Below, in pieces: positions 1-64,000 of a stretch of DNA of 64,000 nt (its first letter is position 1; every line of letters starts with the position of its first letter). The position numbers and the translations under genes were made by a program. Source of the stretch: Bigelowiella natans CCMP2755. Its lineage: Eukaryota > Protista > Cercozoa. The stretch lies in the NCBI GenBank assembly GCA_000320545.1, contig ADNK01001475.1, forward strand, positions 37,900-101,899. The letters are read 5' to 3'. The notes under the pieces are model-generated. The model was not told the origin of the DNA, searched no databases, and worked only from the letters and a program-made list of their open reading frames with translations.

Positions 1-264
1 CGTCGTAGTCTACCAGATAAAAATAGAAAATATTCTGATTATTATTTGTGCTTATTTTATTATTAGATCTATTTATCATCATCATCATTCTTCTCCTCTC
101 AGACTGATTCCGACGATGATGATGATCCTACAAGTAGTCTCTTATTAGTCTAGTCGTCGTACATACAGCTGCATGCACAACATGATCCATCGCCGACAGC
201 ATCAGACAGTCAAGTCACCCTCTCATCATTTCAATACTCTTCTAAATCGAATTAAGGATGGCAG

Positions 265-1267
265 ATGATGGTCATCATTCTCTGGCTGTTGTCATCAATT
301 TCGTGTAATGCCACTACTACCGTGCCTGGATACAGTGACAATTTCGCACTGGGTGGGGAACCAACAACACACCATGCCAGTATCACCAGTAGTCATATCG
401 AAGACAAAACAGATCGAAACCTTGCAACTCTAGTCTCTATGGGTTTTGAGGATACATCGAAGTGTATTAACGCTCTGGAAACATGTGAGAACAATTTACA
501 ACCAGCTATAAATCTGATGCTAGAGTGGTCTACAGACGAATTGAGAAGAAAGTACCATATCGGAGGAAGGTAGTAGTAGAATATTGGGACTCGTAGTCCA
601 AGTATACAATATCCTACTATACAACATATTCCTAGTTTTATCTTCGTGTGTTTTGGTTGAAAGGAGGAGAAAAAGTTCATCTGGAGATCGAGATAAAGAT
701 TTTAGGTTTGAACATCATCATCATCATCATCATTATTCGAATTTAGAATTGATGTAGCATAGCACAATGATGAGGATCCTTTGTTCTTGTTTTATGTGAC
801 TAATTACTAACGTATCTCAATAATAATTGTAGGACAAGATTTGGCTTTAGAAGCCCTGATGGCCACGAGCAGTTGCGAACACTTAGAGCAATGGGGTAAT
901 CACTACTAGTACTACTGCTGGTAGTAGTAATACTTACAAAATATTGAGTTCAGTACGTATATAAACTATTCTTCGTTCAGAGACGTGAGTGTGAGTACAC
1001 TACTACCCAATAAGATGAAAACTACTCACCTACTTGCCACTACTTCAGATTCCTCGACGTCAATGCGAACTTCGAAGCGTTAAAAACCGCGGAGGTGTTG
1101 TTCATCGTGTTCATCATTTAGTATTAGTATTAGTATTAGTAGTATTAGTATTAGTAGTAGTAGTAAATTTAGCTTCCTAACCTAATCCAACTCTAATAAC
1201 CCTGTACACCCTCCCCCCTCTCATCTATTAGGGAAATTTCGAGCTAGCTGTCAATAAACTCGTGTAA
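265..1267 (+). CDS. 3' exons of a protein ending in two UBA domains (ubiquilin/Dsk2-like C-terminus); gene begins upstream of the window or in the first 260 nt
   Basis: First exon encodes NLATLVSMGFEDTSKCINALETCENNLQPAINLMLEW (UBA MGF motif). In-phase spliced exons at ~834-895, ~1050-1095 and ~1232-1267 give RTRFGFRSPDGHEQLRTLRAMG|FLDVNANFEALKTAE|GNFELAVNKLV* (second UBA); stop TAA at 1265-1267. Confidence 0.8.
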
Positions 1268-1415
1268 GAATAATGAGTAAATGAATAACAAGCAACAAAT
1301 TGTCATGTGTGCAATGAAAAGTTCTGTAATATAATTGTGATCTTCGTGACCATGGTCATAATCATCATCATTATCGTTATGATTCGGTAGATCTGATAGA
1401 CGAAGAGAGGACGCT

Positions 1416-1592
1416 ATGCTTCATATGTCAAACCTTGGTACTTCTCTGCTGCTGCTGCTGCTGCTACTACTACTACTACTACTTCTACTACTTCTACTAC
1501 TACTTACATCAACACTTACTGCTACTTACTAAGCTTCCTTGCACTCCAGCTGCTGTTGCCCATGCGTTTGCATTAGCAGTAGCAATAGAAGG

Positions 1593-1623
<31 letters not shown>

Positions 1624-2262
1624 AGAGAAGTAGCAATATACGCCGAGAAGACGACACTATTATTCTTTTAGTAAATGCACACATCTTTTAACACAAGAAT
1701 AATATGCTATTTTGCTCACGGTAGTATGCATTGTTTTGTTGGTTCCGTAGTAGTAGTAAGATCATATGTTGTTGTTTTCATAAACATCATTTTAGAAATA
1801 GAAGGAATGAGGTATACACCTGAGAGGGAGAAACAGGTCCTGGTTATAGTAGCAGTGGTAGCAGTGGTAGTAGTGGTAGTAGTAGTAGTAGTAGTAGTAG
1901 TAGTTGTAGTAGTAGTAGTAGTAGAAGAAGAAGTAGTAGTAGTAGTAGTAGTAGAACAACATGTTGTAGTTGTAGTACTCAGTTGTCCCACGATGCTAAC
2001 CTCATAATAATGAAATTCTGCTGTATGAACGTAGTACACACACATATCATACTTTGTATTTTGCGTGCATACGATAAACAAATAATAGTGCCTTTGATAG
2101 TAGTTGTGTGTATTATTATAATAATATAACTCTTTCATATGTAAGATGAAGAAACTACTGGCTATACGTCGAGAAAGAGAAAGAGAAAGGTGTGGTTGAG
2201 CTGTTAGCTAGCTAGTAGTAAGAGAAGGGATGATGATGATGGTCATGATGATTATGATGATT

Positions 2263-2294
<32 letters not shown>

Positions 2295-2433
2295 AATAAA
2301 TACACTGTGTTAAATTAATTAAGAAAATTGTGATAGATGGTAGTAGTGAGTGGTTTGGGTGAGTGGATACCTCTTAATGTCATGATCATCAAATATGCAG
2401 TAGTAGTAGTAATGTCATGATCATCAAATATGC

Positions 2434-2468
<35 letters not shown>

Positions 2469-2540
2469 ATATTGAGAGATGATTATTTTATGTTTCACAA
2501 TACTGTATCATCATCATCATCATCATCATCATCGTCAAAT

Positions 2541-2578
<38 letters not shown>

Positions 2579-2953
2579 AGTAAGTAATAACAACAACAGG
2601 AGGAGTCAGTCGTCAATTTTGGCCTCCTCATCATCATTGTAATCATCATCATAATCATTATCACCATCATCATAGATTCAAGAGGCAAGAAGCAAGAGAA
2701 GCAAGATTGAAAAGGTACTACGAGTAGATAAGTAGCTAAAATGGATTGCACTATTACTGGGTGCTGCTAATATTTTTATTAAGGATGATGATGATGATGA
2801 TAATGATGCTATTATTTTCTCTCTCATCACTATTTTGGTGTTTAGTCGTCTATCAAGAGATAACAAGCATTAAGAATATATTATTTTATTGTTTTATTAT
2901 CGAGGGATAGCAGCTTCAACATGTCCTTTTTCTTCCTGAGCATCACCTACAAT

Positions 2954-2985
<32 letters not shown>

Positions 2986-3096
2986 ATTTGATTTATCATC
3001 TTTTCTTCCTCAACATCACCTACAATTACTACTACTACTACTACTACTACTACTAATTTGATTTATCATCTTTTCTTCCTCAACATCACCTACAAT

Positions 3097-3134
<38 letters not shown>

Positions 3135-3626
3135 ACTACTACTACTAATTTGATTTTTCATCAATACTAGAGGAAGAGAGGAAGTTAGACGTAACATGAC
3201 AAATCTGATATCTCAACTAGAAGAAGAAAAGGTAGTAGGGTTACTATTGTTAGCTACTACTGTGAGTTGTGGTTAAGAGGCTGACGACTACAATAATGCG
3301 GAGTAGTTTGAAGAGTTCATTCTTCCGATAAGATCTCTCTTCAATTCCTAACCTTTCTTTCCTTTACAAATATGATCAAATTGACCTCTCCTGTTTACAT
3401 TTGTTGGTGGTATTTCGCATTTGTCGTTTGTAGGACAGTCGACTCACCGCTCCTTTCCTCCTCATCCTCCTCTTCCTCCTCCTCCTCCTTCTTCTTCTTC
3501 TACTACTACTACTACAACTACAACCACTCGTTGTTCTTCTAAATACTACAGAAATTAGCAGTGTCTTGGGAGAATTTCACTTTGGCTGAAATGCTGCGGA
3601 GACGTATACACATCCTCAAGCATCGG

Positions 3627-3658
<32 letters not shown>

Positions 3659-3848
3659 CTCTAAGATGATGTTATGGTAGTGTGATTGTATGAAGAGAAA
3701 GAACAAGTTGTGGATGATAATAGCTAACAACGATGATGATTTTTATGGATCAAGTAGTATTGCTCTATCATAATGGAATCACCGAAGACAGAAGATATTC
3801 ATTTACTATACATACGATATATATTGGGATTCATAAACCTACGCACAC

Positions 3849-3885
<37 letters not shown>

Positions 3886-4464
3886 TACTTGGGACGGTAA
3901 GATGCCTTTGTTGTTTCATAAAATATCATTATTCTCTTGTCCTCCATTTATTTATGCCTTTGTTGTTTCATAAAATATCATTATATTCTCTTGTCCTCCA
4001 TTTATTCGTTTTTTAGCTTTTCATAACCCTAACCCTAAACCCCCCCCCCCCCTCTCTTTCTCTTTCCTTACCTTACCTCAGGTTAGATCCGAAAAACTTC
4101 GATGCTAATGTAGATGCCGTTGTAATGAGGAAGGAGGTTGGATACCATAGAGGAAGAAGAAGAAGAAGAAGAAGAAGAAGAAGAAGAAGAAAACAACCAC
4201 CAACAAGGAGAATAGAAGATTGAGATAGCTTGATACTGATAATTAATTAAGTAGTAATAATCTATTGAATTTGATGTTGTTGCCCATTAGATAGATATGC
4301 TAGCAAGGGACGAAGTTGCTTTAAGATTTTTCCAAACACTAATGGTAACAACGGCAGCAGATATCATGAGAAATCTATTTATTTATTACTTTCTCATGGG
4401 TCAATATGCCATTTATTGCCAATAAGGATTGATATGATTTCTCTGTGATGAAATGCGCAGCAGC

Positions 4465-4495
<31 letters not shown>

Positions 4496-4637
4496 CTAAT
4501 AATAATAGAAGTAAATTACATTTACAATCTCTTCCCGCCTGATATATAATTCGTGTAGCGTAAAGTGCCTTCACTTTAGACGAAGATACTAGTAATCATG
4601 ATTATTACTGGATAAGTAACGACATCAAAGTATCATC

Positions 4638-4670
<33 letters not shown>

Positions 4671-4833
4671 TACATGAGAATACTCATCATTGATACTACA
4701 ACTACTACTACTACTACTACTACTTCTTCTACTACCTTCATTTTAGGCATCGTTTGGAAAACATCTTTTAATACACGACTCCTCATTGATAATACCTCTA
4801 TACACGTTACCATTATGCCTTAAGCCTATCTCA

Positions 4834-4866
<33 letters not shown>

Positions 4867-5149
4867 AAGAAGAAGTGGTAGTAAACGTAATAATAGTAGT
4901 AAGAAGAGTAATAATAATAAGCAGGTTGAGACTATGATGAAGAAATAACATCATTTAAATAAGTAGTAGTAGTACCTCCTTGCATTTATTAGTCAATTTT
5001 CAGTATGATCATGATAATTCATTCCTCCTTGCAGCTCACATAATATCATCTCACATAGTAGTAGTGTGCTTCCTATTATATGTTGTTCTGAAATGTATGT
5101 ATGTATGTATGTACGTAGTACTGCTGAATAGACATTGAGAACTATAACT

Positions 5150-5196
<47 letters not shown>

Positions 5197-6840
5197 ATAA
5201 GCACATCTATTAGTGTATATTTATGCACAACAGCTAGGGAGAGATATCGTATTAGTTGTTGTTATTGTTGGATATGATAGTAATAATGATGATAATAATG
5301 ATAATAATAATATAAGGCTGCTGGCGGACAATCCCGGTATTTTGGCAAACGAAGAAAAGTTTTATAGCACTATTCGTGAAGCATTAAAAGCTGCAACAAT
5401 AGTACCACAGCATAGAGGCAGCATACAAAAAACCACAGCAAAGGAAGAAATTGATGAGGCGGACCAATATGAAGAAAATAAAGGAAAATCTAATGAATCG
5501 TCGTCATCGCCGTCGTTAAGGGGGAGGGGAAAGAGTGATGAGGTTATTGAAAATACACTACCACTCATTCATTATCGATATATTTATTGTTTTCCCTACA
5601 ATTGTTGTTGGGATCATTGGCTATGAGGGCTATTCCTGATAACTGCTACTCTACCTACCACACTATCCATGCTCATGATTGATAATACTGGGAGGAGAGG
5701 GGGGGGGGGAGTTCCTTCATTCTTATTGTGATGTCCTTGCTATCACCCATACTAACATTTTAATATTCTTAAAACATCTAGTAATATACCTCTTGTTTTC
5801 ATCATCTTTCCTATTGACGACTACCTGTGACAATTGTATTTATTAATTGTCATCATCATCATCATCGGTTGTGTGTATGATTAACATATTGTATTATACA
5901 ACAAATATCACAACAGGAAGTAGTTTTTGATGCTGTAGAGGCCTCTCGTTTGGCGCTTCTAGAAAACTATGCGTACATTCGTGGTAATAAGTAGGAAGTA
6001 ACAAATATAGTCGGTAGTTCTTTCTTTATCTGGGTTTCTTCTGTTTGATTGATTGTGTTATAATATCATATATTTCTATGTGAATAATAATCATAGTAGT
6101 CACTATGGCTGTTTATATGATATACAATATGACTTTTACAACGGTGATTAATATGAAAAAAGAAAAGGGGAGGGGATTACTCATAGAGACTACTTTCTTG
6201 AAAAACAGTAGTAGGAAAACGAAGAAAAGTAGAGATTAGCTTGATTAGTCTCATCTTGTTGTAAAATATTGCTACTACTTCTTCTTATATATGTCCTATG
6301 AACTCTGTCTTTTCTGTGGTGTATTTATCTATCACTATCACTTCTGACAATATAAAAGTACAATAGGCAGTAGCTGCAACAACACAGTTGGAACATAACT
6401 ATCTACAAGTTGTCATTCTCATCATCATCATCATCATCATCATTCTTATCAGGCAATGCTTTAGCTTTCGCTAGGAAGGAGATTGAAGAAGACCTTCACG
6501 TACGGAGAAGAAGAACAAGAAGACAAATGGTGTGATGTTCCTGCACCAGCATCAGCACCAGAAGATATAAGAGAATAATACTATGAGCGTTGCATTGTTT
6601 GCTACTACCATTATCTTCCATTTATTACTACTTCTTAATTTACACCACCACCACCAGACCCCTTTTGTCATCATCGATGGACTCTTACGATTCTATTCTA
6701 CACGAACGTTATTAGCACATGTCGTCGTGATACTTCTTCTTCTTCTTCCTTTTCTATGTTATTGGTGATGTAAGAGTGGGGAGCATTATGATCCAACAAC
6801 AGCATCTGAGAGAGAGCTGGTAGCATTGGTACTACACTAA

Positions 6841-6878
<38 letters not shown>

Positions 6879-8000
6879 TAGTCAGTACTCCTTGATGATT
6901 CTCGCTATTACTCCTTCCAATATAATTCTATACAACTATCTACAGCTTTGTACTTTCTTTGACCTCCTTTAACCCTCCAAGTACCTTCTAATTATATATT
7001 CTTTGATATGCTCCAATCATATGCCACAGTGATCAATTCATCGTAATCGATCGATCAGCAGATATATCATCATATAACTGAATAATTGATCATTATGGAT
7101 GTCAAGGTAAAATGTGAAGCTAACCGTGTTATGTCACTCTCGGGTAACGAAAAAGACAATCCGAATAGGATGAAGAAGGTATACACACGCATAAGAACAA
7201 CGACAACAACAACAATACATATATCGTTGGGAAGAAAAATAATGAAATGGAAGAGGAGGAGGAGGACGAGAAAAGTGTTGATGCTCTTTGAGTAGTAGAA
7301 GGAAGGGGGGGAAAGGAGAAGAGAGATTATATGTTTATCATCATCTTCTTCTTCTTATATACTTGACCCTTCCTTCGATTCCACCACTACTACTACTGAT
7401 ACTACTGCTACTACTACTGCTACTAATATCCATGTACAACAGCAATCCCAGTAGCTAGTGATATAATCTCATGCTCATCAAGGATGATGATGATAATAAT
7501 AATAATAATAGTAAATTGAATATCAAGTACTGTGACAACTATCCATCCATTTCTCCTCATCATCACCATCTCTTCAATTAACCCTGATGTTCTTCTTCCT
7601 TCTTCGTTCTGTACTGCTCACAAACATACATACATACCTCTTGTTAGGATGGAGAAGGATTGAGTAGTAGCAGCAGCAGCACTCATCGTCGTATAGAGGC
7701 TGTTCGTCAAAAAGTCATCGCTGAAATGGGGGGGGGATTGGCAAAGAAGGCATCATCATCATCATCATCATCATCATTATTTCCTTCTTATTCTTCTTCA
7801 TCCTCTATAAACTCTCAACCATCATCATCATCATCATCTACATGGCGGCAAGAAATCAACAAGTGACAACAACAACAACTACCATATACAATATACATAC
7901 ATACATACACACATACATACTTACATAAAAAAGAGTTGGCTTTATTGTCCTCTCAAGGGTCATGATCATGATTATTATTATTAGTATTAGTATTAGAATT
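1416..8000 (+). CDS. Multi-exon protein of unknown function (charged, helical); may be the N-terminal extension of the downstream ABC-F gene
   Basis: Chain of short GT-AG bounded non-repetitive exons: MKKLLAIRRERE, KLAVSWENFTLAEMLRRRIHILKHR, LDPKNFDANVDAVVMRKE, IDMLARDEVALRFFQTLM, LLADNPGILANEEKFYSTIREALK, EVVFDAVEASRLALLENYAYIR, VKCEANRVMSLSGNEKDNPNRMKK. No family motif recognised; start and end uncertain. Confidence 0.45.
2941..3160. repeat. Intronic ~70-bp tandem repeat x3 with a variable (ACT)n core
   Basis: catcacctacaatt(act)n aatttgattt... occurs three times. Confidence 0.9.
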
Positions 8001-8304
8001 AGTAGTAGTAGTTGTAGTAGTTGTAGTTGTAGTAGTAGTAGTAGTAGTAGTAGTTTGAGAAAATGTAAAGAAAAATAGAAAGGTACATTATTAATAGAGT
8101 TTGATGATGAGTAGTACCTTTGTTTCCTTCTTTAGCCGATGAAATGAACAAAACTATTGTTGTTTGGCAGGTTACTACTACATGTTTCTAGTACTGCTCC
8201 ATTGCTACTATTAAGTGCTACTTAATACTGCTACTACCATTGTTGTTATTATTGTTGTTCTTCTTTTTTCTAACAAACTATGATATACCTTTCTCTAACG
8301 ACAG

Positions 8305-11300
8305 GATGAAAGAAGCTGAGTCAAAAGGCAAACTTGATGCAAGAATAAGACAAAGAAGATATCAATCACAAAATCGAAGGTAGGTGCTGCTAAACGGTAG
8401 ATTTTATAGTACAACTTGTCATCATCATTTGTCCTCAGATAATATTTATAGTACAACTTGTCGTCATCATTTGTCCTCAGATAATATTTATAGTACAACT
8501 TGTCGTCATCATTTGTCCTCAGATAATATATTTCTCCCTCTCTCTCTCTCTCTCTCTCCCCCCTTCTCTCTTTATCAACCACTTCCTCCTTGTCTCGTGA
8601 AAAGAAAGATGCGGACTGAATGATATCCATTGAACGTGTTGTACTGTTCTCAAGCTGTGATGATTTTGATGATAATGATGATGATGATGATGTTTTATGC
8701 AATTATATAAGGTTGTTGAGAGAGAGGCAAGCTATAGCCTTGAAAGGATATCTTAATGCTGCTGCTTCTTCTTCTTCTACTACAAACGCCTTCTATTCTT
8801 CTTCAAACATGGGAGGAGGGATGAGCAAGAATGTAGTAGCTACGATAAGGATGATGATGATGATAATGATGATGATCATGATCATGATCATGATGGTGAT
8901 GGTGGTGGTGGTGGTGGATTTCTAGATTTTTAAAGGACGTTATTTGTATTTTGAGTTGCTATTCTCTTTCTTCCTAGTTGCAGCAGCAGCAGCAGCATAT
9001 AGATGTGCTCTCTCCTCCTTTTGATGTAAAGAGTATGGATGGATCGCAGACACTGGTGGATGTTGTGTTTACTTATAACAGAAGAATCTAGATAAACCTG
9101 TCGTATGATGAGTAGTCGGTCGTATAAGATAATGTCATCGATGATGATACTGCTGATTGATTCTGTAAATGTGATTGAGAATGATTAAAAGTAGATAGAT
9201 ACTTGCACACCGCCACCGTATTGATAGAAAAGAATTTGTACAAATCCTATAAATATATACCACACTATTTCTGTTACCAGATCAAAGAAGTAGAGCTTAA
9301 ACTATCGTTTGGAAGAAGGTGGGGAGAGAGGAATTATCATACCCGCAATCATGATGGCATGTAGTACCAGTAATTCGTAATTTCTTGATATTCTTCCTCC
9401 TCTATCTTCTTGGTTTTGACTAGTTCTCCATAGCCACTCACTAACTTACTACTTCTTCTTCTAAAAAGGTATGGTTTGGTTGCTCGCAATGGGATGGGTA
9501 AGACAACGCTAATGAGGATGATAGCTGATTATCAGGTCACGCAGTAGAATTAGTAGTAGTGGTAGTAGTAGTAGTAGTAGTAGTAGTAGTAAAGTAAATG
9601 ATGATTTTAGCAAGTTAGCAAGCAGCACACGCTACAAATATTACTTCTATTTACTATAACTACTAATATCTAGAGCTTTAACCATCCTTATTATTATGTG
9701 TTACAACATTTATTCATAGATAAATTAAATTTCCATATTATTATTCAGATCAAAGGGATTCCAAAGCAAATGAGGATATTGCTAATTGAGCAGGTATAAT
9801 GTAATAGCATATTACTGATTCAACAGGTTAAAATTGTAATAGAGGAGGGAAATTAGTACTCTTGTAAATATCTCTCCACGCCCCTTATCCATTGTGTGTG
9901 CGTGGGTAGAGTATTGCTATTGATGATAATGGTGCAAAAAATGTCAAGAGTATGTGTGCTCGTGATAGAACAGAAGATGATGATAAATTTCCTCATGATA
10001 TATTCTTTTGTGTATATCAATCTTCAAATCGATTGCTTCATCATGGTCGTTCGGTACGTAGGAATTGGAGGAGGCAGTGTCTATTCCTTCTTCTTCTTCT
10101 ACTACTTCTTCTGCTAGTAATGCGGAAGGGAGATGTCGCAAAACAGTATTGCAAAGAGTCTTAGAGGCAGACTATGAGCGGTAGTGTTAAGTAGCTACTA
10201 CCAAGCTAACGTAACATATTGTACTACCAACCGCTACTAGTTAGTAGTAGTTGTCATCATCAGTGTATGTGTACTACTACTACTACTACTACAACTACTA
10301 CTACTACTACTACTAGTAGTAGTATAAGCAATCTGACAATGATGATAATTATAAATAGAGTAATGATAAATGAAATAATAATAATAATAGTAACGATAGC
10401 ATTTATTCGCGATATAACTTCGTTTCACCATACAACAGGGAACTGCTTCTGAAGGAGGAAAAGCGACTATTACTATCTTCATCATCCAAACCTGCTACTA
10501 TCCTATCATCATCAGAAAATGATAATGATCACAATAAGAGGGATGATGATGATGATGATGATGATGGTGAATACCAAGGTTGCTTGTTCTTTTCATGCGC
10601 TGCTGCCGCTGCTATATATCCGGCAACAACTACTTACTACTACTTTAAACAGCAACAAGCAAACATATAAGTTTCTTTAATAATGTGTGCTGTGTATTAT
10701 TGTATGAGTTTTCGACGATTTTCTTGTTGTTGATGTTTTTTGTATGTCACTACAAAAATGTAGTCATCCTTATATTTAGTCTCCTTTTGCTGCTGCTGTT
10801 CTACGATCACTACATCCTCATTGATTTACTGATTTGCTGATGTAGGATTGCTGTTGTTCCCTTATCATTATTATTACTACTTTTTCAAAAGATCAAGAAG
10901 AAACACTAATTGATTTGTGGGGGGAGGGAGAAAATGGTTATAACAGCAAACTTTCGGTCAGCGTGCCATCAACAAATAATTTATTACAGCATATTATATT
11001 TATCACTAATATTCATCATTCGTTGTCGATATATGATGCTGCATACATGCAATGCTGCTCATACTAAAACATACTGTCGTAACAACACGATTTTATATAT
11101 TTCCTGGTACTATTTGGTTTATATTGTTGAATGATGAATAAAGAACGACGAAAAGTTATCGGTGATATACGAGCGTATGGCAGAAATCAACGTAGATGAT
11201 GCAGAACATAGAGCATCCAAAATACTTTGTGGCCTTGGATTTACTGTAAGCTATTTTTCGAGAGAGAGTAGTAGTAGTAGTAGTAGTAGTAGTAGGGAAG

Positions 11301-13452
11301 AGGAGGAGAAGGAGGAGGAGGACCAACAGCAATTGATAACAAGATAAAATTAAATTTTAATTCATTAAGTGGTAGTTGTCAACCTCTTAGATGATAATCT
11401 CCTTTTCACGTTATCTCACCTAGTAATAAGAATGGTTGGCATAAATAGGCAAAGATGCAAAGATTACCGATGAGCACTCTATCAGGGGGATGGCTAATGC
11501 GGGTTTCATTGGCAAGAGGGTAAATAATGTAGGAAGAAGAGGAAGAGGAAGAGGAGAAGGAGAAGGAGGAGAAGGAGAAGGAGGAGAAGGAGAAGGAGGA
11601 GGAGGGAGAGAAAATAGCCCATAATATAGTATAATTTCAATTTGTCATACATAAGTTTGACAGTTTCGAAATTGATTTATAGCATCATCATTATCGTCAT
11701 TTAACATCATTATTATCTTTATTTTCATCTTATATTTACCATCATCATCATCATCATCATTATGATCATGAATATGACTAGGTTATTTGTCCAACCAGAG
11801 TTGTTGTTGCTTGATGAACCCACAAATCATTTGGATATGCCCAGCATAATGTGGCTACAAGAATATCTCAATAATTATCCTTCCACTGTGGTGCTTGTGA
11901 GTCATGATAAAGATTTTTTGAATAAGGTGCTTGTAGTCGATTATTATGTAGAGCATTCAGCTATTAAGTATCACTTAATTTACAGATCACTACAGATATT
12001 CTTCACATCGATTCCAACCAAAAACTCACTTCTTATCGAGGTACAATTATGTCTGCGTCTATAATTTAGATGTAATGGGTGTACTACTCGATATTATTTG
12101 ATTTGTAATTGTACGAGTTTCTTTGTTCTATGTTTTCTAGTTCGTGAAGATACATTAGATATTATTGAAGTTATGTATCCTGTACCTACCTTCATTGTTC
12201 TGGCAACAAAATCTTAGGAAATTACGAAACTTTTTTGAGGACAAGATCCAGCACGCATGCACAACAGGCGAAATTGTATATGAATCAGGTGTGTGTGTCT
12301 ATTGTGTGAAAATAATACATAGATGTTGTTCTTGTACGCCTGTTGGCCATTGGGGTCTCATGATGGGGTCTAATACTCCTCACACAGTCATTATCATCAT
12401 CATCATCATCATCATCATCTTCATGTAAGTAATAAATATATCATTCACCGCTAGTATGTGAACATCATTTGTACTATCTACTCGCTAAGTAGCAAGAGGT
12501 ATAACAGTTAGGTATTTATCCTCTCCTTACTACATCATGACACCTACTATTCTCTCCATCAGAAACATAAACGAGAGAAGCTTCTAGAGTATATCTCAAA
12601 AAACAGTGCTAAATCACATACCGCAAAGATGGCAAATAGGTTCCCTCTTGTTATCATGTGCATAGAATGCTAACTGAGATAAGGGATTGGTTTAAACAAA
12701 TACTACAGAAAAATGGCAGTTAAATAGAAAGCATGATAAATTTATACAGTGATGAGAATTGTATCCGTAGGAAAATCTGAATTAAAATGGATTTCACATC
12801 ATCAATACAAAGAAATAATATACACACTCAAGACGTTTTCTCCTTTCGATATAAGCGTTTTGTTAATCTCATTTGAATAGTCGGAAAAAGATGCTTCACA
12901 AAATGGAAGAAGTTGACGAAATACAAAAAGAGAAAAGGGTAGCTATTCGTGTATTTAACTATTGTAACAATTCTATTACTTATGTATAAAATAAACACAA
13001 TTATGCCTGTTGCACTTAGATTCTAATACAGCTTCCTCCTGCATCATCACTATCAACAAAGGTACTATGTTTATTGATTGCCAAAGAATGAGGTATACCC
13101 TAGTCTCTTTCATTTGTAATCATGCAGAATTCGATCTCAGTTCTTGATTTATTATCTTTGCATACTATTTATAACTATCACAGGAAAAGGAAGTTGAGTA
13201 TTTGTTAATGAAGCGCGTATCTTTTCGCTATTCTCCAGAGTCTCCATTGCTTATATCAGAATTAGAACTCAAGATTAGGCCTACAACGCGACTTGCTATT
13301 TTAGGAGCAAACGGTCGGTTAATCATTGATGAGCATCAACTTGCTACAGTTTTATACATATCTTCTATTTTATTTATCCTGTATCTTCCTTGTATCATTC
13401 ATCATTTCTTGAGTAGCAGTAGTACATACATCGGCATTATCATCACCGTCTT

Positions 13453-13500
<48 letters not shown>

Positions 13501-14464
13501 TTCCATATGTATATAGGGGTCGGAAAAACCACTATACTACGACTATTGATTGGAACCCTCTCTCCTATTTCTGGATCAATAACAAGAAAGTATTTTATTT
13601 ATTCTCTATCGTATGTAGCAGTATGGTAATGGTATTAGAAGTGTGGTAGCAGTGTGGTGCCTTTATATCGTACAATAAAAGGGAAACAAATATATGAAAG
13701 ATGATGGTAGTAGTAGCAGTAGCAGTAAAGGTAATGGTAATGATAGAATTTTCTTTTGCAAGTTAATTTTTGGTTTGTTGTTTATGTGATAAGTGAAAGA
13801 GTGAAACTAGCTTACTTCGCGCAACACCATAGTGGTAGTAGTAGTAATAACAGATTATTATATAAAAATCGTCACAACATAGAGTAGTTATATACGATTC
13901 CTAACATATTTTTACACTTCTACCTGATAAATCAAGGAGAGTAAATTCAAAATTTATATATTACAATGATGATAATGATGACCATGCTGACTCTTATTAT
14001 TTCTTATTTCTTCTTCTTCAAAATTCTTCATCTTTTTTTTCTTCTTTTCTTCTTTCTTTTACTTTTTTTCCTTCATATATATCTTCTTATTCGTTTATTT
14101 CAAATGTTTCTACGCTCATTCATTCATAAGAATTTAATTTAATCACTATTATTTTGGCTTTGCATAAAATTGGTTGAATCTATGAATACAGAAATTCTCA
14201 ATATGAGCAGCACACCTATCGAGTATTTGTTTCAACAAGAAACTAAACGAAGAATTCGGGTAAAAAGATGAAATAGATTATTTGTTGATTTAGTACTTGC
14301 ACTCGCAGAATAATAACAAAAGAGATTGGAGAAAATAAAGAAGGATGAAGAAGAATTAAAAGAAAGAGAAGAGGAGGATAGAATAAACTACGTGAATTTA
14401 AAAGCTAAAAATATAAATTGTTGAACGCATAAAAATGTATATATTTATAATCTTGGCTGCAGCT

Positions 14465-14507
<43 letters not shown>

Positions 14508-14567
14508 AATCTATCCATCTCTTCCACTGATTTTTTATTTGGTTCAGGATCGACCATGTGTGTATAC

Positions 14568-14609
<42 letters not shown>

Positions 14610-15126
14610 TGCAAGTGCAAAAAGTTGATGCTTGGCTTAAATTCTGTCTTTTGTTTAATTCATTTTATCTCATCGTCATGCAGGAAGAGGAATATAATAT
14701 AGTCAAAGGGAAAAAATCTACGTCACGGAGTCCCTCACGTACAAATTCACTCCCTCTGCAATGCCCATCTTTAATACTCCAAGGAGGATACAAAGGTAGA
14801 GAAGATAAAAGAATCAATGAAGAATTCGATGATGAGAAGCAATTAAAGGTAGAAATAAATTAGTAGAGAGCACTAAAATGTGACTAAATCGTAAAACGAT
14901 GACTGTTAGCCAGCATGATCAAGTCAGTGTAGTTAGTAGTAGAAATAATTGAAAGTTTCTGGTAAAGCTGTGCACATAGTACAAAACACGCATACTCACA
15001 CAAAATATATAAACGCACAAACACAAATCGTTCCATAGTTTTGTCGCATACTTAAAAATAAACCAATTTATATCATTAATAAATAAATATTTTTCAATGA
15101 AGCATTCTTATGTCTGTCTAAGTGCT

Positions 15127-15169
<43 letters not shown>

Positions 15170-15324
15170 CTTCATTAATTTCTATTTGTATTCATCATTA
15201 ATATTCAGTCAGAGATCCGTTCTCATTTGGGTCGTTTTGGCATATCTCAAGGTGGTTCCTCAAGCATAACTGATTTTACACAATAACAGCAGTAGAGATG
15301 ATAATCATGTACAAACTATTATGC

Positions 15325-15359
<35 letters not shown>

Positions 15360-17429
15360 AGCGTTAATAGTTCATAGTTTTTCAGATGATGATTAAGATC
15401 TTCTCTTCCCTCCCTCTCTATCCTTCTCTCTACCTTTATCTTTATCTATTCTTATTCTAAGAGTAGTATACACTGTCATTATCATCCTCATCATCATTAT
15501 CATCATCATCATCATCATCATCATTCGTAATCACCATTATTTCTTACCCTTATCAATTGATGTGTAAAAATGTACACGAGTACAGCAGAATGTGACGAGA
15601 ACGATTTTGGTTGCTCTAAGTTTATTATTAATAGTATCAATTTGTTTGTGGGATAACACGTCTTTGCATGTAGAAAAGCAAAGTCGGCCGATTGAAAATT
15701 TATCAGGAGGGGAGAGGTCACGTGTAGCGTTTGCTCACGTCACATTCCAAAGACCGCATATTTTGGTATTATCTATGAAAATCTATATCATTTATTGTGG
15801 ATATGCAACGAATTTATTCAATTATTTCAAAGCAATATCATATCATACAAACATGTAACTTATCAACACATACACCTACTTCAGTACTGATTGCTTGGCC
15901 ATCATCATGCCATCTCAATATTCAGATCTTGGATGAGCCTACAAATCACTTAGACATCGATACGGTTTGACACAGATTCTTGGATGTTAAATGTAGAAAT
16001 TATGGGTGTACTACTTGTAATCGTATTGAATAGACTTTACAGAAAGATAGCACCAAAGATTAGACCCATTTTGACCGATTTAATAGAAAAATACTTCTCC
16101 TTGAAGTATTAATATTCAACTTTCTAATATATGATTCTTCAAATTCATGCATTAAATAGCAAGGATTGTGAAATAATGACTAATTCGGCAATTTATGATT
16201 TGATTCTTACCAAAGATCGAGGCATTTACTCAAGGTATGTTGCTTTCATCGTTCATACATTATATGCACATATATAGTATATCCTTTGAAATTTTGCTCT
16301 ATTTTGTTTTTGAAATGCAAATTACATCAGGATTAGAAAACTGGGAAGGATCAATAATCGTCGTTTCTCACAATCAAAATTTTGCGAAAAGAATTGCATC
16401 CGAGTTTCTAGCATTAAAGGCCGGAGAGAGGTAACACAGTGTAGAATAAAGAAGAGGACGAGGAGAGGATAAGATATCTAAATCTAGCTACCCTTTGAAC
16501 ATGATGGTGAAAGGAAGGCACCTAAACAGCAGTTAGTTATTCATGTTTGACCGAATATCTAATCCTAGGATAATATATTCATATATATATTTATAATATA
16601 TGATATAGAGAAGCTGTTTTTTCAGATTGTAAAATACGAAATATTATTAACCTAGAGTATTTGCATTGCTTATAAGTTGTTTCATGTGCTTCAAACATAC
16701 AGCCCAAAATATTTCACAAGTCTGGCGAAAGCAAAGCGTCATGCGTAATAAATAGATACATTTAAATATTTTATAAAAAATGGATACCAAATTCAATGCT
16801 CTAACAGAATTCCTATCTACATATTGTATCATATGTATGGGGTATGACAATAATTATGTGAAAAATTGTGTTTTTGACATGTTAGACTCTCTGGATCTGC
16901 AATAGCATTTCAACCTAGTCCTAAAAACAAGAGTAAGTCAACAATGTTTTTACTGGATTCTACAATTTGTTATTCTTATCACTAATGCCCATATTCATTT
17001 TATTCAGATGAATTGATGATAAAGACTGAAAAAGTAGTCCAGAAAAAACAGACGGAGCAGCAGCCCGATAAACTTGACGAAAATCAAATGGCATTGCAAC
17101 ATGAGAATACCAATCAATTTACAACTGGGCAGCTTGTGAAGGTAAAAGGTTTAAGAGGTGAGAAATATTCGAGAAAAGCGGTCGGGCTGACAGAAGCAGA
17201 AGCAGAAGCAAAGAGTTTGAACGGACAGATAGGTAAAATAATACGATTTGATCCGAATCTAGGGAGATATCTGGTACGTGTTGCCGTTGCTCAATTTGAT
17301 GAACATTCAAAGCTTAGGAGCAAGTTTTGGAAGCCTAAATTTGTAGAGCGTATGCTTGCACTCAAGCAAGCTAATTTGTACGCTGTTATTAGGAAAAAAA
17401 AGAAAAAAAAAGAAAAAAATGAAAATTAG
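8305..17429 (+). CDS. ABCF: ABC-F family soluble ATPase (ABCF3/GCN20-like), ~25 exons, with an NBD2 insertion and a C-terminal SH3/KOW-like module
   Basis: NBD1: RYGLVARNGMGKTT (9469-9536), signature LSGGWLMRVSLARG, Walker B LLLLDEPTNHLD, VSHDKDFLN. NBD2: LAILGANG|VGKTT, LAYFAQHH, LSGGERSRVAFA, ILDEPTNHLDIDT, VVSHNQNF. No transmembrane domains. Exons at ~16710-16755 and ~16885-16933 splice in phase into the terminal exon 17010-17429. The 5' start is uncertain. Confidence 0.92.
8403..8530. repeat. Intronic 42-bp tandem repeat x3
   Basis: tttatagtacaacttgtcgtcatcatttgtcctcagataata units. Confidence 0.9.
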
Positions 17430-17449
17430 AACCAAAATTGAAGTGATCA

Positions 17450-18300
17450 AACAGACGACGCTATGTAACCAAAACAGTATGCAGCATTTTAAACTGTTTG
17501 CACTTAGTGCTGTTTGTGTGGCTTCGTCAAATTGATGATGAGACGTTCATGCCATACTAGCATAGCGTGATCAGCCACTCTCTTGAATGAATGACACCGT
17601 ACACGGTACGTCATCTAGATGATGAAGCCAGAATTAACGTTTTGCTTCTGATAATGGCTGGCCAGCTAGCTAGCACCGCAAATGATGTCCCATCATCAGT
17701 CATAGGCACTCAAGCAACCGAATGAGCATGTGCACGAGGACTAGGGGAGTCAAAGTAGGCATCGAAACCATGACCATGCTAGCATGCTAGCACAAGTTGC
17801 AAGATTTTGCAATGCACACATGCATATGTAGCGAGCAAACAAGTGCTATGCATGTGTTATTTACTATGCAAAACATGTCTGCATGGATGTGGAGTCAACA
17901 GCAGCAGCTAGCAGGTTACGCCGGTTTGTTGACTCCATTCTTTGACCAATAAGCAATAAAACCCAGAGCGTGCCTCCACGCATCCTAGCTAGCTGTTGCA
18001 TGTAGCGCTCAGTTTAACAAAGCTTCATTGACGATTCTGCTACGACATGCAAGTCTTGGTAGAAATGTGTGCTTAATTAATACTTCGGAAACACATATGA
18101 TATCGGTACTTGTTTCACTAAATTGCAGGATCAAGAGCAATATTGAAGACTGAACAAACAACATATTTGCTGCTAGTGCTAGCCTTGTTGAATCTGTGTG
18201 ACTTCTCGAGTTTCAACCACATTTTCGTGCTCGTAATAGCGAACCTCGTACCTACAAACAACGATTATTGCAAAGCATTATGTTGTAAGCAACAACTCAA
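17450..18300. other. Partially TpA-depleted, CTAG/CATG/TGCA-rich intergenic domain between convergent genes
   Basis: Many gctagc, gcatgc and tgca motifs (e.g. gccagctagctagc, catgctagcatgctagcacaag); few microsatellites; TpA reduced but not absent. Confidence 0.6.
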
Positions 18301-18645
18301 TACATATACTCATTAAAGAAGAAGATAAACAGACAACACAAAAACAATTCGATAGCGATCATTGAATGAGCACACCAGTCATCATCATCATCATGATAAT
18401 CATCATCATCATCTGCAAGAAGAAGCACCTTACTCCAGGTACAATAATTTTATGGATAATAGCTGGATACCAATTATTGTCCGCAGACCATTTGGCTATC
18501 ACATGCTGATTCATCTGATGATTCATGGACGATGGAGGACACAATTACAATAAATTAAAACAAAATATAAGGTGATAAATCTCATCACAAATCATTGGAA
18601 TATGTATGCAAGGATTTAGTTGATGACTACCTACATAGTAGTACA

Positions 18646-18681
<36 letters not shown>

Positions 18682-19670
18682 ATTCGAGAACAGTAAAATA
18701 ATGTAATCTAAAAGAGTACAAGACATACTCATGTATTATCGTTCATGTCAGTGACTACTTGGTTCTTAAAGTAGTATCACCTCTCGTACTACAAAATGAT
18801 GTATGTATGTTATTATTACTGCTACTTAGTATATTATCTGTGAGTGTACACGAATATCAACCATGTATTATTATTACACAATTTAGAATCGAAGTGTTGT
18901 TGTACACGAATATAGCGATGACCATGTATTGCACTCTTTTCCTTTGTAGTGATGATGATGATAATGATGACTGCTGCTGATCTTTGCGATATCGTTGATA
19001 CTTGCTGTTGTTACTGCTTCTGTTATAGGAGGGGGGGGGGGGGATGATAGTGCTGCTGCTGCTGGTGAAGGTCTGCATTCTTCGTCGTTTGAAAGTAGAA
19101 GAGTGAGGAGGATGATCCAACGCTTGTAGTATATCATCATCATCGTGACCGTAATCATTGTAATCTGCATTCTCTTTTTTGTCGTCGTTGTCATTGTCGT
19201 CTACACCAATGCCATCAAGAACATCATCGAGGACCGAGGAAGATGAATAATCTGCTTTCTACGTACGTCAGCGACAGCACCAGCAAACATAAGAAAATAA
19301 TATAAGGTGAAAAAGGCATAGCAGCAGCATCATTAGAAACTGCATCATCAATGAATCAATGAATCAATGAAAAGACGAATACCAACCACAATAAAGGTAA
19401 AGAAGAAGAAGAAAGCACATAAGATCTCATCAATTAAATGAAGCACACTATATTAATATTGAATAGTGATCATGCTGAGGGTTCAATCTTCCTCGTATTT
19501 CTCGTTGTTGTTGGTGTTGTTGGTTTTATAAGTGATAGATGATAGTACCACCACCACCATCACCACTGCAACTACTACTCCTACTACTACTTCCCGCAGT
19601 GGTAGTGATAGTAGTAGTAGTAGTAGTAGTAGTAATGGTGGTGCTGGTGGTTGTAAGTGGTAGTATCAAT

Positions 19671-19702
<32 letters not shown>

Positions 19703-19756
19703 ACTGACACTAGAATAGTAGTAGTAGTACCGTTGTTCTTTTTCTCTTGTTAAAGA

Positions 19757-19792
<36 letters not shown>

Positions 19793-21879
19793 TTATTCTC
19801 TTTGGCTGTTGCTGCTGCTGTTGTTGATGTTGGCCTCCTCCTCCTCCTCTTCCAACAACAACCTGCTCTTGCTGCTGCTGCTTAGTATTAATCACTACTA
19901 TTTTTGAATTGCTTTCTTCTTCTTCTCCTCCTTCGCCATCTTTGTGTTTCTTGAACCTGATGAATGGATGAATGGATGACTGGATGAATGGATGAATGAA
20001 TCAATGTATCGATAGATATCTAAACATATTTATTACCCTTTCTCCTCCCCCTCCTCCTCCTCCTTCTCCTTCTCCTCCTTATTTGGTGATGCTGCTGGTA
20101 CTGCTGCTGCATTGGTTTTCTTTGTCGTCACAGTAGTAGTAGTCGTTGTCTCCTGCTTCTTCTTCATCATCATCGTCATCATGGCCTTCTTCTTTTTCTT
20201 TCTCTCCTTTTCTTCCTTCTGCATTCGTTTCAGATGTTTCCTATAATAAAAATGGATGGATAAATAAAAAAGGGATAGATGATCAAACAAGAAAACAATA
20301 GCAAGGAAGGAAGAAAGGAAGGGGGAATGATGGGTGAAAATGACAACAACAAATAACAATGGAGCAGCAGGAGCTGCTTCTTTCTACTTTGCATGATTAC
20401 TATTAATATTATTATTATTATCATTATTATTATTATTATTAATGTTATCATTATGATTATTTATAAGAACGCACAAGAGAATTAATCAATCCCCCATAAG
20501 ATGAGAATTCAATCAATTCTCACACGCAAATAGGAACGGACTACTATTTAGCTATACATTACATATATTTATATATTAAACAGCACAACAGAATCTATCT
20601 ACATATGATCGTGAAGTAGTGTACATACATACATACATACATACATACATACAGAAGAACAACTAGTAGTGCTAGTACGTTACTACCCTACTAGCAGCAG
20701 CAGTGTAGTAGTGGCATTGATGGTGGTAGTTGTTGTGGTCATTGTGGTGTTGGGTGATGATTATGATGATGATTGATGATGGTGGTGATGATGATGATGA
20801 TGATGGCACGTGGATCTCAGCTCATCATAGATTTTGTAATAAAAATAATAATAATAATAACAATAATGATAATAAAAGGCATATTATTACACGATGGAGT
20901 TGTTTATAACTTTTCTGTGCTCAACCAGAGCCCCTTTGCCCATCTAAGGAACAACAAACCAGAATAAGAGATTATGATGATGATGATGATGATGATGATG
21001 ACAATGATGATGAAAATCATGTTGATGCAGATCATAAAGAAGTAAGAACAACAGCATCTAAATAACACATACATCGAGAAGAAGCAGCAGCAGCAGCAGC
21101 GGCGGCATCAAAAAGTGTAACTGTATACTAGCTGCTGCACAACTTGACAAAGTGGCAGTATTATCATCATCAATATTAGTTTTAATAGAGGCAGTAGTTG
21201 GAGGTATATTAATTCATCATTTCTACTTTTGGTACTAGTTGGATGCTTATTAATAATCATCATTTATTTTGTATGATATAATTGCTTCTTCTTATACTGC
21301 TAATGCCATAATAATGCGAAATAATTAGTATATCACACAACCTGTAACTTCTCTTCCATCAGTACCCTATTATCATCATCACCATATCAACAACACCAAC
21401 AACAACAACACGTAATATCATCATCATCATCATTATTATTATTATTATGAATTCTCTCATTTCTTACTGCGTGAGCAAAGCTAGTGAGAGTATCATCATC
21501 ATCATCATCATCAGTATCTTCTTCTTCTTTTGTATGGGATACACACATAAATAATAGTGAGACAACCTTATCTTTTGTCTAGAAAGCTCTTTCGCAGCTA
21601 AAGCCGCCTTGTTGTCATTCATTATTTGCTGACACTAAAATTAAGAAAAAGAGAGAAAAGGATGGTTGTAAGTTGTAAGTTCTTTCTATATGATGAAATG
21701 ATGATGATGATGATGATGAACAACAACAAAAAGAAAAGGAAATTCATTGATACAAATATCGGATGATGATACTAAAAACATCATGCATGCATGCATGTAT
21801 ATCATCATCATCATCATCATCACCATCATCATCAACCACCGCCATCTACTTCAGCAGAAAAAAGGTGAGATCAATCTTG

Positions 21880-21914
<35 letters not shown>

Positions 21915-22157
21915 TGATTACTCATAAATCAAGGATATTAAACATGATCATCATCATCATCATCATAATCATTATCAGTAACAGCAAACAACAATAATAA
22001 AGATAAAAATGACAATAATACTCATACTGCATTTACGTACATGACGAGAAATGGTTGTAATAAACTAACAACATAAAACAGCTTCCCTCCATCATCCGTA
22101 ACAACTGCTACTGCTACTGCTACTGCTACTACTACCGGAATTAAATGCAAAAATCGT

Positions 22158-22192
<35 letters not shown>

Positions 22193-22535
22193 CTCCTACC
22201 AAAACATCTAACAATTGAGAAGATATTCCGTTGCTTTCCATACGACGAATGAGCTTCTTATAAAGCTCCTACACAAGTAGCAGTAGAAGTATTCATAAGT
22301 ATGATGATGACCACCATTCATTCTATCTCATGTCTGTCATGCAGTAGTAGTAGTACACAAACAATCAACTATAAAAGGACATTCACATAGTAGTAGTAGC
22401 TTAACAACCGAATTCTTTATTTGGATGACGACGCCGAAATTGGCATTACAATCATCATCATCATTATCATCGTCATCATCATCAGCATATTATTATAACT
22501 ACTATTATAATTTATTATTATCATTTTCCAATAAT

Positions 22536-22577
<42 letters not shown>

Positions 22578-22614
22578 AGATAATAGCACGGGTACAACAA
22601 GGAGGTTTGTTACT

Positions 22615-22648
<34 letters not shown>

Positions 22649-23484
22649 CTGACTATCCGTTTTATCAGAAATAAAGCGCTCTGCTGTTAGTCTCTGCAAG
22701 AATAATAATATTACTAATAATAATTATGATGATGATGATGAGAAGTTACTAGTAAGTCACATCATCACCTATTTATATTATAATTATCATGATGATCAAT
22801 CATTATAAACATTATGAATCACATCATATGAACAGCACCACCTTTCGTTCCTTCTGGATCTCTTCACTTGCCATTTCTGAGGTACTCATATTAACCTAGT
22901 AATGGTTGTAGTTTTTGTATTTCATCATCATCGTCATCGTCACCATCATCATCATTATTATTATTATACACAGTACTATATAGCACTAGTTGGTCTCTAT
23001 AATAATAAGCTCATACTACTACTTCGTAGTACATATTTGACTTTATTATTATTATTTGAAGTCCAATACCCACCAATTGGTTTGGTTTGACTTTACCACT
23101 AAGAACCCTCAATCTCAATTTCTGAACAAGAAGAAACGACACAACGACTATAAGTTTAGGAAGAAGAAGAAGAAAAAGAAGAAAAAGAAGAGAAGGAGAA
23201 GGAGGAGGAGGAGGAGGAGGAGGAGGAGGAAGGATTGGATATGGCATTTATAACTGCTTTGATGACGTTTTGCTCTGGGTAAAGACATAATCATCATCAT
23301 CATCATTATAATTTGAAACAAACTCCTCCGCCCCCCCCCCTTTTGGTTGTTTATAATCATTTTTGTTACTATACAACTCATCATTCTGAGGATTCTGAAT
23401 TGAGGGCTAATACGACGATGGATATCGTCATTTATAATTATGATGATAATCATAATGATGATTCACTATGATGATGTTGTTCTC

Positions 23485-23518
<34 letters not shown>

Positions 23519-23825
23519 CTATGAATCCTTATCATTATCATCATCATACTGGATTTGCTCGTAGATTGCCAATGAGTTGACGGGCTGTTGTTATAAATCA
23601 TAACACTGAGATGTGTATTATCGTCATTATCTGTAGATAAGTTGTTATAAATTACAACGCCAAGATAGATGTGTATCATCATCATTATCGGTAGATAATA
23701 GGTATTAATCTTTAACCAGTGCTGCTGCTACAACAAAACAATCATCATCATAGCTACATTAGTCCAATATTCACAAGCATGCGTTACTATAGCAAAAATA
23801 ACTACTACTACTACTACTACTGCTG

Positions 23826-23856
<31 letters not shown>

Positions 23857-24283
23857 CTTGAGACACATACTGTTTCGAGTCATCACCATCATTTTTAGAT
23901 ACTACAATTTATCAAGAAGAGAGAATCAAGCAACAGAGTTAAACAATTCAGAACGTACTACCGATAATGATGATGATAATGATGACGACGATGATGGTGG
24001 TAATGATGATTATAATAATCTGAACAGCTAATTGAAATGTATTATCGTCCACGATTGTACACTGCAGCAGAAGCATTATAAAGAAACAACACTAGTAATA
24101 TTTGCTTGTGATCATCAATCACTACTGCTGCCACTGCTGCAGTGAGGGCTGCTGTTTGTTGTTGTTGTTGTTCTTCTTTTGTAGTACCGTGATGTTTCAG
24201 ATATAACTCCTTCTCCACTTGGTTTAAAATTGCCTGGTAGACAAGAATGGTGATGATGGTGATGATGGTGGTGATGATAATGA

Positions 24284-24314
<31 letters not shown>

Positions 24315-24838
24315 GTGATGATAATGCTGATGATAGGGATGTGTAAAGCTTTGAGGAGAAGGAGGAGGAGGAAGAGAAATAGAGGAAGAACGGAAAACAG
24401 ACAGTACTCTTCCATCTTTTACAAGTAAACAAGAAGAACAGTATAATAACAAACAATAGTAGTTACATGTAATGATTGTAGTCAGTCATTTTACAGATGT
24501 AATGTAGCGTTATTCAAAAGTTTGTTGTTACTACTTGGGAGGAGGAGGAGCTAAAATATAAAGAATTTGCTGCTGCTGCTAGTGGTGGTGGTTTTATGCG
24601 TGTTATTCTTTTCTTTTGAGTTGTTAGCACATAATAATGCATACATAATACCCCGATTTTCACAGATTCAAATCTATTGAATTCTTTCTTCAGTAAGTTA
24701 CCGATCTAATGATGATGATTTGATGATGATTGATATTACATCTGTCTATGAAAGGAAAGAATAAGATACTGCCCAGCATCGTCATGGCAGTAATTTGTAG
24801 GAGGAGATTGTTGTTGTGATAATAAAAAATAATAATGA

Positions 24839-24869
<31 letters not shown>

Positions 24870-25587
24870 AGGAGAAGGACGAGGAGGATGAACTAACAAA
24901 TAGGTGCTCCTACTTCTACTACTACTACTACTACTACTACTAATAATAATAATAAAACAGCTAGGCACATAAAACATATCATGGTGAGTAATTGCAAACT
25001 ACTAGAATTACCGCAGCTCTCCTTTCCTTCCACAAGATTATTGGATCTTGTCTTTTCTTTGTATTCTGCAGTGATGACGCCTCTACCTTCTGGTGGGTGA
25101 TAGGACAGATGATAGTCATCACCATGATCATCATCATCATCGTAGCAGTGTCATTAATTCCCCCTCCGTGTACTATTAAATCCAAAAGAACGTGTCGTGG
25201 TCTGTTGTTGTTTGTTTGGTTGTTGTTGTTGGCTCCTATGACTGGTGTCGATGCTGCTTGTGCTTGAAGAATCATCAATCTAATCTAATCTGTTACCACA
25301 ACCACCATCACCTACTACTACCTTTTTCTTCATCTTTTTCCTTCGATTTCTCCGCCTATCACCCTCCGTGGTTTTGTTGTTGGCTCTAATAACAATGATA
25401 ATTAAATAATGATTAATAATAATAATCATGATGATGATGTAATAATATAATAATGATAAAATAATAATAATAATAATAATAATACTGCCGCTGCTTAAAT
25501 CAACCACGTAAATTTGAACAACCACTACACGACGACGAAATTACTGCAACACAGTCGCAATGGTGGTGAAAAAGTAATTGAGATAAA

Positions 25588-25630
<43 letters not shown>

Positions 25631-26891
25631 ATTCTCCATGATCTTTTTTCTCTTCTTCTTGATATATATTTGGAAAAGCTACCTATCTGTTCTTCCATTG
25701 AATCCATAACGTCGTCCTTGTCGTGATGATGATGTATATTCCTCCTCAAGATCTTCTTCTTCTTCTTCTTCTTCTTCTTCTTCTTCACCGTCGTCAGACC
25801 CACTGCTACTACTACTATTTCCAAAATCCTTGATACAAATGGTGGTGTGCAAGAAGAAGAAGAATAAGAATAATACCTACCATCACCTAACCCTAATATG
25901 TTCCATATCTCTACCAACCACTGTCTGCTGCTTTTGATTGTTCGTAGTAGTAATAATAGTACCTGAGATGCGCTACTACTGCTGTCATTGTTTCCTTCGT
26001 CATCATCCGAGTCATCAGAGATGATCAATCCTTTCAACACAGCCATATTAAAGAATAAGAATCATCACCGTTTTTCTCAACAACAAGTTATCAATTTGTA
26101 GTTGATGTATGTCGGAACATAAGCCATATTAAAGAATAAGAATCATCACCGTTTTCTCAACAACAAGTTATCAATTTGTAGTTGATGTATGTCGGAACAT
26201 ACAAACAGGGTGATGATGATGATGAATATGTATACACAGTACTCAATCAACACCTGAATCGAAGGTGGTATTGAAGGTATATTCCATTTGAAACTTATTT
26301 GGGTCAAATGACTCCCCTTCCTCTTCCTCCTCCCCCTCTTTCTTGCCATCTTTGTTGTCGTCCTGTTCCCTCCCCCTTGTATCTTCATTCCCATTTTGTG
26401 GCCTTCTTTTCGGATGGCCCTCTCTCGTATTTGTTGAAGAATAAACCACTGCTTTTAGCCCTTGAAAAGTAAGAAAAAGAAAGGGTGGTAAGTACTACGT
26501 AGTAAGTAGTAGTAGTAATTAGAAGAATACAGTGGTTGCTTTTAAGGGTAGCAGACATACTGATACCAAGGCTCGTCACGGCGTACACACATACATACAT
26601 ACTGATACCAAAATGGTCAAGGGACTTCCGCAATGATAATTCCGCCTCTTTTTGAGCAGCATTTTTAAATACGTGCTCGATAATGTGATTCAGTTGATAT
26701 CTGAAATGGGGGGGAAGTAATGGGGGGAGAAAAGGCAAAGGGGAAATGATACGAGGAAACCACCATTTTTATTTAAACTCATGCATGAAAATAATAACAT
26801 GTCGTATGTTTGATGCATTATGCATAACAAATAGAGCAGCATATCTTACGAACACAACAAGCATATTTCAACTTAAACACACACATTCACA

Positions 26892-26949
<58 letters not shown>

Positions 26950-27613
26950 TATGCTCCGGAGCGTAAGTTGCACCGTTACTATCAGTAGCAACATGATCAA
27001 CGAACCTTTCCAAAGTGTCCATCAATGCGAGATATGATGACATAAGCTCCTTCGCTTCTTCTTCTTCTTCCTGGGTTGATAGCGATGATGGTAGAGCAAA
27101 GGTAGTACTACTACAACTACCACTCGATGGATACCTGTTGCTTAATGTACTACGATTACCTGAGGATTCTAAACTACCTTTCCCACCACCACCACCACCA
27201 CCATCACCCCCTCTTGTAGTTGAAGAAGAGAGTATGTCGCTTGTATTCATATCATCGTCCACGTTTGCGTCAGGAATCGGCGGCGTCGTCGCCGTCTTAG
27301 TTTTCTCTGTGTTCTTCTTCGTTCCATTTTCTTCACCAGTAGTCTCTTCTTCTTTTCTAGTCTTATAAACTTTCAAATTGTCTCCTTCACTGTCTAATAA
27401 TGTACTCATCATCCTCTTTTCACCGCTGTGATTCTCCTTCTCTTTTGGCGGTACCCTCGATACCAATTTCTGGGGGGATATGATGCGCTCTTGCCCCAGA
27501 TCTTCTATTTCCTCAATTTCGAGGCCACCATCTAGGAATACAACATTATTCCTCGTACTCGATGGTGTAGTCATGAGGGGGTCACCACCGTGCGAAGAGG
27601 TGTCATCGTTCAT
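18179..27613 (-). CDS. Large low-complexity nuclear protein with a TFIIS central domain and a C-terminal Tudor domain (could be two genes)
   Basis: First exon from ATG 27613 (MNDDTSSH...APEHR). TFIIS-M exons: AILNQVEKELYLKHH (~24200-24240), KQYVSQ|ARQLIGNLRANP (23550-23584)|KLRLRVLSGKVKPNQL (23074-23121)|VNMSTSEMASEEIQKERK (22842-22895), all in phase. Tudor: HVIAKWSADNNWYPAIIHKIIVPGVR|YEVRYYEHENVVETREV, stop at 18179-18181. The middle exons are not fully resolved. Confidence 0.7.
26041..26201. repeat. Intronic 80/81-bp tandem duplication
   Basis: agccatattaaagaataagaatcatcaccgtt(t)ttctcaacaacaagttatcaatttgtagttgatgtatgtcggaacata x2, one 1-bp indel. Confidence 0.9.
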
Positions 27614-28013
27614 CGCGAAAGTGGGTTGTGTTTTGTTTATCCTATGGCAACAAATTACACAACAATCACAAATATCAAATAGATGTTTTAGTAATGAATT
27701 TTGTTCTAAAATAATAATATGAGAATATAGGACACCATCATCTGACGACTAGCAGTTTTAGTCTAATTAAATAAAAAGCTGATGCAAAGTTTTATTTATA
27801 AAGAAACGACCTAATTTATAAGAGAGCGACATAAATTATATAGTAAATTTGGATGTAAGATAGATGCGGTGTTGTAGTCGTTTCAGCAGGATCAACACAC
27901 TACAATTCCAACCTCTCTGTAGGAATGAGAGAGATTGATCATCATCATCACCATCATCACAGCTATTAAATAATAATATCAACGTATATATATGTGTGTA
28001 CTACTTGCTGCAG

Positions 28014-34599
<6,586 letters not shown>

Positions 34600-35267
34600 T
34601 GTTGAACTCTGATGTTGGAATTTGGCTGATTCCAGCATGGCGCTGGTGCATCAAATGACATCAGATTTGAACCACGTGTTCTGCCATCTTCGATCCAACT
34701 TGCGATGATCGACCAATCGTTGAGATGGGCACAGCTAGACAGCAGAGTGAGAAAATTTTTCATTGCAAACAATTTGAACCAATTCGATTTGTTCCATGTG
34801 CGATGGATGGTCGCAACTCACCTTGGAGGTGATGATTGTGCACATCAACTGATGATGTAGCCTGGCTAGCTGGACGCAGCAGTCGATGCGATGCGGTGCA
34901 AACGTGGCTGGCACACAGCTCACCCAGACTTGCCACATTGCCCGCGATCGAATGTGCACGCATGCCGCATGGTTCTCGCATCGCAGGTCTCGCACGAGTT
35001 TTCAAAGTCGCCACTTCACTCGACAAAACAGTGCGTCCGTTGATTGAGCGAAAGTCACTGTTTGCACTCGAACAAGTGAGTGTTGCGTGTTCGAATGCAC
35101 GATGAACGTTTTCGCAATTGTGTTCGGTTGCAACTGCACGACGCACGTAACCGGCCCTGCCAGTGCCAAACCGAACGTGCAAACGTGTGGTTGCGAGCTC
35201 GAGGAGCAAAAAGCACCTGGTGGAGGCACACAGCAACGATGGACACAGTGACACATGATGGACACAG

Positions 35268-35368
35268 CAATGCACTGCGTGCATTGTGTGCATTGTGCAT
35301 TGCATGTCTGTCATGCAGCAATGCACTGCACACGTCATGCACATTGTGCATTGCATGTCTGTCATGCA
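35268..35368. repeat. 51-bp direct tandem duplication whose copies differ only by CA/TG/CG swaps
   Basis: caatgcactgc-gtgcattgtgtg-cattgtgcattgcatgtctgtcatgca (35268-35317) versus caatgcactgc-acacgtcatgca-cattgtgcattgcatgtctgtcatgca (35319-35368). Confidence 0.9.
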
Positions 35369-35966
35369 CCACGACACCACACGTCCACAATGACATCGCA
35401 AGCTGACGTCACCAGCCAGTCCAACAGTCAGGCCTCACGTTCAAAAGAACTCCGAACGATCGGTTTGGTCGCTGGCAAGCGAAAGGGGGGAAGACAAGAC
35501 ACACTGCGAAGGAGCCGGGAGACGTTGTGATTGACGGCAAGGAAAAACTCCGAAGCTGGGAAGGGCGCAGCTCCGCAGTTCGAAAAGCAGGCGCGCAGGG
35601 ACGGGTGGCCCCGTGCTTGGCAAACGACGTGGAAGGCAGAGTCCTCCAATTTGAGTCTTTTTGGATGGCACGGCAGCTCATTTGATTTTGTCGTCGCCGG
35701 AACCACAGCATTGGCGTTTTTGTTCGTCGCCTGTTCAGTGTTCCAGTGCGCGTTGCCTGCATCGCGCACAGTGTCAAATCGACGTGAGTGTTTCAGTGCT
35801 TCGTTCCTCCATCATCGTCCTTTCCTGGAACACTTGGAAGTTGTGCACAGAGCAGCTACCTTCCCGTTTGGTGTGAACTTGGTTCTTGAAAGCAGCGCCA
35901 CGTCCTTGTTTGTCGTCGCCCTGTCCTCCGGCCGTGGCGCTTGTCTTTCCCACTCCAGCACTCCAG

Positions 35967-36262
35967 ACTTGGCTCGAGGCACTGCGTTTCGCACTTTGCA
36001 AACGTCTTGCAACGTTTTGGAAGTGTGGTCCATCGTCAAATTTCTTTCTTTCTTTCTTTCTCTCCCGCACCCAGCTCGATGACACCACCGGGTTGCTGCA
36101 CGTGGGAACGACTGTCACGTGCTTGGGGTGGATCAAACTTGGCCTCGACGTTGGCACGATGATTGGACAGAAAAAGAGAGAAAGGAACCATGATGATCAA
36201 CTGCACTTCCGAAGTGTTGCACGACATCAGCAAAGCACGAAACGCAGTGCCTCGAGCTGAGT
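35967..36262. repeat. Imperfect inverted repeat: 72-bp core arms (35967-36038 and 36191-36262) around a ~150-bp spacer; possible MITE/foldback relic
   Basis: The reverse complement of the left arm, tgacgatggaccacacttccaaaacgttgcaagacgtttgcaaagtgcgaaacgcagtgcctcgagccaagt, aligns ungapped to the right arm, tgatgatcaactgcacttccgaagtgttgcacgacatcagcaaagcacgaaacgcagtgcctcgagctgagt (about 16 mismatches, mostly transitions). Confidence 0.8.
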
Positions 36263-36946
36263 TCCAACGAGACTGAACGAACAGACACGCTGGCTGGGGA
36301 CCTGACGATGCAGGCGAAAAAATCCCAGCCGATGGGGTTTGTCGCAAGAGATGAAACACAGGCCCCCCTTCTCAATTCCTTTCTGCGACAAATGAAATGA
36401 ACCAGTTCGGAGAAATGAGAGAGCACTCCACTAATTTTCCGAAAGCAAATCTGCTTTTTGTCTTCAGCTCAAATGCGTGATGTTTCCGGCTAAATTAGCA
36501 GCTTTTTCCAACACATCATCGAAGAACCGTCAGTGCGATTTCATAGCTAAATTGATCAGTGCGGAGCATCAAAGCCGAGAGTTTTTTCACAGAATGAGCC
36601 AAACATTGCACAGAATTGATAAAGTATCATGCGTTTTACTTTTTCCTCTTTCCTCAAGAGCGTGTCTGCGTGATTTCGCGCTTCTATGCAAAGTTTGAAG
36701 GTTGTTTTCAGATCAAGTTGGTGTTTGTAAAGAATTATTTTCCCAAAAAAGGTCGATATTTATTGTTTTTGCCATGTCGTATATTTAAATATTAGGCAGT
36801 CCTGCTTGTTAGGTGAAAACAGATGCAGAATCTACGCCCATTTATATCGTAGTAAACTTTTCATCACGGCCTTTAGCTTCGCTGCGGAGGATCGAGGAAG
36901 TGGAGAAAGCTGGAAAAAGGCGGATTAGGACGAAAGATCAGGAATC

Positions 36947-37674
36947 ATGGCGGAGGACCAGTATGTGTAGCATGGATGCTATATTCTGATATTTTTAAAC
37001 CTTTCGCATTAAACTATTCTACTTTAGCAACACTTTCTATCTCATGACCATTATTAGAATTTGAACGAACTACTTTCTACTTATTCAGGACTAACAACAG
37101 GGTTTTTGTTGGAAACCTAGCATGGGAAGTAAAGTGGCAGGATCTTAAGGATCACATGTCGCAGGCCGGGGAAGTTGAGCGCGCTGATGTTCTCTACCGA
37201 CCTGATGGCAAGTCAAAAGGGGGTGGACTTGTGAGGTTCAAAACCGTGGAGGGCGCTGAGAAAGCAATCAAGGACCTGAATAATACAGAATTAATGGGAC
37301 GTCAGATTTTTGTACGAGAAGATCGCGAGGCTGGTAAAACCAAATCAAAGCCTTACAAGAAGACATCGAAATCCTCTGATTCCAAGGTTCAAGGGGGAGG
37401 AAGGTCTGGTGGCACCCAAAGAGAAGGAGAAGTTTCCGTCTTTGTCGGGAATATTCCATGGCATACGAGGTGGCAGACTATCAAGGATCTATTCCAGAAG
37501 GAGGGAGTTCCTCCAGAGCATGTTGACGTCGGTGAGATTAGAAACGGTCGCTCCCGTGGATTTGCAATCATGAAGTTCGCTTCAAAAGAAGATGCCGAAG
37601 CAGCGATCGAAGCTATGGATGGGCATGACTTAGAGGGACGCGAAATTCAAGTTCGTTTGGATAACAAAGCATAG
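36947..37674 (+). CDS. Two-RRM RNA/ssDNA-binding protein, Gbp2/Hrb1/hnRNP-M/GBP1-like
   Basis: ATG 36947 (MAEDQ), one intron, exon 2 from 37089: RVFVGNLAWEVKWQDLKDHMSQAGEVERADVL..GKSKGGGLVRF (RRM1) and VFVGNIPWHTRWQTIKDLF..GRSRGFAIMKF..AIEAMDGHDLEGREIQVRLD (RRM2). The WQDLKDHM motif is typical of this family. Confidence 0.88.
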
Positions 37675-38049
37675 ATGCAAACTAGGGAAAGTGGGAGATT
37701 GTGGTAGTGCAAGTTCTGGGCATACAAAATACCTCAGCTTTGAATTTTAGGAACAAATATGGAAATTATCAGTATTTTTACTTATAACTCCTTGACTCTA
37801 TCGGACTACAGTTACTGTTTTGTACATACAGTTACTGTTTTGTACATAAATATTCTTGTGCGTGGTAACATGATATCTCGACATTGGTAATAAAGCGCTT
37901 GCTATATTGCATCTTTTGATGCGGCGACAACTAGCAGAGAGGGGGCCAAAAACAAAATAAATAAATGGAATGCTCCAATCTACAATTGCAATGCCAATGT
38001 ATGCATGTATTGCATGTCTATCATCATTTGATGCGAAGTCAACTACATA

Positions 38050-40600
38050 CACGAGTACACGAGCACATTGGCTAGACTTCTAAGACTTCTACTAGCTAGC
38101 TCTAGAACTATGGAGCTAGCTAGGCGGCATTCGCGCTGTTCATTTGCCTGCAAACTCTAGAACTAAGAAACCGGCAAAACACATCGATCATGCACATGAG
38201 GATGACCATGAAACAAATTTGTTCAATTGATCATTGATCACCTCCGTCTCGAAACGAAAATGAAGATTGACTTGCGATGAGATCGATCGAAGCAGGAAAC
38301 ACGCGCGCTCTGTGCTAGCTAGCTGCTGCGCGATGTTCATCATGCGTGAGACCGACATCGAATGAACGTGCAACATGCATGCATGTGCACACACATGCAC
38401 ATCGCATTTGCATGCGATTGCATGATCGAAACACGCATCGCTAGATCGGCGCAGGCACATGCTAGCTGGCAAGCTTACTTGCATGTGTCTCGTCGTTCAC
38501 ACCTTGCCCAAACGTGCAACATCGACACAAAAAGTGAGCCATCTGTATTATATTACTATGTCTATTATCTGTGAAACTAGGTGGTGTTTTTTGACAACTT
38601 TTTGCTCAACGTGCAGCTGTCATTGCGCACTTGCAAATTTGGCCCAATTGAATTTGATCATTTGTGAAAATTCTCAATGTGCGGCACGTGGGAACACACA
38701 AAATCAAATGTCGACATTTTGCTGCGTGTGACCACGCACCAAGTTATCACGTGAAGCAAAGTGTCGACAATTTGACACTCCTGGACTGGTGGACTCGTTT
38801 GACCAGTCCAGCAGTGCCAGAGTGCTTTCAGCACTTTTCATCGTTTTTTGCTGTGCGTGCGCAATTCTGAGCATTCGTGCCAATGGGAGAGTCGTTTTTG
38901 CTTTTTCTTGAAAAAGTGAAAGCTCTGATTTCCCAATTTTGCCCAATTTTCAAAACACAAAAACTGAGGTGTCTCCTCGAGATTTTGGATTTGGGCCCAA
39001 CCACTTGTGCCACGTGTCAAATGGCTCTCGCATCAACAGCTCAGAGGAACAGTTTCCTGCAACTCTTGCTGTGCTTGGAGCCAGTCAGAACCAAAGTGCG
39101 TGAGGTTTTTCTCCTTGCACGGCACGCAGATGGCTCAATTTTGGGCAATGAAAGAGGAATTTCTCGAAAACTGGAACGAGATTGAACACAAAACTTGCAT
39201 CACATCGATTCCGTGCACGTGCGCGTTGCTCCTGCTGGCCTGGCCACACGTGCGCACACGTCATGGCCCCGCTCGTTGCATGGCCCAGTGTTGCACGGTT
39301 TGGGCAAGGTGTGTTGTGCAGCGCCCGGCCGGGCGCGGACTGCAGCAGAGACGCTGTGACCAACGACAGATTCAACACCAGCGCTGCATGGCCGCTGCAC
39401 GCACTTTCCAGCTTTGCTAGATTGCTGGGTTGCACAGCTACGTGAGGATGAACGCCATTGAACAAATGCGGCTCACATTGATTCATCACATCCGTCTTGC
39501 TGGCTTGCATCCATCTTGCATGCATCGATCATCGACATCAATTGTGCATCGCATCGTCACGTGCATGCATTGATTGTTGTCGTTGGCCTGCATTGGAGCA
39601 TGAGTCGAGCCACGCACCCACAATGCTAGCATGGCCTTCCAAATCGCCATGAAAACTTGATTGTTCATTCCGTCGTGGTGACACATCATCAAAAGGTGTG
39701 GATGGAGGTCTCACATGCGCGCAACTTGCATTCACACTCGCTAGCTCGGCGCGGCTACATTGTGTGAGCTTCATGCAGCAGCGCGCTCTGGCGGACATTA
39801 GCATGCCAGCACGTGCTGGTGTGGGCTGCGCAAGATGCTGGCAGCTGTGGCCCCAATGAAGCCAGACTAGCAGAAGCCAGGCATCCGCAGGATGCCCAGT
39901 GTGAGACACTTTTGACTAGGTGCATGTCTAGATGTGCACCACGCGCGCTGGATCACAACTCGCGCTCGCACGCAACAGAAGCAAAGCAAGTTCCTGGACA
40001 CACACACGCAGCAAACGAATGTGCACGCATCAGAGAGTCTGGCACGCACAGCTTTGTCTGAGTGGAAGCTGAGCTGAAAAAGCATTGCGCAGCCGTGTTT
40101 CGCTGTTTGGCGAACGCTTCGATCAACTCATCTCTGCAAAAAAGGGCATGCTAGCATGGACCACTGTGGCAGCATGGAGAGACAAGGCGGCGGAGGGCAT
40201 GCATTCACGGTGTTCATCGAAAAAGCTGATGAGACACATTGTGGCCCTCATGCAAGGTGGCTAGCTTTTGCGCTGCGAACACCACAGCATTCACCTTTCA
40301 ATCAGCGCATGTGATCTCACCATGAGTGCATTGTGCCACTCGATCGCAAGCAGCGAAGACTAATGGGACTGTGCCATCCAGCTACAATGTCGTGTGCACA
40401 AATGGAGCTGTGCATGCATCTACATGCACATGCATGCGTGCATTTTGTGCAACATGAGATGGATGTAGTGACAATGATTAAATGTTTTCAATGTAATGTG
40501 CATACTGCATGTGCAATCCCATCCGAATGTCTGCGCTAGATAGAGGTACACGACGATGCATGCACTAAAACTAGCTAAGTATTTTAAGTACATATATATA
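38050..40600. other. Second strongly TpA-depleted intergenic domain with CTAG survivors
   Basis: Long TA-free runs (e.g. 38750-39410); remaining TA is mostly gctag/actag/tctag; catgcatgcatgtgcacacacatgcac-type tracts; graded return to (TA)-rich sequence at 40560-40690. Confidence 0.9.
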
Positions 40601-40983
40601 TTTATGTAAATGTACAAATGTTTATATGTATGCATACATGACTATTTCTAGATGTGCATACATACATTTACATGTACATCTAGCTAGCATGTATCGGCAT
40701 CCTCAATCTTTTCTCTACGTACGTTACGCATCCTTGATCGTGAAATTCAGTGTTTCGAAGCCATAGATAGACTGAAAATTTCTTTTTTATAACGCAGGAA
40801 GAAGTACATGTCTTTCTTTTTGATGCGTGGAGCAGCTTGGAGTTTGGAAATTCATCACGAAATTGCGCATCTAAGTGGGTGAGTGTTACACCACAAGTAA
40901 AAATAAATATCAGATATTCAGTAGTATACCATGTCCACTACATAGACTAGAGTATATATATACACCGTTTAAAAGATAATAAT

Positions 40984-42007
40984 CTATTATTTTTGTGTAG
41001 TTGCCACCGTTTGATATGATCGCTACATTGGTTCCAATACGACATTACAGTACAGTTATTACCCTCCGGTATGCCTGTCATTATGGTCTCCTCCTAATGA
41101 TGATAGGGAACAGGAATTAGCATCCATAATATTTAGAGAGGATGTGGAACAAACCAATAATAAAAGTGTCAAATGTTGTTTAGAATTCATGATCCTTTTG
41201 CAGCATCAAGTCACGATCATTCAAATGCCAGCAGCACAGATATAACAACCGAATTGCGTAATTTCAAATCTAAGTCGTCTATGTCGATAAGTCTATCTAT
41301 CTCATTGTAGTACACGAATACTAACGTAGTATCATATTGATCGATCATTAAATTTAGTAGTTTTTGTACTAGACTAGTTTTATACTTCTGCTTTTATTTT
41401 TCTTCTTTGTTCTCTTGGTGTTGCTGCTGCTGCCCCTGTTTTTGATGCCATTAGACGATCCCTTTTGATGCAGCCGCTGCTGTTGCTTTTGCTTAGATGA
41501 TCCACGATGTTGATGATGATTGCCTGTTTGCGTGCACCACCACCACCACCAGCAGCAGCAGCACCAAATTACCCACCACACACAGTTAATAATAAAGTTC
41601 ATCAATTATGACAACTAATTCGAACGCTAGTTGGTTCTAATTCTTCTTCTGTTTCTAAAGCACAGTTGTTTACCTCTTCCTCCTCTTCCTCCTCTTCCTC
41701 CCCCCCCTTCTCCTCCTCCTCCTCCCTTACTACGGGTAGTGGTGGTGCTTCTACGATTGACTCCCCTTCGGGATTCAAGATGAATCGCAGGTAGAAGAGA
41801 ATCGATTTTCTAAACACAACCAATCATCATCAATCAGGCTGAGTTCTCCTCCTCCTCAATAATATATATTTAATACTTATTCAATCAAGTGGTCTACCAT
41901 TCAATTTAACAACTTGGTTACGATGATGCTTGATATGCTTTTATTATTATCATTTCACGTTTGGGTACTAGTACAGCCTTGTTAGTGATGATTAGTGATG
42001 AGTTTAA

Positions 42008-42042
<35 letters not shown>

Positions 42043-42078
42043 GTATAAGTATGAGGAGGGTCACCATCTGTAGTTGTA

Positions 42079-42111
<33 letters not shown>

Positions 42112-42258
42112 CTGGGTACTGTCTTACTGTGGTCTGAGAAAGTAGTAGTAGTAATTACGAAATAATATTACCGAAGATAGTTCTTCTGGCATCGCTCTTA
42201 AGCAGCGAGGATACATTGGCTCTCTCCTTTTTAGTTAATTTGTTATTGTAAGTAAGTA

Positions 42259-42298
<40 letters not shown>

Positions 42299-43233
42299 TG
42301 TGTGTGATGTAAACAACATCGTAACGAATCAGAGGATGATGATGAAGAATATGATGATGATGGTGATAAATGAATGATAATAAGGACGTGAAATCCTGTT
42401 GGATAATAATGAATACAAATAAATGACTTGTGGTGGATAATAATGAATACAAATAAATGACTTGTGGTGGTAGGGGGGAAGGGGGGAGAAAAGGGAGATG
42501 ATAGATAGAGAGATAAATAGGAAGAGAGAGAAAGAGGGGAGAAGAATACAAGTGATGAGCATGATCCATCTATCCATCTATCCACCGTTTATCACCACCT
42601 GTCATGTTTGACACACCCTCCCCACTGGTAGCATGCTGTAATCCATTCTTTGCAGAACTCCTCGTGGTATTCTGGGGGAGGATAATTATAATAATATTTT
42701 ACTTTTCATCATCATATAAAAGACGATGATAATGATGGTGATGATTGTGCAAAACCAAAACAACGACAACGACGATAAGCTTTATTGATGTTGTTGGCTG
42801 AGATGGTACCCCCCCCCTCTCTTCTCTTCTTCTTCTTCTTCTCTTCCCTCTTTTGTTGTCTCCTCCTCCTCCTTCCCTCGTCCTCGTTGTCCTCCGCCTC
42901 TCATTGTCATTATAAGAGATTGTATTTCCTTCTTATAATTACCTAGAGCTCCTGTAAGGACTACATCAACATAACTTTGAAGTACAGCTGAAGAGGGACT
43001 AATATAATAATACATAGATATCATGAACATGGAGGGAGGAGGGGGGCAAAAAGAAAAAGAAGGAGAAGAAGAAGATGATCAGCGTGATGAGTTTATTCGG
43101 CTAGAAAGGTTGAGGTGGATGATGGGACCACTCAAAAGCAAAATCTGATACGTGAAAATTGTATATTAGTAGATACACTGCAATACTACTACTACTTCTA
43201 CCACTACCACTACTACTACTACTAATGATAATG

Positions 43234-43266
<33 letters not shown>

Positions 43267-43891
43267 GGCTGTGCGTCGTAATATATTCTGGTACTGCTAC
43301 TCGTTATGTGTAGCTGAGTAAGAAGAACATAGAATCTTGTGGTAAAATCATTTGTAATAATAGCTACTACCTAGGTAATAACCCTACTACCACTACTACT
43401 ACTACTTCTGCTAACTAATATACCACTACTAGAATGATAATCATTATAATACCTGCGTTTTTCCCATGATTTCATCATGTAGATCCAAACATAATGTGTT
43501 GTATCACTTTCATCTGCTGCTGTTGCTTCTTCTGCGTTTATGATTCCGCCCTGCTCCTGCTCCTCCTTCTTCTTATCATCGCCGGCATCCTGAGTAGTGC
43601 TATTACTACTTCTAGACGACTTATTCCTATTATAGTTATCATCCCCGCTATTATTATGTAGCTGTTTTGCAACTTGATCATCGTCGCGATCATCCTTTTC
43701 CTCCTCTGCTACGATTACAGGGCAGCATTCTCTGCCTTCTCGTTTCTTGTCAGGAGCATAATTCTTTCCACCATCTACTGCACCAAAACGTAATGATAAT
43801 AACAATAACAATAATAGTAATGAAACATATTAGAAATACAAGGAAAAATCTATCTCAGCATTGAGATTAGAGCCTATTATTGACCATCATT

Positions 43892-43923
<32 letters not shown>

Positions 43924-44615
43924 TATTTGTTATCATCTATAGCCATAATGACCCATTACCAAGAGAAAACAATCCCTCATAAATGCCCCTCCATCTCCTC
44001 CTCCTCCTCCTCCTCCCCATTATTATTATTATTATTCTTATTCTTATTCTTATGTTTTTATTGTCCCCTTTGCTGCTCATAGCCTCAGTATGATGATGAT
44101 GATGTGTCGTTTCTTCTTCATCTTCTTTTCCATTCTTATCACCACCATCGGTATTCTTTATCTCGCTTTTTGGTTCTTCAATTCCCTGTCGTTGTCTCCT
44201 TCCTTCCCCTCCCCTTCTTTTTTCAATTCTTTCGCTGCTGCATCTTCTTCTTCTTCTTCTTTGATCCTCCTCCTCCTCCTCCTCCTCCTCCCGATTATCC
44301 CATGGAAGTCCTATTATTCAACGAAGAGAGAAACATACAGATGATGGTGCTTGTGATATATCACGAAGACAATATTTGCAGTAGCAACCACAGTTGTGCT
44401 GTAAACAAACAACATACTTGCATATCGCCTTCATAACATATTTCTGAATATAGTAATGATGATTATAATAATTATAATAATAATCATCATCCTCATCCCA
44501 ACGCATGTTAATATCTCTCTCCATTGCCACCTCTACCTCCGCCTCCACAAATCATTATCTACCTCATTAATCAAGTATGGTGTACGGGGAAATAGTACTT
44601 CATCATTGCTATCAT

Positions 44616-44648
<33 letters not shown>

Positions 44649-45546
44649 CTCATGCAAAGAAGCAATTGTTGTAGAGATAGTAAAAATGGTAATTCGTACT
44701 ATCATCCTCGTAGTAATATCGTGATGATTCTGATATTCCAGCAGCAGCAACAGGTGCAGAAGGCCTCCATAAAGATATGTTGTTTAGAGACACTCGTGAT
44801 CGCACGTACTTTGCACCTTCTCTCTGGTCGAATGCACTGATAATTTCTTGTGCATCCTGATAATAATATATGTTATATATCACCAGTAGTAGGGACTTAG
44901 TTGCTTACTCATCATCGGCACCACCACCACCACCACCACCATCATTCATTAACATCGTCCTAACATATCATAATAATAATAACAATAATAATAATAATAA
45001 TAATATACAAACCTTATCCTGAGGAATTTCAAGCATTATCGCAAGTGTCCTGTCCTCTCCCCCCCCTTGCAGCTCGTACCTAGATAATAATAAAACCACC
45101 ACAAAGAAAGCAATAAGAGCAAGAGGAAGACGTTCAGTCACTTATTATTGCCACTTAGGATAAGACACACGATATGACGATAATGATGATGACGACATTG
45201 ATGCCTGAATACTCTCCTCCCCTCACGTTCCTCCTCGTGTTGTCAACCCCCTTTTCATGCTGCTTCTAGATACCAGCCACTACACCAGCTACAATTGCTA
45301 CTAATTACTGCGTTCACATATTACTTTTCTCTATCTTTTCTTTCTTCCTTCCCCTCCCAAATTCGTCCTTTGTTGGAGTGGTCCTCCTTTGTACTGTTTT
45401 GACGTATTTCTACAGTGACTGCAAATGCAGCACCCAGGAAAGTTGCTGTCGGGTATACATTCGACCATCTGTTTTACATTATTACGTGCATATATTGTGG
45501 CGACCCTTTCTTCCTCAATTAACTTCACATATTCTCTCTTCCTCTG

Positions 45547-45632
<86 letters not shown>

Positions 45633-46235
45633 CGTGTGTGTATTTTTTACTTATAATATTGTTTGGCTGCTTTTCACTCCTAATTTTGTTTTTTACCCCA
45701 CTCTAATCCCCTTGACAACGACAGGCCATGCACGTCCTTAAATTAGATTATGTGTAATAAATTAGCTACATTTTCGACTCGAACCACTCTTGTCATCATC
45801 CAATACTTAAGACACACGGTTAGTGACATGTTTACTGAGAACTACTGGCATACATGAAAACTTAACACCGTTATTAGACACCAGATATTACCCAACATCC
45901 CGGTTTTGCCCCTGCTCTCCGTTGACATCAAGCTACCATAAGCAAGAATATATTGCCTTGGTTTGCCTATTTCTTTTGCTTCGCCATGTACTACACCACC
46001 AATTGAAACCCCACCATGCATCTTGCTTCACAACGAAGGCCAAAAGCTAGAATCTAATCAACAAAAGAAGAAGATTAATGGCGGGACAGCAGGAATGAAA
46101 TATTGAAAGAGTGAAACTATGCCCATCTATTGTTATATCTAATGATTCTCGCCGATTATTAATCCCATTACCCAAAAAATAGCGTGTTTGTGCGTTCAAT
46201 CGTTGTATCCGGAAGAAGGCACCTACCACATCCAC
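40984..46235 (-). CDS. Gamma-glutamylcyclotransferase (GGCT/AIG2)-fold protein, multi-exon
   Basis: Exons read QYILAYGSLMSTESR (~45910-45955), RAWPVVVKGIRVG|WSNVYPTATFLGA, EIISAFDQREGAKYVRSRV, HYVWIY, AVLQSYVDVVLTGAL, EYHEEFCKEWITACYQW, REPMYPR. These match the YGSL..SR / DxRE..Y.R / QSYVD..L.G pattern of a GGCT-like subfamily. Both ends are approximate. Confidence 0.65.
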
Positions 46236-46399
46236 TCGAAGTTGTTCAATGTTATTTTTTCACTACCAAGATTGAGGGTTTGTTTTATTCTCCCACGCCT
46301 GTTCTTCACCTATTCGCCTCTAAGCTACCCCCAATTGCACGTCTCCTATGTTCGAGGACGAAGTCCTCAGTGAGCAAAGGACGAGAAGGAAGTACTCGT

Positions 46400-46841
46400 A
46401 TGGACGAAAGGAAGGAGGAGGAGAAGAACGATGTGTCTTTAAAGAGCAAGAACATCGAACTAGGTACTCCAACATTCATGTGTTGTCGTCGTATGATGGA
46501 TGATGCTTGTGCTTGCTTGTTGGACAGAGGTGAAAACACCTAAAAAAGGACATATCGTTCATCTTGATTTCTCAAGACGCAGGAGATAAAGGGCCATGCA
46601 TTTTCAGTTATATTTTTGCAATAAGGATAGGATAGGGTAACCTCTAGATCTAGTGTAAACAAGGACTGATCAGTGTTCAATTCGGGGATGTGAGCGGGGG
46701 AACCTTACACCCATCAACCGAACCACTTTCCACCTTCTTGGAAGGCATTATGAACAGAAAATGCTCCAAACAGTCAGAGACTGGTAAGTTATTTGAAGTC
46801 GTCATTATATTTTACCCGATGTGTTCGGGCACGGTCGCTTG

Positions 46842-46879
<38 letters not shown>

Positions 46880-49849
46880 TCTCATCGTCGTCGTCGTCGT
46901 CGTCACATGCGATGAAAGAGAAAGTGACGGTGATGGAATATACGAACATGCCTGGGCTGTTGAAAATCGTCAATTCTGAGTTCTTCTATTTTGATCTCCA
47001 TTCCAGATAATAGTCTTCGGAATTATAAGAATAAGCACAAGAAGGAAGTAAAAGTAAGTAGCGATCATGAAAAACGGCATGAAATCCTTCAAACAGAAGA
47101 GTGGAGTGAGCATTCCTTGGCTGAGCTACCACTTGCAGTGAAGCAACTTTGTAAGTGCCTTGATCTCAAAATTGGTGATATTATGGCGGGAAGGAAACAG
47201 CACAGTAAATGGTTACAAAAGGATATTGAATCGGATGAGCTCTACAAATTTGGTGTGATTATTCATAAATTGACAACATTTGGAGAGTCTCTTTCATGCA
47301 TAATCTTTTCCCCATTTTGATTTCTGACGGTTCTACACACAATTTGGAATTATCTTTAAAATTTTTATATTATATTTATATTATACTCTACTTTAGCGCT
47401 GTCTTTAATTATGGGGGGTGGTGAAACTTATAACCATTCTTTGTTGTCTTTTAATGCTATCTCTATGTTCACACTGAATGATTTTTAGTTTCACATACTT
47501 ACTAGTTGGAAACTCATTCTCCTTTTTTGGTTCTTCCTCCTCCTCCTCTTCCTCCCCTCTGCGCACATACTCTATCATCAAGCGCGTTCAATATACAATG
47601 GTTTTCATTTCATGGTTGCCGATAAGAAGAAAGGGAAAGAGCTGATCATTTCAGCAGCGAGGCGGGGCAGTATCGTAGCAGAAGGCAAATGCTATCACGA
47701 GGGATGGGGAGTGGAGAAGGTAGATAGTCTGATGCGTTGAAAGTTGCCATCCCCTCCTTCTCCTCCTCTTATCGTTAATGTAATAATCAAGGGCGTTCAT
47801 AACCTTCATACTATCCATGATCATCATCACCTACATCATCTTAAGATAAAATTTCTTGCCGTTTTACATGATTGCCCATTAGAACGTTTCAAAGGCTATC
47901 GAGTTTTATCTGAGGGCGGCCGAGAGTGGCAACTCGTGTGCGCAAAACTTAATGGGGACTTGTTATTCCAAGGGAGAAGGGCATCTTGAGAAGGATGGCA
48001 AAAAAGCCATTCATTGGTATCGTAAAGCAGAAGCTCAACAACACTGCGGTGCTCAGTGCAACGTGGGAAATTGTTGGAGAGACGGGGAAGGCACAGGAGG
48101 AAAAGTGGACTTTAAACGGGCTGTTGAGTGGTATGTATTTTGTTGTTCTTTCATGCTCATCCCCTTTCTACTGCCAAGATAACTACTCTAGTATGTAGTA
48201 ATTTTTACTGCTGATGCAGCTGCTGCTAGTGATAAAAATAACGATGAGCAACAACATAGGTACCGAAAGTCGATCGCTCATGGAAATAGTTTCGCGATGT
48301 TCAATCTTGCAATATGCTATGAGACAGGGGAAGGAGTATCTGTGGACTTCACCAAGGCTGCTGAATGCTATAAGCAAGCAGCAAGACAGGGAAATGCTGA
48401 CGCACAATTTAACCTTGCCATTTGTTTTGAAACGGGTGATGGTGTGGAACAAGACTACACCAAAGCTGTTCAGTACTACAGGTCGTTAGTGGTGGTGATG
48501 AATACTAATGCGAACTACGAAACACTTTTCATTCAAAGTGTGCCCCAAAGCTCGCTGTCGTCATCGTTGTGTGCTCTTGTGTGTTTGCGTATGTGTGTGT
48601 TTGTGTGTGTGCATATGTTTTACTACATAGAGCTGCAACTGAAAGTGGAGATTGCAGAGCAATGTACAACTTAGCACACTGTTTTGACTCGGGCAAGGGA
48701 GTAACTCGCGACCCTGCGGAAGCGGCCTCATGGTCATTACATCAAGACAATCATGAGATAGATCGATCGTCACTGATGCAGCACCCTCCTCGACTTTTTG
48801 ACACCATATACGTGATCGTGATTACTGACTGAGTTCCACAAATCATCGAAGATGCCACAAAAATATGTGTAATAATTAGGTACCAAAGGTCAGCTAAGCT
48901 GGGGCACTCAGGAGCACAATGGTAGTCGTAGTAGAAGGAATGATAGTACTGGTAGCAGAAGTAAATGTGGTGGTAACAATGATGGATATTGTTGGAGCAT
49001 AGTAAGAGTACTGGCAGTATTAGTAGTAGCAGTAGTGATGGTGAGGTAGAAGCAGGGATAGCATTAAGATAGCTCGAAATTACCGATGAAAGCATTGATA
49101 AAATACCACATCATGCAGTAATCTAGGGAATTGCTTTCGCAATGGAGAAGGACTTTCGCAGGATTTCGAGAAGGCAGTATATTGGTATTATCAACGGCAC
49201 GATGATGATATCGGACAATGACACAATAGCAATGTTGGAACACAGCAATGTAATCCACCTCTCTCCTTACTCAGGTATTCTGAAGCAGCAAAACAAGGAA
49301 ATAGCGATGCACAGTGCAATTTAGCCCACTGCTACAATGGGGGAATGGGAGTGTTACAAGACCATAAGCTGGCTGTAGAGTGGTATAGGAAATCAGCCAA
49401 AAGAGGCCATTCTGGAGCACAAGGTAGTAGCAATAATAGTTAGTAGCAGTGGAAGTAGTATTTAGGTTCTATCATAAAGGCGGTAATGTTGGATACGCAT
49501 AGAAGCAAGCTGACTTCGAGGACGATGGATAGCATGAAGCATGAAGCGAATTTTGTGTGTACACTTCGATTATATATCCCTTCTTACTTCTTGCGATTAC
49601 GTCTATGTTGGTTGTTCCGTGTACCAACTCTGAAAAAGCATCTTCACCTTCATGTAGTTATTGAATCACTCTTTCCTGCCGATATAATCTTGTTCCTTAG
49701 GTGTGCTTGGTGACTGCTACAGGGCTGGAGAAGGTGTTACAAGAGACTACAAGCAAGCAGTGCTTTGGTATCGCAAGAGCTCGAACCAAGGAAGTCAGGA
49801 CTCTTTGTGGAAATTGAACACTTTAATGAAAGTCCTAAACGATTTTTAA
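46400..49849 (+). CDS. Sel1-like repeat (SLR/TPR) protein
   Basis: About 8-9 Sel1 repeats: AQNLMGTCYSKGEG..KDGKKAIHWYRKA, AQCNVGNCWRDGEG..VDFKRAVEWY, MFNLAICYETGEGVSVDFTKAAECYKQAA, AQFNLAICFETGDGVEQDYTKAVQYY, LGDCYRAGEGVTRDYKQAVLWYRKSS; stop TAA at 49847-49849. Confidence 0.9.
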
Positions 49850-49879
49850 AGACTTTAAAGTAGTTTCAGCTCATCATCG

Positions 49880-51064
49880 CATCGTTTGCGACACTTAACA
49901 GCAATGTAAATTCATTGACGGTAGCATGCAGGCATCGACGTAGCATACATGTGGGAGCAAACTAGCAAGTGCTACGTGAAAGCTGCACATGTCTACACCA
50001 TTGTTCATTATATGGACATTATGTTGCATCAGAATTATCTCTGGAGCTTGGTCGCTCGCGTCGCAGCTGCTGGCAGTCACGTTTCTGGCCGGTTCTTGCT
50101 AGCTTGGTGGAAAAATCAACTTCCTTGATCGATGGAAAGTGGCGGATGTGCATCACATTGCCGACTCCATTGAAAATGCTAATCATTCTAGCCACATGCT
50201 AGCATGCTGCAATGCGCCGAATGGACAGAGGAAGAAAGATTTGTTGATGACAACTCATTGCGCGCGACACACGACGTGTGCAACACGATGGCACACGCGC
50301 AGGCTAGCAGGCAACGTGCACGCAGGCAACACGACCAGAACACCGCTGCCAACGTGAAGAAGAGGAAGCGTTTGCAGAAGGTGGAAACGCATCCGAAGTG
50401 ATTCCAAGAAGAAGAAAAGTTGTCGGTTGATTGATTCGTGTGTGTTCCCCACTTCGACACTTCGACACTCCAACAATGATCGAGGTGGTGTGCCTCAAAC
50501 AGCTTGTGGCACAGGCAGAAAGCGAGAAAGCGATCAGTAGACCTCTCTGTAGTCGGATGACCTGAAATGCAAGTCCTTTTTCATCTGCGACTGCCTTACA
50601 ACCGGGGATCTCTCAACTTATCTCATCAACACGATGAATCAAAGAGCTCATTTCATGCAGAAAGAATGAAAGAGAGGCAATCAAGTGGCTGCGACAACAT
50701 TTTAATGTGCGAATGCTCTAGATGCTAGTACTTTTGGCCTTCATTTGAGGAGCAAAAGACGCATAATCTGAGGAGCCTCATTGTGTGGCCAACCTACGTG
50801 CTCTTCTTCTTCTCACCCCCGATGGGCGATGGGCAGGGGTGGGACTGCACACTGGTATTTCTTGCTGACAACTATGCACAGTGTCTTCAATTTGTGGAGA
50901 CCCTTGGATGCAGTGAGGACCAACACAAAAGGAAGCGAATGGATGAGGAAACTTGGTGGAAAACTAACGCCAATGAAGCCAGTGCAATGTCGGCTGAGAT
51001 CATTCAGAACTTTAAATTCGCTGCCGACAGTCTCTCTCCGACGACAACAGAAAGGATTATATAG
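49880..51064 (+). pseudogene. TpA-depleted spacer carrying eroded ORF fragments (50204-50401, 50783-51064) of unknown origin
   Basis: 50200-50530 is almost TA-free apart from gctag. The fragment WTEEERFVDDNSLRATHDVCNTMAHAQASRQRARRQHDQ has His/Cys where Tyr would be plausible. No family recognised. Confidence 0.35.
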
Positions 51065-51310
51065 TGCCACATCACGATTTCCAATGCGATTGAGAGATCG
51101 AGAAAATGTGAGTGAACTTGCACACAATACATGCATTTTATGATATATTAGTGAATGGATGATGCTGCTGCTGCTGCACACCAAATGGAATCTTTGTGCA
51201 GATAGAGACATCTCTCATGAAACCAAAAACGTGATCCAATAATTTTTCCGAATGGCATCAAGTATAATGTTGATCTTCTCATCATTCCACACTAATCCTC
51301 ATCACATGTC

Positions 51311-52036
51311 TTGCAGTACCTTGCCAGCCGCTGCAACTCTGTAGCAGTCGCTGCATCAAGTAGCCATCCTCTACGCTACCAGCCCCTTAGTAGACTATGT
51401 CAAGTTTACGTATCCTTTCCCTCCTCTGCTTCTTCTTCTTCGTCTTCTTCCATGAACGGTGTCGGTTGGAATAAAACTTCACCCTCTTCCTCAACATATT
51501 CTTCATCCCCCTTGTCGTCATCACCTCGATCACCCTCTTCCTCAACATATTCTTCATCCCCCTTGTCGTCATCACCTCGATCACCCTCTTCCTCAACATA
51601 TTCTTCATCCCCCTTGTCGTCATCACCTCGATCACCCCCCTTTAATCATCGTGGGAATCATCAATTTCCAACCCCCTCTCGACCACCTATTTCTTCTTCT
51701 TCTTCTTCTTCTACTACTTCGTCATCATCATCATCATCATCATCATCACCATCACCATCATCCCTGCCTACTTCAAAGGGAATTGGGTTTCGTCAGAATG
51801 GCACCTCCCTCCCCCTCCCCAAGGCGTCACGGTCGGTGGGGCAGTCATCAGCTACTCGTCGATACGACAATAGCAATGGTAGAGTCAATTTTATCAAGAG
51901 AACAGCAGCAGCAGGAAGAGGAAGGGGGGGGGAAGGAGGAGGAGCAGCTCCCTCAATTCAGGGCCAGCGGATACTACCGAATCGAACCTCATACCAACAA
52001 CAACAGAAGAAGAACCAACTACACCACCACCACCAC

Positions 52037-52072
<36 letters not shown>

Positions 52073-53294
52073 TTGCTTCTTTTAAAGCCATTGCGGCCAG
52101 GAGAGACGCATTCTCCGACTGCTTCTCCAACATCCCCATTTCATGCCGCAAGTGCCTCGCCATATCATCAAAGGCAGCAGCAGCAGCAACAGCGGGCAAC
52201 TATCCGATCAAGGTGCTTGACGACTGGCACATGCTCACATGATGATGATGATGATGATGATGTGATGATGATGATGATGGTTTATATTGTCGTAGTTGAT
52301 TCTCATTCTTTCTCTTTCTACGACTAGTAGGCAATCGTCGATCATATCTTCAATGCTACCTCGATTTCGCAGCAATGAAAACAAGACAAGTAGGATGATG
52401 AAGAAGAGTGAATTTCGAAGAACATTTGTGGATGATGGGACTGCTACTCCTCGAGATCGGTCTACCTCACCGTCGCCCAAATCATCACCACCACCAGGAG
52501 AAGTGGTACTTACTTGCTTACTAACTTGTTGCACACACATCCTACAATGCATATCTCCCCCTTCTCCCCGTCTAACAAAGGCAAGCACACACTCACTCTT
52601 TCTTAACTACTGCTGCTCTCCCTCTTGCACACGCACACACAGTCGTCGCAATACTGGGATAGTCGTCAAGGACGCTATGACTTGAAAAAGCTGGATATTG
52701 CCCTGTCCTACTGGATTGAGGACCTTGCCACCGCACTCATGGGAGAGCCGAATATAGCACTAAGCTCTGGTAGTGACGGATTGTAGCGGATATGATTACA
52801 GCTGCATTTCCAAGCATATAGTGTTGTTATTATTGATGTTGCTGTTTGTTGTCATCGACGATCCCTCTTATTCTCCTTAAAGTAGAGTCATTACTACCGT
52901 AATGGATGCATGTTATATGTGTGCTGCTTGCTGCAATGCTTCTTCCCATATCAAATCTACATAGAAGAGGAAATGAGGTATGGCAACAAAGGCTCTTTTT
53001 GCGTTACGACTGATGGGAAGTTCCAGGGACGATGGTATGATTTCGAGACTGGAGAGGTGATATATAAGTAGTAAGTAGTAGTAGCAGTGAGTAGTAGTAG
53101 TCGATGATGATGATGACGATGGCGTTGGTGATGGTGTACCTAGACGGCAATTCTCAGGATGGATGATGATATATTGCACGAGAAACAATAATGTTGTTTC
53201 GATACAATATATCGTTAACAGTTTCTGTATTCTTCTTCGTCACAGAGATTTTCCTCGGATTAAGTTGTTTTCCACAACAGCAGCTACTAATAAT

Positions 53295-53326
<32 letters not shown>

Positions 53327-56300
53327 TCTAATTTGTTGTTGACATCTTCAAAGAACGGCGGCCCTTTGAAGCTAATACAAGCTAAGATAGACTCGGATTT
53401 CAGAACAGCCCTCCACTACGCTCTCAAGGTATGCATGATTGATTGATGATGAGATATAGTGTCTTTGTGTTACAGAAGTCGTGTTTTTGAATTATTCTTT
53501 GCATCCCTATCGAATTATGAATATCCAAATTACATTATTAGAAGTCCAATTCATCATCTTTCTACTTGTCTAAATATGCGTAGTTCGTTGTGAAACAAGA
53601 GCATGAGAAGGGCTCCGTCCTATACAACAATAACAACAACAACAACGGCAGCAGTAGCATTGGGGATCATAGTAGTTATCCTCCCTCCTCCTCTTTATCA
53701 TCATCATCATCATCATCACCGAGATTAGCGTATGATGTATCTGAGAATGCTGCTTCAAGAGGTGAATAATCTTATTATCCTAATGCTGCTTATGCAATTA
53801 CATCTATTGTTTTATGATCTTCCCCGAAACCAAAACTTACTACTTCTCGCTCGTTTCTGGTGTCAGGCACCGGAGTAAGATACTCAAAGGAGGAAGTAAT
53901 ATCGTTCAATATATATACGTACACACACAGCTACATGTATTGGGGTGGTAGAAAGGGATAGGGGGGAGAGGGAAATTACGCTCATATTTACGGAGTTCAC
54001 TTCTTCATCATCATCATCATCATTATCATCATCATTACCATCCTCACCATCATCATCGTCATTACTGCTCTTTGATGCATTATCAACACAACTATCGTTT
54101 TTGTTATCAAGTGCTGTTTTCTACTGTCTAACGATTTTTCGTCCTTCCCCCCCTTTTGTCCTGCCTCCAATATTAGAGAAGGAATAAGACGAGAGAGTAT
54201 GCCATGCGGCTCTATAGAGAAAGCAGACCCATCATGTAGTACACACCCTGAATAGTAATAATAATGATATCATGATTTCTGGGGCAATATGCATACATAC
54301 TACATACGTACTACTACTCTTTAATTCATGCAACAACAACAACAATAATGATGAATAGTGCTCAATATACAGCTATCACCATGTAGTCCCCCCCCCCCTC
54401 CCCCACCTCAATAAAATTGCTAAGATACGTTTTCATGATACAAAAAGGGGCAGCGTGGCGGAGAAGTACCTCCGTGAGGAGAGGAAGATATCAGCTCCTG
54501 TAGATGCCAAAAGTGTGCGGTTTCATCCTATGGTGCTCACAGGGAGAATCGATGGATTTTTGTAATAATAGACATGTACCCATATTAGACGATACGGAAA
54601 TTGATAAAACAGTCACATCTGGGGGATGTATATATAAATACATGTATATAATGTTGTTAATTCCATGGTTCTTAATGTTTCGTTGCATCTTCTCATCGTG
54701 TATACCACACCACATCCGTATGATAATGTTAGGAAACTTCCTGCTCTTATTGCTGTACTGAGAGATGCTGAGGTGATAGATACGATATACGACGATACGA
54801 GCTAATGATAAACTACTTTCCAAATATGATCATAATGACAACATAATAATATAAAGTGGTGCTTGTCGTGGTGGTGGAGAGCTGTTTCTGCTGTCTTGTC
54901 TTATTTGCTTCAACTCGAGGAGGAGGAGGAGGAGGAGGAGATGCTGCTGCTGCTTTTATCTTGTTAACATATTGTGATATTGTCTGTGCTGCTTTTATCT
55001 TGTTAACATATTGTGATTATTGTCTGTGCTGCTTTTATCTTGTTAACATATTGTGATATTGTCTGTGCTGCTTTTATCTTGTTAACATATTGTCATAATT
55101 GTCTGTGCTGCTTTTATCTTGTTAACATATTGTCATAATTGTCTGTGCTAGATATATGATGTCTAATTGTGTAGTAGTAATCCTCTCATTTACATACCGA
55201 CCATCATCACACGTAAATTACTCACCCTTCTTTCTGCTGCAACACAAACATCAAAATCTACCTCTTTTCAGGGCAATCCATCGTCAATACAAGCTACGTA
55301 TCTAGACCCACAGACAGGAAGAAAACGGGCTAATCTAAATGTAAGTTGTTGTTATTGTTGTTGATGATGATGATGATATGGTGCTGATTGTGGTGGGGGT
55401 GATTTTACAGTACACACTCACACAAACATACACACATACAAACATACACACATACAAACATACACACACAAAAACATACACACACACACGCACACGCAAA
55501 CATACGCTATTGTTTCTCTTCATCACTTTCAAGATTCCAAAGCGGACATACGGTGCATTGAAGGGAGCAGCTGTCACCATATCCAACACAGATCGCCGTG
55601 CTGCGGAGAAGGTAGGATCATTCTTCGATACACACACACACACACACAAAGATATACTGCATACATCATATTCTTTGTCCTCCTTAGATATCCTTCATTG
55701 CGGAAGGCCTCGAAACTGCGCTCAGTATTGGCGAGGTGACTAGTAGTGCCTATACTTTATGATGCCTAAAGCCTATAAGAATAATAAGTATTCTTTCTCT
55801 ATTTCATGTCTAACACTTATTAGAATAAAAAGCACTCTTTCTCATTCGATTTGAAATCTGTGACTACTGATCCTCTCAACTTTATCATTTAGTTTCCTCG
55901 TCCTTTTCCTCCCCCCTCTTCCTCCTCCTTCATTCCTTCTCTTTCTTTCTTTTAAGTGACGATGGCTCTGTGCTGCTGCATTAGGTTGTTAAGGGGCATC
56001 ATATTGTGGCCACACTGGGAAAGCACAACATCAAGCATCTGTTAGGGCATGATCTTGGGGTAACTAGACTACTTCAAACCATCTCGAACGACAACATGTA
56101 AAGAAATATTGGTTTGAGCTCCGATGTTGAGTGTTCGGATATTATTAATCCCCCTCTATACAACGTGGTGTTCTCCTTTATATGTATGGTGTGGTGATTA
56201 TGATCACATCGTCATCACATTACTACTACTACACCAACAGGACACAGTTGTGCTTTGCATCGATAATGACGGAAACGGTACTACTACGACAGCAGCATCG

Positions 56301-56678
56301 TGTTGTTCCACATGATCACACTTTTGTTAGGCTCTTTTCTCAAAGTCAATTTCATTAAATCGACGCTTTTCATCATCATCCCTCCCTCCTTATCCTCAAA
56401 TTAATTGATTGATTGATTGTTGCTATTGTTGCCGTGATGGTCCTCCTCCTAGCTACATTTGCGGATGCGTCTATTCCACGTGCGGTGCTTGAGCTTTATG
56501 AAGGTGGCAAGAAGGTCCTCGTCAGCATGCCCCCAAATGTAAAGACTGACTTTAACGATTTACTGAGAGCGGTCAACGACAAGGGGGGGGGGATGGCCTC
56601 GCCCTCTAGCTATGGCAAGGTAGATTAACGACTGTTACCGATTCGATGTGATTGGATCTTGAGTTCTTGTACATGTGC

Positions 56679-56748
<70 letters not shown>

Positions 56749-57144
56749 CGATATTTTTCCATGCTATTGAAGCACATTGAGTTTCTTGAATATTGTTAGG
56801 AAAATGTGATGCGGTGTTTGTCGCAACGAGTGCCCTGGAATGAGGTATACTAGCATACGTACACACATACTTCTAGGGTTTCTCTCATCACCACTTGGTT
56901 TCAATAATATCAGATTCCAGAGCTGTCAGATGCTGTTAGAGCCCTGCAGTTGCAGAAAATAGAACAGCAGCGACGGCGACAAATGAGAGAAAATTTTTAT
57001 CATCGCCATCATCATCATCATCATCCTCATCCTCCTCATCATCATGATGGCAACAACCCTAGTAATGAGGCGGCAGCAGGGAATAATAACGATGGCTACA
57101 GCAGCACTGATGAAGATGACTTCGATCCGATTTCTCCAGCATGA
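51311..57144 (+). CDS. Bacterial-mobile-element-type DNA primase (N-terminal primase-associated domain + Toprim_3-like domain) with a long low-complexity N-terminus; true start codon unresolved
   Basis: In-phase exons: LATALMGEPNIALSS (52643-52769)|EEEMRYGNKGSFCVTTDGKFQGRWYDFETGE (52965-53056)|NGGPLKLIQAKIDSDFRTALHYALK (53354-53428); EYAMRLYRESRPI; AEKYLREERKI..VRFHP; LPALIAVLRDAE|GNPSSIQATYLDPQTGRKRA; PKRTYGALKGAAV; FIAEGLETALSI (55688-55735); IVATLGKHNI; VVLCIDNDGNG; PPNVKTDFNDLL; stop 57144. Confidence 0.85.
51480..51636 (+). repeat. Exonic 51-bp tandem repeat x3 (SPSSSTYSSSPLSSSPR)
   Basis: caccctcttcctcaacatattcttcatcccccttgtcgtcatcacctcgat repeated perfectly at 51480, 51531 and 51582. 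Confidence 0.95.
54950..55148. repeat. Intronic ~39-40-bp tandem repeat x5
   Basis: ctgcttttatcttgttaacatattgt occurs five times with a ttgtctgtg spacer. Confidence 0.9.
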
Positions 57145-57252
57145 TCTCTTTGCATGAATGACGATGACAATGAACGATGTTGGGAGAAACAGTGGTTGTT
57201 TTGGGACCACACGACTAGTTTCGTTTGTGCGCCATGTTGCTTGTAGGAAACA

Positions 57253-57288
<36 letters not shown>

Positions 57289-57299
57289 GCTGATCTCTC

Positions 57300-58100
57300 A
57301 CTCGCTTAGTATGTACTAGTGTACACGGATGAATCGAGAAGTTATCGATCCATATATCACTCATCAGGATGTGCCATGCACACGTGAATAATAATGCGAA
57401 ATCAATTCACATCCGTCTCATATATCACTCATCGGAATAATGTATCATACACACGTGAATGCGAACCACACCACGCACCAAGTCAATGACGAAAGCCGCT
57501 CGCTCATCATGTGCGATCGTCGAACGTCACGCTAAATAGCAGCTAAAACAATGTTATTGATCAGTAACCAAGCTAGTACATTGTGAGTAACGACGACCAT
57601 GCATATTTTTTCAATATTATCAATAATAAGCTAGTACGTAGACACTGCATGCATGCATGCAGCCTCAATAGTTCACAACATTGTTGTTGTATAACAATAG
57701 ACATACGTATATATCATATATATTATGTATATTATATATACTGTGTCTATAGTCATATATATTATCATGCACATGATCAAGGAATAAGCGCCTGCAGCAT
57801 GCAATAAATACTTCTCAAGCTCATTGCATCTTTTGTGAGGTTATCATGCGATAACAAGTGCGTGATTTTGCTGGATCGATACGGCGCATCCTCAAGGCGA
57901 AGTGCACAGATCTAGAGATGCATGTCAGCTCATGTACTGCGTGTCAGATCGCGACAGTCCTAGAATTCAACGAGCCAATGATGTGAACATATCATTCTAG
58001 ATTGAATGCATTAACTTGGAGAATGAGCCTTAGCATGTATTTAGCACTCAAGATGTATTGTAGGCTGTCATTGTTAAGCAGAAAATTCCTCTATCTTCTC
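57300..58100. other. Weakly TpA-depleted spacer between convergent primase and pyrophosphatase genes
   Basis: gcatgcatgcatgc, cacgtg and gctag motifs alternate with still TA-rich patches (57700-57770). Confidence 0.4.
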
Positions 58101-58168
58101 ACAGCATTTGTGGGTACTAACCTCTTTGCCTTCGCACCACGTACTGCACTATAGTTGGAACTATCAAA

Positions 58169-58670
58169 CTACTTCTTAGCTTTGCCAAAACCACGTGCAA
58201 AGGCTGCCATAGCTTTGAGCTTCATAGAGACCTTTTTCAGCTTACCGACCTGTTACATACGAGTAGAAATGTGTGTTACTGTGTGTGTGAGCTCGATTGC
58301 AATAGCGGATAATATGTTGATAATGGTGAAAATTGTTAATAGCTAGGGCGACATCATCAAACTGCTATCGACACCACATTGAGGACCGACCAAAATGAGG
58401 CGAAATCATCAACACACACTATATTGGCGATAGGAGAAACTAGCCACCTGTCTTCCACAGCATATAGTAGCGATGTATACTGACAGTACCATCATATGTT
58501 TACTTCAGGAATCATGCATTATTACCCTTCGAATCTCTCCAACGCAATCTTTGTTGTAAACAAGCTCCAAATGCCCTGCTTTATCCACGTTATCCTTCTG
58601 TTAAGAAACCGAGGTTTTTTAGTACAAAGTTTGTGTTGCATCATCATCATCCCCATCATCGTTATGTTTA

Positions 58671-58707
<37 letters not shown>

Positions 58708-59072
58708 AGTTCATGCTTTTTTGTTCTTCCTCTAATAGTCGTTTGTGTTTATTATCATCCTGATCATCTTCATCATCAATCGCTCACACACCGAGAGAGC
58801 TTTCTTGTTGGCCTCTGCTGCCTTCTCAGATAGCTTGAAACCGCCCTTGAGAGTTTCTCCAATGGGGGGGACCATAGTTTTCTTACGCGACACCCGCTTT
58901 CCAATATCCATTACACGTGTTTTCTCGTCCATCTTGCAATCAAATGCCTTCTCAGCTAGCTCCTAGTAAAGGGGGAAGAGGAGAAGAAGAAGAAGAAGCA
59001 GGAGGACGACGGGGAGAAGGGGAGGGGAGGAGGAAAAAGTTAATGAAGGCGAAATTATGAATAATTTCCATT

Positions 59073-59108
<36 letters not shown>

Positions 59109-60424
59109 CACTCCTCTTTATATGGCTCGTTATGGTGTTGTCTACGGAGTTATACTACTACCTGTTCTGCATCACCACAGATGATGAGCTGGGACTTGAG
59201 CCTTCCAAAAAAAAGAAAGAAATCATAACACCACGTCAGCAGCAACAGTCAACGACGTCACAAAACGAGGACAATAACAACAACAACAACAGCAAAAGGA
59301 TGAACTATAAAATGACTAATGTATTTGTTTGGTTTTATAATCATCATGATTAGTATTGTCATCATCATCATCATTGCCATCATCATCAATGACTCATTCC
59401 TACTTGATGACGTCAATCACAGCGAAGAACATGTAAGTATCCTGCTTCTCTGCTTTTACAGCCTGTAGTTGTTGTTGTCGTTGATCATGTTAAGAACTGT
59501 CATTATTGATTCAACGAATATATTCACAAAAGAATGTGTCTTTGATCTAAGTCCCACGCAGAATGGTAGGTTTTTGTCATTCCTCGTGTTCTTCACAAAT
59601 TATGGTTGGAAAAAGGCTCTCAAGTGAAAAAAACTGATAGTTTTTATTCGTCACGGCACTTTTTCTTCTGCACACAAAATCGGGATTGATATTATCGGAT
59701 GATGATAATAATGATAGGCCTATCACACTACTACATAGATGACCACCTGCATTTCTTCAATGATCTCCTCTTTGCGCGACAACAGCATATCGACGCCAGC
59801 AGACACGGTTTCACAAACACCGAAGGCAATAGCAACATCTCCAAGGTTGAAGCGCTTTAAATCAGCTAGCAAGATCTCAGGAATTGACGAAATCTGCAGC
59901 ACCTTACTCTTTGCCTGATAACAGCGGCATGATGATGATGATGATGATGATGGTGATGATGAATGATCACGGGTGTGTGTGTGTGTGTGATTGTGTGTGT
60001 GTGTGTGTGTGTGTGTGGGCTGGATCAATCATGTGATGATGCTGCTGCTTAATGATTCATCTTCGATCCCCCCCCCGCATCCTATCATCAGAAGCACGTC
60101 TCTCTTCTCTACGAACGACGGCATCATAAAAGTGTGGTAGTTGTATTTCTAGGAAAAGAGGGTAGGAGAGGGGGGGAGACTAGTATTGATTCGGAAGCAA
60201 CATAGCAATAACAATGTCAATGATAAGAATTGAATACCCTGAATTGTTCTTGTGCGAGTGCATCCACATCTTTCACCCCTGAGCAGCAGCAGCAGTAGCA
60301 GCGAAAATGTGTTGTCGCCATATAACAAACAAATTAGGCTTTAGGCAGTCAGGTGGTGTGCTTGTGTGTGCTGCATGTCGGTACAAGAAACACCCAGGAT
60401 CCAAAGGAGAAAGAGAGAAAGAGT

Positions 60425-60466
<42 letters not shown>

Positions 60467-62495
60467 CGTACTAATACAAAGCAAGATCGTCATCGTCATC
60501 ATCGTCACGAAAACTCTTCACAGCACCTGCAAATTTTGCCAAAGTAGCCACCATGAGCTTGTCCGTTGGTGTGCATGTTGGGGAGTTCATGTTGAGCGTA
60601 TCAGAAAGAATGGCGGAGAGCAGGAGGCCGGCAATGTTCTTTGGAAGCTTAACACGATTGCGGAAGTAGGTGTGGGATAGGATAGTAGCAACGGATCTGA
60701 TCATAGTCATATAATCATTACCAACAAGAGCCTCTGCCACTACTATTCTATGCGAAGGACCATCAAACACGTGTCTTCTTCTTCCATTCCATCAGATATC
60801 ACATATATTATATATCTCACTTCGGTGCTATGAACGTAGTTTCTTTGTTAGTTACCCACCCCCATGGTCTGATGTCGATATAAATCGGATAGTCAACAGC
60901 TACAGCGCCGTCTCTGAGAGCGTGGTGATCGATGATGCCCTTGATCTTGCTCTCTTGGACCTGAAGAAGCAACGAATGTGAGCGCGTCAATATCATCATC
61001 ATCATCATCATCGTCATCATCATCATCGTCATGGCCATCATCACCATCATGCTTATCTTCATCATTAAGCGCAGAGTTAATGAACTTCTGCATACATGCA
61101 CAGCTGTCATACAACACTCAAAATAGCAGATCTTACCCCCTCGGTGAGTTGCGATCGTTGGTTAAAATCCACAAGGCACACATCCCGATCTTGCACGCCT
61201 TCGATGTCTTTGAACATCTCTGGAAGCTTGAATCCCCACTTTTCCAAGACCCATTCTGTCTCCGTATTGATCTCGGAGGCACGGGCAGGTGTGCCGCTGA
61301 TGAGTGATGATGCGTGATGAATGATAATGATGACGGTAATGAAACAATAGCCATAAAATCAATATATTACTTGAAAAAGAATGGTTTGGCAATGATGATT
61401 TACATCATCATTTGCAAGAACAGAGCATGCTTAGTTGTCTATGACCGGGCATGGTGCTACTTACCCGAAAAGATGGGAAGCTGCTATTCCAGCAGCGATT
61501 GAGTCCAAATCAGTATTTGTGTGTCCAACGAACACACATCCCTTCAGCTCCATATCGTATTGGAATACAGGCTGTGAATGTGCTTTCTACATTATTTAGA
61601 GGAGGACCAAGTTGTGGCAAAAGAAAATCGTCAGCTGATGGAGTGGATGACCTATCCATTTTTTTTGCTTCTTATCATGTGTGATATATTCCCAACAAGC
61701 CGATATTACCTCATCAGCCAATGCCTGATCAACGATGGCTGTTGCCTGGGCATCATTCTTCTCCACTTCCTAAAAATGATGATGATGATGATGATACGCG
61801 GAAGAAGTTGGTGTCATTCGTTGATACCATGCATCATTCCTTGGAGTGAATCAAATCTACCTTTTCTAAAACAGACTTCTGTCGTGATAGTCCAGGTAGA
61901 CCAAGAGGAACTTGATCTGTCATTTTTCCTTTTCCCGTTTGTGTAGGTTTGCTGTCTTCGTGTATTATTTGTCGAGGCTGCTCTCCGTTAAGCTTAAAAT
62001 TTAGCGACATAATAATCATAAGCAAGTCCAGATAAAGCTAGAAACTATTCCTACCGTTCCGCACCCTACTGTGGCAAATTATCAGGCTTCCGAACACCCT
62101 GAGAGAGGATAGCAGAACTTCGTGAAGGGTGGGGTATACTATTAATCAACATCACCACCTTGATCGAAAATGACTTTATTTTTTTAAATTTTGCAATGCA
62201 AAAGTACCACGCGACAATATTGTACGTATTATTAATGATGATAATTGCCGTAATAGTCTCCACAAGATATTTACAAAGAGATCTCATTGCAGCTACGTAC
62301 ACGGAGTGGTGGTAACGCTTGGTTCAATCAATCCAACGCAACAACAGCAATACAAACAACAATAGCATGGATATTTGGATTAAAAAACACCCTTGACTTA
62401 TCTGAATATGGTTCATACTCTTCCTTACGATTTTTCAGTCTTTTCTTTGATATGAAAACATCGGAGCCTGGGTTCTCCTCCTCAGTCGTTCAACC
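58169..62495 (-). CDS. ppaC: Family II manganese-dependent inorganic pyrophosphatase (DHH + DHHA2), with N-terminal extension of uncertain extent
   Basis: Exons: CVFVGHTNTDLDSIAAGIAA, SEINTETEWVLEKWG, VCLVDFNQRSQ, IKGIIDHHAL, IDIRPWG, ATILSH, AGLLLSAILSDTLNMNSPTCTPTD, ILLADLKRF, IAFGVCET, FFAVIDVIK, VSRKKTMVPPI; stop TAG at 58169-58171. Confidence 0.88.
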
Positions 62496-62745
62496 ACGCT
62501 ATGGCTTCTCGCCAAGAGGTCCTCCTCGCACCTGCACATTAAGAGCCGCTCTCAGTTTCTCATTGAATAACTGCTTCGTACTAGGTTCTGGGCTGGAGGA
62601 GGGGGAGGGCTCCTCTTATTGCTCTTTCAGTATTCTTCCTCTCTTTCACATCGCTGCTGTCAGGTGGAATCTGAACCTTCCCACACGTTTATGTCGGTGC
62701 TTTCTCAGCTGTCTCTATCGTGTCTCAGGCTACGAAAACCTTCAT

Positions 62746-63519
62746 ATGCCAAGATTGGGGAAGAAATTTAGGGTGGGCGCAGAGAGCATAATGAAAATGA
62801 GTGAAAATAATAAAACAATAACGACACAACGATAGATACCCTGTCTGTCTACCGTGACAAATTTATATTCATTATCTGCATGCATGCATGTGTGTATGTA
62901 TACTAGCAGTATGCTAGTATGCACAGTCCCCCCCCCCCCTTTCCCCCTCCCTTCCCTCTCTTCATTCATCATAACTCTGATATTTACGATTCTCAGCGAC
63001 AATCGATAAAGAACGCCCTGCGGAGAGGACGCAAGACAGAAGCGCAAAATAGAAGGAACAGGGCTTATGTTAAGGCGATCAGAGAAGACCCTAATCAGCC
63101 AGATATTCCTGTGAGTATTAGGTATGTCTTTACTTTATAATTGTGATGCAGCATCGCTTATGAAGTATGGTTATCACTTCAAGCGGCAAATGGCAGAAAC
63201 GGTACAAGATGGCAGATCTTAAGATGAAACCAAAGAACCTGCTGGAATGGGAAGAAAAGCGAAGAAGGTAATTCGTGATTTTGGATGGTGTAATCTAGTC
63301 GATGGAGAAGCAGTAGAATATGGAGAGACGAGTTCAATCAATCAATTCGGCTACATCTCTGTCCTGCGACTTCAAGCAAGATGACATAGCTCGGGAGTTG
63401 AGCCTCAGTCTGCCCCCCCCCCACCCCCATTTGTTGCTTGCATCTACTGCTATCTAGGGAAAAGGATGGAGAGTTTTATGGAATTGACACAGATTCCACC
63501 GATGAGGAAGTAGTAACGC

Positions 63520-63551
<32 letters not shown>

Positions 63552-64000
63552 AATGAGGAAGAAAAAGATAATGATGGTGATGACCAAAGCCGTAGCACTC
63601 GTAACAATTGGAGAAGAAGAAGTATATAAATCGAGGCTGCAATACCTTAGGGAATAGCATCACGAATAAATATAGAGAGATGTATCCCTCTCAAAAATTG
63701 AATCTCTTTTATCTTACGTCGTGGCCCCCCCCCCACACGCCATGCAAGCGGAGATTTTTGGTTATTATCTATTGGCGGATTTGGCTGAGATGGGGGATTC
63801 GACCGGGTGTGCTATAAAGCGCCACTGCATTAAGTCTCCGCCCGGATAGAATAGAGCTATGGTTTAAGTATAAGTGTACCTAGCCTACGGAGGTATGAAA
63901 AAAAAATAAAAGTCAAATCCTTCGGTGGAGGGGGGCAATAGCGCCCCCGGATGCGTTTTGGGTTGTGATTCTCTCGCAGGCGGTCGTCCGCTTTTCCGAG
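62746..64000 (+). CDS. 5' exons of an unknown basic/acidic protein, probably continuing beyond the window
   Basis: MPRLGKKFR|RQSIKNALRRGRKTEAQNRRNRAYVKAIREDPNQPDIP|..MVITSSGKWQKRYKMADLKMKPKNLLEWEEKRR|..EKDGEFYGIDTDSTDEE, bounded by GT-AG; divergent from the PPase gene. Confidence 0.45.

What the first reader, a model, noticed from the sequence alone, without database searches (positions are those of the whole stretch)
51311..57144. Domesticated plasmid/phage-type Toprim primase in a eukaryote, possibly an organellar primase
Seen: a ~15-exon gene with intact Toprim catalytic motifs (AEGLETALS; IDNDG; DFNDLL). It is preceded by LMGEPNIALSS-EEEMRYGNKGS..GRWYDFETGE-NGG..LI and YAMRLYRESRPI..AEKYL..RKI..VRFHP..PALIA..RD..G..IQATYLD. 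Known: this motif series matches Toprim_3-type primase domains of alphaproteobacterial (including Rickettsiales) conjugative elements and phages; eukaryotic organelles normally use Twinkle or DnaG, and nuclei use AEP primase. The first 35 residues of the open frame (YLASRCNSVAVAASSSHPLRYQPLSRL) are Arg/Ser/Ala-rich with no acidic residues, like a transit peptide, though the start codon is unresolved. No helicase domain follows. Inference: a horizontally acquired, intron-colonised primase serving mitochondrial or plastid DNA replication.
Basis: partly seen in the sequence, partly recalled or inferred. Interest (0 to 1): 0.82.

Follow-up and report, generated by a model that had tools for sequence, protein, structure and literature searches.

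The report
Plasmid-type DNA primase gene in an alga
A nuclear, intron-rich and expressed gene of the alga Bigelowiella natans encodes an intact bacterial conjugative-plasmid-type DNA primase, and relatives in other marine eukaryotes carry organelle-import-like leaders, so it may be an unrecognised kind of organellar primase, though where it acts is not shown.

Summary
All the quoted motifs are present and join through GT-AG introns into one open frame that ends at 57144.

The window is Bigelowiella natans. JGI protein Bigna1 136241 is 100% identical to my model (residues 330-762). MMETSP transcript ORFs span every junction of exons 3-19.

The protein is a stand-alone DnaG-type primase with three parts: a zinc-less zinc-finger-like domain, DUF7146 and Toprim_3. 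All 12 invariant family residues are kept. An AlphaFold model of the Gymnochlora orthologue matches T7 gp4, DnaG and Twinkle primase domains (Z 12-16).

Its closest bacterial relatives are the C-terminal modules of TraI relaxase-helicases of Legionella- and Piscirickettsia-type plasmids (32% identity, E 8e-61).

Eukaryotic homologues form two clades:
- Clade 1: Bigelowiella, Gymnochlora and an unidentified marine eukaryote.
- Clade 2: picoeukaryote contigs and a sequence from a copepod transcriptome.

Most of them carry N-terminal extensions free of acidic residues, like import presequences.

The supported start is the ATG at 52353 (538 aa), and its leader is only weakly presequence-like. Primase identity is well supported; organellar location is plausible but unproven. 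I found no paper describing this family in eukaryotes.

The parts
52353..57144 (+). Transcript-supported coding region of the primase gene. 17 exons, 538 aa: 52353-52505, 52643-52769, 52965-53056, 53354-53428, 53584-53761, 53867-53895, 54177-54235, 54448-54561, 54733-54772, 55272-55340, 55534-55611, 55688-55735, 55985-56059, 56241-56277, 56453-56619, 56800-56844, 56914-57144.
   Evidence: All introns are GT-AG and the exons join in frame. JGI Bigna1 136241 is 100% identical over model residues 330-762. MMETSP ORF P0241 covers residues 330-817 and P0243 covers 588-853 at 98-99% identity.
51084..52212 (+). Hypothetical upstream exons (51084-51107 and 51317-52212). Probably 5' UTR or promoter rather than coding.
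   Evidence: They are spliceable in frame, but all three frames are open here and the stretch contains a perfect 51-nt x3 repeat. They are absent from the JGI model and from all MMETSP ORFs. Three of those ORFs are labelled 'complete' starting from the Met at 52353, and an in-frame stop lies at 52293-52295 if the upstream region is not spliced.
52664..53428 (+). Zinc-less zinc-binding-domain-like N-terminal domain (exons 4-6 of the 19-exon model; LMGEPNIALSS EEEMRYGNKGSFCV...GRWYDFETGE NGGPLKLIQ).
   Evidence: It aligns column for column with the zf-CHC2 fingers of related Toprim_3 primases, with the Cys/His ligands replaced. The equivalent part of the P0094 structure model matches the DnaG zinc-binding domain 1d0q: Z 8.4, 88 residues, rmsd 3.7.
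53584..53895 (+). Lineage-specific low-complexity linker (Asn/Ser-rich) between the N-terminal domain and DUF7146.
   Evidence: It falls in a gap in the alignments to the bacterial homologues. The corresponding linker in the P0094 model has pLDDT below 50.
54189..55578 (+). DUF7146, which corresponds to the N-terminal subdomain of a DnaG-type RNA-polymerase domain (YAMRLYRESRPI, AEKYL, VRFHP, PALIAVLRD, IQATYLD, KRTYG).
   Evidence: Exon 10 alone hits Pfam DUF7146 (E 7e-4). Orthologue P0094 hits it at E 6e-19; boundaries were mapped across. The fold matches T7 gp4 and DnaG RNA-polymerase domains at Z 13-16.
55694..56580 (+). Toprim_3 catalytic domain. Glu of AEGLETALS at 55703-55705; DxD of IDNDG at 56262-56270; DFND (the 'DaN-' motif) at 56548-56559.
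   Evidence: All 12 invariant and 25 of 26 near-invariant columns of a 70-sequence family alignment are kept in the window protein. Orthologue P0094 hits Toprim_3 at E 8e-11. The DaN- motif is described in PMC5512222.
56800..57144 (+). C-terminal extension: a helix conserved in eukaryotic clade 1 (...VPWNEIPELSDAVRALQ...), followed by a His-rich low-complexity tail and the stop codon.
   Evidence: The W..IP.L motif is shared by the window protein, Gymnochlora P0094 and P0118. Transcript ORFs P0241 and P0243 cover it.

Best explanation
This is the nuclear gene of Bigelowiella natans (JGI Bigna1 136241) for a stand-alone DnaG-type (Toprim) DNA primase of the conjugative-plasmid kind.

Shown:
- The domain order is a zinc-less zinc-finger-like domain, then DUF7146 (the N-terminal subdomain of a primase RNA-polymerase domain), then Toprim_3.
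- The gene has eukaryotic introns, is spliced and expressed, and keeps every invariant active-site residue.
- It descends from the C-terminal primase module that F-type TraI relaxase-helicases of Legionella/Piscirickettsia-like bacteria carry.
- It belongs to a small eukaryotic clade with Gymnochlora and one unidentified marine eukaryote. A second eukaryotic clade also exists.

Inferred mechanism:
- Like the transferred plasmid primases (RP4 TraC, ColIb Sog) and the phage P4 alpha primase, it would make short RNA primers on single-stranded DNA without a dedicated helicase partner, so that a DNA polymerase can start complementary-strand synthesis.
- Nearly all eukaryotic homologues have gained an N-terminal extension of about 40-70 residues that is mostly free of acidic residues. 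The most likely workplace is therefore an organelle, probably the mitochondrion, where it would prime displaced single strands for the organellar polymerase. This location is inferred, not shown. For B. natans itself the leader is atypical.
For: Gene structure and expression:
- Gene model with 18 GT-AG introns in frame.
- 100% identity to JGI Bigna1 136241; 98-99% identity to MMETSP transcript ORFs spanning all junctions of exons 3-19.

Homology and domains:
- 32% identity over about 440 aa to the Legionella TraI C-terminus (E 8e-61) and to Piscirickettsia TraI residues 1514-1822 (E 2e-50).
- Those TraI proteins carry TrwC relaxase + helicase + DUF7146 + Toprim_3.
- Pfam DUF7146 and Toprim_3 are above their cut-offs in orthologues P0094 and P0118.
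- All 12 invariant and 25 of 26 near-invariant family columns are kept.

Structure (on the Gymnochlora orthologue, 47% identical over the whole BLAST alignment and 52.5% over aligned residues):
- AlphaFold2 model with mean pLDDT 88.3.
- Matches: T7 gp4 primase Z 16.2; DnaG RNA-polymerase domains Z 13-15; Twinkle N-terminal domain Z 13.7; DnaG zinc-binding domain Z 8.4. Other Toprim proteins score 8.8 or less.

Link to a characterised primase:
- Phage P4 alpha primase scores as Toprim_3 and aligns to the family profile at probability 96.4%.
- PMC5512222 states that Toprim_3 domains are active DnaG-like primases of conjugative elements with a DaN- motif, and that TraC1 and Sog primases are transferred to prime replication in the recipient.

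Eukaryotic family:
- Clade 1 support 99/97; clade 2 support 100/100.
- Homologues lie on contigs with eukaryotic neighbours and introns.
- Eukaryotic proteins have 71-110 residues before the conserved R.G.KGS anchor, against 14-43 in bacterial stand-alone proteins. In most, the first acidic residue is at position 25-62.
Against: - No localisation or enzyme assay exists for any member of this clade.
- The zinc ligands of the N-terminal domain are lost. This is also true of the bacterial TraI modules, so template recognition may differ from classical DnaG.
- The transcript-supported B. natans N-terminus has acidic residues at positions 9, 20, 26 and 27 and is only weakly presequence-like.
- The real 5' end of the mRNA was not seen. 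Only ORFs derived from transcripts were available, not their nucleotides.
- No targeting predictor was available; my leader statistics are crude.
- I could not check whether B. natans has a Twinkle or DnaG primase.
- Structure and Pfam results were obtained on the Gymnochlora orthologue, not on the window protein itself.
Confidence: 0.55

Rival explanations
1. The same enzyme, but it works in the nucleus or cytosol, for example in repriming or repair of nuclear DNA or acting on foreign or viral DNA. It would not be an organellar replication protein in B. natans.
For: The transcript-supported leader contains acidic residues early and basic clusters (KTSRMMKKSEFRR; QQRRRQ near the C-terminus) that could equally be nuclear signals. 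No signal peptide is present, so plastid or nucleomorph targeting is unlikely. The long low-complexity linker and His-rich tail are typical of many B. natans nuclear proteins (my own knowledge, not tested here).
Against: Orthologues and the second eukaryotic clade almost all carry acid-free, Arg/Ser/Leu-rich N-terminal extensions such as MLRLVSPRARWALQALHG.... These are hard to explain for a nuclear protein. Nuclear DNA already has AEP-type primases (established knowledge).
Confidence: 0.27
2. The domain has been re-used as something other than a primase, for example a Toprim nuclease or a DNA-binding factor. Its primase-like fold would then be only heritage.
For: The zinc ligands are lost. 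There is no helicase or helicase-binding domain. Toprim domains also serve nucleases and topoisomerases, which gave weaker structural matches at Z about 8.
Against: The whole three-part primase architecture is conserved, not just the Toprim domain. The structural match to primases (Z 12-16) stands well above other Toprim proteins (8.8 or less). The basic and aromatic residues of the RNA-polymerase N-subdomain (Q, LD, K, K) are kept along with the acidic metal ligands. The zinc-less state is shared with the bacterial TraI modules.
Confidence: 0.12
3. A decaying or functionless recent transfer, or bacterial contamination of the assembly.
For: Horizontally acquired genes often decay. Isoforms that retain an intron occur: P0223 reads into intron 16.
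Against: There are 16 spliceosomal introns inside the transcript-supported coding region. Transcripts are correctly spliced. A eukaryotic Sel1-repeat gene lies upstream. An orthologue in another genus is 47-55% identical with every invariant residue kept.
Confidence: 0.03

Closest known systems
C-terminal DUF7146-Toprim_3 module of F-type TraI relaxase-helicases (Legionella pneumophila and Piscirickettsia salmonis plasmids, and many uncultured relatives)
   Same: Same three-part module, including the zinc-less N-terminal domain. 30-38% identity over about 350-440 residues (E down to 8e-61). In trees the eukaryotic proteins nest inside this group.
   Different: The eukaryotic protein is stand-alone: it has no TrwC relaxase and no helicase. 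It has spliceosomal introns, an N-terminal leader, a low-complexity linker, and a clade-specific C-terminal helix with a His-rich tail. It cannot act in conjugation.
Transferred plasmid primases RP4 TraC1 and ColIb/R64 Sog, and phage P4 alpha primase (the EGYATA-motif Toprim primases)
   Same: DnaG-like Toprim primases of mobile elements with the EG..TA and DaN- motifs. P4 alpha scores as Toprim_3 and aligns to the family profile at 96.4% probability. They prime ssDNA without the host DnaG-DnaB coupling (PMC5512222; my own knowledge for P4).
   Different: Only distantly related in sequence (about 24% identity to P4 alpha). P4 alpha keeps a real zinc ribbon and is fused to a D5-type helicase. 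TraC and Sog sit in large polyvalent proteins.
Twinkle / T7 gp4-type organellar primase-helicases, and bacterial DnaG
   Same: Same fold of zinc-binding domain plus RNA-polymerase domain (Z 12-16). Twinkle is the known organellar primase in plants and many protists (PMC5737085, PMC6299598, listed).
   Different: No sequence-level similarity detectable with HMMER against PDB sequences. No helicase domain or DnaB-binding domain. A different evolutionary origin: a conjugative plasmid rather than a T-odd phage or the bacterial chromosome.

Membership tests
Pfam DUF7146 + Toprim_3 primase-like proteins of conjugative elements and phages | DUF7146 domain above the Pfam gathering score | tested here: met
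   Orthologues score 68.7 bits (P0094) and 67.3 bits (P0118) against a cut-off of 27. For the window protein, exon 10 alone gives 20.4 bits, E 7e-4. The full spliced window protein could not be submitted to the Pfam scan because it has no reference. Locally it scores 356 bits against the family HMM built from A3.
Pfam DUF7146 + Toprim_3 primase-like proteins of conjugative elements and phages | Toprim_3 domain with the catalytic Glu (EG..T), the DxD and the DaN- motif | tested here: met
   AEGLETALS, IDNDG and DFNDLL are present. E, G, T, S, D, D, D, N and D are invariant in 70 sequences and kept in the window protein. Toprim_3 scores 42.7-56.7 bits in the orthologues.
DnaG-type (Toprim) primases | Fold made of a zinc-binding domain plus an RNA-polymerase domain (N-subdomain and Toprim) | tested here: met
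   AlphaFold2 model of orthologue P0094, pLDDT 88.3. VIA-align Z 16.2 to T7 gp4, 14.7 to B. subtilis DnaG, 14.4 to the Aquifex primase over model residues 35-415, and 8.4 to the zinc-binding domain 1d0q. This was tested on the orthologue, not on the window protein itself.
DnaG-type (Toprim) primases | Four Cys/His zinc ligands in the N-terminal domain | tested here: not met
   The ligand positions of zf-CHC2 relatives (CPFH...HCFGC) read RYG-...YDFET in the window protein. They are equally lost in the Legionella TraI modules.
DnaG-type (Toprim) primases | Template-dependent RNA primer synthesis | not testable with these tools
   Needs an enzyme assay. Inferred only from homology to P4 alpha, TraC and Sog.
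TraI conjugative relaxase-helicase | TrwC relaxase domain and SF1 helicase domains N-terminal to the primase module | tested here: not met
   The residues upstream of the primase module are low-complexity and have no Pfam hit. The supported protein starts about 50 residues before the module. Piscirickettsia TraI has TrwC + AAA_30 + TraI_2B.
Nucleus-encoded organellar replication proteins | N-terminal targeting peptide and organellar localisation | tested here: inconclusive
   Homologues mostly have acid-free leaders. The B. natans leader has its first acidic residue at position 9 and no signal peptide. No predictor or localisation experiment was available.

The most novel reading that the evidence does not exclude
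Marine eukaryotes of several lineages use a previously unrecognised organellar primase. The lineages are chlorarachniophytes, at least one further high-GC marine eukaryote, abundant picoeukaryotes and possibly copepods. The enzyme was captured, perhaps twice independently, from the 'pilot' primase module that TraI relaxases of intracellular Legionella-like bacteria carry into recipient cells. A conjugation protein built to prime incoming single-stranded plasmid DNA would thus have been re-used to prime single-stranded mitochondrial (or plastid) DNA. That would make a third evolutionary source of organellar primases, beside Twinkle (T7 gp4) and DnaG.
Probability: 0.4. Interest if true: 0.8.

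Novelty: new variant of a known kind. Interest (0 to 1): 0.64.

Why it matters
How organelle DNA synthesis is primed is unsettled outside animals, yeast and plants. Known solutions are Twinkle-type primase-helicases, DnaG in some algae, the mitochondrial RNA polymerase, and AEP-type enzymes in kinetoplastids.

A helicase-free primase of conjugative-plasmid origin, held under selection in several eukaryotic lineages and usually preceded by an import-like leader, would add a new solution. It would also be a clear case of a plasmid transfer protein being domesticated by eukaryotes. PMC5512222 reports such re-use for the ArdC-N domain only, and describes Toprim primases as confined to conjugative elements.

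It also gives a concrete, testable candidate: one gene, three obvious active-site mutants, and a leader that can be fused to GFP.

Even on the conservative reading, it documents transfer from Legionella-like plasmids into protist nuclei, followed by heavy intron gain (16 introns in 1.6 kb of coding sequence).

Tried and rejected
- Pfam scans of single exons gave only one weak DUF7146 hit. The exons are too short.
- tblastn of exons 17 and 10 against plasmids gave only marginal E-values (3e-3 and 6e-2). These hits nevertheless led to the TraI homologues.
- A mixed alignment of bacterial proteins and window exon pieces did not retrieve the window's own protein from the word-indexed database. It surfaced only later, as a cluster member of a hit to the Gymnochlora orthologue.
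- A sequence search of the family profile against PDB sequences found nothing meaningful. Only the fold comparison showed the primase relationship.
- My first 19-exon, 853-aa model with exons at 51084-51107 and 51317-52212 is set aside. No transcript-derived ORF includes them, all three frames are open there, and the next gene upstream ends only 22 bp before the proposed ATG.
- A single origin of all eukaryotic homologues is not favoured. The AU test gives p = 0.031, a marginal result, and the groups were defined after a first tree had been seen.
- Naming the organisms behind P0118/P0200 and the clade 2 contigs through cluster names failed, because no names are on record.
- Seven literature searches found no description of this family in eukaryotes. 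The library lacks most subscription journals.
- Bacterial contamination and pseudogene readings were rejected (see the rival explanations).

Full report
1. What is in the sequence

I defined each segment by its flanking splice sites. All introns are GT...AG, range from 69 to 499 nt, and the pieces join into one frame that ends at the TGA at 57142-57144.

My maximal model had 19 exons and 853 aa. The window is intron-rich, has 33-50% G+C, and carries a Sel1-repeat gene just upstream.

2. Whose gene it is, and which part is real

The closest database protein to the spliced product is from Gymnochlora sp. CCMP2014, a chlorarachniophyte (P0094). It is 47% identical over 438 columns, E 3e-121.

A search with P0094 brought up a cluster that holds JGI Bigelowiella natans protein Bigna1 136241 (aug1.33_g10949, 435 aa) and several MMETSP transcript ORFs.
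- The JGI protein is 100% identical to model residues 330-762.
- ORF P0241 covers residues 330-817 and P0243 covers 588-853, at 98-99% identity.

So the window is B. natans, the gene is transcribed, and every junction from exon 3 to exon 19 is confirmed by spliced transcripts.

The JGI model is truncated at its 3' end: it reads into intron 17. One MMETSP isoform retains intron 16.

The two upstream exons of my model (51084-51107 and 51317-52212) are not supported, for four reasons:
- Three MMETSP ORFs labelled 'complete' begin at the Met encoded at 52353.
- An in-frame stop lies at 52293-52295 if the upstream region is not spliced.
- The region is low-complexity with all three frames open, and includes a perfect 51-nt x3 repeat.
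- The preceding gene's last ORF ends at 51061, only 22 bp before the putative ATG.

I therefore take 52353-57144 (17 exons, 538 aa) as the supported coding region.

3. What the protein is

Sequence homology:
- The spliced protein aligns over about 440 residues with the C-terminal part of a Legionella pneumophila plasmid TraI (32% identity, E 8e-61). It also aligns with residues 1514-1822 of Piscirickettsia salmonis TraI (E 2e-50).
- Piscirickettsia TraI has TrwC relaxase, SF1 helicase domains, and then DUF7146 and Toprim_3.
- The eukaryotic orthologues score above the Pfam cut-offs for DUF7146 and Toprim_3.
- An exhaustive profile search finds 14,180 clusters at E 1e-3 or better. The best 150 are mostly TraI-length proteins of about 1,900-2,100 aa that carry the module at their C-terminus.

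Conserved residues:
- In a 70-sequence alignment the invariant columns are the Glu-Gly..Thr..Ser of AEGxETxLS, the two Asp of DNDG, and the Asp, Asn and Asp of DFND.
- The window protein keeps all 12 invariant columns and 25 of 26 near-invariant ones.
- The DFND motif is the 'DaN-' signature that Iyer et al. give for active DnaG-like primases of conjugative elements (PMC5512222).

N-terminal domain:
- It aligns column for column with the zf-CHC2 zinc finger of related small primases, but the Cys/His ligands are replaced.
- The same is true in the Legionella modules.

Structure:
- HMMER finds no solved structure by sequence.
- An AlphaFold2 model of the Gymnochlora orthologue, built with that alignment, has mean pLDDT 88.3.
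- Its best matches are all DnaG-type primases. By Foldseek: Aquifex primase E 2e-9, T4 gp61, E. coli DnaG core, T7 gp4 and human Twinkle.
- By VIA-align: T7 gp4 Z 16.2, DnaG RNA-polymerase domains Z 13-15, Twinkle Z 13.7, and the DnaG zinc-binding domain Z 8.4 for residues 26-127. The next class (gyrase, RNase M5 and other Toprim proteins) starts at Z 8.8.

Link to a characterised primase:
- Phage P4 alpha scores as Zn-ribbon + Toprim_3 + D5-type helicase. That it is an experimentally characterised primase rests on my own knowledge.
- It aligns to the family profile at 96.4% probability, with AEGVETGLS over AEGYATALT and DFNDVL over DWNDAF.

4. Relatives in eukaryotes

Besides Bigelowiella and Gymnochlora, the same clade holds P0118/P0200/P0201.
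- These are 450-aa, intronless proteins on a metagenomic contig of up to 60 kb, 57% G+C.
- Neighbours include ISWI-type SNF2, CRAL-TRIO, CCDC171 and an OGFOD2-like gene, so the contig is eukaryotic.

A second, larger clade holds proteins of about 400 aa.
- They come from marine metatranscriptomes and metagenomes and from the Neocalanus flemingeri (copepod) transcriptome in EukProt.
- Its genomic contigs carry Translin, CLP1, SET, MYND and RWD genes, and the gene itself has short introns.

In an IQ-TREE analysis (LG+C20 PMSF, 73 rows):
- Clade 1 has support 99/97 and clade 2 has 100/100.
- Both lie inside the TraI-module radiation but apart from each other.
- Forcing them together costs 20.7 log-likelihood units (AU p = 0.031). 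Two captures are therefore favoured, but only marginally, and I defined the groups after seeing a first tree.
- The bacterial sister groups are unresolved.

Named bacterial relatives include Legionella spp., an Oceanospirillaceae MAG and, more distantly, Caedimonadaceae and Candidatus Bandiella. In some bacteria the module is a separate ORF just downstream of TraI.

5. How it most likely works

Shown: an intact, expressed, conserved DnaG-type primase core with no helicase, relaxase or helicase-binding domain.

Inferred: the bacterial ancestors belong to the class of plasmid primases carried into the recipient to prime the incoming single strand (PMC5512222). The eukaryotic enzyme probably also primes single-stranded DNA on its own and hands the primer to a polymerase.

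Where it acts:
- Eukaryotic homologues have 71-110 residues ahead of the conserved R.G.KGS anchor, against 14-43 in bacterial stand-alone proteins.
- In most of them the first acidic residue comes only at position 25-62, in Arg/Ser/Leu-rich sequence. Examples are MLRLVSPRARWALQALHG... and MFSQQILFRLRGIHRSLPLP.... This is what import presequences look like.
- The supported B. natans N-terminus (MLPRFRSNENKTSRMMKKSEFRRTFVDDG...) is basic, but has acidic residues at positions 9, 20, 26 and 27.
- It lacks the hydrophobic signal peptide that chlorarachniophyte plastid and nucleomorph proteins need (the requirement is from my own knowledge).
- I therefore rate mitochondrial action as the best single guess, plastid as unlikely, and nucleus or cytosol as a serious rival.

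6. Comparison with what is known, and novelty

- It works like RP4 TraC, ColIb Sog and P4 alpha. It is a member of the DUF7146-Toprim_3 family. It shares only the fold with DnaG and Twinkle.
- It fails the zinc-ligand criterion of classical DnaG, and it is not a TraI.
- I found no paper that describes this family in eukaryotes. A review of organellar polymerases in chlorarachniophytes mentions no such primase.
- The polyvalent-protein survey names only ArdC-N as a domain that escaped to eukaryotes.
- The gene itself is already in the public JGI annotation as an uncharacterised and truncated model.
- I class it as a new variant of a known kind: a familiar enzyme family in an unfamiliar host and role.

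7. Verdict

- Horizontal origin, intron colonisation and intact primase motifs hold.
- The donor class is refined to TraI modules of Legionella-like plasmids.
- The specific transit-peptide argument is not supported.
- Organellar function remains a reasonable but untested inference, which rests mainly on the leaders of homologues.

Noticed in passing
window 47883-49846 (+), continuing to about 51061: An upstream gene encodes Sel1-like repeats (e.g. ...NLAICYETGEGVSVDFTKAAECYKQAARQGNADAQFNLAICFETGDGV...). Its last open frame ends at 51061, about 1.3 kb before the supported primase start codon.
   Followed up: no
window 51479-51637: A perfect 51-nt x3.1 tandem repeat (17 codons per unit, SPSSSTYSSSPLSSSPR) sits inside a 1-kb low-complexity stretch where all three + frames stay open. 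The stretch looks like coding sequence but no transcript ORF includes it.
   Followed up: partly
window 54948-55149 (intron 11 of the 19-exon model, the longest at 499 nt): A 40-nt unit is repeated 5.1 times at 97% identity inside the intron. A 16-nt ACACACACACAAACAT array lies in the next intron (55414-55488).
   Followed up: no
L011/L012 (685-4205), L009, and the contig of P0256: In marine metagenome contigs of an unidentified compact eukaryote (48% G+C, short introns), the clade 2 primase gene sits next to Translin and CLP1 in conserved order. The clusters have up to 75 members, so the host is abundant.
   Followed up: partly
P0225 (EukProt, Neocalanus flemingeri GFUD01037566): A clade 2 homologue is recorded in a copepod transcriptome, and P0250 on an ENA contig is 71% identical to it. 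If it is truly from the copepod, an animal would have this plasmid-type primase. Contamination by a protist is not excluded.
   Followed up: no
L005 4343-6343 and L010 5470-6846: In some bacteria the DUF7146-Toprim_3 module is a separate ORF directly downstream of a shortened TraI, rather than fused to it. This shows that the module can work, or at least persist, on its own.
   Followed up: no
P0054 (732 aa, Logan): The zinc-less N-terminal domain alone (51% identical to window residues 394-448 of the 853-aa model) is fused to DUF5906 and VirE-type primase-helicase domains. The small domain is therefore a mobile module of its own.
   Followed up: no
model mc16e8d8ae450 against PDB 3fld: Foldseek gives a weak match (E 2.6e-3, about 140 columns) to the C-terminal domain of F-plasmid TraI. 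This hints that the F TraI C-terminal domain might be a remnant of the primase module.
   Followed up: no
window 56277/56278 and 56619/56620: Database ORFs read through two splice donors. MMETSP ORF P0223 continues into intron 16 (...DNDGNGTTTTAASCCST) and the JGI model continues into intron 17 (...SSYGKVD). This means intron-retaining transcripts or mis-annotation.
   Followed up: partly
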